A stretch of 64,000 nucleotides of DNA. Origin: Halorarum halobium. GTDB taxonomy: Archaea > Halobacteriota > Halobacteria > Halobacteriales > Haloferacaceae. A model generated the notes under the pieces. The model saw nothing but the letters and a program-made list of their open reading frames with translations, did not search any database and was not told where the DNA came from. A program made the position numbers and the translations under genes. The stretch spans positions 868,001 to 932,000 of the forward strand of contig NZ_CP134949.1 of assembly GCF_032116555.1 (NCBI RefSeq). The letters are read 5' to 3'. Positions within the stretch are counted from its first letter, which is position 1, and each line of letters opens with the position of its first letter. Below are positions 1 to 64,000 of this stretch, one piece after another.

Positions 1-94
1 TTCGGCAGGGCGGGTCGGCGACGAGGAGGGCTCCGATTCGGGCTGTCCCGCCGGCGAGTCCGGGCCGCTCGCCGGGTCGGAGGCCGACCGATGA
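1..94 (+). CDS. trpE: 3' end of upstream gene, probably anthranilate synthase component I (partial)
   Basis: Frame 2 is open to TGA at 92-94, overlapping the trpG ATG (ATGA coupling); GGAGG just upstream of trpG. Identity inferred only from the usual trpE-trpG order. Confidence 0.5.
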   Translation, partial: SAGRVGDEEGSDSGCPAGESGPLAGSEADR

Positions 95-687
95 ACGTCA
101 CCGTCCTCGACAACTACGACTCGTTCACGTACAACCTCGTCGAGTACGTCAGCGACCTCGACCTCCCCGACGGCCGGCCGTCCATCGAGGTGCTGACGAA
201 CGACGTCCCGCTGGCGGCGGTCCGGGACGCCGACCCGGACGCGCTGGTCATCAGTCCCGGCCCCGGCCACCCGAAGAACGACCGCGACGTCGGCGTAACG
301 ATGCCGGTCCTGCGGGAGCTTTCCCCCACGGTCCCGACGCTGGGCGTCTGTCTCGGCCTGGAGGCGGCGGTGTACGAGTACGGCGGGACGGTCGGGCACG
401 CGCCGGAACCGATCCACGGGAAGGCGTTCCCGGTCGAGCACGACGGCGCGGGCGTGTTCGCGGGCCTGGACCAGGGGTTCAGGGCGGGCCGGTACCACTC
501 GCTCGTCGCCACCGCGGTGCCGGACTGTTTCGACGTGACGGCGACGACAGACCACGGCGGGGAGTCGCTCGTGATGGGCGTCAGACACCGCGAGCACCCG
601 ATCGAGGCCGTGCAGTTCCACCCGGAGTCGGTGCTCACGGCGGTGGGACACGACGTCGTGGCGAACTTCCTGACCGAGTGCGTCTGA
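91..687 (+). CDS. trpG: Anthranilate synthase component II (glutamine amidotransferase)
   Basis: DNYDSFTYNL, ISPGPGHP, GVCLG, RYHSL and QFHPES class I GATase motifs. Confidence 0.95.
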   Translation: MNVTVLDNYDSFTYNLVEYVSDLDLPDGRPSIEVLTNDVPLAAVRDADPDALVISPGPGHPKNDRDVGVTMPVLRELSPTVPTLGVCLGLEAAVYEYGGTVGHAPEPIHGKAFPVEHDGAGVFAGLDQGFRAGRYHSLVATAVPDCFDVTATTDHGGESLVMGVRHREHPIEAVQFHPESVLTAVGHDVVANFLTECV

Positions 688-741
688 GGCCGTGCGGAAC
701 GGCGATTCGGTCGTCGGCCCTCGACCGTCGGCGGACCCCGC

Positions 742-954
742 TCAGATGAGGTACGTCGTGACGAGCAGGAACGCGCCGACGCCGACGGCCGCGATGAGCG
801 CGATCTTCCAGGCGATCTTCATCACGATCCGCCCGACGAGCAGGACCGCGAGGAACGCCACGGTGGCGAGGAAGACCTGTCCGAGGGTGCCGTCGAAGGG
901 GGCCGGAAGCTGCTGTAGCGCGGTGCCGACGAGCGGGGCGAGTTCCACGACCAT
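742..954 (-). CDS. Small two-TM membrane protein (70 aa)
   Basis: MVVELAPLVG...FLAVLLVGRIVMKIAWKIALIAAVGVGAFLLV; two hydrophobic helices; start moved to ATG 954. Confidence 0.75.
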   Translation of the reverse strand: MVVELAPLVGTALQQLPAPFDGTLGQVFLATVAFLAVLLVGRIVMKIAWKIALIAAVGVGAFLLVTTYLI

Positions 955-1363
955 GCTCGCTCCGTAGACGGGCCTCCTACATACCGCTTGTCCCTCGATT
1001 AGGCACACCGTATCCGGCGGTACTCCGGGGATACTAACCACGTATGCACAATACTGCATCCCGTTCCCGTCGTCACGTTTCCACTCGAACCGCACGACTG
1101 AACAACTTTCGCTCCGCTCTACACACTCTTATACTTCCGGAGGACGTATCAGCACACATCCGGAAGCGATTCACCCCGGCAGGGCCGTCGCCGCGAAGCG
1201 ACGGTGCCCAACCGTGGTTGAATTAATGAAACTACGTTCGGACCCACAACGGTTATGAGCGTGGGTCCGGAAGCGAACTTCCGTCCGAACCACCCATGGA
1301 ACACCACCACGCAATCACCGAATTCGCTCGCAAGCGGGCCCGCTCGGGGGAGGGGCACGAGGA

Positions 1364-4300
1364 ATGAGCCGCGCGGACCTCGGCGCGGACGAACTCGACC
1401 TCCCGATCAAACGTACCGAGGGGAACACCCTCCGGGAGCGACTCACCGGTAACGCCTACGACAACATCCTGCCCGCGCGCTACCTCCGCAAGGACGCCGA
1501 CGGCAACCTCACCGAGACCCAGGAGGAGCTGTTCGTCCGCGTCGCGGAGAACATCGCGCTCGCCGAGGCCGTCTACGAGGCCGACAAGCGCGGCGTCGAG
1601 GTGACGGTCACGCCAGACCAGCTCAAGCCCGACCACCCGCGCCGCGACGAACTCGCTGCGGAGGTCTTCGGCAAGGGGGTCTCCCCGGAGGACGACGCCG
1701 AGACGACGCTTTCGGTCCACAACGTCAACAAGTTCGCCTACGACACGGTCGTTCCCGACCTCCCCGACGACGTCGCCGCCCACGTCGAGGACGTGGCCGA
1801 CGAGTTCCGTGAGCTGATGGAGCAGCTCTCCTTCATGCCGAACTCGCCGACGCTGATGAACGCCGGCGACGAGCTCCAGCAGCTGTCGGCCTGCTTCGTC
1901 GACTCGCCGGGCGACGACATCGACGACATCCACCAGACGGCCAAGGAGGCCGCCCAGGTGTTCCAGTCGGGCGGCGGCATGGGCTACGCGTTCTGGAAGC
2001 TCCGCCCGTACGGCGACGCGGTCGGCTCCACCGGCGGCATCGCCTCCGGACCGATCACGTTCATGCGGACGTTCGACCAGATGTGCGAGACGATCGCACA
2101 GGGCGGGGCCCGCCGCGGCGCCCAGATGGGCGTCATGCGCGTCTCCCACCCCGACGTCATCCAGTTCATCCACGCGAAGAACAAGGACGTCTCGCTGGCG
2201 AACACGCTGAAGCTGAACGACCCCGACGACTACACCCACACCTCCTTCGCGGACGCGCTGGAGGAGGCCCGCGAGCTCATCGGCGAGGACGGCAAGGTGC
2301 CAAAGCACCTCCGCAACGCCGTCGAGGGCCACCTCTCGAACTTCAACATCTCCGTCGGCGTCACCGACGACTTCATGGACGCGCTGGAGGCCGGCGAGGA
2401 GTTCACGTTCACCAACCCGCGCACGGAGGAGCCCCACGTCGCCACGCCCGAGACGAAGGAGCTGTACGACATGTTCGGGCTCGGCGAGCACGTCGAGGTC
2501 GGCGAGACCCTCTCGGTGCCCGCCGAGGCGCTCTGGGAGCACATCGTCGCCGGCGCCCACGAGAACGGCGAGCCGGGGATCGTCTACCTCGAGCGCATCA
2601 ACAAGCTCCACAGCTTCGACGTGGAGGAGCACCCCGAGCACCGCATCCTCGCGACGAACCCCTGCGGCGAGCAGCCCCTCGAGGAGTACGAGGCCTGCAA
2701 CCTCGGCCACATCAACCTCTCGACGCTCGCGGCGACCGACGCGCCCGACTGGCGCGTCTGGAGCGAGGAGCACGCCGGCGAGTTCGACTCGCAGGCGGAC
2801 GCAGTCGAGGTGTTCCTGGAGGACGCGATGGACTGGGAGGCGTTCGACCACCGGATCGCCTACGGCACCCGGTTCCTGGAGAACGTCGTCACGATGTCGG
2901 ACTTCCCGGTCGAGGAGATCGAGCGGAAGGTCCGCGAGATGCGCAAGATCGGGCTCGGCGTCATGGGGCTAGCACAGCTGTACATCCAGCTGGGCGTCCG
3001 CTACGGCAGCGACGTCGGCAACGAGATCGCCGACCAGCTCATGACCCACATCAACCACGGGTCGAAGTGGACCTCCCACGTGCTCGCCGAACAGCGCGGC
3101 TCGTTCGACGACTGGGACGACTCGAAGTACGCGAACCCGACCGAACACGCCGAGTGGTTCGAGCAGTACGTCGGCGAGGACCCCGAGCAGTGGGCCGACG
3201 GCTTCCCGATCCGCAACCACAACACGACGACCATCGCCCCGACGGGGACGACCTCGATGGTCGGCAACACGACGGGCGGCTGTGAGCCCATCTACAACGT
3301 CGCCTACTACAAGAACGTCTCCGACGACGTGCAGGGCGACGAGATGCTCGTCGAGTTCGACGACTACTTCCTCCGCACGCTGGAGGCGAACGGCATCGAC
3401 GTCGAGGCCGTCAAGCGCGAGGCCCAGGAGCAGATGGCCGCGAACGAGTTCGACGGCGTCGACGGGCTCGACACCGTCCCGGACGCCATCGGCGAGCTGT
3501 TCGTCGTCACCGGCGACCTCACCGCGAAGGACCACGCGGGCGTGCAGGTGGCCTGCCAGGCCGGCGTCGACTCGGCCATCTCGAAGACGGTGAACGCGCC
3601 CAACGACTCCACCGTCGAGGACGCCGACGAGGTGTTCCGCTACATCTACGAGCACGGCGGCAAGGGCGTCACCTACTACCGCGACGGCACCCGCTCGAAG
3701 CAGGTGCTCACGACCCGCGCGGACAACGCGGAGTTCGCCGACGAGAGCGAGGCCGCCGAGGCGCTCGTCGACCAGATCTCGGAGGTGTTCGGCGGCATCG
3801 AGGGGTTCCTCGAGAACGAGGACGTGCGCGCGGCCGTCGACGCGGAGGTCGAGGGGCTGCTCGAGGCGGCGGACGGCGAGCAACCGACCGTCGACTACAC
3901 CGAGAAGCGCCCGCGCCCCGACTCGCTGCGCGGCATCACCCAGCTCATCCAGACGGGCTACGGGAAGGTGTACGTCACCATCAACGAGGACCCGAGCACC
4001 GGCGAGCCGTTCGAGCTGTTCGCCAACATCGGCCACTCGGGCGGGTTCACCAACTCCTTCACCGAGTCGCTGGCGAAGGTCATCTCCACGGCGCTGCGCT
4101 CGGGCGTCGACCCGAGCGAGATCGTCGACGAACTGCAGGGCACACGCAGCCCGAAGGTCGCCTGGGACAAGGGCGAGCAGATCCAGTCCATCCCGGACGC
4201 CATCGGCACCGCGCTCCGGCGCTACCTCGACGACGAGGTGGACAAGGGCTACCCGGACCAGCAGACGCTCGACGAGGTCGAGGAGGACGCGGGCGGGCCG

Positions 4301-4489
4301 GAGATCCCCGAGGCGGACGGCGGCTCCGCGACGGCCGAATCACCCAACGACGACGGGCCGATGGCCGACGCGGTGGACGAACTCATCGCCAACGGCGAGT
4401 CGCCCGAGTGTCCCGACTGCGGCAGCATGACGCTGTACTACTCGGAGGGCTGCAAGACGTGCGAGTCCTGCGGCTGGTCCGAGTGCTAG
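1364..4489 (+). CDS. nrdJ: Adenosylcobalamin-dependent (class II) ribonucleotide reductase with C-terminal TSCPD-like region and Zn ribbon
   Basis: PNSPTLMNAG, LSACFV, TNPCGEQPL, EACNLG, IAPTGT, ISKTVN; C-terminal CPDC...EGCKTCESCGWSEC. Confidence 0.96.
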   Translation: MSRADLGADELDLPIKRTEGNTLRERLTGNAYDNILPARYLRKDADGNLTETQEELFVRVAENIALAEAVYEADKRGVEVTVTPDQLKPDHPRRDELAAEVFGKGVSPEDDAETTLSVHNVNKFAYDTVVPDLPDDVAAHVEDVADEFRELMEQLSFMPNSPTLMNAGDELQQLSACFVDSPGDDIDDIHQTAKEAAQVFQSGGGMGYAFWKLRPYGDAVGSTGGIASGPITFMRTFDQMCETIAQGGARRGAQMGVMRVSHPDVIQFIHAKNKDVSLANTLKLNDPDDYTHTSFADALEEARELIGEDGKVPKHLRNAVEGHLSNFNISVGVTDDFMDALEAGEEFTFTNPRTEEPHVATPETKELYDMFGLGEHVEVGETLSVPAEALWEHIVAGAHENGEPGIVYLERINKLHSFDVEEHPEHRILATNPCGEQPLEEYEACNLGHINLSTLAATDAPDWRVWSEEHAGEFDSQADAVEVFLEDAMDWEAFDHRIAYGTRFLENVVTMSDFPVEEIERKVREMRKIGLGVMGLAQLYIQLGVRYGSDVGNEIADQLMTHINHGSKWTSHVLAEQRGSFDDWDDSKYANPTEHAEWFEQYVGEDPEQWADGFPIRNHNTTTIAPTGTTSMVGNTTGGCEPIYNVAYYKNVSDDVQGDEMLVEFDDYFLRTLEANGIDVEAVKREAQEQMAANEFDGVDGLDTVPDAIGELFVVTGDLTAKDHAGVQVACQAGVDSAISKTVNAPNDSTVEDADEVFRYIYEHGGKGVTYYRDGTRSKQVLTTRADNAEFADESEAAEALVDQISEVFGGIEGFLENEDVRAAVDAEVEGLLEAADGEQPTVDYTEKRPRPDSLRGITQLIQTGYGKVYVTINEDPSTGEPFELFANIGHSGGFTNSFTESLAKVISTALRSGVDPSEIVDELQGTRSPKVAWDKGEQIQSIPDAIGTALRRYLDDEVDKGYPDQQTLDEVEEDAGGPEIPEADGGSATAESPNDDGPMADAVDELIANGESPECPDCGSMTLYYSEGCKTCESCGWSEC

Positions 4490-4581
4490 CTCGTCGGTGA
4501 GTTCGGGTCGCTGATCGGTTCGTCTTCTTTTGGCGTGTCTCCTGCTGTGGGCAGCACCACAGCCACCGTGGTCACGACCGC

Positions 4582-4791
4582 GGAAGCCCCCGCGGCTCTC
4601 GGCTCGGGGGCCTCGCTGCGCTTCTCGTCGCTCGCTACACTCGCTCCTGCGGTGCTTGCGTCGTCCGCCGTTCACGAGAGCTCTGCTCTCGTGAGATCGC
4701 GGGAGTGTCCCGCGAACGATGCAAGCACCGCAGCGACCGCAGGGAACGAGGAGCGCAGGGAGGCGCGCGAGCGCAGAAGCCGGGGGCTTTC
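4582..4791. repeat. Family A palindromic intergenic element (self-inverted copy)
   Basis: Ends GAAGCCCCC / GGGGGCTTTC; internal inverted CTGCGGTGCTTGCGTCGT / ACGATGCAAGCACCGCAG; central twin hairpins CACGAGAGC-TCT-GCTCTCGTG and TCGCGGGA-GTG-TCCCGCGA. Confidence 0.8.
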
Positions 4792-4909
4792 GACCCAGAC
4801 GCGATCGTACCGCATACCTCGACAAAACTGGCACGGACGGCAGGACTACCGAGGACGACGAGCGAGCGAATCGCCAGCCGTAAATCCACGACCGCCCCAA
4901 CCACGGACG

Positions 4910-5302
4910 ATGACCGAGACGCTCGACGACGACCTCTACGAGCGGACGAAGGCGCTGCTGGAACCCGGCGACATCGAGCTGGAGGGCCTCATCGTCCACA
5001 CCGACCTCGGGGGCGAGGACGACCTGGAGCTCCACGAACTCACCGTCGAGCTCAACGACGTCGTCGCGGACCACGCGGGCAAGGGCGAGACGTACATCCA
5101 CGCCGGCAACGACGACCCCGACTTCGCCTCGAACCAGTTCCAGGGCCGCACGCTGGAGGACGAGTCGTTCGTCTGGGAGTGCCAGCAACTGCTCCGCGAG
5201 GGCTCGTTCGCCATCGTCTGCTACTTCGAGGCCACGGCCGACACCGAGGCCATCGCCGCCGACGTGGAGGCGCTCGGCCACCGGACGACGGTCGTTCGCT
5301 GA
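4910..5302 (+). CDS. Conserved haloarchaeal hypothetical protein (DUF5778-like)
   Basis: Acidic 130-aa ORF MTETLDDDLYERTKALLEPG...FASNQFQG...FVWECQQLLREG; start moved past the repeat. Confidence 0.8.
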   Translation: MTETLDDDLYERTKALLEPGDIELEGLIVHTDLGGEDDLELHELTVELNDVVADHAGKGETYIHAGNDDPDFASNQFQGRTLEDESFVWECQQLLREGSFAIVCYFEATADTEAIAADVEALGHRTTVVR

Positions 5303-5398
5303 GGCGAGTTCCCGTACACCGGGCGGTGACTCCCGGTTCTCGACCGGAACCGATCCGGGAGCGCGAGCCTTATGCCCCGCCCGTCCCGACCCCGACAC

Positions 5399-6508
5399 AT
5401 GACCCAGGTCGAGTCCGACGCCGACCTCTCGACGCTCGACCGCGCCGTCGTCAACGCCTTCCAGGGTGGGTTCCCCGTCGTCGCAGAGCCGTGGGAGCCG
5501 GCCGCAACGGCGCTCCGCGAGCGCGGCGTGGACGTGACCGGCCCGGAGCTGCTCGCGGCCGTGCGGGACCTCGACGAGCGCGGCGTCCTCTCGCGGTTCG
5601 GCGCGCTCGTGAACGCCGAGGAGATCGGCGGCACCGCGACGCTCGTCGCCATGCACGCCCCGCCCGAGCGGTTCGAGGCGGTCGCGGAGACGGTGAACGG
5701 CTACCGCGAGGTGGCCCACAACTACGAGCGCGAGCACCCCCACCTCAACATGTGGTTCGTGCTAAGCGTCGCCAGCGAGCCGCAGGGGGCCTCGGACGGC
5801 CGCGGTGGAACCGCGAGCGAGCGCGTCGAGGAGGTGCTCGCGAGCATCGAGGCCGACACGGGCCAGGAGACGTACAACCTTCCCAAGCAGCGGGAGTTCC
5901 ACGTCGGCGCGAAGTTCCTGCTGGACGGCCCCGTGTCGGCGGGCGATCTGGACCTCTCCGGGCTCGGACCTGACGTGACTCCCACCGACGGCGGAACGAT
6001 CACCCCGGACGAGCGCGACCTCGTCGTGGAGATCCAGGGCGGCCTCCCGATCACCGAGACGCCGTACGCCGACGTGGCCGCCGAACTCGACCAGCCGACC
6101 GAGTGGGTCGTGGAGACGATCAAGCGGTTCGACCTCGAGGGGAAGGTGCGCCGCGTCGGCGTCATCCCGAACCACTACGCGCTCGGCTACACCGAGAACG
6201 GCATGACCGTCTGGGACGTCCCCGACGACGTGCTGGACGAGGTGGGCGAGACGGTCGCGGAGCTGGGCTTCGTCACCCACTGCTATCACCGCCCGCGCCA
6301 CGAGGGCGTCTGGCCGTACAACTTCTTCGCGATGACCCACGGCCGGGACGAGGCCGAGAGCGAGCGCCGGGTCGAGCAGGTGCGCGAGACGATGACCGAG
6401 TTCTGGGACGTCGCTGACGGGGACTGGGACACGCTGTTCTCGACGCGCATCCTGAAGAAGACCGGAATCAGGCTGGCCGAGCGCGCCGACGTGGAACCCG
6501 AGGAGTGA
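5399..6508 (+). CDS. ahbAB: Siroheme decarboxylase, fused AhbA/AhbB (NirDL-like, tandem AsnC-like domains)
   Basis: Two repeats with VAHNYEREHPHLNMWFV and VTHCYHRPR...WPYNFFAMTHG; lies upstream of sirC and hemA. Confidence 0.88.
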   Translation: MTQVESDADLSTLDRAVVNAFQGGFPVVAEPWEPAATALRERGVDVTGPELLAAVRDLDERGVLSRFGALVNAEEIGGTATLVAMHAPPERFEAVAETVNGYREVAHNYEREHPHLNMWFVLSVASEPQGASDGRGGTASERVEEVLASIEADTGQETYNLPKQREFHVGAKFLLDGPVSAGDLDLSGLGPDVTPTDGGTITPDERDLVVEIQGGLPITETPYADVAAELDQPTEWVVETIKRFDLEGKVRRVGVIPNHYALGYTENGMTVWDVPDDVLDEVGETVAELGFVTHCYHRPRHEGVWPYNFFAMTHGRDEAESERRVEQVRETMTEFWDVADGDWDTLFSTRILKKTGIRLAERADVEPEE

Positions 6509-6591
6509 TCCGTTCGATGTGTGGAATGGGTCGTCGGTACGGGGGGTCGAGTGGTTCGAGACGGGGCGGTTGGAAACACGAAGTACGGTTC

Positions 6592-6830
6592 GAAAGCCCC
6601 CGCGGCGCTCGGCTCCCGCGAACCGCGCTGTGCTCCTCGTCGCTCGGCCTCCGGCCTCCCTCCTGCGGTGCTTACGGGTTCGGGGTTCGCCGACCGCCGC
6701 GGCCCCTTTCAGTCCCGCCCGACAGCACCCGCCCCGCACAGCCACACGCCTCCCCAGCCGATTCGCTCGCTGCGCTCACTCATCCCTCGAGTGCGTCCGG
6801 CGCGGCTCCGTCCGCGCCGGCACGCGCCCC
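6592..6830. repeat. Family A intergenic element, full-length copy
   Basis: GAAAGCCCCCGC start; GCCGCGGCCCCTTTCAGTCCCGCCC at 6696-6720; CCTCCCCAGCCGATTCGCTCG and CTCATCCCTCG shared with the 56678 copy. Confidence 0.85.
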
Positions 6831-6860
6831 GCCGGATGATTCCTCATCGTGGTGGCATTC

Positions 6861-7502
6861 ATGATCCCGTTGCTCCACGACTTCACCGACGAGACGGTCG
6901 TCGTCTTCGGCGGCGGGCCGGTCGGCGCGCGGAAGGCCCGGCGGTTCGCCCCCGAGGCGCGCACGGTCGTCGTCAGCCCCGCGTTCTGTGACTCGTCGTT
7001 CGGCGACGCGGACCTCGTCCGCGCGGAGCCGACGCCGGCCGACGTCGGCGAGTTCGTCGCCAGCCTCGATCCGGCGCTCGTCGTCGCGGCGACCGACGAC
7101 GGGGCGGTCAACGACGCCGCGGAGTCGGCCGCCCGCGAGGCCGGCGCGCTGGTGAACCGGGCCGACGCCTCGGGAGGCCGCGACGCGGGCAGCGTCGTCG
7201 TGCCGGCGACCGTCCGCGAGGACCCGGTCGTCGTCGCGCTGGCGACCGGCGGCACCGCGCCGGCGCTCTCGCGCTACCTCCGGGAACGGGTCGAGGAGGA
7301 GGTCGAACACGCAGGCGAGATGGCGACGCTCGTCGGCGAGATCAGGGACGAGTTGCGCGAGGGAGACGCGTCCCCATCGGAGCGCCGTGACGCGGTTCGG
7401 GCGGTCGTGCGGTCGTCCGCGGTTTGGAAGGGTTTACAAGACGGGGTCGCCAACGCTCGCCAAGAGGCAGACCGGGTAATGCAGGGGGTACTCGATGACT
7501 GA
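6861..7502 (+). CDS. sirC: Precorrin-2 dehydrogenase (siroheme synthase N-terminal type)
   Basis: MIPLLHDF, Rossmann VVFGGGPVGARKA, AATDD, LVNRAD, TGGTAPAL. Confidence 0.9.
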   Translation: MIPLLHDFTDETVVVFGGGPVGARKARRFAPEARTVVVSPAFCDSSFGDADLVRAEPTPADVGEFVASLDPALVVAATDDGAVNDAAESAAREAGALVNRADASGGRDAGSVVVPATVREDPVVVALATGGTAPALSRYLRERVEEEVEHAGEMATLVGEIRDELREGDASPSERRDAVRAVVRSSAVWKGLQDGVANARQEADRVMQGVLDD

Positions 7503-8847
7503 GGCGGGCGTGGTACGCGGCGTCAGCGTTAGCCACGCGCGGGCCGACGTCGAGGATATCGGGTCGGTCGGCGGCGACGCGGCGGCCGACACCGTCTCGG
7601 GCCTGCTCGCCCGCGATGGCGTCACCGAGGCGTTCGCCATCCGGACCTGCAACCGGGCGGAGGCGTACGTCGTCGCCGACGACGGGGAGGCGGGCGAGGC
7701 CGCGCTCGCCGACTTCGCCGCGGCCGTCCCCGAGGAGGTCGTCGTCAGCCTGGACCACGAGTCCTCGCTCCGGCACCTGATGCGGGTCGCCGCCGGCCTG
7801 GAGTCGCTCGTGCTGGGCGAGGACCAGATCATCGGCCAGGTGAAGCGGGCGTTCGCCGAGTCCCGGCGGGCGGGCGGCATCGACGCGATGCTCGACGGCG
7901 TGCTCACGAAGGCCATCCACGTCGGCGAGCGCGCCCGCGCCGAGACGGCGATCAACGAGGGCTCGGTGTCGCTCGGCTCCGCCGCGGTCGAACTCGCGGC
8001 CGAGGAACTCGACCTCACGGGCTCGACGGCCGCCGTGCTCGGCGCCGGCGAGATGGGGACGCTCGCGGCCCGCGCGCTCGACGACGCCGGGGTCGACCGG
8101 GTCGTCGTCGCCAACCGGACGGTTCCCCACGCCGAACACGTCGCCTGCGAACTCGACGTCTCCGCCGAGGCGGTCCCGCTCGCGGACGCGCCCGCGGCGG
8201 CCCACGAGGCGGACGTGCTCATCAGCGCCACCGGTGCCGACGGCTACGTGCTCGAGGCCGACGACCTGGCCGACGCCGGCGACGTCGTCTGTATCGACCT
8301 GGCCCAGCCGCGCGACGTCGACCCCGACGCGGCGGTCGGCGACGCGGCGGCCGGCACCGCGTCGACCGGCGACGAGAGCGGCGTGACGGTTCACGACCTC
8401 GACGCGCTGAAGGCGGTGACCGCCGAGACCCAGGCGAGCCGACGGAGCGAGGCCGAGCGGGTCGAGGCGATGATCGACGAGGAGATGGACAGGCTGCTCG
8501 CGTCGTTCAAGCGCAGGCGGGCCGACGAGGCCATCTCCGCGATGTACGAGGGCGCCGAACGGACGAAAGCGCGCGAACTCGACCGGGCGCTGACGAAGCT
8601 TGAGGCGCAGGGCGAACTGCCCGACGAACAGCGCGAGACCGTCGAGTCGCTCGCCGACGCGCTCGTCGGGCAGTTGCTCGCGGCACCCACGAAGAGCCTC
8701 CGCGAGGCGGCGATGGAGGACGACTGGGACACGATCCACGCGGCGATGGAGCTGTTCGACCCCGAGTTCGAGACGCCGGCCGTGGAGTCGGACGACGGCG
8801 TTGCGGGTCCCCCGGAGCGGGTCTCCGAGCAGTTCACGGACGACTGA
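7495..8847 (+). CDS. hemA: Glutamyl-tRNA reductase
   Basis: TCNRAE, GLESLVLGEDQI, GAGEMG, ANRT, DLAQPRDVD. Confidence 0.96.
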   Translation: MTEAGVVRGVSVSHARADVEDIGSVGGDAAADTVSGLLARDGVTEAFAIRTCNRAEAYVVADDGEAGEAALADFAAAVPEEVVVSLDHESSLRHLMRVAAGLESLVLGEDQIIGQVKRAFAESRRAGGIDAMLDGVLTKAIHVGERARAETAINEGSVSLGSAAVELAAEELDLTGSTAAVLGAGEMGTLAARALDDAGVDRVVVANRTVPHAEHVACELDVSAEAVPLADAPAAAHEADVLISATGADGYVLEADDLADAGDVVCIDLAQPRDVDPDAAVGDAAAGTASTGDESGVTVHDLDALKAVTAETQASRRSEAERVEAMIDEEMDRLLASFKRRRADEAISAMYEGAERTKARELDRALTKLEAQGELPDEQRETVESLADALVGQLLAAPTKSLREAAMEDDWDTIHAAMELFDPEFETPAVESDDGVAGPPERVSEQFTDD

Positions 8848-8981
8848 ATCGCGGGACTGCCGGGCCGTGAGTGCGTTCGTCGCCGGCTCGCCGGGTCGCC
8901 TTCGACGCGCGTCGGTCAGCCGTCAGACCTGTTCCCGTCCTGTGGGAAAACGTGATGTGTGATGACACCACAGCTAGTCCC

Positions 8982-9896
8982 ATGACTCAGATGGGCGGTG
9001 GCGTCGGCAGGCTCCCCACCTCCTCGGTCGAGGAGAGCGTGGAGTCCGCCTGTTACGTCGCCGACTGTGGGCACCCCGAACTCGTCGCCGCGGTGACGGT
9101 GCTGTGTCTCACCGCCGCGTTCCTCCTGCTCTCCGGCATCGTTCTCGACAGGATCTTCGAGGCGCGGGACGCCCTGGAGGTCGAACGGACGCGGACGCGG
9201 GCCGAGCGGGACGCGTTCGATCGCTTCAGGCGGCGCGTCACGACGCTCGACCCGACCGAACTCGGGCCACCGGACCCGCAACCCGGCGGTGGGGGGGTGT
9301 TGGCCGTCGCCGGCGGCTCGGTCAGGGACGACACGGCGCTTTCTGCGGCCCGGGACGCGTACCGCGAGACGGTCATGGCGACGGCCCACTACGAGGAGGA
9401 GTACGACGAGTCGCTCGCGGAGAACGTGAGCGAGGAGTTCTCCGACACGGTCGCGTCCGCGCTGACGGGCGGGGACGCGCTCACCCCGCAACTCCACCTC
9501 GCGCTCGCCGACGGGGCCGACCGCGCGCGCCGCGAGCGCGACGAACTGCTGGCCGAACTGGACCGCGAGGAGGCGGCGCTCAGCGAGTCCGAGGACGCGC
9601 TCACGCCGGCGGCCGAGGCCGCGGAGGGGATCCTCGAGTCCGACCTCGACCGCTCGGGCTACGCGGACCTCATCGCCGACTACGAGCGCGCCGAGTGGCA
9701 CGAGCGGCAGGTCGAGTCGCTGCTCGCGGACCGGCAGGCGACGGTCCACGAGCGCGAGTCAGAGCGGCCGTACTGGTACGAGTACCTCTACGGGAGCCTC
9801 CGGTCGCCCTACCCGGTGCTGGCGGCGGGCACCGAGACGCTGGCGGCGCTGGCGGACGCGAAGGACGAACTGGCCGGCGCGGCGACGACGCGCTGA
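8982..9896 (+). CDS. Haloarchaeal hypothetical protein with one TM helix and coiled coil (DUF7260-like); start uncertain (8955/8982/8991)
   Basis: ERDAFDRFRRRV and AYRETVMATAHYEEEYDESL motifs; acidic composition. Confidence 0.7.
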   Translation: MTQMGGGVGRLPTSSVEESVESACYVADCGHPELVAAVTVLCLTAAFLLLSGIVLDRIFEARDALEVERTRTRAERDAFDRFRRRVTTLDPTELGPPDPQPGGGGVLAVAGGSVRDDTALSAARDAYRETVMATAHYEEEYDESLAENVSEEFSDTVASALTGGDALTPQLHLALADGADRARRERDELLAELDREEAALSESEDALTPAAEAAEGILESDLDRSGYADLIADYERAEWHERQVESLLADRQATVHERESERPYWYEYLYGSLRSPYPVLAAGTETLAALADAKDELAGAATTR

Positions 9897-9935
9897 CCGG
9901 GAAGCGCTTTTCCTTCTCGCGTGTGACCTCCTCGC

Positions 9936-10214
9936 ATGGCCGAACTACTGACCGACGAGGAGGTTTCGGATCGACTGCCCGACGGCTGGGAGCGCGACGG
10001 CGACGAGATCGTCCGGACCTTCGAGTTCGACTCGTATCTCGAAGGCGTCGGCTTCGCTGCCGGCGCGGGCGGGCTGGCCGAGGAGGCGTTCCACCACCCG
10101 GAACTCACGATCGGGTGGCGCGAGGTGGAGGCCCGCCTCACGACCCACGACGCGGGTGGCATCACGGGCAAGGACGTCGAGCTCGCGGGCCGGTTCAACG
10201 AACTGGCCGACTGA
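9936..10214 (+). CDS. Pterin-4a-carbinolamine dehydratase
   Basis: AEEAFHHPEL and LTTHDAGGIT motifs. Confidence 0.92.
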   Translation: MAELLTDEEVSDRLPDGWERDGDEIVRTFEFDSYLEGVGFAAGAGGLAEEAFHHPELTIGWREVEARLTTHDAGGITGKDVELAGRFNELAD

Positions 10215-10260
10215 TGACCGGCGTCGCGGACGGGGTGCGAGCGCGGCCCGGACACGGCTG

Positions 10261-10629
10261 ATGGACGCCGCGTACGTGTTCCGGGTCCGGTTCACCCTCT
10301 CGCCGCGGGAGGTCAGGCTCGACCCCGACGAGTTCGAGACGACCGCGCGGGTGCCCGCGCCGACGCCGGGCGAGGACGGCTGGCTGCTGTTCCGGGACGC
10401 GCTCTGGCGGGGCGAGGCGAACGATTCGAGCCACGTGCGGGACCTGCTGGCCGAACGGCTGCCGGCCGGCGTGACGGTGCTGTCGGCGACGTTCAGCGAG
10501 TTCGAGACCGACGAGGCGTACCTGGCCGCGCTGGAGAAGGAGATCGCCCGGAACCTGACGGCGTTCAGGGCCGATTCGGCCGGCGAGGCGAAACACAAGT
10601 ACTTCGGCTCCTCGATCCGGGTCCGGTGA
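10261..10629 (+). CDS. lwrS: LWR-salt family protein
   Basis: MDAAYVFRVRF...PGEDGWLLFRDALWRGE...KYFGSSIRV; follows the PCD gene. Confidence 0.8.
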   Translation: MDAAYVFRVRFTLSPREVRLDPDEFETTARVPAPTPGEDGWLLFRDALWRGEANDSSHVRDLLAERLPAGVTVLSATFSEFETDEAYLAALEKEIARNLTAFRADSAGEAKHKYFGSSIRVR

Positions 10630-10709
10630 TTCGGCGGCGTCGGCCGGTCGCCGGCAACTCACCGACCGCGGGAGACGGCCCCGCTCGCCGCTCCGGGGCT
10701 GTGACTTCC

Positions 10710-10845
10710 GCGGTTCGTCTCGCTTCGCTCGCCTGCCTCGTTCTCGCTCACTCATACCCTGCTTATCCCTCGTTCGTCCCTCGCTCGTTCCTCACGCGCG
10801 TCCGCTCGCCCTTCGGGCTCGCCGTCACGCGCGCCGACCGCACGG
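10710..10845. repeat. Degenerate family A element, pyrimidine-rich strand
   Basis: CGCGCGTCCGCTCGCCCTTCGGGCTCGCCGTCACGCGC resembles the reverse complement of about 37332-37372; CGCTCG-rich tract. Confidence 0.6.
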
Positions 10846-10968
10846 GGACGACGCGTGCCGGGGCGTGGACGACGGTCACCCCACCCGGCGGCGGACCCGA
10901 TAGTGACCGATTTCGAGCGTATGAGCACTGTTAACAAAAGGTGATGAGCGCGTGCGTTCTACCGGACA

Positions 10969-11970
10969 ATGATCATCCAGAGCACGTCGCTCCCGCTGCA
11001 AGTCGCGATCCGCGAGACGATCAATCGGACGATCGCGGAGGTGGTCGCGTACCTGCCGACGATCGTCGGCGCGCTGCTGATCCTCGTCGTCGGCTACGTC
11101 GTCGGCCGGATCCTGGGCGGGCTCGTGGCGCGGATCGTTCGACGGATCGGCATCGACCGGTACACGACCGGGACGGCCGTCGAGGACGTCGGTAGCGGCG
11201 ACGACGTCGCCCGGACGCTCGGGAAGGTCGTCGCCTACTACGTCTACTTCGTCGCCATCGTCGCCGCCGCGGACGTGTTGAACATCGACCTCCTCACGGA
11301 CCTGCTGGTCGAGCTCGGAGCGTACCTGCCGGTGATCCTCGGGGCGCTCGTCGTCCTCCTCGTCGGGTTCATCATCGGGCGGATCGTCGGCGACATCGTC
11401 GCCGGAATCGTCGGCAGCTTCGGCGTCGGCCCGTACCTCCGGGAGACGCCCCTGGAGTCGCTCGGCGACACCGAGGGCGAGTTCGGCCGGATCGTCGGGA
11501 AACTGGTCACCTACTACGTCTACCTGTTGACGCTGCTGGCGGTCGCGGACATCCTCCGGATCGACTCGCTCTCGATGGTGCTCAACGAGTTTGCCGACTA
11601 CCTCCCCGCGCTGTTCGGCGGGCTGCTCGTGTTGCTGGTCGGCATCTGGGCGGCCGAACGGATCGGCGGGCTGGTCGACGACATCGACGACGGCCGGGCG
11701 ATCCACGTCGCCAGCCTCGCCGTGAAGGTACTCGTCTACTACATCACGGTCACCGTCGCGCTGGGCGCGATCGGCTTCACCATCGCTCCGCTCACCAGCC
11801 TGTTCACGACGTTCATCGTCGCGTTCTTCGGCGCGCTGGCGCTTGCGCTTGCGCTCGGCATCGGGCTCGCGGTCGGGCTCGGCGGGCAGGACTACGTCGC
11901 CGAGAACATCGACGGCTGGGTCGAGTCGGCCAGGGAGACGGCCGGCAGCGAGGACATCACCGACAGGTGA
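10969..11970 (+). CDS. Membrane protein of repeated conserved TM-helix units (CmpX/MscS N-terminal-like)
   Basis: Three repeats of YLPxxxGAL(L/V)xLxVGxxxGR; C-terminal GLAVGLGGQD. Confidence 0.82.
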   Translation: MIIQSTSLPLQVAIRETINRTIAEVVAYLPTIVGALLILVVGYVVGRILGGLVARIVRRIGIDRYTTGTAVEDVGSGDDVARTLGKVVAYYVYFVAIVAAADVLNIDLLTDLLVELGAYLPVILGALVVLLVGFIIGRIVGDIVAGIVGSFGVGPYLRETPLESLGDTEGEFGRIVGKLVTYYVYLLTLLAVADILRIDSLSMVLNEFADYLPALFGGLLVLLVGIWAAERIGGLVDDIDDGRAIHVASLAVKVLVYYITVTVALGAIGFTIAPLTSLFTTFIVAFFGALALALALGIGLAVGLGGQDYVAENIDGWVESARETAGSEDITDR

Positions 11971-12158
11971 CTCCGTCGCCCGGGAATCCGCGAGGCTGAT
12001 CGGTTCGGCCGGCGGTCGGGCTCCACACCGGCCTCCTCCGATCGAACGGACGCCGTCGATTCGACCCGCGCTGGCCGTGACCTGATCCCCGAAAGAATCA
12101 ACGCCGAGAGTGTCACGGCAAGACACTTAACGGAGAACGCCCTACCAATCCTCCCCAG

Positions 12159-12881
12159 ATGGTCCCCGACGCCTACGACTTCTGGCTGTTCGACCTCGAC
12201 GGCACCGTGGTCGACGCCGACTGGGCGTACACCCGCGAGGTGTTCGACCGGGTCGGCGACCGCCTCGGCCGCGAGTTCACCGACCGGCAGGCAGAGGTGC
12301 TCTGGCACGGCCTGGAGGGCTCGCGCGACCCGAAGCTCCGCGAGTGGGGCATCGACCCCGCGGAGTTCTGGCCGGCGTTCCACGCCGTCGAGGACCCGGG
12401 AACGCGCGCCGAGGCGTCCTACGTCCACGAGGACGCCGCGCGCCTGCTCTCGTCGCTCCACGAGCGCGAGGTCCCGGTCGGCGTCGTCACCCACTGTGCC
12501 GAGTTCCTCGCGGACCCGGTCGTCGAGCACCTCGACCTGACCGACTGGTTCGACGTGTTCCTCTGCTGCTCGGAGGAGACCGGCTGGAAGCCCGACCCGA
12601 CGCCCGTCACGAACGCGATGGACGCGCTCGGCGTCGACGCGGCCGTCCAGCGGGGCGTGTTGCTCGGCGACGGCGCGAGCGACGTGGGCGCGGCCTGGAA
12701 CGCCGGCCTCGACGCGGTCCACGTCGAGCGACACGGCTACGGCGAACGCGGCCGCTGCGTCCGCGCGGACTACCGCGTGCGCTCCTTCGACGACCTCCCG
12801 CGCGGGAGCGACGCGGACCCGGACCTCGGCGTCGACTCCGCCGGCACGGGCGGCGTCGAGGTCGGCGACCTCGGCTCCTGA
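12159..12881 (+). CDS. HAD-superfamily hydrolase
   Basis: FDLDGTVVD, VVTH, KPDP, GDGASD motifs I-IV. Confidence 0.9.
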   Translation: MVPDAYDFWLFDLDGTVVDADWAYTREVFDRVGDRLGREFTDRQAEVLWHGLEGSRDPKLREWGIDPAEFWPAFHAVEDPGTRAEASYVHEDAARLLSSLHEREVPVGVVTHCAEFLADPVVEHLDLTDWFDVFLCCSEETGWKPDPTPVTNAMDALGVDAAVQRGVLLGDGASDVGAAWNAGLDAVHVERHGYGERGRCVRADYRVRSFDDLPRGSDADPDLGVDSAGTGGVEVGDLGS

Positions 12882-12911
12882 GCGCCGAGCGCGGGTGGCT
12901 CGGGGCGCGTC

Positions 12912-13862
12912 TCACTCGAACGTCGGGTGTGGCTCGTACGACTCGCCGACCGCGAACGAGATCGCCCGTTCCCGCGTCTCGATCGACAGTCGGTCGTGCT
13001 CGACCATCTCGCCGTCGAGCGAGAACTGCCGGGGCTCGGTCGCGTCGACGAGCACCGACGGCACCGTCAGCCTGGTGAGCCGCGAGTCGCCCCCGCGGAA
13101 GAAGCGGTCGACCGCACCGCTCGCCAGATAGTCGATGGCGGGCGCCCGCTCGACGACGAGCAGGTCGAGCTTCCCGTCCTCCATGTCGGCCTGCCGGCCC
13201 GGAAACCGCCGGGCGTTCCCGACCAGCAGGACCAGCGCCTCGCCCGACCAGACCGGGTCCGCCTCCGGGCCGGCGCGGATGTCCAGTTTCAGCCCCTCGA
13301 AGTCGCGCGTGTGCTGGAGCGTCGTCAGGACGTACGCCAGCGTGCCGACCCGCTTTTTCAGCTCCGACTCGGTCCTCGCGCTCGCCTCCGCCGTCAGCCC
13401 GCAGACGCACGAGTTGAGGAACGGGCGGCCCGTCGTCCCTTCCGGGCTCAGCACGCTGTTCCCCGGCGTGTCGGGGCCGTCGCCGAGCGACTCGACGACG
13501 CCCAGGTCGAGCCGTCGGACCTCGCCCCCGTCCAGCACCTCGAAGGCGTGTTCCACGCCCCGGATGCCGACGTTATCGGCGAAGCCGTTTCCCGTGCCCG
13601 CCGGCACGACGCCCAGCGTCACGTCGTCCAGCCGACTCGCCTCCTGGACGCCGCGAACGACGCCGTTGAGCGTGCCGTCGCCGCCGCAGGCGACGACCCG
13701 GTCGGCGCCCGATTCGGCCGCCTCGCGTGCGAGCGCGACCTCGTCGCCCGACTCCGAGGTGTTCCGGATCTCGTAGCCGCGTTCCTCGGCGAGGGCTGCC
13801 GCCTGCACGCTCGCCGCCTGATCGCCGCTTTCGGGGTTTCGAACGAGGACCGACCGCTGCAT
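12912..13862 (-). CDS. Diacylglycerol/lipid kinase family protein (YegS/BmrU-like)
   Basis: NPESG, GGDGTLN, PAGTGNGFA, LDGE; start moved to ATG 13862. Confidence 0.9.
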   Translation of the reverse strand: MQRSVLVRNPESGDQAASVQAAALAEERGYEIRNTSESGDEVALAREAAESGADRVVACGGDGTLNGVVRGVQEASRLDDVTLGVVPAGTGNGFADNVGIRGVEHAFEVLDGGEVRRLDLGVVESLGDGPDTPGNSVLSPEGTTGRPFLNSCVCGLTAEASARTESELKKRVGTLAYVLTTLQHTRDFEGLKLDIRAGPEADPVWSGEALVLLVGNARRFPGRQADMEDGKLDLLVVERAPAIDYLASGAVDRFFRGGDSRLTRLTVPSVLVDATEPRQFSLDGEMVEHDRLSIETRERAISFAVGESYEPHPTFE

Positions 13863-13914
13863 ACGGACGCATCGGCCCACAACTGCAAAGCCGTACCGCC
13901 GCCTCCTAGCATCC

Positions 13915-14583
13915 GTGCCCGAGTTCGCCGTCGACCTGCACAACCACAGCCGGTTCTTCCACGGCTTCGTCGGTCGGCCGACCCCGTACGACCCGGTCGG
14001 GCTCCGACTGCACGCGCTCGTCGCCCGCCGTCGGGGGCTCGACGCGCTCACGGTGACGAACCACGACTACGCGTACGTGGGCGACGCGGACCTGCCCATT
14101 CTGCCGGGCATCGAGGTGTCGACGACCCGGGGGCACGTCCTCGTCGTCGGCCCGGACCCTCCCCGGCGGACGACGCCGGGCGAGTTGACGCCCGCGGAGG
14201 CCGTCGACCGCGCCCACGAGCGCGGCTGTGCGGCCATCGTCGCGCACCCGTTCCGGAACGGCTCCGTCCGGGAGTCGGACGCCGACTTCGACGCCGTCGA
14301 ACTGAACGGAAAGAACCCGGAACACGACGCGCGGACGCTCCAGTTCGCCGACCGGCGGGGGCTCCCCGTCGTCGGCGGCAGCGACGCCCACTACCCGTTC
14401 GAGGTCGGGCGGGCCTACACGACCGTCGAGGCCGACAGCCTCGGGCCCCGCGACGTCGCCGACGCCATCCGCGCCGGCGACGTCTCCTCCGTCTCGAACC
14501 TCGGCCGGCTCCACCGGCTGCTCGACCGGGGGTACAGCGTCGTCCACGGGGGGCGGCGGTGGCTCCGGTCGCGGGCGGAATAG
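13915..14583 (+). CDS. PHP-domain metal-dependent phosphoesterase
   Basis: DLHNHS, TNHD, GIEVS, AHP, GGSDAH. Confidence 0.88.
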   Translation: MPEFAVDLHNHSRFFHGFVGRPTPYDPVGLRLHALVARRRGLDALTVTNHDYAYVGDADLPILPGIEVSTTRGHVLVVGPDPPRRTTPGELTPAEAVDRAHERGCAAIVAHPFRNGSVRESDADFDAVELNGKNPEHDARTLQFADRRGLPVVGGSDAHYPFEVGRAYTTVEADSLGPRDVADAIRAGDVSSVSNLGRLHRLLDRGYSVVHGGRRWLRSRAE

Positions 14584-14611
14584 GTTGCGTGCGCGCCGCT
14601 CGGCGGGACGG

Positions 14612-15025
14612 CTATCCCAGTCGCTCGTCGAGAATCAGCCGCGTCTTCGTCCCCTCGACCTCCGGCAGTTCGCGCGCCCGGCTGATGAGTTCGTTCACCG
14701 CCCGGGTGTCGACACAGTCCACGATGAGGACGATGTCCTCCTCGCCCGACACCTGCCAGACGAAGTCGACCTCCTCCCACTCGGCGAGCGTCGACGACAC
14801 CTCGCTCGTGTCCACGTTCATGTCGACGCTCGTCTCGACCATCGCCTTCACGTTCCCCGTCCGCGTGGTGACGGTGAAGCGCTCGATGATGCCGTCCTCG
14901 CTCATCCGATCGACCCGGTTGCGAACCGTTCCCTCGCTGGTGCCCACGCGGTCGGCGATCTCGGTGTAGGGCGTTCGCGCGTCCCGTCGGAGGACGTTCA
15001 GGATGGCCCGGTCGAGGTCGTCCAT
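14612..15025 (-). CDS. Lrp/AsnC family transcriptional regulator, divergent from carA
   Basis: DDLDRAIL...DARTPYTEIA...SEGTVRNRV HTH; VSGEEDIV RAM domain. Confidence 0.92.
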   Translation of the reverse strand: MDDLDRAILNVLRRDARTPYTEIADRVGTSEGTVRNRVDRMSEDGIIERFTVTTRTGNVKAMVETSVDMNVDTSEVSSTLAEWEEVDFVWQVSGEEDIVLIVDCVDTRAVNELISRARELPEVEGTKTRLILDERLG

Positions 15026-15122
15026 ACACGCCCGTGAGGCCGGGACGCCTTACCGATTTCGAATTTCGTAACTCAGCTTCGAACGACGCACTTATTGCGG
15101 TGGCATCCATGCGTATCTCGTA

Positions 15123-16187
15123 ATGGCGGACGCCTACGTCGCGCTGGCGGACGGCCGCGTGTTCGACGCACGCTGCCGCTCGCCCGGCCGCACACGTGGT
15201 GAACTGGTGTTCACGACCGCGTACACGGGGTACGAGGAGTCGTTGACGGACCCCTCCTACGAGGAGCAGGTCCTCACGTTCTCCTACCCCCTGATCGGCA
15301 ACTACGGCGTCCGAGACGAGCGATTCGAGTCCGACCGCGTCCACCCCAACGCCGCGGTCGCACACGAACTGACCGAGGACGTGGCCGAGTGGCTCGACGG
15401 CGAGGACGTTCCCGCGGTCGACCACCTCGACACGCGCGAACTCGTCACGTCCGTCCGGGAGGAGGGCGCGATGAAGTGTGGCATCGCCGCCGGCCCGGAC
15501 GCGACCCCCGAGGCCGCCCGCGAGGAGCTCGCGGCGTGCAAGGGGATGAGCGACCACGTCGACATCGGCGCGCAGGTCTCGACGACCGAGGCGTACACGG
15601 TGTCGGGCGGGGGCGAGTACGACGTCGCCCTCGTGGACTGTGGCGCGAAGGGCTCCATCGCCGCCTCGCTCGCCGAGCGCGGCGCGGACGTCCACGTCCT
15701 CCCGTACGACGTGGACGCGGCGACGGTGGCCGACCTGGACCCGGACGTGCTGTTCGTCTCGAACGGGCCGGGCGACCCGGCGAACTTCGAGGCAACGCAG
15801 GCGCTCGTCGGGGCGTTCGCGGGCGAACTTCCGCTGGCGGGCATCTGTCTCGGCCAGCAGATCGTCGCCCGCGCGTTCGGCGGCGAGACGGAGAAGATGG
15901 CGTTCGGCCACCGCGGCGTCAACCAGCCGGTGCGCGACCTCGAGTCGGGCAAGGTCGTGATGACGACCCAGAACCACGGCTACTCGGTCGCCGACCCCGG
16001 CTCGCTCGACGTGACGCAGGTGAACGTGAACGACGACACCGCCGAGGGGCTCGCCAGCGACCAGCACGACGTCGTCACCCGGCAGTACCACCCCGAGGCG
16101 AACCCCGGCCCGCACGACTCGCTCGGCTTCTTCGACGAGGTGCTCGAACTCGCCGGACGAACGCGCTCGCCCGTCGCCGCGGATTAG
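15123..16187 (+). CDS. carA: Carbamoyl-phosphate synthase small subunit
   Basis: GELVFTTAYTGYEESLTDPSY, SNGPGDP, GICLGQQ, FGHRG, QNHG, QYHPEA. Confidence 0.96.
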   Translation: MADAYVALADGRVFDARCRSPGRTRGELVFTTAYTGYEESLTDPSYEEQVLTFSYPLIGNYGVRDERFESDRVHPNAAVAHELTEDVAEWLDGEDVPAVDHLDTRELVTSVREEGAMKCGIAAGPDATPEAAREELAACKGMSDHVDIGAQVSTTEAYTVSGGGEYDVALVDCGAKGSIAASLAERGADVHVLPYDVDAATVADLDPDVLFVSNGPGDPANFEATQALVGAFAGELPLAGICLGQQIVARAFGGETEKMAFGHRGVNQPVRDLESGKVVMTTQNHGYSVADPGSLDVTQVNVNDDTAEGLASDQHDVVTRQYHPEANPGPHDSLGFFDEVLELAGRTRSPVAAD

Positions 16188-16204
16188 ACCGCTACCTCTC
16201 GCAC

Positions 16205-16404
16205 GAACCTCTTTTGCGGGGGTCCTCCTCACGCGGGCCGGCTCTGCCGGCCCACGTTCGTCGAACCCCCGCAAAACCCGTTCATGCTGTGGGATTCCTG
16301 TGGAATCCCACTGCTGACGGGAAATCTTCGATTTCCCGTAATGCCAAAATGCCGCGAGCAGCGGTCGGCGCGGCGAAGCCGCGCCTCCCTCGCTCGCGGT
16401 ACTG
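16205..16404. repeat. Family B ~200-nt multi-hairpin element, copy 1
   Basis: Aligns end to end with 43351-43549; TTTTGCGGGGG (16212-16222) pairs with CCCCCGCAAAA (16266-16276); four further hairpins. Confidence 0.88.
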
Positions 16405-16440
16405 ATACTGGTGGGACCGTACCGCCGAGAGTTCCGGTCT

Positions 16441-16902
16441 CTACTCCCCCGCGTCGTGGAACTCCGCGAGCACGTCCTCGGGAACCGGATTCAGGTAATC
16501 CACGGATTCGTCAGCGCACAGCTGCTCGAAATCCCGGTCGGTCGTGAGGAGCGCGTCGGCGTCGGCCTCGCGTGCGAGCGAGAGGTAGAAGCAGTCGAAG
16601 ACGTCGTGATTCTTCTCGGCGCTGATTTCGTACGCGTCCAGCAGCGTGTCGTCGTCTGCGTCGACGAACTCCATCGGGTACCCGAGCATCGACGAGACGG
16701 CGTTTCGCGCGTCCACCGTGTCGAAGCCGAGGTCCTGGAGGATCCACTGCACCCGGAGGGGGAGGTAACCGAACACCAGCAGCGTGTCCTCACCGGCGAG
16801 CGCCGGGACGAGTTCCTCCGCGACGTACGGGTGTCCCGGATGGTCGTCCACGAGTTGAATCGCGAGCGTGTTCACGTCCGCGAGGAGCCGACGACCCGTC
16901 AT
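16441..16902 (-). CDS. PIN-domain (VapC-like) toxin
   Basis: LLADVN, DVFDCFY, LLTTDRDF acidic PIN residues; ATGA-coupled to the upstream AbrB gene. Confidence 0.88.
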   Translation of the reverse strand: MTGRRLLADVNTLAIQLVDDHPGHPYVAEELVPALAGEDTLLVFGYLPLRVQWILQDLGFDTVDARNAVSSMLGYPMEFVDADDDTLLDAYEISAEKNHDVFDCFYLSLAREADADALLTTDRDFEQLCADESVDYLNPVPEDVLAEFHDAGE

Positions 16903-17159
16903 CGTCGATCGCCGAACGTCGCCTCGCCCGCGTCACGGAACGCCTCCTCGCCCCAGTCCTCCCCACGGGAGAGCGTCTCCAGTTCCGGCAACCTGCGGAC
17001 GAGTCGGATGTCCCCGCCCTCGCGGACGACCGTGAACTCGGTTCCGTCGTCGAGGTTGAGTTCGTCTCGCAGCCGCTTGGGAATCGTCAGCCTCCCCCGG
17101 TGGTTGAGTTCTGCGGTCCCGTACGTCTCCTCACCGTCACCGTCGTCGGTCGAACTCAT
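16899..17159 (-). CDS. AbrB/MazE/SpoVT-family antitoxin
   Basis: RGRLTIPKRLRDELNLDDG swapped-hairpin signature. Confidence 0.88.
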   Translation of the reverse strand: MSSTDDGDGEETYGTAELNHRGRLTIPKRLRDELNLDDGTEFTVVREGGDIRLVRRLPELETLSRGEDWGEEAFRDAGEATFGDRR

Positions 17160-17295
17160 AAAATCACCTCAATCTCCTCGTACTTTCTCCATCACCCTAA
17201 AATATGGGGGTGGTTTTCATCTGACTTCCATTCAACAATGATACAAAAACGCCCTTCCGGGAACGTTCATGGGTCGTGGTGGCATAGGACAGTCC

Positions 17296-19095
17296 ATGGC
17301 AGACGCCTTCCACGAAGCGGTCCCGCTGGCGGAGCTACAGGAGGACGGCCACGCGCTGATGCAGGCTGAGGGCACGCCCATCGCGCTGTTCCACCACGAG
17401 GGCGAGGTTCGCGCGGTCAACAACCGCTGTCCCCACATGGGCTTCCCGCTCACCGAGGGGAGCGTCGACGAGGGCGTGCTGACGTGCCACTGGCACCACG
17501 CGCGCTTCGAACTCTCCTGCGGGGACACGTTCGACCCCTGGGCCGACGACGTCGACACGTACCCGACCGAGGTGCGCGACGGCGTGGTGTACGTCAACCC
17601 GGAGCCGAGGCGGTCGGAGCCGCCGGGCGTCCACTGGCGCGACCGACTCGACGACGGCCTCGAGCAGAACCTGAGCCTCGTGCTCGCCAAGTCCGCCGTC
17701 GCGCTCCAGGACGCGGGCGTCGACCCGACAGAGACCGTCGAGACCGGCGTGCTGTTCGGGACGCGCTACCGCGAGGGCGGGTGGTCCTCGGGGCTCACCA
17801 TCCTCGTCGCGCTCGCCAACCGGCTGGACGACCTCGAAGACGAGGACCGCAAGCGGGCGCTGTTCCAGGGGCTGACCGAGGTCGCGAGCGACTGTGCCGA
17901 CCAGCCGCCGAAGTTCGACCAGGACGAGTTCGAGGCGAGCGACGTCCCCTTCGAGCGCCTGAAGTCCTGGTTCCGCGAGAACGTCGAGGTCCGGGACGCC
18001 GACGGCGCCGAGCACGTCCTCCGCACGGCGGTCGCGTCGGGCCGTGGGGAGGACCGGCTCACCGAACTGCTCGTCTCGGCCGCGACCGACCACCGCTACC
18101 TGAACACCGGCCACACGTTCGACTTCCTCAACAAGGCGACCGAGGCGCTCGACCTGATCGGCTGGGACCACGAGCACGCCGCCGACCTGCTCGCCTCGCT
18201 GGTCCGTGGGCTCGCGACCGCCGACCGGGCCGAGGAGCGCTCCTCGTGGCGACAGCCGGCCGACCTCGCGGCGATGTGCGCGGACAGCTTCGACCGGCTC
18301 GACGACATGGTCGCCGCGGGCGAGGGCGAGACGTGGGCAAAGCCCGACGACCTCACCGACCGCCTCCACTCCGAGGACCCCGAGGTCGTCTTCGACGCGC
18401 TCGACGACGCCGTCCGTGGAGGGGCCGCCGTCGAGGAGCTCGCGGCGGCCGTCACCCACGCCGCCGGCAAGCGCGTCGCGCAGTTCTCGACGGGCAACGA
18501 GTTCTCGGACTGGAACACGGTCCATCACACGTTCACGTACGCGAACGCGGTCCACCGAGCGGCCGGGCGCACGGACGCGACGGAGCTGTACCGCGGGGTG
18601 TACGACGCGGCGGTCAACGTGTTCCTCGACCGCTTCCTCAACATGCCGCCCGCGCCCCAGCCGTCCGTCGAGGCCGACGCCGAGCCCGCGGAGGCGCTCG
18701 ACCAGCTGCTCCTCTGTTTCGAGCAGCAGGGCGAGGTGAACGCCGCGGGCGCCCACGCCGCCCACTTCCTCGACGGCGGCGGCGACCCGGCCGAGTTGAA
18801 GGCCGAACTCGGGCACGCGCTCCTCCGGGAGGACGCCGGGTTCCACACGTTCCAGGCGTACGAGGCGGCGTGTCGGCAGTTCGACGTCCGGTACGGAGGT
18901 GACGACGATGAAGCGCTCTCGCCCGGGGCCCGGGACATGCTCGTCGCCGCCGCGCGCTACATGGCCGCCCACTTCCCGACCCGGCGCGAGCGCGAGCAGA
19001 CGTTCAGCATCGCCGCCCGCCTGCTGCGCGGCGAGAGACTCCACGGCGAGGAGTCCGACGCCGACCCGGACGTGGAGGTCACCGCCGACGACTAG
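17296..19095 (+). CDS. Rieske [2Fe-2S] domain fused to a large His-rich helical domain of unknown function
   Basis: NRCPHMGFPL...TCHWHHARF Rieske ligands; C-terminal TGHTFDF, WNTVHHTFTYANA, EDAGFH. Confidence 0.85.
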   Translation: MADAFHEAVPLAELQEDGHALMQAEGTPIALFHHEGEVRAVNNRCPHMGFPLTEGSVDEGVLTCHWHHARFELSCGDTFDPWADDVDTYPTEVRDGVVYVNPEPRRSEPPGVHWRDRLDDGLEQNLSLVLAKSAVALQDAGVDPTETVETGVLFGTRYREGGWSSGLTILVALANRLDDLEDEDRKRALFQGLTEVASDCADQPPKFDQDEFEASDVPFERLKSWFRENVEVRDADGAEHVLRTAVASGRGEDRLTELLVSAATDHRYLNTGHTFDFLNKATEALDLIGWDHEHAADLLASLVRGLATADRAEERSSWRQPADLAAMCADSFDRLDDMVAAGEGETWAKPDDLTDRLHSEDPEVVFDALDDAVRGGAAVEELAAAVTHAAGKRVAQFSTGNEFSDWNTVHHTFTYANAVHRAAGRTDATELYRGVYDAAVNVFLDRFLNMPPAPQPSVEADAEPAEALDQLLLCFEQQGEVNAAGAHAAHFLDGGGDPAELKAELGHALLREDAGFHTFQAYEAACRQFDVRYGGDDDEALSPGARDMLVAAARYMAAHFPTRREREQTFSIAARLLRGERLHGEESDADPDVEVTADD

Positions 19096-19363
19096 GGCTG
19101 CGGCTTCGATCCGGTCCGATTCTCCGTGTCGACGCTTTCTGATGTGAGTCGTTTCGGCTAGACGGCCCGGAACCCCCGGCTTCTCGGCTCGGTGCGGCAG
19201 GACAACCGAACGGACACTGAAAACGAGCGCAGCGGGGGCGTTCGTGGCGGTCGAAGCGACGACCAAACCAGCCCTGAAACCGCGTTCCAGGAACGTTCGA
19301 CGACGCTACCTCACCCGAAACATCGTCGAGGACGACCGACAGCAAACAGCTCCGAACGGGAAA

Positions 19364-20965
19364 TCACAGGAACGAGGGAAGCGCGACCGACCAGAGCACG
19401 AGCGACTGGCAGTAGCCGAACAGGAACGAGAGCCGCCAGGCCGAGTCGGCCCTCAACAGCCGGGAAAGCACCGCCGTCCCGACGAGCGCCAGCGCGCTCA
19501 CACCCAGCGGCGGCGGAGCCGTCCCGCCGGGCAACACGCCCTGTTTCCCGAGGCGGAGGTACACCGCGAGGTTGGCGAGGACGAACAGCCCGAAGCCGAC
19601 CCAGGGCGGCGCGTCCCGGAGCCGGGTGCGGACCGTGCCGGCGCTCGCCTCGCCGCCGAAGCGCCCCAGGAGGACACTGGCGAGGCGTGCGACCGCCGAG
19701 AGCGCCGTCCGCGTGGTGAGCAGGAACCCCACGACGAGCGGACCGGCGACCCAGGGCAACAGCGGCACCGTCACCGTCGCGGCCAGCCCCGCCGCGAGCG
19801 CGACGAAGCCGAACCGCGTCGCCCCGGCGGTCAGGCGCTCGACCGGGCCGGTCGGTCCCGTGCCGGTGTAAGCCGACGCAAGCAGGCGGTTCGTGCCGCC
19901 GCGTTCGACCCACGCGACGGCGGGGTCGGGCGCGAACAGCGGCGCACCCTGGAGCGCGTTCGACGGGAGTCGGGAGACGCTGCCCGAGCCGGTGGCCCCC
20001 CCGCCCCGAATCACGTACGCCAGGTCGTTGGCGCTGGAGCGGTCGCGGACGACCTGCGTCGCCAGCCAGCGGTCCTCGCCGGCCGCGACGCGGGGCGTCC
20101 GACCCGAGCCGAGGCGCGTCGGTTCGGTCCCGACCGGGCCGGCGTGGACGACGCCCAGATCCGACCAGACGCCGACCACCCGGTCGCCGAACCCGACGTC
20201 GATCGCGGCCGGCGGGCCGCCGCCAATGCCGCCGGAGCCGCCGCGCGCGTCGCCCAGCCGTTCGGGGTCGAACGACCCGGTCGGGGGGCCGACCGCGACG
20301 GTGGCGTTCCCGTCGTCGTTCACCCAGGCGAGCGCGACCCGCTCGCCGGCGGGACCGGCCGCGATCGCCGGGGAGTTCCGCCCGGTGGCGACCGCGTCGA
20401 GCGTCCGGCGTTCGACGCCGTCGGGACCGACGAGGCCGAGCCGAACGCGGTAGCTCCCGTCCTCGTACGCCCGCCACGCGAGCACCGTCCGGTTCGGGAG
20501 CGTCGCCACGTCGACCGACGCGACCCGGGCCGTGTCGGGGGCCGAAACCGTCCGCGTTCCGGCCCCGTCGGTCCAGAGCCGGACGGCGTCGGCCTCGCGG
20601 TCGATCCACGTGACCGCGACCCGCTCGCCGGTTCGAGCGACGTCGACCTCGGGCGCTTCGGCCAGGGTGGCGACCGTCGCGGCGTCCTCGACCGCGAGTT
20701 GGCCGTTCTCGGCCGCGAGACGGGCGACTCTGAGGCGGTCGCCGTCGGTCGTCCGCTCGACCCACGCGACCGCGCCGCCGGGGGGAGCGACGCTCCCGCC
20801 GGCCGCGACGCTCCCGAAGGTGGTTCCGTCATCGAGCGTCGCGAGTTCGGTCGGCTCGCCCCAGTCGCCGCCGATCTCGCGGCCGACGTCCGTGAAGGCG
20901 AGCTGTGCGCCGACGGCTAACGCTACCAGTACCAGGACCGAGAGGGCGAGAGCGCGGGGACGCAC
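19364..20965 (-). CDS. Hypothetical membrane protein: N-terminal signal/TM, repeat-rich extracellular region, about 5 C-terminal TM helices
   Basis: GTG start 5 nt after the dppF stop; recurring VAWVE/VTWID/LAWRA/LAWVN/GVWSD strands. Confidence 0.65.
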   Translation of the reverse strand: MRPRALALSVLVLVALAVGAQLAFTDVGREIGGDWGEPTELATLDDGTTFGSVAAGGSVAPPGGAVAWVERTTDGDRLRVARLAAENGQLAVEDAATVATLAEAPEVDVARTGERVAVTWIDREADAVRLWTDGAGTRTVSAPDTARVASVDVATLPNRTVLAWRAYEDGSYRVRLGLVGPDGVERRTLDAVATGRNSPAIAAGPAGERVALAWVNDDGNATVAVGPPTGSFDPERLGDARGGSGGIGGGPPAAIDVGFGDRVVGVWSDLGVVHAGPVGTEPTRLGSGRTPRVAAGEDRWLATQVVRDRSSANDLAYVIRGGGATGSGSVSRLPSNALQGAPLFAPDPAVAWVERGGTNRLLASAYTGTGPTGPVERLTAGATRFGFVALAAGLAATVTVPLLPWVAGPLVVGFLLTTRTALSAVARLASVLLGRFGGEASAGTVRTRLRDAPPWVGFGLFVLANLAVYLRLGKQGVLPGGTAPPPLGVSALALVGTAVLSRLLRADSAWRLSFLFGYCQSLVLWSVALPSFL

Positions 20966-20970
20966 GTCGA

Positions 20971-22007
<1,037 letters not shown>

Positions 22008-22011
<4 letters not shown>

Positions 22012-23291
22012 GGGGACTCACCCCCGTCGGCCGAGGCGGTCGCCTCGTCCCGCACGACCACCTCGAAGTCGAGCCCCTCGGTCAGTTCGCCGACGTACTC
22101 CAGGCACGCCGCGCCGTGGACCGACGGGTCGGACTCGTCCGCGATGGTGCCGTCCGCGGTGTCGTACAGTTCGGGGTCACGTTTCGTGCAGACCTCCTCG
22201 GCGTACGGACAGCGCGGGTGGAAGTTACAGCCCGGGGGAAGCTGGACGAGGTCCGGCATCGTCCCCGGGATCGTGTCGAGCTTCTCGCGCTGGTCGCCCA
22301 CGCGCGGGATCGACCCCATCAGCCCGACCGTGTACGGGTGTTTGGGCTCGTAGTACAGCTCCTCGACGGTCGCCTTCTCGACGGCGCGCCCGGCGTACAT
22401 GACCATGACGCGCTCACAGAGTTCGGCGACGACGCCCAGGTCGTGGGTGATGAGCTGGATGGCGACGCCGAACTCCTCGGAGAGCTCCTCGAGCAGTTCG
22501 AGGATCTGCGCTTCGATGGTGACGTCGAGCGCGGTCGTCGGCTCGTCGGCGATGATGAGCTCCGGGTCACACGACAGCGCGATGGCGATGACCGCGCGCT
22601 GTTGCATCCCGCCCGAGAACTGGTGGGGGTAGTCGGAGTAGCGCTCGGCCGGGTCGGGGATGCCGACCTGTTCGAGCATCTCGATCGCCCGCTCGCGGAC
22701 CGCCTCGTCGTCGAGGTCCATGTGCTCCCGGATCGCCTCGGCGATCTGCTCGCCGACGGTGTACACCGGGTTCAACGCGGTGTGGGGGTCCTGGAAGATC
22801 ATCGCAATCTCCCCGCCCCGCAGTTCCCGCATCGCCTCGGACGGCGCGGCCAGCACGTCGACGTGGCCGGCCTCGACGTGGAGCGTCCCGTCGTGGAACT
22901 CGGTCGCCACGTCGCCGGGGCGCTCCCTGACGGCCGCGCCGGGGTCGGTGCCGACGCTGCCGGCGTCGTCGCGGACCTCCTCGACGTGGATGTAGCCGTC
23001 CCGGCTCTCGGTGGCGACGCCCTCGGGGAACTCCCGGGCGAGCTTCGCGGTCGCCACCTCCGAGTTGAACCGGATGCTGCCGCCCTCGATGCGGCCCGGG
23101 CTGTCGATGAGCCGCATGAGCGAGAGGCTGGTCACGGACTTGCCGGCCCCGGACTCGCCGACGACGCCGAACCGCTCGCCGCGGCCGATGGTGTAGGTGA
23201 CCTCGTCGACCGCCTTCACCTGACCCTCCTCGGTGTAGAAACTCGTCTGGAGCCCGTCGACCTCGAGCAGCGGGGTGCCGGAGGCCGCCAT
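22008..23291 (-). CDS. dppD: Dipeptide/oligopeptide ABC transporter ATPase with a large internal insertion
   Basis: [36 protein letters not shown]; start MAASG at 23291. Confidence 0.92.
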
Positions 23292-24322
23292 CAGCGGACC
23301 CCCTGTTCCGCACTGCCACCGGTGTCCTGTGGGTCGAGCGCGTCCCGGACGCCGTCGCCGACGAGGTTGATCGAGAGCACGAAGAGGAAGATCGCGAGCC
23401 CCGGCGCGACGGTGATCCACCACTGCCCCTGGATGAGGCTCTGGCGGCCCGAGGAGAGCATGCTCCCCCACTCCGAGGTGCCCGGCGGCAGTCCCAGCCC
23501 GAGGAAGCCGAGCGCGGCCGCCGAGAGCACGATGGTCCCGACGCCGAGCGTCGCCTGCACGATGACCGGCGCGAGCGCGTTCGGCACGACGTGCCGGAAG
23601 ATGATCGAGCGGTCGCGCGCGCCGAGCGCCCTGGCGGCGGTGACGTACTCGTTCTCCTTGATCGAGAGGATCTCACCGCGGATCAGCCTGGCGTAGCCGA
23701 TCCAGACGACCAGCACCAGCGCGAGGATCAGCTTCCAGAACCCCTGGCCCAGCACCGCGATGAGCGCGATTGCGAGCACGAGGAACGGGAACGCGTACAG
23801 GACGTCGACGACGCGCATGATGATCTCGTCGATCCAGCCGCCGTAGTAGCCCGCGATCGAGCCGAGCGGGACGCCGACCGACAGCGCGATGCCGATGGTG
23901 ATGAAGCCGATCGAGAGGCTGAACCGGCCGCCGTACAGCACCCGCGAGAAGATGTCCTTCCCGGACCAGTCGGTCCCGAACGGGTGGGTCGCCGACGGTG
24001 CCTGGTCCAGCGCGTTGAAGTTCGACGCGCTCGGGTCGAACGGCGCCAGCGAGAACGGCTGGACGGTGATGCCCTCGATGACGATCGGTCGGGCGAAGAT
24101 CGTCGAGAGCGCCATCAGCGCGATGACCCCCAGCCCGAACAGCGCGGTCCGATTCCGCTTGAAGCGCTTCCACGCGCGGGCGCGTCGTGAGCGGGCGGTC
24201 GTGCTCTCTTCCGGTTCCCAGTCGAACAGCTCGCCGCGGTCGGCGAGTTCGGTCGCGTCGAACCCGGTCACCCGGATCCGGCCGCGGTCGGTCGTCGGTG
24301 ATCTGGATGGTTCGTGAGACAT
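23291..24322 (-). CDS. dppC: Peptide ABC transporter permease
   Basis: HPFGTDWSGKD; EAA loop EYVTAARALGA...RHVVPN; EWG. Confidence 0.93.
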   Translation of the reverse strand: MSHEPSRSPTTDRGRIRVTGFDATELADRGELFDWEPEESTTARSRRARAWKRFKRNRTALFGLGVIALMALSTIFARPIVIEGITVQPFSLAPFDPSASNFNALDQAPSATHPFGTDWSGKDIFSRVLYGGRFSLSIGFITIGIALSVGVPLGSIAGYYGGWIDEIIMRVVDVLYAFPFLVLAIALIAVLGQGFWKLILALVLVVWIGYARLIRGEILSIKENEYVTAARALGARDRSIIFRHVVPNALAPVIVQATLGVGTIVLSAAALGFLGLGLPPGTSEWGSMLSSGRQSLIQGQWWITVAPGLAIFLFVLSINLVGDGVRDALDPQDTGGSAEQGVR

Positions 24323-24323
24323 G

Positions 24324-25271
24324 TCAGTAGCGAATCCGTGGGTCGAGCCACGAGTAGGCGATGTCCGCGAGCAGGTTCGCGAACACGATCGTCGTTGCGA
24401 TGAGCAGTACGGTGGCCTGGAGGATGGGGAAGTCCCGCTGGTTGATCGCGCCGATGAGCAGCCGCCCGAGGCCGGGCCAGGAGAACACCGTCTCGACGAC
24501 GACCGCGCCGTCGACGAGGAAGGCGATCTGCAGGGCCGCGACGGTCACGACCGAGATGAGCGAGTTCCGCAACACGTGTTTCAGGACCACCGTTCGCTCG
24601 GACAGCCCTTTCGCGCGGGCGGTGCGGACGTAGTCCTTGTTCAGCTCCTCCACCATCGACGAGCGCATCAGCCGCATGATGAGCGCCGCGGAGGCGGTGC
24701 CCAGCGTGATCGCCGGCAGGATCATGAACTTGAACATCGCGAGCGAGAGCACCGGCTTGTCGGGCGGGATCACCCGGAAGAGGCCGAGCTGTACGCTGAA
24801 CACCAGAAGCAGCATCAGGCCGAGCCAGAAGTTCGGCGTTGCGATCCCGAGCAGCGCGCCGACCCGGCTCACCTCGTCGGCCGTCTCGCCCTTCTTGACG
24901 GCCGAGACGATGCCGGCGGGGATGCCGATCCCGATGGCGATCGTGAACCCTGCCAGACCGAGCACGAACGTGTCGGGCAGCCGCGCGATGATCGCCCCGC
25001 TCACGCTCCGGTCGGAGATGACCGACTCCCCGAAGTCCAGGAGGACGGCGTCCTTGAGCCAGAGCCAGTACTGGACGTAGATCGGTTCGTCGAGGTTGTA
25101 CTGTGCCTCGAGCTGTGCGCGCAGCTCCGGGGTCGCCTCCTGAAACTGCAGGATGTAGTCGACCGGCGTCCCCGGCAGCAGCTTCGTGAGCGAGAACGTC
25201 AGTACCGACACCCCGAACAGGACGGGGATGGTGACCAGCAACCGCTTGACGAGATAGCGTTGAAGTGACAT
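24324..25271 (-). CDS. dppB: Peptide ABC transporter permease
   Basis: DFGES, PNFWLG, DYVRTARAKG, VETVFSWPGLG, LDPRIRY. Confidence 0.94.
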   Translation of the reverse strand: MSLQRYLVKRLLVTIPVLFGVSVLTFSLTKLLPGTPVDYILQFQEATPELRAQLEAQYNLDEPIYVQYWLWLKDAVLLDFGESVISDRSVSGAIIARLPDTFVLGLAGFTIAIGIGIPAGIVSAVKKGETADEVSRVGALLGIATPNFWLGLMLLLVFSVQLGLFRVIPPDKPVLSLAMFKFMILPAITLGTASAALIMRLMRSSMVEELNKDYVRTARAKGLSERTVVLKHVLRNSLISVVTVAALQIAFLVDGAVVVETVFSWPGLGRLLIGAINQRDFPILQATVLLIATTIVFANLLADIAYSWLDPRIRY

Positions 25272-25296
25272 TGGAGAGACGGACGGGAGGCGGGCG

Positions 25297-27009
25297 TTAC
25301 TTGTCGACGTAGGTGAACGCTCCCGTCGGCGAGTAGACGCCGTTGAACTCCCCGCTGTCGATCGGATACGTCTGCCAGCCCTTCACCACGTCGGACCGGA
25401 ACGCGTCCATCGACTTCCCGTACCGGATGTACGTCATCGGCGCTTCCTCACACACCAGCTCCATCAGGTCCTGGTAGATGGTGGCGCGCTCGTCGAGGTC
25501 GTACGTCTGGAGCCCCTGCTCGATGAGCGAGTTCGCCTCCTCCGACTCGTAGTGGGCGAGGTTACAGCAGGCCGGCGTGAACTGGTCGGTGTGGAACAGG
25601 TTGTGGACGTACGCGTCCGCGTCCCAGCCCGCGGACCAGCCGAGCGCCATCAGGTGGTTCTGGTCGGCCGAGTCCTCCGCGAGCACGATGCCGGTGAACG
25701 TGTTCCACTCGTACTGCTCGAGCGACACCTCGAAGAAGTCCGTGCTGTTCAGGCTCTCCTGGATCAGCTGACACCAGCGAACCCGCTGGGGGTTCTGGTT
25801 GGTGATCATCGTCGTCTGGAACGGCGTCTCGACGCCGGCCTCGTTGAGCCCCTCCTCGAGGAGCGTGGCAGCCTGTTCGGTGTCGTAGCCCAGGTACTCC
25901 TCGCCCATCCGCTGGTTGAACTCGGTCGAGGTGAACTGGGCGGCCAGCGGCGAGATCGGCGAGTACGCCGGGCTCCCGATGCCGTTGTACACGGATTCGA
26001 CGATCGCCTCGCGCGGCACCAGTCGGGAGACGCCCCGGCGGACCTTCGCGTTGTCCCACGGGGAGACGTTCGTCGGGAACGCCAGAAAGTCGAACCCGCC
26101 CTGGGTCCGCTCGGTGACGGTGAAGTCCTCGTTGTCCTGCAGGTCCGAGTAGCTCTCGGCGGGCACGTTGTTGATCAGGTCCACGTCGCCGGCCTGCAGC
26201 GCGGCCAGCTGTGCCGACTGCTCGGTGATGACGCGGAACGTGACCGTCTCGATCGGCGGCTGCTCGGGCATCGAGTCGCTCCCGGTGAACCAGTAGTCGT
26301 CGTTCCGCGAGATGCGGAACAGCTCGTCGGGCTGGTGCTCCTCGAACACGTACGGGCCCGTCCCGATCGGGTCCTCGGTCAGGTCGAGATCGCCGTTCGC
26401 GACCGCCTCCGGCGTGATCGGCACGCCCGCCATCGCGAACTTGAGGGGGGCGTACTGGGCGGACAGCTCGACGTCCAGCGTGTAGTCGTCCTGGATCGTG
26501 GAACTGCTGTACCAGTTGTACACGTCGGCCTCGCGGGAGGTGCCCTCGTAGCGCTCGAACGTCGCCTTCACGTCGGCGGCGGTGAGCTCGGAGCCGTCGT
26601 GGAACGTGATGCCCTCACGGAGCGTGATCTGCCACATGAGATCGCCCTCGAGCTGCTCGACGGATTCGGCGAGCACCGGCTGTGGTGCCCCGCTGAAGTC
26701 CACCGCGACGAGCGGCTCGTAGACGAGCCCGAACGCCTTGCTCGAGGTGGTGTCGTTGGCGGCCGTCGGGTCGAAGTTCTTGACGTCGGCCCCGAACGTC
26801 GCGATGAGCTCCCCGCCCATCTGCACCGCGTCGGGGTCGGCCGGCGTGGGCGTCTCGTCCTCGGGAGTCGGCGTGGACTCGCCCGGCGTGTCCGTGCCGT
26901 CCCCGCCGCCGGCACAGCCGGCGAGCCCCGCTACGCCGCCCACGCCCAGCGACTGGACGAGCCGACGCCTGTTGATGTCGAAACGCTCTCGGGTGTCATC
27001 CTGAGGCAT
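25297..27009 (-). CDS. dppA: Peptide ABC substrate-binding lipoprotein (family 5), Tat-exported
   Basis: NRRRLV twin-arginine plus LAGC lipobox; LREGITFHDG, PIGTGPY. Confidence 0.92.
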   Translation of the reverse strand: MPQDDTRERFDINRRRLVQSLGVGGVAGLAGCAGGGDGTDTPGESTPTPEDETPTPADPDAVQMGGELIATFGADVKNFDPTAANDTTSSKAFGLVYEPLVAVDFSGAPQPVLAESVEQLEGDLMWQITLREGITFHDGSELTAADVKATFERYEGTSREADVYNWYSSSTIQDDYTLDVELSAQYAPLKFAMAGVPITPEAVANGDLDLTEDPIGTGPYVFEEHQPDELFRISRNDDYWFTGSDSMPEQPPIETVTFRVITEQSAQLAALQAGDVDLINNVPAESYSDLQDNEDFTVTERTQGGFDFLAFPTNVSPWDNAKVRRGVSRLVPREAIVESVYNGIGSPAYSPISPLAAQFTSTEFNQRMGEEYLGYDTEQAATLLEEGLNEAGVETPFQTTMITNQNPQRVRWCQLIQESLNSTDFFEVSLEQYEWNTFTGIVLAEDSADQNHLMALGWSAGWDADAYVHNLFHTDQFTPACCNLAHYESEEANSLIEQGLQTYDLDERATIYQDLMELVCEEAPMTYIRYGKSMDAFRSDVVKGWQTYPIDSGEFNGVYSPTGAFTYVDK

Positions 27010-27061
27010 ACCAACAAGCCACACCTCATATCGTAAAAGCCTTTTGAATCCATCAATCCGT

Positions 27062-27102
27062 CGAAATTCGGAGGATAAGAGCCCATAGGGGCCGAAATTC
27101 GG
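27062..27102. promoter_or_regulatory. Two CGAAATTCGG boxes upstream of dppA (putative operator)
   Basis: CGAAATTCGG at 27062-27071 and 27093-27102, 31 bp apart; palindromic CGAA-A-TTCG; AT-rich intergenic region. Confidence 0.5.
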
Positions 27103-27137
27103 GGATTATCTATTTGGTGAAATGGCCGTTTTAGTTA

Positions 27138-27743
27138 TTAAGCGTTGCCGCCATCGAGCAGCGCTCGCGTCCGTTCGTTGAGTTCGGTGAGGGCAGTTTT
27201 CGCCGGGTCCGGGAGGTCCGACTGCGGCTCGGCGAGGCCGGGCTGGCCGTCGGGGTCGGGCGACCCGACGACGACGCTGCCGACCTGGCCGGTCGCCTCG
27301 CTGAGCCCGAAGTAGTCGTAGACGCCCGCCAGTTCGAACGTGTACTCGAACGTCCCGCTCCGCTGCATGGCGTCGCTCGACCACGACTCGGCCGCCTCCG
27401 GGATGCGAAGCGGCGCGTCGTTGTCCGGGTGGTACGCCAGCGTCTGCTGGCGACACTGCGAGGTGACGCCGAAGGAGACGGTCGTGCCGGGCTCGACCCG
27501 GATCAGCGCGGGGACGAACTGGTACTCCCCGGAGGCGTCACAGCCCATCCCGACGGAGTCCGTCCGCGGCACGGCGGGTTCGGTGGTCGCCGGCGGGGCG
27601 TCGGTACCGTCCCCGGCTGGCGAGGTCGTCCCGTCGGCGTCGACCGACGACGTTCCCGCACAGCCCGCGATCGCCGTCGCTCCCGCGAGGCCGGCGGCTC
27701 CGATCGCCCGGAGGGCTCCGCGTCGCGTCCGTTGGCCGGTCAT
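27138..27743 (-). CDS. Halocyanin/plastocyanin-like Tat lipoprotein lacking the canonical type-1 Cu ligands
   Basis: TRRGAL plus IAGC; FVPALIRVEPGTTV, AYHPDND..RIPE, FEYTF..GVYDYF..G.VGSVVV cupredoxin pattern. Confidence 0.8.
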   Translation of the reverse strand: MTGQRTRRGALRAIGAAGLAGATAIAGCAGTSSVDADGTTSPAGDGTDAPPATTEPAVPRTDSVGMGCDASGEYQFVPALIRVEPGTTVSFGVTSQCRQQTLAYHPDNDAPLRIPEAAESWSSDAMQRSGTFEYTFELAGVYDYFGLSEATGQVGSVVVGSPDPDGQPGLAEPQSDLPDPAKTALTELNERTRALLDGGNA

Positions 27744-27805
27744 ACCCGGCGTTGGGAGGGGACGCCCATAAACGCAAGCACCGCGGCGTCCCGCCGCCGG
27801 CCGAC

Positions 27806-29443
27806 TCAGTAGCCCTGCGCGTTCCCGTCCTTCCGGGGCTCGGTCGCCGCCGAGAGCGTCCCGTCCTCGTTGCGAACGATCTGTGCGCCGCCGAACAGCC
27901 CCGCCGGCAGCGTCGCCACGTCGTGGCCCTTCCGGGCGAGTTTCGCGGCGACGTGGGAGTCGAAGTGCGGCTCCAGCGCGAGCGTGTCGTCCTCGCGGTA
28001 GCGCCAGCGCGGCCGGTCGAGCGCCGCCTGGAGCGGCAGGTCGTAGTCGACGAGGTTGGAGACGACCTGGAGGTGGCCCTGGGGCTGCATGTAGCCGCCC
28101 ATGACGCCGAACGCGGCCCAGTCGTCCGTCGCGTCGTCGTCGGGCGCGAAGTCCGCCAGCGCCGGGATCAGTGTGTGGAACGGACGCTTTCCGGGTTCCA
28201 GCGAGTTCGGGTGGTCGGGGTCGAGCGAGAAGGAGGCGCCGCGGTTCTGGAGCGCGATGCCCGTGTCGCCCGCGACCAGCCCGGAGCCGAAGCCGGCGAA
28301 GCGGGAGTTGATGTAGGAGACGACGTTCCCTTCGTCGTCGGCGACACACAGCAGCACGGTGTCGGCGTCCTCCGCGTTCGCGTCGGGGACGCCGAAGCTC
28401 ACGTCCCGGTTGGCACGTTCGCCGACCTCGCTCGCGCGCCTTTTCGCCCACTCCTTCGAGGCGAGGGGCGGGTGGTCCTCGAACTCGGGGTCGGTGATGT
28501 AGCGGTGGCCGTCGCGGAACGCGAGCTTCAGCGCCTCCGAGAAGTAGTGGACCCGCTCGGGCGAGTCGACGTCGTGCTCGCCCGCGCCGAGTGCCTCGGC
28601 GACGTTGAGCGCCTCCAGCGCGATGAGCCCCTGGTTGTTCGGCGGGAGTTCGAACACCTCGACGCCGTTGTACGTCGTCGACACGGGGTCGAGAAACTCC
28701 GGCTCGAAGTCTGCGAGGTCCTCGGTCGTCATGAACCCGCCGCCGGCCTGCACTTCCTCGGCGATCGCCTCGGCGACGTCGCCCTCGTACACGACGTCCG
28801 CGCCCTCGGCCGCGATCCGCTCCATCGTCGCCCCGAGCTTCGGGAGCGTGACGGTCCGGCCGGTCGCGGGGGCCTCGCCGTCGAACAGGAACGCTTCGCG
28901 TGCGTGGGACGATTCGAATAGCTCCTCGCCGTGCTGCCACTGGGCGGCGACGACCTCCGAGACCGGGTAGCCCTCCGTGGCGTACCGGATCGCCGGCCGA
29001 AGCAGTTCCGCCAGCGACTTCTCGCCGAACGTCTCGACGGTCGTCTCCCAGCCGCGGGCGGTTCCGGGCACCGTCACCGCGTGCGCGCCCGTCGCGGGCA
29101 TCTCGGCGTCCGCGGGGTCGACGTCCTCCCCCTCGGCGACCGCCTCGCGGACGTTCTCGATGGTGGCGTCGGCCGGCGCCGGGCCGCACGAGCGCATCGC
29201 GCCCACCTCGCCGTCGGCCGTGCGGTAGAGGGCGAACACGTCGCCCCCGAGGCCGGTCGAGGTGGGTTCGACGACGTTCAGCGCGGCCGCGGTTGCGACG
29301 GCGGCGTCGAAAGCGTTGCCGCCGTCTTCGAGCACGGAGATGCCCGCCTGCGACGCGAGCGGCTGGCTGGTGGCGACGACGCCCCGCTGGCCGTAGACCG
29401 TCGAGCGGCGCGAGGCGAAGCGGTCGAGGTCGGGTTCGCTCAT
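27806..29443 (-). CDS. ggt: Gamma-glutamyltransferase (Ntn hydrolase)
   Basis: GGNAFDAAVA, GLGGD, VPG, PPNNQG, D-T autocleavage site (ADTV), PGKRPFHT, GGYMQPQ. Confidence 0.94.
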   Translation of the reverse strand: MSEPDLDRFASRRSTVYGQRGVVATSQPLASQAGISVLEDGGNAFDAAVATAAALNVVEPTSTGLGGDVFALYRTADGEVGAMRSCGPAPADATIENVREAVAEGEDVDPADAEMPATGAHAVTVPGTARGWETTVETFGEKSLAELLRPAIRYATEGYPVSEVVAAQWQHGEELFESSHAREAFLFDGEAPATGRTVTLPKLGATMERIAAEGADVVYEGDVAEAIAEEVQAGGGFMTTEDLADFEPEFLDPVSTTYNGVEVFELPPNNQGLIALEALNVAEALGAGEHDVDSPERVHYFSEALKLAFRDGHRYITDPEFEDHPPLASKEWAKRRASEVGERANRDVSFGVPDANAEDADTVLLCVADDEGNVVSYINSRFAGFGSGLVAGDTGIALQNRGASFSLDPDHPNSLEPGKRPFHTLIPALADFAPDDDATDDWAAFGVMGGYMQPQGHLQVVSNLVDYDLPLQAALDRPRWRYREDDTLALEPHFDSHVAAKLARKGHDVATLPAGLFGGAQIVRNEDGTLSAATEPRKDGNAQGY

Positions 29444-29681
29444 GGTCGGAGATGGGGCGCGCGGTAAAAGTCACCACCGGCTCCGGCCGAATGGCCCCGT
29501 TCCCGGCGCGTGTCGACCGAGTCGTGCCGGAGTCTCAACATCGAGAATTTGTCCGGAAACATGAAACGGCCAACCGGGCCACCGTTCGGTAGTCGCAGTT
29601 CCGCCGGTCGAAACGCGGGCCGGCGGGCGCGCGGACTCACATGACGAGCAACACACGACCCGCACGACCGAGGAAGAGCCG

Positions 29682-32063
29682 ATGAACGTCGACCCGCGCC
29701 GGAGCTACACCGCGAAGGTAGTCGTCGGCGTCGCGGCCGTGCTCCTGGTCGGTGGGCTGGTCGGCGCGGCCGTCTACGTGGACGTGACCGGGCAGGTTCG
29801 CACCGAACAGCGCGACGGGCTCGACGGGCAGGCGAGCATGCAGGGGAGCGTCCTCGACACGGTCCTGCACGACGCGAAGCGGTCGGCCGAGGCGACCGCC
29901 AGCGAGGTCGGCCGCGTCTCGACCGCGACGACCGACCAGGAGGCCCGCCAGTGGGAGCTTCAGGCGGTGCTCCGCGACCGTTCGCTCGGCTCCGATCGCG
30001 TCATCGCCGTCCACTACGCCAAGTACGGCGGCGAGATCGAGGCGAGTTCCGACAGCGACCTCGCCGGGGCGACGCTCGACGAGATCGGGCTGGCACCGCC
30101 CCCGAACGCGACCGAGATCGTCGACTACGTCGAGCGCGACGGCCACCGCTCGTGGGTGCTGTACACCCGCGTGAACACCGGCGGAACCGTGGTGACCGAG
30201 CTGAACGTTACGGCCATCTCGACCCAGTTAGAGACGATGGTGCCCGGCTCCCGCACGCGACTCGTCACCGGCAACGGCACCGTCACCCTGGACACTGAAT
30301 CGCCCGACGCGGTCGGGACCCAGCACGTCGCGGGGAGCGGCGTCCAGTCGCCGGCCGTCGTCGCGGCGCTGAACGACACGAACGGAACGCGGACCGTCGC
30401 GGGCGGGGAGTCGGGCTCGGGCGACGACGCCGTCGTCGCCTACCGGGCGATGGGCGAATCCGACTGGGCGGTCGTCTCCAGCGCGCCGCCCTCCACGCTG
30501 TTCGGGCTCGCCGACGCGGTCGGCGTCCGCATCATCGGGCTGCTCGTCGTCGTCGGGCTGCTGCTGTTCGGGTTCGGGTTCGTCGTCGAGCGTCCGACCG
30601 TCCTCGCGCTCCGGGACCTGACCGACACCGCGCGCGATCTGGAGGCGGGCGAACTCGACCGGGAGATAGAGAGCGACCGCGAGGACGAGCTCGGGGAGCT
30701 CTACGCCGGCTTCGACGCGATGCGCGTCGGGCTCCGGGAGCGCATCGACGAGGCGGAGGCGGCGGAGGCCGAGGCGCTCGGCGCCAAGCAGGAGGCCGAA
30801 CACCTCAGCTCACACCTGGAGGAGAAGACCGCCCACTACGGCTCGGTCATCGAGCGCGTCGGCGACGGAGACCTCACCGCGCGCGTGGACCCCGAGAGCG
30901 ACGCGGCGGCGATCAGGCGGCTCGGCAGGGAGCTGAACGACGTGCTCGACGAGCTCGCCGGGACCGTCGCGGAGGTGCAGTCGTTCGCCGACGCCGTCCG
31001 GGACGCCAGCGGCGACCTCGCGCAAAGCGCCACGGAGGTCGGGCAGGTGAGCGGACAGGTCGCCACGTCGATGACTGACGTCAGCGCGGAGACGGAGGAG
31101 CAGCGCGAGCGGCTGAGCGAGGCGGCCGACGAGATGAACACCGTCTCGGCGACCGTCGAGGAGGTCGCCTCCACCGCCGGCGGGGTCGCCTCCACCGCCG
31201 AGGAGACCGCCGAGGAGGCCCGCGAGGGGAGAGTCGCCGCCGAGGAGGCCGTCGACGCCGTCGCGGACGTGGAAGACCGGACCGAGTCCGCGGTCGGCGA
31301 GGTGGAGACGCTCGTCGAGCGGATGGAGGAGATCAGCGAGGTCATCGAGCGCGTCTCGACCATCGCGGACAGGACGAACCTGATCGCGCTCAACGCGAAC
31401 ATCGAGGCGGCCCGCGCCGAGGCCGGCAGCGAGGGCTTCGCGGTCGTCGCCGATGAGGTGAAGTCGCTCGCCACGGAAGCCCAGACGCACGCCGAGGAGG
31501 TCGAGACGCAGCTCACCGCGATCCGCGAACAGACCGAGACGACCGCCCGCGACATGCGGGACGCCCGGGCACGACTCGGGGACGGCTCGGAGACGGTCGA
31601 CACCGCCACGGACTCGCTCCGCTCGGTCGCCGACCTGGTTGAGGAGGCGAACGACGGGATGCAGGAGATCAACGGCGCGACCGACGACCAGGCCGCGAGC
31701 GCCGAGGAGGTCGCGGCGATGATGGACGACGTGCGCGAGACCGCCCGCGAGACGGCGAGCGAGGCCGACGGCGTGGCCGCCGCGGCCGAAGAGCAGACCA
31801 CCTCCATCGAGGAGGTCGTCGGCGTCGCGGACGACCTGGCCGAGCGCGCGCTCGAACTCGACGAGGCACTCTCGCAGTTCGAGACCGACCGCGAGGACGC
31901 GACGGTCGCGTCAGGGGCGACGTTCGATGCTGGTTCGGACGGCGCCCGCCCGACTCCCGACGACGGCGAAGGGATGGAGTGGGTCGGCGACGGCCCGGCC
32001 GACGACGCGGACGGGACCCCGATCCGCGGCGACGCGGCCGCCACCGACGGCGGGAGCGAGTAG
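29682..32063 (+). CDS. Methyl-accepting transducer (Htr): 2 TM, extracellular Cache-like domain, tandem HAMP, MA domain
   Basis: DELGELYAGFDAM HAMP; IADRTNLIALNANIEAARA..GFAVVADEVKSLA hairpin tip. Confidence 0.93.
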   Translation: MNVDPRRSYTAKVVVGVAAVLLVGGLVGAAVYVDVTGQVRTEQRDGLDGQASMQGSVLDTVLHDAKRSAEATASEVGRVSTATTDQEARQWELQAVLRDRSLGSDRVIAVHYAKYGGEIEASSDSDLAGATLDEIGLAPPPNATEIVDYVERDGHRSWVLYTRVNTGGTVVTELNVTAISTQLETMVPGSRTRLVTGNGTVTLDTESPDAVGTQHVAGSGVQSPAVVAALNDTNGTRTVAGGESGSGDDAVVAYRAMGESDWAVVSSAPPSTLFGLADAVGVRIIGLLVVVGLLLFGFGFVVERPTVLALRDLTDTARDLEAGELDREIESDREDELGELYAGFDAMRVGLRERIDEAEAAEAEALGAKQEAEHLSSHLEEKTAHYGSVIERVGDGDLTARVDPESDAAAIRRLGRELNDVLDELAGTVAEVQSFADAVRDASGDLAQSATEVGQVSGQVATSMTDVSAETEEQRERLSEAADEMNTVSATVEEVASTAGGVASTAEETAEEAREGRVAAEEAVDAVADVEDRTESAVGEVETLVERMEEISEVIERVSTIADRTNLIALNANIEAARAEAGSEGFAVVADEVKSLATEAQTHAEEVETQLTAIREQTETTARDMRDARARLGDGSETVDTATDSLRSVADLVEEANDGMQEINGATDDQAASAEEVAAMMDDVRETARETASEADGVAAAAEEQTTSIEEVVGVADDLAERALELDEALSQFETDREDATVASGATFDAGSDGARPTPDDGEGMEWVGDGPADDADGTPIRGDAAATDGGSE

Positions 32064-32170
32064 GGAGCCGGCCGGCCCCGACGCGGCCTGATACCCTCGA
32101 ACGAGTCCGTATCCGTCACTGATCGCACGGAGACGAACCGCCGGCGGCGACGCAGGCCCGGAACGGCCAC

Positions 32171-32200
32171 GGGTGGGACTGAAAGGGGCCGCGGCTGTCG
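32171..32200. repeat. Truncated family A core
   Basis: GGGTGGGACTGAAAGGGGCCGCGGCTGTCG identical to 37452-37481; between convergent genes. Confidence 0.8.
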
Positions 32201-32294
32201 TGGTCGTGCTGTTGCTGTCGGCGGTGGCCCGGAGGAGTTACCATACCAGCAGATCGCCGGCCGCGACTCGAGCGGCTCGAGCGGCGCAACCGAC

Positions 32295-33638
32295 CTAGTC
32301 CAGGTCGTCGTACGGCCAGCGCCCGCCCATCTTCAGTTCCTGCACGTAGCCGTCGTCGATGGCCTCGGCCATCTCCGAGCGGGTCCGGTGTGGCGTCTCC
32401 GCGTCGTCGCTGGCGAGGCGGGCGACCGCCTCGGCGACGAGGACGGCCACGTCCGGGAGGTCACGCGGGTCGAGTTTGTCGAGCGTGTCGGCGTGGGTGT
32501 GGCCCCAGCCGCGGCCCGACGACTCCGAGACGGTCGAGGTCATCACCGCCGGGACGCCCTCCTGGACGAACGCCCACTGGTCGCCGTGCGGGGAGACCGT
32601 GTCGTCGGTCACCAGCGGCGCGTTCAGGTCGTCGGTCACGTCGGCGAACACCGACTCCACCGAGTCGAAGCCGTTCGAGCCGACCCTGAGCGACCGGCTG
32701 GAGCCCGCGCCGTCGAGGTTCACGACGCACTTCACCGAGTCGAGGTCGAGCGTCTCCGCGGCGTGGTAGGCGCCCCAGAGGCCGATCTCCTCCGAGCCGA
32801 ACGTGATGCAGCGGACCCGCGTGTCGAGGTCGACGTCGGCCAGCAGGCGGCCGACCTCGGCGACGAGCGCCGAGCCCGCGCCGTTGTCGTTCGCGCCGTC
32901 GCTGATGTCGTGGGCGTCGACGTGGGCCGTGAGGAGGACCGCCTCCTCGGTGTCGGGACCAACGTCGGCGACGACGTTCCGCGAGGACGTCGGTTCGTTC
33001 CGGCAGTCGACGGACACCGTGACCTCACAGCCCTCCTCGGCGTAGCGGGCGAGTCGTGCCCCGACTTCGCGGGAGACGCCCAGCGCGGGGATCGGGCCGG
33101 GTCGCTGGTGGTAGCCGACCTCCCCCGTCGGCGGCACCGACCCCTCGACGTGGTTGCGGAACAGGAACGCGACCGCGCCGTGGTCGGCCGCGTTGACGTA
33201 CTTCTCCATGCGGTGGATCCAGCGGTCGGCCTCCTCGGGCGTGTTCGAGGAGGCCAGCGCGACCGCGCCGTCGAGGTCGTCCGCGCGCGCCTCGAACTCC
33301 TCGTAGGTGCCGTCGCCCACGTCGACCACCGTGCCGGTCGCCTCGCCGGCCGGACAGCCCGGGAGCGCGAGCACGTCCTGCTGGCCCGCGTGGACGCGCT
33401 CGCTCGGCTCGTGAATCTCGAGCACGGAGTCGCCGCGCCACCACCCGGGGATCTCGAACTCCTCGACGTGTGGGTCGCACAGCCCCGCGTCCGCGAACGC
33501 GTCGCGGACGACCATCGCGCCGTTTCGTTCGCCCTCCTGTCCGGCCATCCGGTTGCCGACGTCCACGAGGTCGGTGAGCGTGTCCCACGCGAACCCGCTC
33601 GTCCGTGCGTCGCCGACGACGGCGTCGGGAAGGTGCAT
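32295..33638 (-). CDS. M28 family aminopeptidase with PA domain
   Basis: AHVD, GANDNGAG, SEEIGLWG, NLDG, HTHADT zinc ligands. Confidence 0.92.
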   Translation of the reverse strand: MHLPDAVVGDARTSGFAWDTLTDLVDVGNRMAGQEGERNGAMVVRDAFADAGLCDPHVEEFEIPGWWRGDSVLEIHEPSERVHAGQQDVLALPGCPAGEATGTVVDVGDGTYEEFEARADDLDGAVALASSNTPEEADRWIHRMEKYVNAADHGAVAFLFRNHVEGSVPPTGEVGYHQRPGPIPALGVSREVGARLARYAEEGCEVTVSVDCRNEPTSSRNVVADVGPDTEEAVLLTAHVDAHDISDGANDNGAGSALVAEVGRLLADVDLDTRVRCITFGSEEIGLWGAYHAAETLDLDSVKCVVNLDGAGSSRSLRVGSNGFDSVESVFADVTDDLNAPLVTDDTVSPHGDQWAFVQEGVPAVMTSTVSESSGRGWGHTHADTLDKLDPRDLPDVAVLVAEAVARLASDDAETPHRTRSEMAEAIDDGYVQELKMGGRWPYDDLD

Positions 33639-33831
33639 GTCGGAACGTTCCCGCACAGTCACAAGAGCGTCCGGGTCGCGGTTGTTCCCACGAGCCGGAC
33701 GGGACCGCCGGATCACCGCGCCCTCGATGGGTCACGCCGGCGTACGGTCACCCTGCGAGCGGCGTGGACCGTGCGACACCGGCCCACACAGTCGTCAGCT
33801 TCATGGTCCATGCTACCGATTCACGCAATAG

Positions 33832-34101
33832 ATGCCGGAGCCCAGTACGCTTACCGACACGGACAGGCGCGTCCTCGCCTACCTCCGGGAGTCGGGCGCG
33901 GACTACCCGGCGCTCGTCGCCGGCAACACGGGTGCACACATTCCCCTCGTCGAGCGCCGCATCGCGGTGCTGGAGGACCTGGGCCTGCTGGAGGCCGTCA
34001 CGGACGAGTCGGTCTACCGCATCACGCCCGCGGGCGAGGCCGCCCTCGACGGCCCGGACGCCGAACGGCGCAACGGCCACTCGACCGCCGACGTGGAGTG
34101 A
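33832..34101 (+). CDS. Small winged-helix protein (DUF2250/MarR-like)
   Basis: DRRVLAYL..DYPALVA...LEDLGLLE...YRITPAG wHTH pattern. Confidence 0.75.
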   Translation: MPEPSTLTDTDRRVLAYLRESGADYPALVAGNTGAHIPLVERRIAVLEDLGLLEAVTDESVYRITPAGEAALDGPDAERRNGHSTADVE

Positions 34102-34117
34102 GCGGCGTCCCGGCCGG

Positions 34118-34546
34118 TCACTCCCCGGGCTCCCAGTCACCGCGGCCGGACTCGATCTCGTGGGCTTCACGGAGGAGCGCGGGCTGGTTGTGCGCGAGGT
34201 CGGTGGTCGTGACGACCCCGACCGCGTCGAGGCCCTCGGTCACGACGAGCTTCTTCACGCCGTCGTCCCGCATCAGTTCGACCGCCCGCCGCGTCGTCGC
34301 GGTCGGGGGGACCGTCACCAGCCCCTCGGTCGCGGCCGCCGCGGCCGGAACCGCGGCGAGCGAGCGCTCGGCCCGATACGCGCCGCGGAGCGCGTCCGTC
34401 TCGGTGAGGATTCCCGCCGGATCGCCGTCCCGCGTGAGCAGGACGCTGCCGACGCGCTCGCGGAGCATCCGTTCGACCGCCTCGCGGAGCGTCGCGTCCG
34501 CGGCGACGGTCACCGGCTCGGGGGACATCACCTCGCGCACGAGCAT
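34118..34546 (-). CDS. CBS-pair protein
   Basis: VREVMS, GILTETD, GVVTTTD. Confidence 0.9.
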   Translation of the reverse strand: MLVREVMSPEPVTVAADATLREAVERMLRERVGSVLLTRDGDPAGILTETDALRGAYRAERSLAAVPAAAAATEGLVTVPPTATTRRAVELMRDDGVKKLVVTEGLDAVGVVTTTDLAHNQPALLREAHEIESGRGDWEPGE

Positions 34547-34679
34547 AGTTACGAGTCGGCGGCGTCGGCACTTGTAGCGTGGGGGTCACTCGACCCGGGT
34601 CGATCGGCGACGGGACCCGTGACCGCGCTCCACGCGGCAGGGGTTGCGGGTCGGCGGCGCCCGCCGGCAGCCGCCGCCC

Positions 34680-35852
34680 TCAGCCGTGGGGGCTCTCGGG
34701 CCCGGCTTCCCGCCGTTCGATCCGCTGCGGGCCGCTCGGGGGTGGGCGGAGGTCGCGCCCGACCACGAGAACCCCCACCACCTCGTCGGTCCGGTCGAGC
34801 AGCCGCCGCTCGCGGAACTCGTATGGCACGGTCGTCCCGTCGTCGGCGACGAGTTCGGTTTCGACGGTCGACTCGCCCGTCCGGATGGCGGTCCGGATGC
34901 TCTCCTCGAGCGCCTCCCAGTCGGCTTCCGAGACCACCTGATAGATGCGCATCCTCCGGAGTTCCGTTCGGTCGTGGCCGGACGCCGTCTCGGCGGCCTC
35001 GTTCACGCGGTTGACGCTACCGTCGGGGTCGAGAACGAACATCGCGTCCCCGAAGGCGTCGAGCGCCCGTTCCAGCATCGCCGCGTCCGAGCGGGCGAGC
35101 CCGGCGTGTTCGAACTCCTCCGTGAGGTCGTCGATGCGGCAGATGAACGCGCCACCCTCACAGATCGAGAGCGAGTGATCGACGACGATGCGCTTCCCGT
35201 CCTTCCTGACGCACTCGATCTCCCCCGACCAGTCGCCGGTCGTCGAGACCGCCGGGATGACCTTCTCGCGGACGACGGCGACGCCGTCAGGCGGGTACAG
35301 CAGCTCCCAGTGCTCGTCGATCAGCTCCTCGCTCGAGTAGCCGACCGTCCGCGCGTACGCCTCGTTGACGTACGTGAAGTGGCCGTCCTCGTCGAGGATG
35401 CCGATCCCCTCGCGGGCGGACTCCAGCGCCTCGAACCCCTGCACGACCTGCCGTTCGGCCCGGTATCGCGCGACCGCGTTGCCGATGCGGTTCGCCAGCA
35501 CCGCGTACTGTTCCGCGCCCCCGCCCTTCTGGAGGTAGTCGGTGACGCCGGCCGAGATCGCCCTGCTGGCGATCTCCTCGCTCCCCTTGCCCGTGAAGAG
35601 GACGAACGGGAGGTTCGAGTGCTCCGCCCGGACCGCCTCCAGGAACGCCAGGCCGTCCGTCCCCGACATGTCGAAGTCGCTCACGACGCACTCGAAGCGA
35701 TCGGCCTCGAGCAGGTCGAGCCCATCCGCCGCGCCCGTCGAGGTGACGACGTCCAGCCGGTCGTCCTCCCGTTCGAGGTACGTCGCGACGAGATCGCCGA
35801 ACTGTACGTTGTCGTCGACGTGCAGCACCCGGATGTCGGCTCTGGTACTCAT
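34680..35852 (-). CDS. Receiver-PAS-PAS signalling protein, no output domain
   Basis: VLHVDD, SDFDM, FTGKGSE, DYLQK receiver; two PAS domains (YVNEA..GYS; VNEAAE..GH). Confidence 0.85.
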   Translation of the reverse strand: MSTRADIRVLHVDDNVQFGDLVATYLEREDDRLDVVTSTGAADGLDLLEADRFECVVSDFDMSGTDGLAFLEAVRAEHSNLPFVLFTGKGSEEIASRAISAGVTDYLQKGGGAEQYAVLANRIGNAVARYRAERQVVQGFEALESAREGIGILDEDGHFTYVNEAYARTVGYSSEELIDEHWELLYPPDGVAVVREKVIPAVSTTGDWSGEIECVRKDGKRIVVDHSLSICEGGAFICRIDDLTEEFEHAGLARSDAAMLERALDAFGDAMFVLDPDGSVNRVNEAAETASGHDRTELRRMRIYQVVSEADWEALEESIRTAIRTGESTVETELVADDGTTVPYEFRERRLLDRTDEVVGVLVVGRDLRPPPSGPQRIERREAGPESPHG

Positions 35853-36029
35853 TGGTGGGGGGAAACTGCTGCTGTTACATGTTCACACACCCACAAAAAG
35901 CCTCGTGCGTTCGGCCGAAACCGCCCGACTGCGGAGGAAATCCCGGTCGATCGGCCACCTCGGGACCGTGCGCGGATCGCCGGTGAAAACGCGGGGCGCC
36001 GCTCGTGAGTGCGGACTACCCGTCCGTGC

Positions 36030-37229
36030 TCACCACTCGTACGCCTCGCGCGGGTCGACGCTGTCGGCCTCCCGGTCGAACACGTGTCTTCCCTCGACGA
36101 CGACGTGCTGGCTGCTCGTCTCGAACCGGTGGAAGGGCCCGTCCCAGACGACGAGGTCCGCGTCGGTGCCCTCCGCGAGCGACCCGACGCGCTCCTCGAT
36201 GCCGAGGATCTCGGCGGGGTTCGTCGTCACCACGTCGAGCGCGACGTCCTCGGGCAGGCCCGCGCGGACCGCGAGGCCGACGCAGACGTCGAGGTGCTGC
36301 TGGGGCAACACGGGCGCGTCGGTCTGGATGGCGACGGTGACGCCCGCCTCGTGGAGGATGGCGGGCGTCTCGAACGTGATGTTCCGGAGTTCGTACTTCG
36401 AGGCCGAGGAGAGCGACGGGCCGACGATGGCGGGAACGTCGCGCGCCACGAACTCCTCGGCGATGACGTGGCCCTCGGTCGCGTGCTCGATGGAGAGGTC
36501 CTCGATGCCGAACTCCTCGGCGATGCGGAACACGGTCATGATGTCGTCCGCGCGGTGGGCGTGGACGCGGAGCGGCAGGTCGCCCGTCAGCACGCGGGAG
36601 AGGTTCTCCATGCCGAGGTCGCGCTCGAACGGCTCGCCCTCCTCGGACGCCCCTTCCTTCCGGTCGAGGTAGTCCTCGGCGTTCATGAACGATTCCCGGA
36701 GCGTCGCCGCGACGCCCGGCCGGGTCGAGGGCTGGCGGCCCTCGCGCTCGCCGTGGAAGCGCTTGGGGTTCTCGCCCATCGCGGCCTTCATGCCGTCCTC
36801 GCGCACGAACATTCCGTCGGCGGTGCGGCCGTGGGTCTTCATCGAGCAGATGATGCCCCCGATGACGTTGCCGGAGCCCATCCGCGAGGAGACGGTCGTG
36901 ACGCCGTTCTGGAACGCGTGTTTGAGTTCCTCGTCGCGCGGGTGGAAGCCGTCGAGCGCGTTGACGTGCGGGGTCGTCGCGCTCGTCCCCTCGTTGAAGT
37001 CGCCGTCCTCGGGTTCGCCCCACTCGGCCATCCCGGCGTGGCTGTGCGCGTCGACGAGCCCCGGCGTCACCTCCATCCCCTCGGCGTCGATGACCTCGGC
37101 GTCGTCGGGCGCCTCGACGTCGCCGACGGCGACGACCTCGCCGTCCTCGACGAGCACGTTCCCCTCGATCGTCCCCCGTTCGGTCTGCGTGTGGACGGTG
37201 CCGCCCCGCACCACGAGCACGTCACTCAT
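36030..37229 (-). CDS. Amidohydrolase family protein
   Basis: PGLVDAHSH, KAAMGENPK, HAHRADD, TDAP, GSLAEGTDAD. Confidence 0.92.
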   Translation of the reverse strand: MSDVLVVRGGTVHTQTERGTIEGNVLVEDGEVVAVGDVEAPDDAEVIDAEGMEVTPGLVDAHSHAGMAEWGEPEDGDFNEGTSATTPHVNALDGFHPRDEELKHAFQNGVTTVSSRMGSGNVIGGIICSMKTHGRTADGMFVREDGMKAAMGENPKRFHGEREGRQPSTRPGVAATLRESFMNAEDYLDRKEGASEEGEPFERDLGMENLSRVLTGDLPLRVHAHRADDIMTVFRIAEEFGIEDLSIEHATEGHVIAEEFVARDVPAIVGPSLSSASKYELRNITFETPAILHEAGVTVAIQTDAPVLPQQHLDVCVGLAVRAGLPEDVALDVVTTNPAEILGIEERVGSLAEGTDADLVVWDGPFHRFETSSQHVVVEGRHVFDREADSVDPREAYEW

Positions 37230-37329
37230 GCGCGAGCGTTCGGGTGACGGTTCCAAACCCTTTCGGTTCGAAACGGTGGGTTCGTGGAGGGGACGGCTTC
37301 CCGATGAATCGCACCGTGAATCAGCCGGC

Positions 37330-37623
37330 CGGCGCGTGACGGCGAGCCCCAGGGGCGAGCAGACGCGCGCGAGGGACGAGCACCGGAGCGTTCGCGACCG
37401 GAGGGAGCGCACGCGAGGAGCACAGGAGGTTGGGAAGGGTGAGGTGTGGTTGGGTGGGACTGAAAGGGGCCGCGGCTGTCGGCGACGGCGGACCCGTCAA
37501 GCACCGTGGTTCGAGAGAGCGGAGCTCTCTCGTCATCACGAAAATCTTCGATTTTCGAACGACAGCGAGCTTGCGAGCGAGGAGCGCAGCGGCCGCACCG
37601 AGCCGAGAGGAGCGGGGGCTTTC
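37330..37623. repeat. Family A element, reverse orientation, carrying the twin-hairpin module
   Basis: Core at 37452-37476; 70-nt block 37494-37563 identical to 57066-57135; ends GCGGGGGCTTTC. Confidence 0.88.
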
Positions 37624-37728
37624 GCGGTCGTCGTGCTGATCGCTTCGGAAGCGGCAGCAGGTGATTCACATCGCACCGATGGGCGCGGCGTTTAAGCGGC
37701 CGCTCGAACCAACAGTACGACACAAGCC

Positions 37729-38103
37729 GTGCCGTCGAACCGAACCCGGGAGGAAACGATCGAACTCGGCGTCGAGCTACTCGAACACCTCGAGGACGAG
37801 GAACTGCCGCTCGCCGAGGCGATGGACCGCATCGAGGCGGTGACGACGAACCCCGCGCTCACCCGGGACATCCTCGACACGGCCGAGGACCGCGGGGTCA
37901 TCGACCGCGAGGGCGCGTCGGTCCGTACCCGGCGCGGCGGCTCGTTCGTCCGGTTCGAGTCGGAGGTCGTGACCCGCGAGGGCGACTTTTCGTGTCGACG
38001 GTGTGGAACCGCCATCACCACCGGACACTTCGTGCGGTTCGAGGCCGGCGAACTCGGGCCGTTCGGCTCCTCGTGTGTGCGGAAGGTGCTCGGTCGGGAG
38101 TAG
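37729..38103 (+). CDS. Conserved haloarchaeal protein (DUF5830-like) with C-terminal Cys/His motif
   Basis: ELGVELL...MDRIE.VT.NP; CRRC...GHF...GPFGSSC. Confidence 0.8.
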   Translation: MPSNRTREETIELGVELLEHLEDEELPLAEAMDRIEAVTTNPALTRDILDTAEDRGVIDREGASVRTRRGGSFVRFESEVVTREGDFSCRRCGTAITTGHFVRFEAGELGPFGSSCVRKVLGRE

Positions 38104-38150
38104 GTCGGACGCCGTCGAGAGAAAACGGGGGAGCCGGCGTCGGGTCGAAC

Positions 38151-39212
38151 TCAGCGGCCGCGACGGAGTTCCTGGATCAACTGCTCGATGAGCTCCGCCT
38201 GGTGGTCGAGCCGTTCGCCCTGCGACTCGACTTCCGCCCGGAGCGCCGCGAGCTCCTCGGCGGCGTCGTCCGTCGGCTCCGCAACCTCGAAGCCGCTCCC
38301 CTCGAACGCGTCCTCCTCGGGGGGTTCGGTCGCCGCGGCCGCCGCGCCGCCCGCGTTCGCACCCGCGGTCGTCCCGGTGCTCGCACCGCCGTTTCCGCTC
38401 AGTTCCTCGACCGTGCTGCCGGTGCCGGCGTCGTCGCCGGCGGGCGACTCCTCGAGGGGGTCATCCCGGGTCGCGTTCTGCGGGTCGTCGACCTCCGCGG
38501 GTTCGGCCGAGAGGGGGTCCGGCCCGTCGCCGAAGTCCACCTCCGCTTGCCCCTCCTCGTCCTCGCCCTCCGCGTCCGCCGAGAGCGCCCGGAACGCCTC
38601 CAGCCCGTCGACGTCGTAGTAGGCCGTGAGCGTGTCCGTGAGCAGCGCTCGGACCGCGCGTGCCTCCTCTGCCGGGGCCTTGAAGCGTTCCTGTCGGCCG
38701 TTCACCGAGAGGACGACCGAGGTGGCGACGCTCCCCTCCTCGAAGGTCAGGTCGGTCACGTCGTCGTACGGGAACTCCTCGAACTCGTCGTCCCAGACGG
38801 CCCCGCCGATGTGTTTGACGACGCGGGCGCTCGTGACGACGAGCGTCAGGTCCGAAAAGCGGAACGTCCGTTCGACCGTCTCGCCGGCGTCCGTGATGCC
38901 GGCCGCCGAGAGCACGCCGGCGATGACCGGGTGCAACACGCCGTCGAGTTTCTTGCGCGGGATGGCGAACGTCTGCTCGCCGTCGAGCCCGTAATCGAGC
39001 GTCAGCTTCGCCTTGCGCCGCGACTCGGACACCTCGATGCGCTCGGCGTCGTGGGGGTACTCCTCGACCGACTCGTCGGAGAGCAGCCCCTCGCCGCGGT
39101 AGATGAGCGTTCGCGTCGGGGTGATGAACAGTTCGTCGTCCCCCCCGAGGTGGACCTGGGCGACGGGGTCCTCCTCGCCCATCTCCCGCTGGACCAGTTC
39201 CGGAAGACTCAT
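38151..39212 (-). CDS. Haloarchaeal protein with tandem PH-like domains, acidic linker and C-terminal coiled coil (DUF7115-like)
   Basis: TPTRTLIYR.EGLLSDESVEEYPH, FRFSDLTLVVT, IEQLIQELRRGR. Confidence 0.8.
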   Translation of the reverse strand: MSLPELVQREMGEEDPVAQVHLGGDDELFITPTRTLIYRGEGLLSDESVEEYPHDAERIEVSESRRKAKLTLDYGLDGEQTFAIPRKKLDGVLHPVIAGVLSAAGITDAGETVERTFRFSDLTLVVTSARVVKHIGGAVWDDEFEEFPYDDVTDLTFEEGSVATSVVLSVNGRQERFKAPAEEARAVRALLTDTLTAYYDVDGLEAFRALSADAEGEDEEGQAEVDFGDGPDPLSAEPAEVDDPQNATRDDPLEESPAGDDAGTGSTVEELSGNGGASTGTTAGANAGGAAAAATEPPEEDAFEGSGFEVAEPTDDAAEELAALRAEVESQGERLDHQAELIEQLIQELRRGR

Positions 39213-39338
39213 GGCTCGGATTGACAAGTGCCACGGCTTAAAACCGGCGGGTCGGCGGGCGCGGGGCGGACACGCCGCCGTCCCGCGGTCGGGGGAGATG
39301 GGAAGGTTCAAGAGTCTCACGGCGCGACGTTCTCGTGA

Positions 39339-39487
39339 GCCGGGGTGGCTTAGTTGGACATAGCGCCGCACTCATAGGGTTTCGAGATTCGGTGCGGATC
39401 GCCTTGGAAGCCTCCGCCCCCACGAGGCCCGCCGAGCCTCGTACCTGGGACATGCGGAGATCGCGGGTTCGGAGCCCGCCCCCGGCA
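39339..39487 (+). tRNA. tRNA-Met(CAT), elongator type, with 75-nt intron (39377-39451)
   Basis: Acceptor GCCGGGG/CCCCGGC-A; anticodon arm CCGCA-CTCATA|intron|A-TGCGG; T arm GCGGG-TTCGGAG-CCCGC. Confidence 0.93.
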
Positions 39488-39488
39488 C

Positions 39489-39493
39489 TTTTT
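39489..39493 (+). terminator. T-tract after the tRNA
   Basis: TTTTT immediately 3' of the tRNA. Confidence 0.55.
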
Positions 39494-39624
39494 CGACGCG
39501 GAGCCCGAACGCGAGCAGCGATGCGAACTGGACCCGTGGACGGTCGGCCCCCGGCAACCCCCGACCGGGCAGTTTTCCCGGGCCGTTCGACTTATGGACC
39601 GACGCCGGGACGGCCACCCACGAG

Positions 39625-40020
39625 ATGACCGCGGAACTCGACACGCTGGTGGGCTACTGCCGGCAACGGGCGGAGGGGAACCTGCGGACCGTCGCGGCCT
39701 ACGACCCACGAGCGTCGGAGTTCGACGTCGCCTACCTCCGGGACGATCTCAGGGCGGCGTACACCCAGTCCCAGTACGAGCGCCTCATCGAACGGGTGTA
39801 CAGCACGCACGAGGACGTCGCCGCCGTCGGCGAGACCGGCGCCATCGGGAACGGCCACGCGAGCGTCCACTACTTCGAGGAGGCGTTCGTCCTCCAGCTC
39901 ATCGTCGAGGCCGAGTACGGCGTCCTCGTCACGTTCGACAGCGTCGTCGGCGCCGGACTCGCTTCGTTCGTCGACGAGTGTCTGCGAGCGCTCGGCGAGG
40001 AAGCAGAGTTCGTGGACTGA
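39625..40020 (+). CDS. Haloarchaeal hypothetical protein (DUF7522-like)
   Basis: NLRTVAAY...YLRDDL..Y; FEEAFVLQ; GVLVTFD. Confidence 0.75.
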   Translation: MTAELDTLVGYCRQRAEGNLRTVAAYDPRASEFDVAYLRDDLRAAYTQSQYERLIERVYSTHEDVAAVGETGAIGNGHASVHYFEEAFVLQLIVEAEYGVLVTFDSVVGAGLASFVDECLRALGEEAEFVD

Positions 40021-40065
40021 CGTCGCCGTGCCGTCCTGCCGCGCTCGGCCGCCCCATCTCCTGTC

Positions 40066-40245
40066 CTACCGGTCCTCGTCGGCGTCGATCCGCTCCCCGT
40101 CGTCGGTCCGCCCGTCGGCCGCGTTCTCCTCGCGTTGCTCGCTGAGCTCCTCCCAGATCTCCGTACAGCCGGCACCGGCGGGCACCGATCCGAGGTGTGC
40201 GCCCGCCTCCTCGTCGTCCACGTCCTCCTCAGTCTCGCCGCTCAT
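40066..40245 (-). CDS. Small acidic protein (59 aa), absent from the ORF track
   Basis: MSGETEEDVDDEEAGAHLGSVPAGAGCTEIWEELSEQREENAADGRTDDGERIDADEDR; G-rich RBS-like run upstream. Confidence 0.7.
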   Translation of the reverse strand: MSGETEEDVDDEEAGAHLGSVPAGAGCTEIWEELSEQREENAADGRTDDGERIDADEDR

Positions 40246-40543
40246 TCGTCCCCCCCTTCGGCCCCCGCCCGAACAGTTCGGGCGCGGCGTCGGCCGACGC
40301 GTGTTCCCGCGGTTCCTCTTCGATCATCGATGCCCCCTACTCGCCAGGGGGCCATAAGCGGGCCTCCACGGTCAATCGCTTCCGACGCTCCCCGGTACCG
40401 GAACGGGTTGCCACTATCGCGGTCGCGTGGATTCGCCGAATCGCCGCCCTGTACTGTGGTTCGCCCTGATCTACGCGTCACCGGCGGCGACGAGGGTTGC
40501 GTCCGCCGACGGGGCTTCACGCTCGCGCCGCGTTCGTCCCGAC

Positions 40544-40894
40544 GTGACCGTCTCGTTGCGGACGCTGGACGACGGCGCGTGGGTCTCGGTGGCCGACGAG
40601 CGCCGCGTCGGCGCGAGCGAACTGTGGTACGTGGCCGGGATCTGTGCGTGTCCGGTCGCCGACTTCGTCGTCGAGGGCATCACCGACGTGGCCGTCGACG
40701 GCCGGACCGTCGCCGCCGAGACGTACGGCACCTGCATCCGGTGTGGCGAGGGCGTCTCGACCGACCCGGTTCCGGTCGGCCGCCTCGTGGCGGGGGCGTT
40801 CGAACCGCTGGCGGCCGGCGCGGTGCGGGTGCCGGGTGGCGCGGACGGGGGGCGGCAAGTATCTCCGGCTTCCGGAACCAGCGGGGAGGATTGA
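40544..40894 (+). CDS. Small CxC/CxxC hypothetical protein upstream of nitrite/sulfite reductase (start uncertain)
   Basis: VTVSLRTLDDGAWVS...ICACPVADFVVEG...GTCIRCG. Confidence 0.65.
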   Translation: MTVSLRTLDDGAWVSVADERRVGASELWYVAGICACPVADFVVEGITDVAVDGRTVAAETYGTCIRCGEGVSTDPVPVGRLVAGAFEPLAAGAVRVPGGADGGRQVSPASGTSGED

Positions 40895-40941
40895 CGGCGA
40901 GGCTCGCTTTAGGGAGGTGGCGAGCGGAGCGGGGAACAAGA

Positions 40942-42708
40942 ATGCCCACGGACGTCGAACGCTGGAAGTCGGAGACGTACGGCAACGAGATCAGGGAGCA
41001 CCTGTTCGAGTTCGCACGGGAGGGGTGGGAGTCGATCCCCGAGGACGAACACGACGCCTGGTTCGAGCGCTTCAAGTGGTGGGGACTGTACCACCAGCGG
41101 AACGGCCAGGAGAGCTACTTCATGATGCGGATCGGCACGCCCAACGGCGTGCTGGAGCCGGGACAACTGCGCGTGGTCGGCGAGATCGCGGACGAGTACG
41201 CCCGCGGCCCCGGCGAGAACCCCGAGTTCGGCGCGGCCTACTGCGACTGGACGACCCGCCAGTCGATCCAGCTCCACTGGATCCGGCTCGAGGACGTTCC
41301 CGCCATCTTCGAGAAACTGGAGGCGAACGGCCTGTCGACCCAGCAGGCGTGTGGCGACTCCTGGCGGAACATCGTGGGCTGTCCGGTCGCCGGCAAGGAC
41401 CGCCACGAGTTCGTCGACGCGCTGCCGGTCGCGCTGAACCTCCACGACACGTTCAAGGGTGACGACGAGCACTCGAACCTCCCGCGCAAGTGGAAGGTGT
41501 CGGTGACCGGCTGCCGCGAGGGCTGCGGCCAGGGCGACATCAACGACCTCGCGCTGGAGCCGGCCGAGAAGGACGGCCGGAAGGGGTTCAACGTCCGCGT
41601 CGGCGGCGGCCTCGCGCGGAACGAGCCGCGGCTCGCCCGCGACATCGACGTGTTCGTCGAGCCCGACGACGCCAACGAGGTGGCGGGCGCAATCTCCGCG
41701 CTGTTCCGCGAGCACGGCAACCGCGAGGACCGCTACTCCGCGCGCATCAAGTTCCTCGTCGACGAGTGGGGCACCGAGAAGCTCCGTGAGGTCCTCCAGG
41801 AGGAGTTCGTCGACTTCGAACTCGAATCGGCCGGCGAGGACCTCCGCGAGGAGTACACGTACAACTCGGGACGCGCGACCGGCGGTCACCACGACCACGT
41901 CGGCGTCCACGAGCAGAACGACGGCAACTACTACGTCGGCCTGAACGTGCTCGTCGGCCGGATGGGCGTCGCGGACACGCTCGAACTCGCGGACCTGGCC
42001 GACGAGTACGGCTCCGGCGAGGTTCGGCTCACCCAGCGACAGAACGTCCTCCTCACCGACGTGCCCGAGGGGAGCCTCGACGACCTCCTCGCCGAGCCGC
42101 TGCTGGAGGACTACTCGCCGGACCCGCACCCGTTCATGCGCGGCTCCATCGCCTGCACCGGCACCGAGTTCTGCTCGCTTTCAATCGTGGAGACGAAGAA
42201 CCGCCAGGTGCGCTACGCCCGCTGGCTGAAGGAGAACGTCGACCTCCCCGACGGCGTCGAGGACTTCCACATCCATCTCTCGGGCTGTACGGCCTCGTGC
42301 GCCCAGCCCCAGATCGCGGACGTCAGCCTCCGGGGGATGAAGACCCGCAAGGACGGCGAGCCGGTCGAGGCGCTCGACATCGGCCTCGGCGGCGGCCTCG
42401 GCGAGGACCCGCGCTTTGCCGACTGGGTCGGCCAGCGCGTCCCCGCCGACGAGGTGCCGGGCGCCATCGGGAACCTGCTCGGGAGCTTCGAGGAGCGCCG
42501 CGAGGGCGCGGAGTCGTTCCGCGACTTCGTCGAGCGCAGCGACGAGGAGACGCTGGAGGAGCTGATCGACCCCGAGGAGACCTCCTACGAGGATCCGTAC
42601 ATGCACAACACGAAGCTGACGTGGTACCCGTACGCCGACGCGGACGACATGGACGACAGTCCGGCACCGGCCCGCGCGGACGGAACGCCCATCACCGCGG
42701 ACGACTAG
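40942..42708 (+). CDS. Ferredoxin-dependent nitrite/sulfite reductase (siroheme, 4Fe-4S)
   Basis: GLYHQR, TTRQSIQLH, NLPRKWK, CTGTEFC...SGCTASC siroheme/FeS ligands. Confidence 0.93.
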   Translation: MPTDVERWKSETYGNEIREHLFEFAREGWESIPEDEHDAWFERFKWWGLYHQRNGQESYFMMRIGTPNGVLEPGQLRVVGEIADEYARGPGENPEFGAAYCDWTTRQSIQLHWIRLEDVPAIFEKLEANGLSTQQACGDSWRNIVGCPVAGKDRHEFVDALPVALNLHDTFKGDDEHSNLPRKWKVSVTGCREGCGQGDINDLALEPAEKDGRKGFNVRVGGGLARNEPRLARDIDVFVEPDDANEVAGAISALFREHGNREDRYSARIKFLVDEWGTEKLREVLQEEFVDFELESAGEDLREEYTYNSGRATGGHHDHVGVHEQNDGNYYVGLNVLVGRMGVADTLELADLADEYGSGEVRLTQRQNVLLTDVPEGSLDDLLAEPLLEDYSPDPHPFMRGSIACTGTEFCSLSIVETKNRQVRYARWLKENVDLPDGVEDFHIHLSGCTASCAQPQIADVSLRGMKTRKDGEPVEALDIGLGGGLGEDPRFADWVGQRVPADEVPGAIGNLLGSFEERREGAESFRDFVERSDEETLEELIDPEETSYEDPYMHNTKLTWYPYADADDMDDSPAPARADGTPITADD

Positions 42709-42717
42709 GCTCCGTCC

Positions 42718-42999
42718 ATGCCCGACCGACTCATCCGGGTGAACGCCTACACCACGTTCGACATGCTCGACGGGGCGGCGCGGGGACACGGGTTCGACGA
42801 GTCCGCTCTCGCGGTGCTCAACGTCACGGCCCCCCGCGAGGACCCCGACCACGTCACGCTCGAACTCGAACTCGACAACGGCGACCTGGAGGAGCTTCCG
42901 GCCCACGCGGACAGCGTGACGCTCTCTGCCACCCAGGCCCGCGAACTCGCGGCCGAACTCGAATCGTACGCCGACCGCGTCGACGAGTCAGCCGACTGA
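42718..42999 (+). CDS. Conserved haloarchaeal protein (DUF6360-like)
   Basis: RVNAYTTFD...AVLNV...LELELDN...HAD; starts 9 nt after the reductase stop. Confidence 0.78.
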   Translation: MPDRLIRVNAYTTFDMLDGAARGHGFDESALAVLNVTAPREDPDHVTLELELDNGDLEELPAHADSVTLSATQARELAAELESYADRVDESAD

Positions 43000-43065
43000 C
43001 TTGCGGGTTCTCGGGGCTGAGAACCCGGGGCGAACCCTTTTGTTCACGTCCGAAAAGTTCGGGAC

Positions 43066-43311
43066 ATGTGGGTCAGGGAGCGGGACGTCGTGGACTACGG
43101 GCTCATCAGCGCCGTCACGCTGCTCGTCTACCTCCGGGTGCCGTTCCGTCCGGCGATCCGCGAGACGCTGCGGTGGTGGGTCGACTGGACCGCGGCGTTC
43201 CTCGCGGAGTCGCCCGAGGCCGCCGTCGCCGGGTTCATCGTGTTCGTCGCGCTGTTCGGCGGCGCGTTCGCGATGGGGGTCGTGCGGCACGCGTCCCGCG
43301 ACGGAGCCTGA
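43066..43311 (+). CDS. Small two-TM membrane protein
   Basis: Hydrophobic YGLISAVTLLVYL and AAVAGFIVFVALFGGAFAMGVV. Confidence 0.55.
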   Translation: MWVRERDVVDYGLISAVTLLVYLRVPFRPAIRETLRWWVDWTAAFLAESPEAAVAGFIVFVALFGGAFAMGVVRHASRDGA

Positions 43312-43350
43312 GCCGTTCGGCACGAGCCTCTTTTGACGGGGTCCTGACCT

Positions 43351-43549
43351 GAACCTCTTTTGTGGGGCATGTCCTCGCGCGTCGGCTTCGCCGACGCGCC
43401 GCGGCCAGACCCCCCGCAAAACCCGTTCGTGCTGTGAAATTCCTTTGGAACCCCACTGCTGACGGGAGATCCTCGATTTCCCGTACTGCCAAAACGCCGC
43501 GGGCAGTAGTCGACGCGGCTTCGCCGCGCCTCCCTCGCTCGCGGTACTG
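43351..43549. repeat. Family B multi-hairpin element, copy 2 (5' end duplicated at about 43320-43345)
   Basis: Colinear with 16205-16404 from GAACCTCTTTTG to CCTCCCTCGCTCGCGGTACTG. Confidence 0.88.
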
Positions 43550-43685
43550 CTGGTGGTTCCGACTGCAGTTCGAACCGGTATCGGCCGGCGGAAAGCCGGT
43601 TCCGACCGGAGAGGGTGGCCGACCGAACCGGACCGTGAGGCCGGAACCGTCCCCAGTTTTACGCGCTCGCCGCCACGGACGGAGT

Positions 43686-44432
43686 ATGACCGAGTCCATC
43701 AGGGCCGCGCTCCGCGAGGGTCGCCCGGCGGGAAGCTGGCTTTCCATCCCCTCGCCACAGGTCGCAGAGCAGGTGGCCGAGTCGGGCGTCGACTTCGTCG
43801 TCATCGACACCGAGCACGCGCCCGCCTCGCTGGAGACCGTCGAGGCGATGGTCCGCGCGGTCGACGCCGCCGACGCGGAGGCGGCGGCGCTGGTCCGCGT
43901 CGCCTGGAACGATCACGTCCGCGTGAAGCGCGTGCTCGACACCGGCGCGGCGGGCGTGCTCGCCCCGCAAATCTCGACTCCCGGGGAGGCCGAGGCGCTC
44001 GTCGAGGCGACGCGCTACCCGCCGGAGGGTCGCCGCGGCGTGGCCGGGGCGCGCGCGTCCAACTACGGGCGCTCGCTGTCGGCGTACGTCGACTCGGCGA
44101 ACGACGAGGTGGCGACGGTCGGACAGGTCGAGTCGGCTGCGGCGGTCGAGAACGCGGCGGCCATCGCGTCCGTCGACGGAATCGACTCGCTGCTCGTGGG
44201 CCCCGCGGACCTCTCGGCGTCGCTGGGCGTCTTCGGCGAGTACGAGTCCGAGGCGTTCCTCGACGCCGTCGACACGGTGCTCGCCGGGAGTTCGGTGTCG
44301 GTCGGGACCCTCGCGACCGCGCCCGACCAGGTCGACTACTGGGCGGAGTTGGGGTTCGACTACCAGATCGTCGGCACCGACGCCGGCTATCTCGCCCGCG
44401 GCGCGGCGGCGTCGCTGGAGCGCTACCGCTAG
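43686..44432 (+). CDS. HpcH/HpaI class II aldolase
   Basis: DFVVIDTEH, RVLDTGA, RYPPEGRRG, QVES, VGPADLS. Confidence 0.92.
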   Translation: MTESIRAALREGRPAGSWLSIPSPQVAEQVAESGVDFVVIDTEHAPASLETVEAMVRAVDAADAEAAALVRVAWNDHVRVKRVLDTGAAGVLAPQISTPGEAEALVEATRYPPEGRRGVAGARASNYGRSLSAYVDSANDEVATVGQVESAAAVENAAAIASVDGIDSLLVGPADLSASLGVFGEYESEAFLDAVDTVLAGSSVSVGTLATAPDQVDYWAELGFDYQIVGTDAGYLARGAAASLERYR

Positions 44433-44517
44433 CGGGCGTCGGGGTTCCGAGAGACGGGTAGAGTATGGACCGTGGGTCGGCCCGGTTCGACGGGGTGGCT
44501 GCCGGCTGCGGCCGGGG

Positions 44518-44694
44518 TCAGACCGGGCGGCCGCCTTCGCTGGTGCCGACGAGGTACGTGCCGTAGGTGAGGAGCGCGGCGGCGGGAACGAGCGCGACGT
44601 TCGGGACGGGAGCCGTGCCCGGCGTCGCGGCCGGAAGCAACAGGAGCGTGCCGACGACCATCAGGGCAGTGCCGATCGGGATCCGCTGGTTCAT
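44518..44694 (-). CDS. Small two-TM membrane protein (58 aa), absent from the ORF track
   Basis: MNQRIPIGTALMVVGTLLLLPAATPGTAPVPNVALVPAAALLTYGTYLVGTSEGGRPV. Confidence 0.68.
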   Translation of the reverse strand: MNQRIPIGTALMVVGTLLLLPAATPGTAPVPNVALVPAAALLTYGTYLVGTSEGGRPV

Positions 44695-44853
44695 ACCCCC
44701 AATCGGAGGTCCTGGCTAATGAGGATTTCCTTCCACCCCAATGCTGTCGTGCGATTTTGTACCATGGTATCACCCAGCACGCACGCAACCGTCCCTGTGC
44801 GGACCCGCCCCTCAGGGGCGACGGATTCGCCCCTCACCGGCGACGAGTTCGCC

Positions 44854-45405
44854 TCAGCGACTCCGTTCGCCGGCGCGGACCGCGCCCTCCAGCCAGTTCT
44901 CGGTCGGCGGGAGGGGGCAGGCGAAGGCGTCCGAGAACGCACAGAAGGGCGTGTACGCCAGGTTGAAATCCAGCACGACGTCGTCGGCGTCCGAGAGCGT
45001 TCCCTCCGGATGGAGGTCCATGTATCGCCCGCCGTCGTACGTCTCCTGGCCGGTCGTCTTGTCGCGGAACGGCACGAAGAGCGTCTCCTCGCCGTCCCGT
45101 CCGTAGCCGACCAGGGTCGCCTCGGCGGTCCCGCCGTCGTCGCGCGGGAGCGCGAACGAGAACGTCACCGCCCGCTCGAACCGTGCCGCCTCGCCGTTCC
45201 GCACCGTCAGTTCGACGGGGTCCGGGTCGTCGTGAACGGTGACGGTCGCCGACAGGCGGTAGGCCGGGTCCGGGTCGAAGTAGTCCAGGCCGTCGAACGA
45301 CTCGCGCTCCTCGGCCGGGAGCGGCGACTGCCGGTGCTCGGCGAAGAACTCGTCCTTCTCGGCGCGGTTGGCACGCACCTGCGCGGCCCAGTCGTCGTCG
45401 GTCAC
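44854..45405 (-). CDS. DUF1684 family protein
   Basis: SPL, GLDYF, FVPFRDKTTGQETYDGGRY, LDFNLAYTPFCA...CPLPP..N. Confidence 0.88.
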   Translation of the reverse strand: MTDDDWAAQVRANRAEKDEFFAEHRQSPLPAEERESFDGLDYFDPDPAYRLSATVTVHDDPDPVELTVRNGEAARFERAVTFSFALPRDDGGTAEATLVGYGRDGEETLFVPFRDKTTGQETYDGGRYMDLHPEGTLSDADDVVLDFNLAYTPFCAFSDAFACPLPPTENWLEGAVRAGERSR

Positions 45406-45493
45406 GCTTCGCGTTTGGCGGTGCCGGGGTTTCAGTGCCGCGACTCGCCCCGACCACCGGATGGAAAAGGATCGGAGAACTGTGCGGGGTCGG

Positions 45494-46132
45494 TTACCGG
45501 CGGGCCAGGAGCCCGGCACCGACGACGGCGACGAGCGCCAGGACGGCCGTGAAGCCGGGCGTCGTCGTCTCGGTTCCGTCATCGCCGGCGCTTCCGTTGC
45601 CGTTCGCCTCGTCCGCGGTGGCCGCGGACCCGGTCGACGTGTTCGGCGCGCTCGAACCGGTCGACTCGGGCGTGGCGGTCGGCTCCTCGGTCGCGTTGCG
45701 CGAGAAGTCGCCCGACGAGAGGTACGCGCTGTCGCTGACGGTGGCGTTCGTCTCCGTCAGGTAGGCCGTCTCGTTGCCGACGGCGTACGACTCGTCACCG
45801 TCGTCCATGTACGCCTGGGCCACCGAGACCTGTCCGCGGGTGAACTCGGCTTCGAGTTCGACCGTGACGTTCTCATGGGTGCCGGCGCTCAGGTACTCGC
45901 TGCTTCCCACGTAGTTGCCCGACTGGTTGTACACGGCCACGAAGCCGCCGTCGGGGAGGGTCGTCTCGGCGATGGTGACGGTGGCGTCGATCGACTGGTC
46001 GTCGTATTCGACGCTCGCCGTCCGGTTTGCCGTCTCGGTCGTCTCCTGGGCGGCCACGGGGCCCGCCAGGGCGGCGACGCCGACGACGGCGGAGAGCAAT
46101 ACGAGGGCGGAGATGAGGGTTCGTCTCTTCAT
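45494..46132 (-). CDS. PGF-CTERM cell-surface protein (ArtA substrate), DUF7282-like domain
   Basis: Sec signal MKRRTL; LPDGGFV...GSSEYLSAGTH; Thr/Ser linker; TPGF + TM + RR. Confidence 0.88.
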   Translation of the reverse strand: MKRRTLISALVLLSAVVGVAALAGPVAAQETTETANRTASVEYDDQSIDATVTIAETTLPDGGFVAVYNQSGNYVGSSEYLSAGTHENVTVELEAEFTRGQVSVAQAYMDDGDESYAVGNETAYLTETNATVSDSAYLSSGDFSRNATEEPTATPESTGSSAPNTSTGSAATADEANGNGSAGDDGTETTTPGFTAVLALVAVVGAGLLARR

Positions 46133-46794
46133 GATAGGTATTTCACGACGCCGACAGGCGCCGTGATGCATCGGGCATTCAAGATTGATGCAAAAGAGTC
46201 CATCGACCCCGAATGTGGGAAGTCCGCATACAACGTGGGGATGGTTGGTGTGGGACCTGAAGCCAACCGACACCCATTCGGTTTCAACGACTGTCGTTCA
46301 TCGGGACGGACCGAAGAAGTATTCGTTCGTTGAACTTTCCGTGAGTCGGTCGGGCGAGCGGTGAACGGACGTCCGGTGCCGGGAGCGTGAGGGCGGTAGT
46401 GTCGGACCGGCGCGCCGGAACTGCTGGTCGGTCAGTGGTCAGTCAGGGCCGCCAGAAGCGGTCGCCGGGCGGTGGGCGAGGTGAGCTTCGACCGGTCACT
46501 CAGCCCGGCGGACGGTGAGGCAGGTCACCGGACTCGAACGGCCCGCTTGCACGACGAGGGGGGCTCTTCCCGTTGATTTCGGCGGTGGCGACCGTCGGGT
46601 TTGCCGCGTCCCCCTGACGGACGAAAGGCGGCAGATTTACGGCACTTGTCGAGAAAAGGGGAACCGTTCACGAGTGGGTGCCCCACGCGTGAACTACCTC
46701 TGACAGCCCTCCCCCAACGCGGACACTCCCCCCCTCGTCCGCTTTCGTGTCACCGCACCGAACCTGTTTTACCGACGAGCCGCGAGGCTCCACT

Positions 46795-47445
46795 GTGAGC
46801 CTCGTCGCGGAGTTCCGCCTCACGCATCCGGACTTCCCGCTCTCGCGAACGCTCGAGGACGTTCCGGGCTTCGCCCTGCGCGCCGAGCAGCTGCTGGCGG
46901 ACGACCCCACCGCCCCGACGGTGTTCTTCTGGGCCGAGGGCGAGGCGTTCGACAGCTTCGAAGCGGCGATGGACGGCGACCCGACGGTCGCCCGCTGGGA
47001 GCGCGTCGAGACGCTGTGTGACCGGCGGTTCTATCGGCTCGACGTCGACCCGGACGCCTCGGTGGTGCTGTACCCGACCGACATCGAGTACGGCGTCTCG
47101 CGGATCGACTTCTCGGCGTCGACGGACGGGCTGGACGTCCGGACGCGTTTCCCGGACCGGGAGACGATGCGGTGTTACTTCGACTCGTGTCGCGGGAAGG
47201 GGATGGACGTCTCGCTACACAAACTGTACGAGGGAATCGACGTCGGCGAGGGGCCGAACGACGTCTCTGACAAGCAGTGTGAAGCGCTCCAGCGCGCGGC
47301 GGAACTGGGCTTTTTCACCGTGCCCCGAGAGACGGACCTGGGCGACGTGGCGGACTCGCTCGGCGTCTCCAGGCAGGCGGCTTCCGAGCGGATCCGACGC
47401 GGGACGCAGGCGCTGGTGACGGAGTCGTTCGATATGGAGGGGTGA
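46795..47445 (+). CDS. Bat-like regulator with C-terminal HTH_10
   Basis: VSDKQCEAL..A..GFFTVPRET.LGDVA..LGVSRQAASERIRRG. Confidence 0.85.
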   Translation: MSLVAEFRLTHPDFPLSRTLEDVPGFALRAEQLLADDPTAPTVFFWAEGEAFDSFEAAMDGDPTVARWERVETLCDRRFYRLDVDPDASVVLYPTDIEYGVSRIDFSASTDGLDVRTRFPDRETMRCYFDSCRGKGMDVSLHKLYEGIDVGEGPNDVSDKQCEALQRAAELGFFTVPRETDLGDVADSLGVSRQAASERIRRGTQALVTESFDMEG

Positions 47446-47752
47446 CGACCCCTCGTGTGGGTGTGTCACCGTCGACGGCACCGCGGTCCCCCTCGTGCAG
47501 GCCGTCTCGGAAGCCGCGGCGACGCTCGAATCGTGAATTTGTCCGGTCGTCGCAGTGCTGCCCTCGAAAGCCGCCGGGGGTCGCCGAGCGCCACGGGGAC
47601 CTTCCAGGCCGTCTCGGTACCATGGATCCGATCCGTTCCAGCGCGCCCCCAGCGCCGGACTCCGTGTGAAGGGACTCCCCGGTGACATCGACGTAACCGG
47701 GTGACCCGGTCGTTCGGGAGGCCTTATGCCGCCGGCTCGCCAATCCTACACC

Positions 47753-48841
47753 ATGACCCGAGCCGACCTCGACCCCATCGCCGGCCTGCACCACGTGACG
47801 GTGATGTCGGGCGACCCGGACGGGAACGTCCGGTTCTTCCGGAACGTCCTCGGCCTGCGACTCCTCAAGCGGACCGTCAACTTCGACGACGTGACCACCT
47901 ACCACCTCTACTACGGCGACGAGACGGGCACGCCCGGCACCGTCTACACGGTGTTCCCGTTCGGCGACGGCCGGCGCGGACGGAACGGGACCGGCGAGGT
48001 GTCGGCCACGGCGTTCGCGGTCCCCGAGGGGAGCCTCGACTACTGGCGCGAGCGCCTGGAGTCCCGCGGCGTCGCGGTCCGGGAGCCCGAGGAGCGCTTC
48101 GGCGCGCGGGTGCTCCCGTTCACCGACCCGGACGGACAGGAACTCGAACTGATCGAGCGCGGGGCGCAAAGCGCCCCGGACGGACGCGGGAGGAGCCCGC
48201 GGGAGCCGTTCGACGACGTCGAGCCGTGGGCCGACTCGCCGGTGCCGGCGGACCACCAGATTCGCGGCTTCCACGGCGTCACCCTCAGGCTCTCGGAGGT
48301 CAATGCGACGGCCGACCTGCTCACGTTCGTGGGATACGAGGAGGGAGCGGCCGCGGGCGACCGAACCAGGTTCCGCGCCGCCGGCGACCGCGGCGCGGTC
48401 GTCGACCTCGTGGAGCGACCGGGGATGGCCCCCGCCGGTGGCGGCATCGGCTCGGTCCACCACGTCGCGTTTCGCGTGCCCGACGACGATGCGCAGGCCG
48501 CCTGGCAGGAGACGCTCCGCGACCGCGGCCAGCAGGTGACGCCGGTGAAGGACCGCCAGTACTTCCGCTCGATCTACTTCCGCGAGCCCGGCGGCGTGCT
48601 GTTCGAGTTCGCCACGGAGGGGCCCGGCTTCGCGGTCGACGAGCCGGTCGGAGCGCTCGGCGAGGAACTGAAACTCCCGGAGTGGCTGGAGACGCACCGC
48701 GAGCGCATCGAGTCGGCGCTGCCGGCGCTTTCGGCCGCCGACGAACCGGCAACCGGGGGCGACGCCGGGCACGACACAGACGGTGGCACCGAGCACGAGG
48801 CCGACGCGGACCCGACGGAGGAGGTGGCGACCCATGAGTGA
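47753..48841 (+). CDS. Ring-cleaving dioxygenase (VOC family, MhqO/PcpA-like)
   Basis: GLHHVT, KRTVNFDD..YHLYYG, VHHVAFR, DRQYFRSIYFREPGGVLFE. Confidence 0.92.
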   Translation: MTRADLDPIAGLHHVTVMSGDPDGNVRFFRNVLGLRLLKRTVNFDDVTTYHLYYGDETGTPGTVYTVFPFGDGRRGRNGTGEVSATAFAVPEGSLDYWRERLESRGVAVREPEERFGARVLPFTDPDGQELELIERGAQSAPDGRGRSPREPFDDVEPWADSPVPADHQIRGFHGVTLRLSEVNATADLLTFVGYEEGAAAGDRTRFRAAGDRGAVVDLVERPGMAPAGGGIGSVHHVAFRVPDDDAQAAWQETLRDRGQQVTPVKDRQYFRSIYFREPGGVLFEFATEGPGFAVDEPVGALGEELKLPEWLETHRERIESALPALSAADEPATGGDAGHDTDGGTEHEADADPTEEVATHE

Positions 48842-49475
48842 GGGACCACACGCTGACCAGCCCGTCGTCACCGCGGGCGCCGACCTGGACGAGGCCCGCG
48901 CGGCGGTCGTGATGGTCCACGGCCGCGGCGCGACCGCACGGAGCATCCTCGGGATGGCCGGCGAGTTCGGGACCGACCGCGTCGCCTACCTCGCGCCCCA
49001 GGCGGCGAACCACACCTGGTACCCCCACTCGTTCATGGAGGAGACCGGGAAGAACCAGCCACACCTCGACTCCGCGCTGGCGTTCCTCGGGGAGACGGTC
49101 GAGCGTGCCGTCGAGGCCGTCGGCGCCGACCGTGTCGCGCTGCTCGGCTTCTCGCAGGGCGCGTGTCTCTCCTCGGAGTGGGTCGCCCGGAACGCCCGGC
49201 GATACGGCGGCATCATCGCGTTCTCGGGCGGGCTCATCGGGCCGGAGGGGACGCCCCGCGAGTACGACGGCGACCTGGACGGGACGCCCGCGTTCCTGGG
49301 CTGCTCGGACGTCGACCCCCACATCCCGCTCGAACGGGTGCGGGAGACGACCGAGGTGTTCGAGGACCTGGGCGCGGCCGTCGACGAGCGCATCTACGAG
49401 GGGATGGGCCACGGCGTCAACGAGGACGAACTCTCGGCCGCGAAGGGAATCGTGACGAGCCTGGAGCGGGAGTAG
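48834..49475 (+). CDS. Phospholipase/carboxylesterase (MhqD-like alpha/beta hydrolase)
   Basis: VHGRG, GFSQG, DPHIP, GMGH; overlaps the dioxygenase stop. Confidence 0.9.
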   Translation: MSEGPHADQPVVTAGADLDEARAAVVMVHGRGATARSILGMAGEFGTDRVAYLAPQAANHTWYPHSFMEETGKNQPHLDSALAFLGETVERAVEAVGADRVALLGFSQGACLSSEWVARNARRYGGIIAFSGGLIGPEGTPREYDGDLDGTPAFLGCSDVDPHIPLERVRETTEVFEDLGAAVDERIYEGMGHGVNEDELSAAKGIVTSLERE

Positions 49476-49505
49476 GGCTGCCCGTCACCGACCGGGAACG
49501 CGGAA

Positions 49506-49853
49506 CTACTCCTGAACTTCCTCGAGAACCGACTCGCCTGCCCCCGCTTTCGACTCCCACTCCCACTCGTCCTCGACGCGGACGCGTCCGTCCGCCAGCA
49601 GGCTGACCGTCCCGACCGAGTGGCCGGTCGCGGTCTCGTCGTCCTCGTTCACCTGCACGTATCTGACGTCCCACTCGCGGTTCTCGACCGTGCCGACCAG
49701 GTAGCCGTGCACGATCGGACCGCCGGAGTAGGTCGCGCTGATCCGGTTTCCGTCCTGTTCGAACCGGAACCGCGTGTCGCCGCTCACTTCGCCCGCATCG
49801 TCGTTCGCCACGCCGACGAGCGTTCGCCCGTCGAGCGATAGTTCCTCGGTCAT
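49506..49853 (-). CDS. Small all-beta hypothetical protein
   Basis: GEVSGDTRFRFEQ...YSGG..GYLVG...YVQ...GHS...WEW; acidic. Confidence 0.75.
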   Translation of the reverse strand: MTEELSLDGRTLVGVANDDAGEVSGDTRFRFEQDGNRISATYSGGPIVHGYLVGTVENREWDVRYVQVNEDDETATGHSVGTVSLLADGRVRVEDEWEWESKAGAGESVLEEVQE

Positions 49854-49933
49854 CGTCGGAGGGAGAACCGCCGGAACCGTAACTGTTCGTCCACGTCTCG
49901 TCCCGATTCACACGTCGGCCTCACCCGTCGGTA

Positions 49934-50560
49934 CTATCCCGTCCGCGACACGCCGACCCGGCCGTCCGTCCCTTCCAGTTCGAACCCGGCGTCGACGAGC
50001 CAGTCACGGGCCGCGCCGTCGCCGTGTGTCAGCACCTCGCCCAGATCCCCTGGCTCGTCAACGTCGGTCGCCAGCCGCCGGGAGTCCACCTCGCGGACGC
50101 TCGCGCCGACGTCCCGCGCGGCCCGGAGGTGGTCGAGGTACGAGGCCCCGTGGTAGTCGACCCGAAACGCCGGGTGGCGGACGACGAGCGCGTTCGTCCC
50201 GCCCCCACGGCCCGGTGCGATCACGACGTCGCCGGGGGCCCGCAGGCGGGCGAGCGAGTCGGGCGTCGCCAGCGCGAGGTCGGCCATCACGACCGCGAGC
50301 GGCTCGTCGGCCGTTGTCTGCTCGTGCTCGGCCAGCGCGTCGTTCACGGCGTCGGTCAGCGGCCGGTCGTCGACGGTCGTCGGCACGTCCTGGCCGGCCG
50401 TCTCGGTCGCGAGCAGGTGCGGCGAGAAGTCGGCAGCGCGGAGCGCCGCGAGCACGTCCGTCAACATCGCGTCGGCGAACGCTCGCCGTTCCGCGCCGGT
50501 GAGAACGTCGGCGAGGCGCGTCTTCGGCCGTTCGGCCGCGAACGGCACGAGCGCGCGCAT
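49934..50560 (-). CDS. cofC: 2-phospho-L-lactate (PEP) guanylyltransferase, F420 biosynthesis
   Basis: VPF...KTRL, MADLAL, GRGGGTN, DVDEPGDL. Confidence 0.92.
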   Translation of the reverse strand: MRALVPFAAERPKTRLADVLTGAERRAFADAMLTDVLAALRAADFSPHLLATETAGQDVPTTVDDRPLTDAVNDALAEHEQTTADEPLAVVMADLALATPDSLARLRAPGDVVIAPGRGGGTNALVVRHPAFRVDYHGASYLDHLRAARDVGASVREVDSRRLATDVDEPGDLGEVLTHGDGAARDWLVDAGFELEGTDGRVGVSRTG

Positions 50561-50561
50561 C

Positions 50562-51350
50562 TCAGCCGAGTCGGTCGTAGCTGTCCCGCTGGGAGCGCCA
50601 GTAGAGGACGCCACCGACGACGATCGCCAGCACGAGCAGGCCGGCGACGCCGTACAGGACGTACCGGTTCCGCTGCTGGGTGCTGGAGGCCCGGTTCGCC
50701 TCGCGCTCGGCGCGCTCGGCGAGCGTGACGGCGTTGTCGAAGTTCTCGCCCTCGTAGGCGTTCACGGCGCTGTCGAACGTCTCCCGTGCGTTCGCCGGGG
50801 TGCCGGCCGACTCGATCGCCGCGGCGGCCGAGTCGAGCGCCTCGCGCGCCTCGCGGCTCTCCTCGGTGTAGTGGGTCGCGTTCCGCGCGGTGATCTCATC
50901 GGAGGTGCCGCCCTCGCGGACCTGGCGGAGTTCGAGGAGCCGGAACTCCTGCTGGTCCCCGTAGGTGAACGCCTCGATCGGCGGCACGGTGCCGGTGACG
51001 CGGACGTCGACCTGATCCGTGCCGTCATCGATCGAGACCGAGGAGCCGTTGAACGTCCCCCCGTCGTAGGACTGCTGGTTCACCTGGTTGCCCGCCTGGT
51101 CGTAGTAGGTGACCGTCCACGTGACGTTCTCCAGCCCGGTCGAGCCGGCGAGCTGCCAGCTGTCGTAGTCGCTGTACAGCTCGGTGAGCGTCAGGGTCGC
51201 CGTCACCTCGCTCCCGACCTCGCCAGTCTCGGGCACGTCCTCGTCGCCGACTGACACGGCGGCGGCTGGTGCGACGGCCGCGACCAGCAACGCGAGGACG
51301 ACGAGGACCTGAACGAGCTCAGAACAGCGATTCGAGCTCGTCTTCGTCAT
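50562..51350 (-). CDS. Secreted, membrane-anchored hypothetical protein between cetZ and cofC
   Basis: Signal peptide, beta-rich domain, helical stalk, C-terminal TM followed by YWR; start overlaps the cetZ 3' end. Confidence 0.8.
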   Translation of the reverse strand: MTKTSSNRCSELVQVLVVLALLVAAVAPAAAVSVGDEDVPETGEVGSEVTATLTLTELYSDYDSWQLAGSTGLENVTWTVTYYDQAGNQVNQQSYDGGTFNGSSVSIDDGTDQVDVRVTGTVPPIEAFTYGDQQEFRLLELRQVREGGTSDEITARNATHYTEESREAREALDSAAAAIESAGTPANARETFDSAVNAYEGENFDNAVTLAERAEREANRASSTQQRNRYVLYGVAGLLVLAIVVGGVLYWRSQRDSYDRLG

Positions 51351-52500
51351 CACTGACCAGGTTGTCCAGGTTGTCGTCGCTCTCCTGGCGGATCTCGTCG
51401 ATGTTGTCCTGGGCCTCGATGGCGACCTGCTGGAGCTCCTTGATGCGCGGGACGTTCGTCACGCCCGACAGCAGGATGACCGACGCGACGAAGCCGGAGC
51501 CCGTGACGGGGTAGTCGCCGCCGCGGACCTCCATCGAGCCGGTCTGCTCCTCGAGCCACTTCCGGCCGCGCTCGATCCCCTTCCGGTTGAGGTGCTGGGG
51601 CGGCCCCGCCATGACGAGCAGGGCGCGCTCGGCGCCCTCGATCTCGCAGGGCAGGGTGAGCCGCCCGAGCGCCGCCTTCCGGACGAGCGACGTGATTCGG
51701 TTCGTCGTGTGGGCGGTGTCGAGACCGTCCGTGCCGCCGTCGTCGCCGGTGAGCCGCGAGAGCAGGCCGCCCGAGGACTGCTCTTCGACCTCCTCGCTGG
51801 CGTACCCCACCGTCGAGACGCCGCCGCCCGACAGCGTGTTGATGATCTCGCTGGAGTCGACGACGGATTCGGCGACCTCCTGGCCGGCCTCGACCTCGCC
51901 GGCACCGAAGAGGATGCCGAACCGCTTGACGATCTCCTCGTTGATCTCGTCGTAGCCGCCCGAGACCGACTCGCCGGTCTTGCGCCACGCGTCGTTGTCG
52001 AACACCATGAGGTTGTCCACCTCACGGACGAACGTCTGGAACGAGCGCGCCGCGTTGAGGGTGTAGATGCCACCCTCGTCCGAGCCCGGCAGGATGCCCA
52101 GCCCGTACACCGGTTCGGTGTAGATGCGCTTGAGGTGCTTTGCGAGCACGGGCGAACCGCCCGACCCGGTGCCGCCGCCCAGCCCGGCGACCACGAGGAA
52201 CGCGTCGACCTCGTGGACCGGGATGGAGTCGATGGCCCCCTGCACCTCGTCGATGTCCTCCTCGGCGATTTCCGCGCCGAGTTCGTTGTCGGCGCCGACC
52301 CCGTGCCCCTTGACGCGCGACTGACCGATGAGCACGCGCTGGTCCTCCGGGATGTTCTCCAGTCCCATGAGGTCGGCTTTCGCCGTGTTGACTGCGACCG
52401 CGGCGCGAACGATGTCGCTCCCCGTCCGGCGGTCGTAGTCGACGAACGTATCGACGATCTTTCCCCCCGCCTGACCGAACCCGATGAGTGCGAGTTTCAT
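51319..52500 (-). CDS. cetZ1: Tubulin/FtsZ-family CetZ protein, CetZ1-like
   Basis: MKLALIGFGQAGGK, GGGTGSG, FDND, ELESLF amphipathic tail; cofC neighbourhood. Confidence 0.9.
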   Translation of the reverse strand: MKLALIGFGQAGGKIVDTFVDYDRRTGSDIVRAAVAVNTAKADLMGLENIPEDQRVLIGQSRVKGHGVGADNELGAEIAEEDIDEVQGAIDSIPVHEVDAFLVVAGLGGGTGSGGSPVLAKHLKRIYTEPVYGLGILPGSDEGGIYTLNAARSFQTFVREVDNLMVFDNDAWRKTGESVSGGYDEINEEIVKRFGILFGAGEVEAGQEVAESVVDSSEIINTLSGGGVSTVGYASEEVEEQSSGGLLSRLTGDDGGTDGLDTAHTTNRITSLVRKAALGRLTLPCEIEGAERALLVMAGPPQHLNRKGIERGRKWLEEQTGSMEVRGGDYPVTGSGFVASVILLSGVTNVPRIKELQQVAIEAQDNIDEIRQESDDNLDNLVSDDEDELESLF

Positions 52501-52850
52501 GCGTCTCCCCTCCTCATTAGGCGAGAGACAGTTGTACCGCGGGTAAAAGGTTTGTGATGCGGGTATCGTTCTTGAGAGCCCTGACCCGCCCGACGGGGGC
52601 CTGAAACCGCACGACTGCGGCCGTGTGAGCTTACGACTCCGCCGCGGTCCGAGCGTCCGACGCCTGTCTGACGCGCCATGAGTACGATCCTTTAGGAGGC
52701 CCTTTCCGCATTAGTTACTTCCGTCATAACGGGTATCCTGTCGGGAACTATCGGTCACAAACTGGCTTCCGCTCGCGTTCGTCGGCGAGTTCGTCGCGGG
52801 GACCACGCCCATCGAGGCCGGTGGAGGCGACTCGAGCGGCGGTGAACTGC

Positions 52851-53789
52851 TTACGCGGGCGTCCCCGCCGGACTGGTCGCGTCGCGCCGGCCCGACAGGC
52901 CGAGGTAGTCGGCGAACGTGGTGAGATCCGCCTCCGTCCGGCCGAACGCGTCGAGGTCGTTGTCGGGCGTCGTGTGGTTCATCCGCAGCGAGCGGTACTG
53001 GTCGGGACCCAGTTTGAACCCGAGCGTCCCGAGGACCGTGAGCCCGACGCGGGCCAGCCCCATCGGGAGCCCGACGACCCTGACGGATTTGCCCTCGGAC
53101 TCGTACACCATGTCAGCGATCTCCCGGAGCGTGAGCACGTCCGGCCCGCCGACGTGGTACAGCTCGCCCAGGTGCCGTTCCTCCTCGAGCGCGTCGGCGA
53201 GGATCGGCACCAGGTCCCCGACCCAGATTGGCTGGAACGGCGTCCGGCCGCCGCCCGGGAGCGGGTAGACCGGCAGGGCGGGAGCGAACAGCCGCTTCAT
53301 CTCCTTCGTGAACGAGACGAACTCGCCGCCGTCGCCGAAGACGACCGAGGGGCGGAAGATGACGTGGGGCACGTCGCCGTCCCGGACCGCCTCCTCCGCG
53401 CGGCCCTTCGCCCGCAGGAAGTCCGTACTCCCCCCCGAGTCGGCACCGAGCCCGGACATCTGCAGGAAGCAGTCGACGTCGGCCCCCTCGGCCTCCCCGA
53501 GGAGGTTCTCCGTTCCCCGCCGGTGGACCCTGTCGTGCATCTCGTTGCCGCCCGCCGGCCTGAACAGCGGGGAGAGCGAAACGAGGTTCACCACCGCGTC
53601 CATGCCGTCGGCGGCGCCGTCGATGGAGTCGGCGTCGCTCACGTCGCCCGCGAGCGTCTCCACGCCGTCGGGCAGATCAGCCCCGCCGGGCGAGCGCGAC
53701 ATCGCCGTGACGTCGTGGCCGCGCTCGGACAGCTCCCGACAGAGGTACGTGCCGATGAAGCCCGTGCCACCCGCGATGAGGACCTTCAT
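52851..53789 (-). CDS. NDUFA9-like NAD(P)-binding atypical SDR
   Basis: AGGTGFIG, FLRAKG.AE, FRPSVVFG, FQPIWVGD. Confidence 0.9.
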   Translation of the reverse strand: MKVLIAGGTGFIGTYLCRELSERGHDVTAMSRSPGGADLPDGVETLAGDVSDADSIDGAADGMDAVVNLVSLSPLFRPAGGNEMHDRVHRRGTENLLGEAEGADVDCFLQMSGLGADSGGSTDFLRAKGRAEEAVRDGDVPHVIFRPSVVFGDGGEFVSFTKEMKRLFAPALPVYPLPGGGRTPFQPIWVGDLVPILADALEEERHLGELYHVGGPDVLTLREIADMVYESEGKSVRVVGLPMGLARVGLTVLGTLGFKLGPDQYRSLRMNHTTPDNDLDAFGRTEADLTTFADYLGLSGRRDATSPAGTPA

Positions 53790-53815
53790 GCGTCCCGACG
53801 TTGACGCGGACGTGA

Positions 53816-55611
<1,796 letters not shown>

Positions 55612-55612
<1 letters not shown>

Positions 55613-56529
55613 TGGTCGACGCCGAGTCGTTCATCGAGGAGGCGACCGCCGAGATCGCCGAGGCGGTCGGCGAGTCGAACGCGGTCATCGCGCTCTCGGG
55701 CGGGGTGGACTCGTCGGTCGCGGCCGCGCTCGCCTACCGTGCCATCGGCGACCGGCTCACTCCGGTGTACGTCGACACCGGGCTGATGCGGAAGGGCGAG
55801 ACCGAGTCCATCCGCGAGACGTTCGCGTTCATGGACTCGCTCCGGGTCGTCGAGGCGGGGGACCGCTTCCTCGACGCGCTGGCGGGCGTCACCGACCCCG
55901 AGGAGAAGCGCCACGTCATCGGCGAGGGGTTCATCCGCGAGTTCGAGCGCGAGGCGACGGAGGCCGACGCCGACTACCTCGTGCAGGGAACGATCTACCC
56001 CGACCGCATCGAGAGCGAGGGGAACATCAAGTCCCACCACAACGTCGGGGGGCTGCCGGACGTGGTCGACTTCGAGGGCATCGTCGAACCGGTCCGCGAC
56101 CTGTACAAGGACGAGGTCCGGGAGGTCGCCCGCGCGCTCGACCTGGAGGAAGTCGTCTCCGAGCGCATGCCGTTCCCCGGCCCCGGCCTGGCGGTCCGCA
56201 TCGTCGGCGAGGTGACCCGCGAGAAGGCCGCGGTGGCCCGCGAGGCGTGCCACGTCGTCGAGGAGGAGACGGAAGAACACGACCCCTGGCAGGCGTTCGC
56301 GGCCGTGCTCGGCAAGGCGACCGGCGTGAAGGGCGACAACCGCGTCCACGGCTGGGTGGTGGCGGTCCGGTCGGTCGAATCACGGGATGGGATGACCGCC
56401 CGGGCGCAGGAACTCCCGTGGGAGACGCTCCAGCGCATCCAGTCGCGGATCACGGGCGAGAACGAGAACGTCGCTCGGGTGGTGTACGACGTGACCCACA
56501 AGCCGCCCGCGACGATCGAGTACGAGTAG
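55612..56529 (+). CDS. guaAb: GMP synthase subunit B (ATP pyrophosphatase)
   Basis: SGGVDS PP-loop, [30 protein letters not shown]. Confidence 0.96.
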
Positions 56530-56677
56530 TTCTCTTCGTAGGGGACGGGTTTTTCCGTCGGTGCTTCGAACTTTTGGGGGGTTCTCGGCCTGTGGCGACT
56601 GGTTCGGAAGCCTCTGTGATTCTCCGTTCTCCAGGTGTCGCATTCGGTCCTGTCCCGGGTGTCGTGACGGCTACCTC

Positions 56678-57228
56678 GAAAGCCCCCGCCTGGCTACGCT
56701 CCCGCGGCACGCTCCGTGCTCCTCGCGCTCGCTTCGCTCGCGCTGTGGTGCTTGAGGCGCCGGGGTTCGCGTACCCAGCCGGCCCCTTTCAGTCCCACCC
56801 ACCCCGACCGCCCCGCACCACAGCCTCCCCAGCCGATTCGCTCGTCGCTCCGCTCCTCGCTCATCCCTCGCGCGCGCCGACCGCACCGGTTGGACAGAGT
56901 CACGTGGCGCGCGGCGGTCGAGCGCTAGCGAGACCGCTCGTGCGAGGGACGAGCATCGCAGCGACCGAAGGGAGCGAGAAGCGCAGGAGGCTGGGGAGGA
57001 TGAGGTGCTGTGCGGTTGCGGTGGGTGGGACTGAAAGGGGCCGCGGCGCTCGACGACGGCGCGGACCGTCAAGCACCGTGGTTCGAGAGAGCGGAGCTCT
57101 CTCGTCATCACGAAAATCTTCGATTTTCGAACGACTCCGCTCGCGTGAGCCTCGCACGAGCGGTCTCGCTAACGCTCGACCGCCGCGCGCCACGTGGCTC
57201 GTCCAGTCGAGTGCGGTCGGCGCGTGCA
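56678..57228. repeat. Composite family A locus: forward copy plus a reverse copy enclosed by long inverted repeats
   Basis: Cores at 56781-56800 and 57023-57047; 47-bp inverted repeat 56901-56947 / 57150-57196 with one mismatch. Confidence 0.9.
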
Positions 57229-57331
57229 GGCGGGTCGCCGTGCTCGCGAGCGAACGTGGAACCGGGGACGAACTCACGCCGACCACGGAACGAGAGGGCA
57301 TTTTACAACCACACGCCGGCAACCCCAGGGT

Positions 57332-58588
57332 ATGACAGCCGATCGCACGAGCGCCGGGTTCAAGCGGCGAACCCGTCTCGCCGAGGCGCGAACGACCCTT
57401 CTCGAGGCCGTCCAGCGCCACGGGCGAACCGAGCAGGTTCCCCTCACGGAGGCCGACGGCCGCGCGGTCGCCGGGACCGTGAGCGCGCCGCGGGCCGTCC
57501 CGGCCTACGACCGGGCCGCGATGGACGGCTGGGCGGTGCGAGCAGAGGACACCTTCGGCGCGTCGGGGCGCTCGCCGGCGGTGCTCCGGGCGAGCGACGG
57601 CGCGGCCGTCCCGAACGGGGCCGTGCGCGTCCAGACCGGCGAGGAACTGCCCGACGGCGCGGACGCCGTCGTCGCGGTCGAGGGGACCGAGGAACTCGGC
57701 ACCGAAGTCGAGGTGTTCGACGCCGTCGCGGCCGGCGAGAACGTCGGCGAGACGGGCGAGGACGTCACGGCGGGCCAGCCTCTCCACGAGCCGCCCCGTC
57801 GCCTCCGGCCCTCGGACCTCGGCCTGCTGAAATCCGTCGGCCTCGACACGGTCGAGGTGTTCGAGCGGCCGCGCGTGTCCGTCGTCCCGACCGGAGAGGA
57901 GCTCGTGCAGGCCGATCCTCGGCCCGGCGAGACGATCGAGACGAACGGGCTGACCGTCTCCCGGCTGGCCGAGCGCTGGGGGGCCGACGCCACGTACCGG
58001 GAGGTCGTCACCGACGACGAGGACGCGCTGGCGGCGGCGGTCGAGCGCGACCTCGCTCACGACGTGGTCGTCACCACCGGCGGCTCCTCGGTGGGCGAGC
58101 GCGACCTCGTCCCGGACGTCGTCGCGGACCTCGGCGAGGTGCTGGTCCACGGGGTCGCGGTCAAGCCCGGGCATCCGGTCGCGCTCGGCGTCGTCGAGGA
58201 CACGCCGGTCGTGATGCTCCCCGGCTACCCGGTGTCCTGTCTCGTCACCGCCGTCCAGTTGCTCCGCCCGGTGTTGAAGCGCGTCGGCGGTCTCCCCGCC
58301 GGCCCGTCCCCGACACGTCGGGCGACCCTGACCGGGAAGGTCGCCTCGGAGCCCGGGATCCGGACGTTCGCACGGGTGACTCTCTCGGACCGCTCGGACC
58401 GCTCGGACCGCTCCGACCCACCGGGCGGTGACGGTCCCGCGCTCGCGGCCGACCCGGTCAGGGCCTCGGGGGCCGGCGTCCTCTCGTCGGTCGCGCTGGC
58501 CGACGGTTGGGTCGTCGTGCCCGAGTCGCGGGAGGGTGTCGACGCCGGCGACGCGGTCGACGTCGAACTGTGGGAGGTGGACGAATGA
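57332..58588 (+). CDS. moeA1: Molybdopterin molybdotransferase
   Basis: RAAMDGWAV, TGEEL, TGGSSVG, VKPGHP, LPGYPVS. Confidence 0.92.
   Translation: MTADRTSAGFKRRTRLAEARTTLLEAVQRHGRTEQVPLTEADGRAVAGTVSAPRAVPAYDRAAMDGWAVRAEDTFGASGRSPAVLRASDGAAVPNGAVRVQTGEELPDGADAVVAVEGTEELGTEVEVFDAVAAGENVGETGEDVTAGQPLHEPPRRLRPSDLGLLKSVGLDTVEVFERPRVSVVPTGEELVQADPRPGETIETNGLTVSRLAERWGADATYREVVTDDEDALAAAVERDLAHDVVVTTGGSSVGERDLVPDVVADLGEVLVHGVAVKPGHPVALGVVEDTPVVMLPGYPVSCLVTAVQLLRPVLKRVGGLPAGPSPTRRATLTGKVASEPGIRTFARVTLSDRSDRSDRSDPPGGDGPALAADPVRASGAGVLSSVALADGWVVVPESREGVDAGDAVDVELWEVDE
58384..58418 (+). repeat. In-frame 9-bp tandem repeat (CTCGGACCG)x3 plus a partial copy
   Basis: Encodes SDRSDRSDRSD in MoeA1. Confidence 0.8.
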
Positions 58589-60636
58589 GCGACGAGCGCG
58601 ACGACGGCGGGAACGACCGCCACGACGGCGACGGTCACGATCACGGCGCGGTCGACGCCGGCGACCACGGCGACCACGGCGACCACGGCGACCACGGCGA
58701 CCACGGCGACCACGGCCCGGACCGGAAGGAGTTCCGCGACCTGGCCACGCCGGAAGCGGCCCACGAGGCGATCGCCTCGCTGGACCTCGCGTCGGACCCT
58801 GAATCCGTCCCGCTCGCCGAGGCACGGGGGCGGGTGCTCGCCGAGCGCGTCGACGCCGACCTCGACGTCCCGGGGTTCGACCGGGCGTCGATGGACGGCT
58901 ACGCGGTCCGAGCGCGGGACACGTTCGGGGCCGACGAGGCCGACCCCGCGCGACTCGAACTCGCGGGCGTGGTCCACGCCGGCGCGGAACCCGAGGTGAC
59001 AGTCGAGTCCGGGACGTGTGCGGAGATCTCCACGGGCGCGGTGATGCCCGACGGGGCGGACGCGGTGGTGATGGTCGAGCGGACGAGCCAGTCCGGGGAC
59101 ACGATCGAGATCCGGACCGCGGTCACGCCGGGCGAGCACGTCATGTTCGCGGGCGCGGACGTCGCCGCCGGCGCGCGGGCGCTCGGCCCCGGCACGGAGT
59201 TGACGCCACGCGAGGTCGGCCTGCTCTCGGCGCTCGGACGCGACGAGGTCACGGTTCGCGGAAAACCGACGGTCGGGGTCGTCTCCACCGGCGACGAACT
59301 GGTCCGGCCGGGCGGGGAGCTCCACAGCGAGCGCGGGCAGATCTACGACGTGAACAGCTACACCGTCGCCGCGGGGATCGAGGAGGCCGGCGGCGAACCG
59401 CGCCTCTACCCCCACGCCGGCGACGACTACGAGGAGATGGAGCGCCTGCTCGTCGAGGCCAGCGAGGAATGTGATCTCGTGCTCTCCTCCGGGTCGACGT
59501 CGGCCTCGGCGGTCGACGTCGTCTACCGCGTCATCGAGGCGCGCGGCGACCTGCTGCTCCACGGCGTCGCGGTCAAGCCGGGCAAGCCGATGCTCGTCGG
59601 GCGCGTCGGGGAGTCGGCGTACGTCGGCCTCCCGGGCTACCCCGTCTCGGCGCTCACCATCTTCCGGACGTTCGTCGCGCCGGCCATCCGCGAGGCGGCA
59701 GGGAAGCCGGAGCCCCGGACCGCGACCGTCGCGGGGACGATGGCCGTTCGGGAGCGCTACGCGGAGGGCAGGATGCGGCTCATGCCCGTGGGACTGGTCG
59801 AGCGCGGGCCGGCAGGCCCGGACGGCGGCGGCGACGCCGCCGGAGCCGGGAACGTTCTCGTCTACCCAGTCGACAAGGGCTCGGGCGCGACGACGAGCCT
59901 CGTCGAGGCCGACGGCGTCGTGGTCGTCGACCCGGACACGGAGTATCTCGCCGAGGGCGAGGCGGTCGAGGTGCAACTGTTCTCGCCGGACGTGCGCCCG
60001 CCGACCGCCTTCGGCGTCGGCGAGGACGACCCGGCGCTCTCGCGCCTGCTCGACCGGCTGGACCGGCCGCGCTACCTCCCGGCCGGGAGCCGCGGCGGGC
60101 TCCGCAGACTCCGGGACGGCGTCCCGGACTTCGCCGTCGCGGCCGGGCCGATCGAGCGGGACCCCGACGCGGTCGACCTCGGCGGCTGGACCCGCGAGTG
60201 GGGACTGGTCGTCCCCGCGGGCAACCCGGACGACGTGACGGGGATCGGCGACCTCGCGGACCGCGAACTCCGGTTCGTCAACCGCGACGCGAACTCCGGG
60301 CTCCGGACGAGCCTCGGGAACGCGGTCGCCGACCTGGCGGCCGAGCGCGGCGTGGACCGACACGAACTCGTCGAGGCCATCGACGGCTTCGACCGCTCGG
60401 TCCGGGCCCACGAGTCGCCCGCCCGGCGCGTGTTCGGGGGCGATGCGGACGCGGGCCCGGGCCTGCGCGCGACCGCGGAGAAACTCGGTGCCGGATTCGT
60501 CTCGCTCGGCGAGCAGGACGTCCGCGTGCTCGCCAACCCGGGCCGCGTGGAGAAGCCCGGCGTCATCGAGCTCCGCGAGGTCCTCCGTGACTTCGACGAC
60601 GTGCTGGAGGGACTGGCCGGCTATGGGGGCGAGTAA
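58585..60636 (+). CDS. moeA2: MoeA with C-terminal periplasmic-binding-protein-like domain
   Basis: RASMDGYAV, STGDEL, SGSTS, LPGYPVS; C-terminal FVNR..NSG.R; ATGA-coupled to moeA1. Confidence 0.92.
   Translation: MSDERDDGGNDRHDGDGHDHGAVDAGDHGDHGDHGDHGDHGDHGPDRKEFRDLATPEAAHEAIASLDLASDPESVPLAEARGRVLAERVDADLDVPGFDRASMDGYAVRARDTFGADEADPARLELAGVVHAGAEPEVTVESGTCAEISTGAVMPDGADAVVMVERTSQSGDTIEIRTAVTPGEHVMFAGADVAAGARALGPGTELTPREVGLLSALGRDEVTVRGKPTVGVVSTGDELVRPGGELHSERGQIYDVNSYTVAAGIEEAGGEPRLYPHAGDDYEEMERLLVEASEECDLVLSSGSTSASAVDVVYRVIEARGDLLLHGVAVKPGKPMLVGRVGESAYVGLPGYPVSALTIFRTFVAPAIREAAGKPEPRTATVAGTMAVRERYAEGRMRLMPVGLVERGPAGPDGGGDAAGAGNVLVYPVDKGSGATTSLVEADGVVVVDPDTEYLAEGEAVEVQLFSPDVRPPTAFGVGEDDPALSRLLDRLDRPRYLPAGSRGGLRRLRDGVPDFAVAAGPIERDPDAVDLGGWTREWGLVVPAGNPDDVTGIGDLADRELRFVNRDANSGLRTSLGNAVADLAAERGVDRHELVEAIDGFDRSVRAHESPARRVFGGDADAGPGLRATAEKLGAGFVSLGEQDVRVLANPGRVEKPGVIELREVLRDFDDVLEGLAGYGGE
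58660..58713 (+). repeat. Perfect in-frame tandem repeat (GGCGACCAC)x6 encoding (GDH)6
   Basis: Six exact 9-mers read directly. Confidence 0.95.
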
Positions 60637-60639
60637 TCC

Positions 60640-60765
60640 GCCGTGCGGTGGCGCGGCGGCCGCGCCCCGTGCGCGGCCGAACCGCGCGAGGGATGAGCAC
60701 CGCACGCGAGCGAAGCGAGCGAGGAGCGCAATCGGCTGGGGAGGCCGTGGTGTGGTGCGGTTTCA
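60640..60765. repeat. Partial family A element, reverse orientation
   Basis: CGAGGGATGAG and AATCGGCTGGGGAGGC (60730-60745) are reverse complements of motifs in the 6592 and 56678 copies. Confidence 0.75.
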
Positions 60766-60867
60766 GGTGAGCTAGCAGCAGCTAGGTTCGTCCGCTTCAC
60801 AGCCCACCGAACGACGGGAAACACGGGCCGAGAACACGGCACCCGACGAAGAACGAGAACCCGCAGT

Positions 60868-61884
60868 CTACGGCGTCGGAGCGGCCTTCTGGAGCGCCGT
60901 CTCGGCGATGTTTCCGCCGTAGTCGGCCGAGCGGGACACCGAGTCGACGATGAGTCCGAGCAGCTGTGCCCGTGCCGGCTCCTGGTCGCGGAGCAGCGCG
61001 TCGATGCTCCGGGCGCGCTCGTCGATGTCGAGCACCGAGGCGCGCGCCTCGTTGGCGAGGTCGGTCGCCTCGCGGTTCTCGTCGGCAAACAGCGCGTCCA
61101 TCGCCAGATCGACGACCTGGCGGGCGTCCGCCTCGATCTCCTCGATGGCCTCGATGACCTCCGCCGGGACCTCCGCGTCGCCGTCCTCCTCCAGTAGCTG
61201 GAGCGTCAGGTGGGCGATCTTCGTCGCGTGGTCGCCGACGCGCTCAAGCTGGCGGGCGCTCGCGTGGTAGTCGAAGCAGGTCTCCCGACCGACCCCGAGC
61301 TCCTCGGCCGCCTTCGGGGTGCGGAGCGTCGCGCGGAAGATGCGCGAGACGACCTTGTGGAGCCGGTCCACGTCGTCGTCGCGCTGGACGACGTCCTTGG
61401 CCATGTCCGCGTCGCCCTCCGCGAGCGCGGCGACCGCGTCCTCCAGCATCGAGAGCGCGATGAGCCGCATCCGGGTGACGGCGTTGTGGATCGAGAGCTC
61501 CGAGGAGTCGAGCAGGTCGCGGATGACGACGCGCTCGCGGGTCTCCTCCAGCACCTCGAGGCCGACCAGGCTCTGGGTGCAGTCGCGGATCGTCCGTCGC
61601 TGGTCGTTGCTGATGCGCGAGGTCTCCAGCGAGATGATGTCGAACCCGGAGACGTACATCGTCATGACCGCGCGCGTCAGTTCGTCGTCCTCCAGGTCGC
61701 CGATGTCGAGCGAGCCCTCGGCCCGCTCCTCCTCGCTTCTGGGCGTCAGAAACAGCGAGTCGTCCTCGGGGTAGAACTCGACGGTGCTGCCCGCGCTCAC
61801 GCCGTTCTCGGTCGCCCAGTCCTTGGGAATCGACACGGTGTACGTGGACCCGCCCGTCACCTGCACCTTCCTGGTCTCGACCAT
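60868..61884 (-). CDS. phoU: Archaeal PhoU regulator (AbrB-like N-terminus plus PhoU repeats)
   Basis: RKVQVTGGSTYTVSIPKDWA; DDDVDR; LERVGDH; RSADYG.NIAE. Confidence 0.92.
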   Translation of the reverse strand: MVETRKVQVTGGSTYTVSIPKDWATENGVSAGSTVEFYPEDDSLFLTPRSEEERAEGSLDIGDLEDDELTRAVMTMYVSGFDIISLETSRISNDQRRTIRDCTQSLVGLEVLEETRERVVIRDLLDSSELSIHNAVTRMRLIALSMLEDAVAALAEGDADMAKDVVQRDDDVDRLHKVVSRIFRATLRTPKAAEELGVGRETCFDYHASARQLERVGDHATKIAHLTLQLLEEDGDAEVPAEVIEAIEEIEADARQVVDLAMDALFADENREATDLANEARASVLDIDERARSIDALLRDQEPARAQLLGLIVDSVSRSADYGGNIAETALQKAAPTP

Positions 61885-61925
61885 ATCCTCGATAGTCGGC
61901 GGGTACAGCATAAACGTATCGGAGT

Positions 61926-62131
61926 TCTATATATTGTCCACTCCGACTATGGGTAACCGTCAGGTCGGCGTCCGAACGCGGCGCCTCGCCGACTCGTCGT
62001 CGAACGGCTTCAGGTCGGTCCTCTCGTGCTTCGGCCGTGGATGGACGATGTGGGCCTCAGCGTGGACACTCCCCGATTCGATCGGCCGAGGCGTCTCCGT
62101 GTCACTTGTCCTCTCCCCTGCAATATATAGA
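61926..62131. promoter_or_regulatory. Divergent phoU/pstS promoter region with an 11-bp CAATATATAGA box on each strand
   Basis: TCTATATATTG at 61926-61936 and CAATATATAGA at 62121-62131, each followed by TTTATG toward its own gene. Confidence 0.65.
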
Positions 62132-62175
62132 TGTCATAGTAGGGTATTTATGTAAAACTCGGCTTCGTTCGGACG

Positions 62176-63189
62176 ATGCCCGATACAGACGGTCGTGGCG
62201 GCCTCTCCCGGCGACACGTGCTCGCGGCGGCGGGGGCTGCCGGGGCGGTCGGGATCGCTGGGTGTACCGCCGAAGCGAACCCGGACGACTCGTTCGGGCC
62301 GGGCGCGTCCGCCGGGGCCGGCGACGGCGGCCTCGTCGGGAACGTCTCGATCGCCGGCTCCTCGACGGTGTTCCCGATCGCCGCCGCGGTGGCCGAGGAG
62401 TTCCAGCGCGAACACCCGGGCGTGGACATCACCGTCCAGTCGACCGGCTCGGGCGGCGGCTTCGCGAACTTCTTCTGTCCGGGGAAGACCGACTTCAACA
62501 ACGCCTCCCGGCCGATGGCCGAGGAGGAGAAACGGCAGTGTACCGAAAACGGCGTCGACTGGCACGAGGTCCGCGTCGCCACCGACGCCTTGACCGTCGT
62601 CGTCAACAACGAGGCCGACTTCGTCGACCACCTCACCGTCGAGGAGCTCCGGCGGATCTGGAAGCCGGACCCGGTCGAGTCGTGGGCGGAGGTCCGCGAC
62701 GGTTTCCCGGACGAGACCATCGAGCGCTTCGGCGCCGCCGAGACGTCCGGCACGTTCGATTACTTCACCGAGACCATCGTCGGCGAGGCGGGCTCGCACA
62801 CGCAGGACTACCAGGCGACCGAGGACGACAACCAGATCGTCACCGGCGTCGCGGGCAGCCAGTACGCGATCGGCTACTTCGGGTTCGCGTTCTACCAGGG
62901 CAACTCGGACACGGTGAAGGCGCTCGGCATCGACGACGGCGACGGGCCAGTCGAGCCGTCGCTCGAAACCGCACAGAGCGGCGAGTACGCCCCGCTCTCG
63001 CGGCCGCTGTTCACCTACCCCGCGCGCGACTCCATGACCGAGGAGCACGTCGCCGAGTTCGCGCGCTACTACGTCGAACAGAGCGCGAACCGCGAACTCA
63101 TCGCCGAGAGCATCGGCTACGTCCCGAACACGGACGAACAGATGCGGGAACAGCTCGACCAGCTCGACCAGTTCATCCAGCAGGCCTGA
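62176..63189 (+). CDS. pstS: Phosphate ABC transporter substrate-binding Tat lipoprotein
   Basis: SRRHVL plus IAGC; GSSTVFP, TGSGGGF, ASR, SGTFDYF, YAPLSRPLF. Confidence 0.95.
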   Translation: MPDTDGRGGLSRRHVLAAAGAAGAVGIAGCTAEANPDDSFGPGASAGAGDGGLVGNVSIAGSSTVFPIAAAVAEEFQREHPGVDITVQSTGSGGGFANFFCPGKTDFNNASRPMAEEEKRQCTENGVDWHEVRVATDALTVVVNNEADFVDHLTVEELRRIWKPDPVESWAEVRDGFPDETIERFGAAETSGTFDYFTETIVGEAGSHTQDYQATEDDNQIVTGVAGSQYAIGYFGFAFYQGNSDTVKALGIDDGDGPVEPSLETAQSGEYAPLSRPLFTYPARDSMTEEHVAEFARYYVEQSANRELIAESIGYVPNTDEQMREQLDQLDQFIQQA

Positions 63190-63289
63190 CCATGTACGAC
63201 CGACCGTCCAGGAGTAGGCGTCGACGTCGTAGCGCCCGCAAGACAACACCGCGCGTGCCGGCCGACCGGGCCGGCCCGACCCCCAGTCC

Positions 63290-64000
63290 ATGAGCACCGA
63301 ACCGACGGACATCACGGGCGCCGCCGGAACGCGCTCGCTGCGCGAACTCGCCGTCCATCTCGCGTTCCTCTGCTGTGCCGTCGTCTCCGTGCTCACCACG
63401 GTCGGGATCGTCGGCGCGCTGCTGATCGACGCCGTCGGCTTCTTCTCGAACTACCCGCTCGGCAGCTTCCTCACGGGGACGAACTGGAGTCCCGGGATCA
63501 CCCCCATCTCGTTCGGGGTGCTCCCGCTCGTGTTCGGCACGCTCGTCGTGACGATCACGTCGGCCGCGGTCGCGCTGCCGATCGGCGTCCTCACCGCGAT
63601 CTACCTCAGCGAGTACGCGAGCGAGCGGGTCCGGAGCTACCTCAAACCCGCCCTCGAGATCCTCGCCGGCGTGCCGACGATCGTGTACGGGATCCTCGCA
63701 CTCGTCTACCTGACGCCGTTCCTCCGATCGACGCTGTTCCCGAACATCTCGACGTTCAACGTGCTCTCGGCGTCGCTGATGGTCGGCATCATGATCGTCC
63801 CGATGGTCGCCTCGATCAGCGAGGACGCGATGAACGCGGTGCCGGACTCGCTCCGGCAGGCCGGCTACGGGCTCGGCGCGACGAAGTTCGAGGTCTCGAC
63901 CGGCATCGTCGTCCCCGCCGCCGTCTCGGGCATCGTCTCCTCGTTCATCCTCGCGCTCTCGCGCGCGATCGGCGAGACGATGATCGTCGTGGTCGCCAGC
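63290..64000 (+). CDS. pstC: Phosphate ABC transporter permease (partial, runs off the window)
   Basis: FLTGTNWSP, FGVLPL, AIYLSEY, LEILAGVPTIVYG, LRQAGYGLGAT, SRAIGETM. Confidence 0.93.
   Translation, partial: MSTEPTDITGAAGTRSLRELAVHLAFLCCAVVSVLTTVGIVGALLIDAVGFFSNYPLGSFLTGTNWSPGITPISFGVLPLVFGTLVVTITSAAVALPIGVLTAIYLSEYASERVRSYLKPALEILAGVPTIVYGILALVYLTPFLRSTLFPNISTFNVLSASLMVGIMIVPMVASISEDAMNAVPDSLRQAGYGLGATKFEVSTGIVVPAAVSGIVSSFILALSRAIGETMIVVVAS

Follow-up and report, generated by a model that had tools for sequence, protein, structure and literature searches.

The 64,000-nt stretch analysed here (the window) corresponds to C1:868001-932000, C1 being the main chromosome of a genome of 3.68 Mb in three contigs (G000), and was compared with two congeners (G001 and G002). 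Genes were called by a crude heuristic, an open reading frame with GC3 of at least 0.84. On the plus strand, the gene carA (15123..16187) encodes the small subunit of carbamoyl-phosphate synthase (TIGR01368 at 357 bits, above the cut-off, and the Pfam families CPSase_sm_chain and GATase), and its stop codon TAG (16185-16187) directly precedes the region of interest. A 17-nt leader, ACCGCTACCTCTCGCAC (16188..16204, plus strand), recognised from the three-species alignment, the junction list and the fold, leads from the stop codon to the first hairpin. This leader is missing at the carA site of both congeners, and in the fold its last bases lengthen the stem of the first hairpin by pairing with ATGC.

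The element of about 200 nt behind carA is a composite of hairpin A (83 nt), a two-hairpin cassette B (57 nt) and hairpin C (69 nt), all given here on the plus strand. Module A (16205..16287) has the outer arms GAACCTCTTTTGCGGGGG (16205-16222) and CCCCCGCAAAACCCGTTCATGC (16266-16287) around a variable inner cassette (16223-16265) with the apex GGGCCGGC/GCCGGCCC, and contains a T4 tract at 16212-16215. Module B (16288..16344) comprises two 10-bp hairpins, TGTGGGATTCC..GGAATCCCAC and then CGGGAAATC..GATTTCCCG; with ATGC on either side of it, its ends can be placed only to within 4 nt. Module C (16345..16413) is the hairpin CAAAATGCC GCGAGC..GGCGCGGC GAA GCCGCGCC..GCTCGCGG TACTGATACTGGTG, which on the minus strand reads as a hairpin followed by GGCATTTTGG. 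A convergent open reading frame of 153 aa (16441..16902, minus strand) ends 27 nt past module C, and copy 1 therefore fills a convergent intergenic gap.

The second copy is located at 43351-43555, colinear with copy 1 (16205-16413), in the same orientation and 81% identical to it over query positions 11-220. It follows an 81-aa open reading frame without family match (43066..43311, plus strand, stop codon TGA at 43309-43311), and the observation of the sequence-only reading that each copy lies 3' of a plus-strand reading frame, ending at 16187 (carA) and 43311, was confirmed. The modules of copy 2, also on the plus strand, are A (43351..43432), with the other type of inner cassette (CATGTCCTCGCGCGTCGGC TTC GCCGACGCGC..), B (43433..43489) and C (43490..43555). 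Both the G.U pairs and the A.C mismatches reported for the plus strand are present. Three A.C mismatches were located in the first short hairpin of module B, at columns 103/119, 104/118 and 105/117 of an alignment of nine copies; they were read as those of copy 2 and are G.U pairs on the minus strand, while single G.U pairs elsewhere were also assigned to copy 2.

Before copy 2 stands an incomplete duplicate of A's 5' arm (GCACGAGCCTCTTTTGACGGGGTCCTGACCT; 43320..43350, plus strand), and the junction ...GGTCCTGACCT also precedes two further G000 copies. Such duplicates of the first ~22 nt of A were seen ahead of three copies (window 43320-43350, G000:C1:936799-936826 and upstream of 937615), joined in all three by the word GACCT. 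This arrangement suggests that new copies may have landed in or beside old ones, or that slippage took place at the arm.

The fold was evaluated as minimum free energy against 200 shuffles. In copy 1 it reaches -126.9 kcal/mol on the plus strand (z -10.5) and -144.8 kcal/mol on the minus strand (z -13.2). None of the 200 shuffles was as low on either strand, so the fold of the copies is not a product of chance.

A 221-nt query was searched against the whole G000 genome with blastn and nhmmer, and its matches split into A (query positions 7-93), B (90-155) and C (147-219). Counting with nhmmer profiles of the three modules gave 16 A-containing elements in G000, all on the main chromosome: six A-B-C, nine A-C (one of them at C1:124866-125017) and one scored as A only, which in fact bears a C with inverted interior. 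Two truncated A copies were identified as well. The two-hairpin core B occurs 22 times in this genome (one core being at C1:1977126), six times within A-B-C and 16 times inside a different repeat, and these copies too are confined to the main chromosome. The congeners contain the same modules plus A-B and A-B-D-C forms, D being another two-hairpin cassette, of ~52 nt; one of their copies has three tandem cassettes in the same orientation, each ending in ..TGC. A-containing elements number at least 41 in G001 and G002 together, and matches at least 25 in G001 and at least 41 in G002, figures that are lower bounds taken from the best 40 candidates per genome. All the combinations of A, B, C and D lie outside called genes.

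The different repeat that shares core B forms a second family, in which the core stands between GTCGTTCGA[AAATCGAAGATTT]CGTGATGC and TACTGA[hairpin]TCGAACCACG. It is present at G000:C1:104442-104568 and 15 further places, folds into a multi-branched junction and occupies long intergenic regions, not the vicinity of stop codons. Other composite arrangements were observed in G000. Two loci (C1:166095-166579 and 2286211-2286677) contain two elements each, in inverted orientation and 80-185 nt apart, and in the element at 166390-166579 a piece of the second repeat family is nested in the apex of hairpin A. From C1:1034552 onward, directly after module C, there is a tract of ~130 nt of short repeats resembling CACCGCA/CCGCA, and a similar tract follows the orthologous copy in G002.

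The sequence-only reading had described the change in the inner stem between the two copies as two fully compensatory pair swaps. The apical stems are as described (GGGCCGGC/GCCGGCCC in copy 1, GCGTCGGC/GCCGACGC in copy 2) and the fold is kept despite the difference in sequence, but base-by-base covariation under selection on an RNA did not stand, the swap being one between different inner cassettes of A. At least two types of interior exist for hairpin A: copy 1 belongs to the type TCCTCCTC..., which may or may not include a GC-rich apex, and copy 2 to the type CATGTCCTCGCGCGTCGGC.... The covariation term of RNAalifold over nine full A-B-C copies was +1.16 kcal/mol on the plus strand and -0.29 on the minus strand, which gives no net support. 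Pairs with double changes in these nine copies were seven on the plus strand and eight on the minus strand, four of them at the apex of A, where the cassettes differ.

These results bear on the proposal of a structured sense-strand RNA, in which hairpins of the 3' UTR would control mRNA stability or translation termination from behind the stop codon, as REP sequences do in E. coli. Such an element would agree with the position directly behind the stop and the shared orientation with the gene, with the strong plus-strand fold and with the G.U pairs on that strand. The accessible part of PMC12306157 also states that E. coli REPs positioned under 16 nt away from the stop lower translation and stall ribosomes. 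It is nevertheless a distinctly unlikely explanation here. Besides the missing net covariation, 57 of 57 elements have their better fold on the strand antisense to the upstream gene, with a mean difference of 10 kcal/mol, although these are not independent trials because strand features are inherited by the family. As read from the fold of copy 1, the antisense strand is an unbroken rod; at the positions of its tandem GA/AG and GGG/GAG mismatches the sense strand shows UC/CU and C.A, and antisense G.U pairs likewise stand where the sense strand has C.A. The tally of the 57 elements on the sense strand is 132 G.T versus 184 A.C, a modest leaning to the antisense strand in counts that are not independent. 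The T4 tract of A, moreover, comes ahead of the hairpin, and the transcript may end there without including it. Rfam gave no match at the gathering threshold in the whole window; at E up to 10, five weak matches to unrelated families were obtained between 15900 and 16700, the best with E 0.28, at chance level. Interiors and loops, finally, occur in both orientations; together with the better antisense fold, this speaks for a palindromic DNA repeat more than for an RNA of the sense strand.

The exchange of inner segments was identified throughout the family. The type of the inner cassette of A, read from the list of sites, differs between species at at least 12 of the 19 orthologous sites with several species, orthology being judged by flank similarity. 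Two copies have a 42-nt interior of A that is exactly reverse-complemented relative to the usual one, and one G000 copy has an inverted C interior. Of 39 distinct cores, 13 have TTC and 8 have GAA as the loop of the second hairpin of B. The 42-nt interior of A was also observed in both orientations within one genome in another family of the order (genomes G469 and G286). Recombination between the inverted arms, or template switching from one to the other, may turn interiors and loops around, and this putative arm-to-arm flipping would account for the flips without selection on an RNA. For module C, mean identity is 0.773 among orthologs, compared with 0.753 for different sites of one genome and 0.715 for different genomes. 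From these statistics, which are weak, we infer ectopic gene conversion on the conserved arms as a route by which cassettes and inner segments would move from one copy to another; a putative hairpin-specific enzyme would be the alternative.

Gain or loss of module B can be read at the carA site, the one clean pair on which the comparison of filled and empty sites rests. In all three species A follows the stop codon and C follows A; G001 and G002 have A-C right behind the stop, whereas G000 has A-B-C, the 57 nt of B being found only in this genome. The flanks of B at carA are ATGC and CAAAA, and its own last four bases are again ATGC. Since the end bases of B vary between copies (..AATG-C, ..ACTG-C/A), other copies ending in CTGC or CTGA, this second ATGC is not read as a duplication of the target. 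The word before B is ATGC in 25 of the 39 distinct cores and NTGY in 38 of them. The site of copy 2 is empty in G001, with a spacer of 119 nt, and contains A in G002; for the comparison of target duplication at this one site, the flanks of the empty G001 site are strongly diverged relative to the filled copy. The empty G001 site has its own hairpin with an 8-bp stem (GGTTCCGG..CCGGAACC) right behind the stop codon and a T5 tract ~55 nt further. With regard to a MITE, which would have terminal inverted repeats and a target-site duplication, the two ends of the element, GAACCTC.. and ..CTGGTG, do not form inverted repeats. The family is dispersed and polymorphic for indels from species to species, as module B at carA and the site of copy 2 show.

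The junctions of B raise the question of a mobile single-stranded intermediate. According to this explanation a recombinase or nuclease would act on the purine-rich strand, folded as single-stranded DNA, much as on an attC or REP site, and the ATGC junction between A and C would be the acceptor of double-hairpin cassettes of 52-57 nt in one orientation. It is consistent with the constant strand asymmetry and the tandem GA/AG and GGG/GAG mismatches of the better-folding strand, with the ATGC or NTGY word before B, with tandem cassettes in one orientation that each regenerate a ..TGC end, with the absence of target-site duplication at carA and with the attC-like combination of conserved ends, variable centre and location behind a reading frame. 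It is held to be very doubtful, given that the tagged genes are core genes and not cassette arrays, and that A-B-C copies could stem from one A-B-C master or from gene conversion without an insertion enzyme. The integron integrase model TIGR02249 reached at best 36.9 bits versus a cut-off of 265; the Y1 (HUH) transposase family PF01797 had no match in G000, G001, G002 or G025; and no mobilising enzyme for the element was found. A wider version, a hairpin-cassette system, also appears unlikely. In it, palindromes welded to stop codons would serve as gene-end insulators and landing pads, and a hairpin-specific enzyme acting on single-stranded DNA would stack cassettes of 52-57 nt at ATGC and flip their interiors, as an archaeal counterpart of REP/RAYT or attC/IntI without genes or known catalyst.

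A remnant of IS200/IS605 type would be either a PATE of fused ends or the scaffold of a TnpB guide (omega) RNA, and identity with such an end had been named in the sequence-only reading as what would refute its own proposal of a structured element. Subterminal hairpins, an apparent lack of target duplication and the short word that stands 5' of the insert agree with a remnant, as do the 52-bp terminal-only PATEs with two similar palindromes described for Haloquadratum in the accessible text of PMC3119063. The explanation is nonetheless extremely improbable. Identity with an IS200/IS605 end was not found at 13 tnpB loci: the A, B and C profiles had no match at E up to 0.1 at 12 tnpB loci in relatives, and their best E at the G000 locus was 0.24. 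The gene tnpB itself is present once in G000, absent in G001 and broken in its single G002 occurrence, a Y1 TnpA is lacking, and Rfam, including its TnpB/IscB omega-RNA models, had no match to the element. An autonomous form was also considered and rejected, A and C never being kilobases apart in three copy-rich genomes of another family.

The main result is the position of the copies relative to genes, and the sequence-only suggestion of a 3'-flank element held as a gene-tail feature. In the three species, 24 of 28 independent sites, or 48 of 55 copies, have the start of A between -2 and +42 nt from the stop codon of a co-oriented reading frame. Taken at random, an intergenic position and strand would fall within 0-45 nt in 4.9% of cases (P about 1e-27). 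Most sites have at least one species with a spacing of 0-5 nt between stop and A, and there are several copies whose GAACC supplies, with its G or GA, the end of the stop codon itself. Of the remaining four of the 28 sites, two hold degenerate copies, one holds a copy paired in inverted orientation with a neighbouring one, and one faces a gene start. Between the stop codon and the A side there are mostly 0-20 nt; spacing on the C side is less tight, with at least 21 nt to the next gene in all but one of the G001 and G002 copies. The tagged genes include those for the small subunit of PolD, CarA, TFB, a CDC48 ATPase, PhoU, MenB and a KorB-like protein (oxoacid:ferredoxin oxidoreductase beta subunit). 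A regulon was rejected, the upstream genes having no common function.

The orientation of the element follows the upstream gene in tandem gene contexts (~17 copies versus 4 in our own tally). Two convergent gene pairs have a copy behind each of their genes, oriented like that gene and within 1 kb of the other copy. The orientation is thus tied to the gene and not to the replication arm, and an orientation set by the replication strand was rejected on account of these opposite copies.

Anchoring was also identified beyond the genus. In eight genomes from three genera of the same family, 11 of 14 copies start -2 to +11 nt after a stop, and several of these copies follow genes that are also tagged in the window's genus, including those for the oxoacid:ferredoxin oxidoreductase beta subunit and MenB, the C-terminal flanks being matched by eye. 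Matches to the full query were obtained in at least 13 of 151 genomes of the family, from 4 of 41 genera, among the best five candidates per genome. An exact pattern of the outer arms was present in 26 of 401 genomes of the order, representing 17 of 116 genera and four families, with one match that looks spurious; the reversed control of this pattern gave one match. Among named genomes, five exact 22-nt matches were identified: two in Halolamina salina, one in Halolamina rubra and the others in two uncultured Halobacteriales/Haloferacaceae bins. Plasmid and phage collections, searched in distant mode, contained no match to the element.

The other families of the order are not uniform in this respect. 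In family f2 both copies (n=2) are adjacent to a stop codon, and in family f12 none of the 18 copies examined is. The f12 copies begin with CAAC and have an extra conserved left module of ~45 nt (..GTGAAA..CGCG..TACAG). Since f12 copies are not adjacent to stops, anchoring is specific to lineages and not a property of the repeat as such. The copies of the f12 genome G469 are nearly identical, which suggests recent spread.

The f12 copies bring in the explanation of a selfish or neutral palindromic repeat without host function, which would have reached gene tails by insertion or by escape from deletion and whose arms would be kept by homogenisation. The recent spread suggested in G469, the degenerate or truncated copies at some sites, the sites empty in one species, the higher identity within than between genomes and the 18 f12 copies away from stops are all in its favour. 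It was judged improbable, however: the same genes are tagged at the stop codon across genera, spacing is asymmetric, with the A side near the stop and the C side far from the next gene, orientation follows the upstream gene, and the genus has no transposase able to impose a target preference.

The preferred reading is that the element is a mosaic palindromic A/B/C chromosomal repeat of Halobacteriales located, in this genus and three related genera, behind the stop codons of co-oriented genes, that it is probably used as a gene-end signal, and that its modules are predicted to be reshuffled at the DNA level and not conserved as an RNA. Based on sequence comparison, this reading as a whole is given somewhat less than even odds, roughly 45%. 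For sense transcription, an archaeal T-stretch terminator directly behind the stop codon would be provided by the T4 tract located 8-11 nt into A, which is found 8-20 nt past most of the stop codons. Convergent or stray transcription into the gene would be halted on the antisense strand, where TTTT comes after hairpin C and again ahead of hairpin A. The element would then be a two-way gene-end signal with a terminator or insulator role, recruited from a palindromic DNA repeat and still reshuffled as one.

This interpretation as a two-way signal is drawn from three elements: the TTTT on both strands, the enrichment of TTTT after stops and T-stretch termination in Haloferax volcanii. In the whole G000 genome, TTTT located 10-30 nt after stops amounts to 91-96 per 10-nt bin, versus a genome average of 16 and an intergenic value of 44.5. 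On C1 this peak is ~6x the genome average, and only ~7% of called genes have a TTTT within 30 nt. In H. volcanii, according to the accessible part of PMC7237163, a T stretch is the intergenic termination motif, T5C giving 95% termination and a hairpin 59%. A scan for terminators of the bacterial type (hairpin plus T) gave no site between 15900 and 16700 of the window. Against a terminator role it counts that the tract in A has only four T, and against the gene-end reading that the copy number is low. A terminator role does not explain the better antisense fold of all 57 elements, nor does it explain that spacings pile up at the stop codon, with some copies overlapping it.

If the gene-tail reading is correct, haloarchaea would have a gene-end element defined by sequence and transplantable, kept behind the same housekeeping genes in several genera. 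It would offer a handle on how tail-to-tail archaeal genes terminate and avoid antisense read-through, on whether a hairpin at the stop codon affects the terminating ribosome, as REP does in E. coli, and on the upkeep and reshuffling of palindromic repeats in genomes without the usual Y1 transposase. A caution also follows for other loci: "compensatory changes" between nested palindromic copies can stem from cassette exchange and arm inversion, and not from selection on an RNA fold.

Several known systems have parts of this architecture. The BOX elements of Streptococcus pneumoniae are intergenic, form stable hairpins and are built as A-Bn-C with a variable number of middle modules, a three-module architecture also present here; they are, however, bacterial and unrelated in sequence, and are not known to be tied to stop codons. 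The integron attC site is likewise an imperfect palindrome with conserved ends and a variable centre, located behind a reading frame in the orientation of that frame and folding better on one strand. In contrast with attC, the copies here are single, behind housekeeping genes, without cassette arrays and without an integrase above the cut-off. The core motif of attC is GTTRRRY, which the arm end GTTCATG of the element does not fit.

The closest described archaeal repeats are the PATE and SMR elements of Haloquadratum. In Haloquadratum walsbyi, PATEs and SMR-A have no transposase, are rich in palindromes and make no target duplication, and small repeats insert in or next to the palindromes of other repeats to form conglomerates (Dyall-Smith et al. 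2011, accessible text of PMC3119063). The element shares with them, as that text describes them, the haloarchaeal host, the richness in palindromes, the lack of transposase and the occurrence in conglomerates, together with an apparent lack of target duplication at the one clean pair, carA. The 52-bp terminal-only PATEs of the same text resemble cassette B in having two similar palindromes, and one criterion for PATEs, on folds and sequences, describes the element as well. Unlike PATEs, the element has no similarity to IS605-type ends. SMR-A (HqIRS42/43/55) is about 110 bp long with prominent inverted terminal repeats (accessible text of PMC3119063); compared with this description only, cassette B at 57 nt is about half the length and its ends are not inverted copies. 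Anchoring to stop codons and conservation at orthologous genes are not mentioned for the Haloquadratum repeats in the accessible text of PMC3119063. Likewise, no description of the present family or of stop-codon anchoring of haloarchaeal repeats was found in the searched literature outside subscription journals.

The best label for the family is that of a REP/BIME-like mosaic DNA repeat anchored at gene tails. REP and BIME are extragenic imperfect palindromes arranged in mosaics (BIME as defined in the accessible part of PMC2817692), and the family has the same traits: extragenic imperfect palindromes in mosaics (the combinations of A, B, C and D), location at gene 3' ends and strand-asymmetric hairpins. 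It differs from REP/BIME in its archaeal host, in its longer and nested modules (57-83 nt), in a copy number of tens and not hundreds (more than 100 per genome being the criterion), in a genus without RAYT or Y1 transposase, in the lack of Rfam similarity and in being anchored to the same genes across genera. Among these systems the REPs of E. coli would be the closest functional parallel, as many of them lie 1-20 nt past a stop codon and affect the upstream gene, those within 15 nt stalling ribosomes (accessible part of PMC12306157, citing its reference 17).

Follow-up and report, generated by a model that had tools for sequence, protein, structure and literature searches.

The window analysed here is a 64,000-nt stretch of the Halorarum halobium genome (G000). 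Three unrelated genes within it, all on the plus strand, carry a pair of small hairpins inside the reading frame: the gene for an MhqO-like glyoxalase/ring-cleaving dioxygenase (47753..48841), that for an AhbAB/NirDL-like siroheme decarboxylase (5399..6508), and moeA fused to a PBP-like domain (58585..60636, with an inferred start codon). The copy in the dioxygenase gene (48158..48205, plus strand) is recognised by the covariance model R1 and comprises 16 codons by the family register, its exact ends being uncertain by 1–2 codons; hairpin 1 (48160..48178, plus strand) has an 8-bp stem and a 3-nt loop, and hairpin 2 (48185..48201, plus strand) represents the tandem-G·A hairpin described below in a decayed state. 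The copy in ahbAB (5774..5818, plus strand), also recognised by R1, comprises 15 codons and has a decayed hairpin 1. In moeA a probable old sister-form copy lies at 59803..59844 (plus strand), with hairpin 1 at 59805–59820 and hairpin 2 at 59826–59842. Re-reading of the window bears out the preliminary description of the three segments in every detail of position, stem pairing, linker, flanking sequence and peptide, and a strict scan for two perfect hairpins (at least 6 bp) joined by GACGG, which finds five places in 3.68 Mb, has the dioxygenase and moeA sites as two of them.

The three hairpin pairs had been taken for in-frame additions to the genes, and they are indeed insertions of 36–42 bases relative to orthologs, with net gains of 42 nt in the dioxygenase gene, 39 nt in ahbAB and 36 nt in moeA. 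The 14 additional amino acids of the dioxygenase are missing in 15 of the 16 homolog rows and present only in G002, a member of the same genus. In AhbAB 13 amino acids are missing in 8/8 rows (four orthologs and four paralogs), both same-genus genomes included, and MoeA is 12 amino acids longer than in G001, G014 and G024, with 14 extra residues in G002 and a partial loop in G009. Equally long ortholog loops devoid of the palindromes, which would have refuted the insertion reading, are not the pattern observed. One to three host codons seem to have been lost at the window sites. A position in surface loops is predicted from AlphaFold models for two of the proteins: the dioxygenase insert follows the strand at 130–136, with pLDDT below 50 at 138–143 and 146–151, and the AhbAB insert forms a strand-to-helix turn with pLDDT below 50 at 127–137; for MoeA it is suggested by the variability of the loop, and the insert directly precedes the MoeA_C Pfam match. 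Folding alone is weak evidence for the three sites (z = −2.7 for the dioxygenase, +0.7 for ahbAB and −1.7 for moeA).

A search starting from the dioxygenase allele of G002 uncovers a wider family: the present genome has two further clean copies, one within a PolX-like gene and the other within that of an S9 peptidase, and a common core emerges, CGAGGCGC-NNN-GCGCCTCG. This core is hairpin 1; a short linker and a variable hairpin 2 follow, giving an element of about 45–57 nt found in Halobacteriales. A scan of one genome per species yields at least 120 matches, and 76 of the 80 examined belong to Halobacteria. Of 151 Halobacteriales genomes, 80 contain the bare palindrome, with 335 matches in all and 0 to 20 exact copies per genome; none contains its reversed control. 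All 8 matching plasmid records are haloarchaeal, and a scan of viral contigs gave no match. The present genome has a low copy number, with two exact palindromes and five R1 matches above 30 bits among the 150 of ca. 10,900 candidates scored; copies above 30 bits lie also within purL and a helicase-nuclease gene. The 20 top-ranking families that a direct-repeat finder reports for the window do not include the three copies, and Rfam gives no match in the window at the gathering score and one chance match in 10 loci.

Scored with R1, for which only 56 copies of foreign species were used, the dioxygenase site comes first in the window at 38 bits; the ahbAB site follows in second place at 19 bits, just over the background of 17 bits. 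Membership of the latter is settled by its homologs, since AhbAB proteins of Halococcus, Halostagnicola and Natrinema carry near-consensus inserts of the SEARSAS type in the same loop. The dioxygenase and ahbAB segments are copies of the family, and the moeA segment is likely an older sister form. The shuffling control proposed earlier does not refute the family. An HMM derived from foreign copies and applied at a threshold of 12 bits finds four places in 2009 real ORFs, a set that left out the dioxygenase, against 0, 0 and 0 in codon-shuffled and 0 and 1 in synonymously shuffled sequences. The moeA site has no R1 match at E ≤ 5. That the sites are chance hairpins in GC-rich, naturally variable loops is hardly credible: the MoeA loop ranges from 8 to 38 amino acids and the folding z-scores are weak, as this explanation would have it, but for the dioxygenase and ahbAB it is already refuted by the indels, the palindrome count compared with its reversed control, the R1 ranks, the AhbAB homologs and the HMM shuffles.

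At moeA alone, chance hairpins keep a small but live share of the probability. Very probably, judging by architecture and homologs in place of a model match, the copy in the window is a shrunken or decayed old sister form. L327 and L328 have a longer, perfect twin hairpin in the same MoeA loop, with the same arm sequence and AG start, and L516 has the canonical element there; two different hairpin-1 types occupy this hypervariable loop among the homologs, of which 113/120 were scored for length. A PDB search with the moeA fragment, its reading frame unchecked, gave no match, and a metagenome scan for the moeA-type hairpin gave mostly hairpins of non-haloarchaeal appearance among the 80 loci read out of 120. 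Several of these metagenome contigs (among L335–L409) have plentiful perfect hairpins with GNA loops, some beside tRNA-like sequence. Elsewhere in the gene, at 58638–58710 of the window, a 9-nt tandem repeat gives the predicted N-terminus of MoeA a run of Gly-Asp-His.

On the 3' side of hairpin 1 there is a GA, followed by a few free bases and then hairpin 2, whose stem reads CGAG-CGG...CCG-CGAG and contains tandem G·A mismatches. The GACGG linker, read as Asp-Gly, had been regarded as a defining part of the module; it turns out to be one variant among others, as the base after GA is C in 31, A in 30, G in 10 and T in 5 of 76 loci. Hairpin-2 pairs that were not fixed by the search covary in 43/48, 33/48 and 41/48 copies, against shuffled means of 20.8, 17.3 and 15.3, counts that are inflated by related copies; a second count gives the same picture, and a third outer pair shows no covariation (3/48). 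One subtype has a terminal GACG, as 15 of the 19 copies with an AC end show, the GAC end being paired inside hairpin 2, and the short subtype ends otherwise. The two ends of the element are not inverted copies of each other. Two structural ideas were abandoned or weakened. A K-turn was rejected on inspection, the G·A pairs forming a symmetric loop with no bulge when set against the K-turn motif; a DNA mini-hairpin with a GNA triloop lost ground once the loop was left free, GNA being found in 28/72 loops.

The element reads as the peptide SEARSAS(D/E). All 76 haloarchaeal loci are read in a single sense frame, 72 by codon score and four by inspection (L063, L069, L074 and L090); the first three of these, once candidates for antisense copies, lie in sense orientation within a 299-aa ORF. 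In a set collected blind to orientation (n = 92), 42 copies are clearly coding and all 42 use sense frame 1; of the remainder, 30 either score weakly or lie between genes or at gene ends, and for 20 the orientation is unclear. The exception is L166, in another sense frame. For 91 of the 113 copies examined G000 has a spanning homolog, relative to which 62 are longer by a net 13–21 amino acids. As counted in 39 copies, the used frame is the only hydrophilic and acidic one of the six (1% hydrophobic and 23% acidic residues, against 5–28% and 0–10% in the other five). Stop codons cannot explain the frame bias, because three other frames carry 0–1 stops and a fourth two. Selection on the peptide may suffice, and a strand-specific mechanism would also be compatible with the sense bias. 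The product is predicted to be a disordered loop rich in Ser, Glu, Asp and Gly. Of five RNA runs with a 0.09 share, the three examined give only contigs of a relative, probably DNA; no joint in them skips the element, which does not in itself speak for transcription. Three copies (L173, L177 and L214) sit between genes of the same orientation, where they reach or span a start codon.

Comparisons with congeneric empty alleles give the size of single insertions: 57 nt net with 2 nt of ambiguity at L088 (against 24/24 loci shown), 51 nt at L169 (against 18/18 loci), 51 nt at L106, 48 nt at the L056 site, 48 nt with a 10-nt direct repeat at L044 and L076, and 54 nt with a 6-nt direct repeat at L059. 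Junctions are variable, with 0–10 nt of microhomology and no fixed target or duplication; they were read from species pairs rather than strains, so that the element ends are blurred by later drift. No conserved upstream target of 4–5 nt is found, only a bias to GA, with a D/E codon at 25 of 49 sites. A 2-nt CG duplication was also considered; L088 and the sister units described below from IS ends agree with it, the family as a whole does not (C at position −2 in 10/76 loci, G in 14/76). In L298 (G245:C67) a shortened element is tandemly amplified between its direct repeats, adding 66 nt in frame to what we take to be an acyl-CoA dehydrogenase-like gene.

The same sites are used again and again. 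Grouped by eye, the 76 loci collapse to 49 sites, and distant genera are filled at the same positions in purK, trpA, purL, ileS and others, gene names being recognised from peptides. In the AhbAB tree, inferred by a quick method with the loop excluded from 70 rows (20/20 filled, 42/115 empty and 8/98 intermediate homologs), the 20 filled rows require 14 changes, at least five of them forced by supported branches, gains and losses being indistinguishable. Such patchy filling could reflect either an old insertion with losses or an exchange of alleles. A reading in which the filled alleles of a small number of old insertions passed between genera by short-tract recombination (homing-like conversion), some being precisely lost again and little new insertion taking place today, is distinctly unlikely. 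It would account for the distant genera sharing sites, for the predominance of one common subtype among the filled AhbAB alleles and for the related inserts in the MoeA loop of several families. It sits poorly, however, with filled AhbAB loops that differ in net length (13, 14 and 15 amino acids) and age, with the two hairpin-1 types in the MoeA loop, and with lineage-restricted copies, present in 1/25 loci shown at L088 and 1/19 at L169. The PolX-like copy of the present genome (G000:C1:3243009-3243064) has a counterpart of the same subtype and site in L061, a metagenome-assembled Halobacteriales genome. A different insert of eight residues occupies the same AhbAB loop in 96 homologs (P0128–P0240, many from Halorubrum).

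Resident copies also appear to change in place. L059 and L482 have a common site, length and hairpin 1, and their hairpins 2 are unrelated; at one Haloarcula site intact, compensated, decayed and empty alleles are found side by side. Hairpin 1 of the dioxygenase copy differs from the G002/consensus form by one compensated pair (A-T to G-C, both changes non-synonymous), and the same compensated pair arose in L309. After insertion, third positions in the stems vary less than flanking synonymous sites (0/50 against 0.34, and 0.11 against 0.30, counted on rows still matching the hairpin, decayed rows being left out), and the loops, unlike the stems, vary more. Conserved stems, a recurrent compensated pair and the sense-strand bias are what one would expect of a structure selected by the host in mRNA or single-stranded DNA of coding regions, such as a pause, stability or protein-binding signal. 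We nevertheless regard such a role as very unlikely: the choice of rows favours intact stems, self-repair or conversion of palindromes yields the same pattern, the unit is absent from most orthologs and its copies decay, and there is no Rfam match.

A relation to insertion sequences has more to recommend it. Hairpin 2 is very like the apical arm found in the right-end palindrome of IS605-family elements (L452, L461 and L467), and a tnpB gene carries one copy (L117) within its 3' end; another (L187) lies upstream of what we take to be a tnpB-like start. The element might thus be a minimal derivative of IS200/IS605, a PATE reduced to its termini and moved by strand-specific peel-and-paste transposition by TnpA. 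The 52-bp terminal-only PATEs described in PMC3119063 and the strand preference of TnpA, as far as the account in PMC3333891 goes, would suit this explanation, which we consider unlikely though the strongest of the competitors. Against it stand the lack of a conserved 4–5 nt upstream target beyond the GA bias, the direct repeats of 6–10 nt at some sites and the lack of association with TnpA: none was found in G000, across 151 genomes the presence of the element shows no link to that of TnpA (35/36/45/35, p = 0.42, related genomes not being independent), and 20 tnpA loci have no full R1 match above 20 bits, hairpin 1 matching there only sister units inside IS ends. The 3' ends are likewise variable and differ from TCAC or TCAA, which we take, partly from the IS loci themselves, to be the IS ends. 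Sister twin-hairpin units of about 50–56 nt, with CG on both sides, occupy IS605 end palindromes in L456, L458, L459, L461, L466 and L467; those of L452 and L454 are empty.

The reading we prefer, and hold to be somewhat better than an even proposition, is that the sites are in-frame insertions of a non-autonomous, likely selfish unit of two hairpins, dispersed in Halobacteriales, likely copied from a folded single-stranded template and predicted to be translated. The analysis shows the family, the indels, the one sense frame, the reused sites and the variable junctions, whereas the enzyme, the intermediate and translation are inferred. Host repair, template switching or an HUH nuclease of low specificity, supplied in trans, would join a folded single-stranded copy to a break or an exposed single strand through 0–10 nt of microhomology. 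An insertion would survive only if it preserves the frame and adds a hydrophilic peptide to a tolerant loop, so that the same loops would be hit repeatedly. Resident copies would then exchange hairpin 2, keep their stems for a while and decay to loops rich in Asp and Gly, with moeA as a putative late stage of decay. A bolder version, possible though doubtful, sees the element as a homing-like micro-parasite of protein loops—about 50 nt long and enzyme-free, re-invading a limited set of sites across the order, always in the sense strand, swapping a hairpin 2 borrowed from IS605 and decaying to hypervariable acidic Asp/Gly loops; many such haloarchaeal loops would then be fossils of selfish DNA.

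Rickettsia palindromic elements (RPE) are known here from summaries in later papers of work reportedly published by Ogata in 2000 and 2002. As described in PMC10969869 and PMC2229807, they are dispersed palindromic repeats found in frame in unrelated conserved genes and encoding a conserved peptide. The preliminary description had proposed a haloarchaeal equivalent, and the proposal holds for an element in frame in unrelated genes whose orthologs are free of it. On those accounts, the likeness extends to dispersal, palindromic structure, a conserved peptide and the lack of an identified enzyme. Unlike RPE (ca. 150 bp), however, the haloarchaeal element is about 50 nt long and consists of two small hairpins, the second modular; it spans an archaeal order with 0–20 exact copies per genome and its sites are reused across genera. 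At 45–57 nt and haloarchaeal, it falls outside Rickettsia RPE proper, these being set beside it by description, not sequence. An archaeal case of palindromic repeats fused into protein genes, cited in PMC2229807, offers a precedent for such fusion from a different lineage, on the strength of that citation's description.

Among haloarchaeal repeats, PMC3119063 describes the SMRs of Haloquadratum walsbyi, which are 80–110 bp long, insert in IS605 end palindromes and are mobilised in an enigmatic way; SMR-A has prominent terminal inverted repeats, and PATEs have a conserved target oligonucleotide. Like these, as that text presents them, the element is haloarchaeal, enzyme-free and palindromic, has a copy in an IS605 end palindrome (L117), as SMRs do, and matches the 52-bp PATE in size. 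It differs in lying in frame within genes, copies of this kind not being mentioned for H. walsbyi as far as that account goes, whose Tables S8–S9 could hold related sequences. It has neither the conserved target of 4–6 nt that PATEs have by the 5' end with no duplication, nor the terminal inverted repeats and fixed target duplication of MITEs and SMRs (the duplication being a MITE trait), its junction repeats being 0–10 nt. The bacterial CGTC-tagged REPs, small GC-rich stem-loops with no linked transposase and in part intragenic (as outlined in PMC3733652), resemble it in the stem-loops and in the GACG end of one subtype. In that outline they have an unpaired tag, loops of 4–5 nt and head-to-head dimers, whereas the GAC of the element is paired and its two hairpins are unlike; no unpaired CGTC tag stands beside an 8–9 bp stem with a 4–5 nt loop. 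The element thus works like RPEs and lacks the defining traits of RPE proper, MITE/SMR, PATEs and CGTC REPs. A literature search, with most subscription papers and the Haloquadratum supplements beyond its reach, found no description of the family. What stands out most is that the same loops are reused across the order and that hairpin 2 is exchanged at a fixed site. The element makes a source of new acidic loops traceable in haloarchaeal proteins, the stages from fresh through converted to decayed being visible at the same site, and offers a small, defined substrate, in a group with good genetics, for studying how enzyme-free palindromic repeats such as RPEs, CGTC REPs and SMRs move. For annotation, peptides of the SEARSAS type are inserts, not conserved protein motifs.

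Kinship with the intergenic twin hairpins of the window, also suggested earlier, is plausible as an architectural link, the two differing in sequence. One intergenic family shares a GGCGC-NNN-GCGCC core with the element; R1, on the other hand, does not match the D11 repeats (16263–16412 and 43408–43557) at E ≤ 5. Neither an enzyme nor an Rfam family was found for the intergenic mosaics. Five of their hairpin motifs lie inside ORFs in 0/14, 0/18, 0/10, 0/6 and 0/8 cases, compared with 4/4 for hairpin 1. Mosaics of intergenic hairpin modules are found at 16263–16412, 43408–43557, 37390–37560, 56900–57130, 4480–4800 and 60630–60870, and their modules turn up again throughout the genome in changing order, always outside predicted ORFs.
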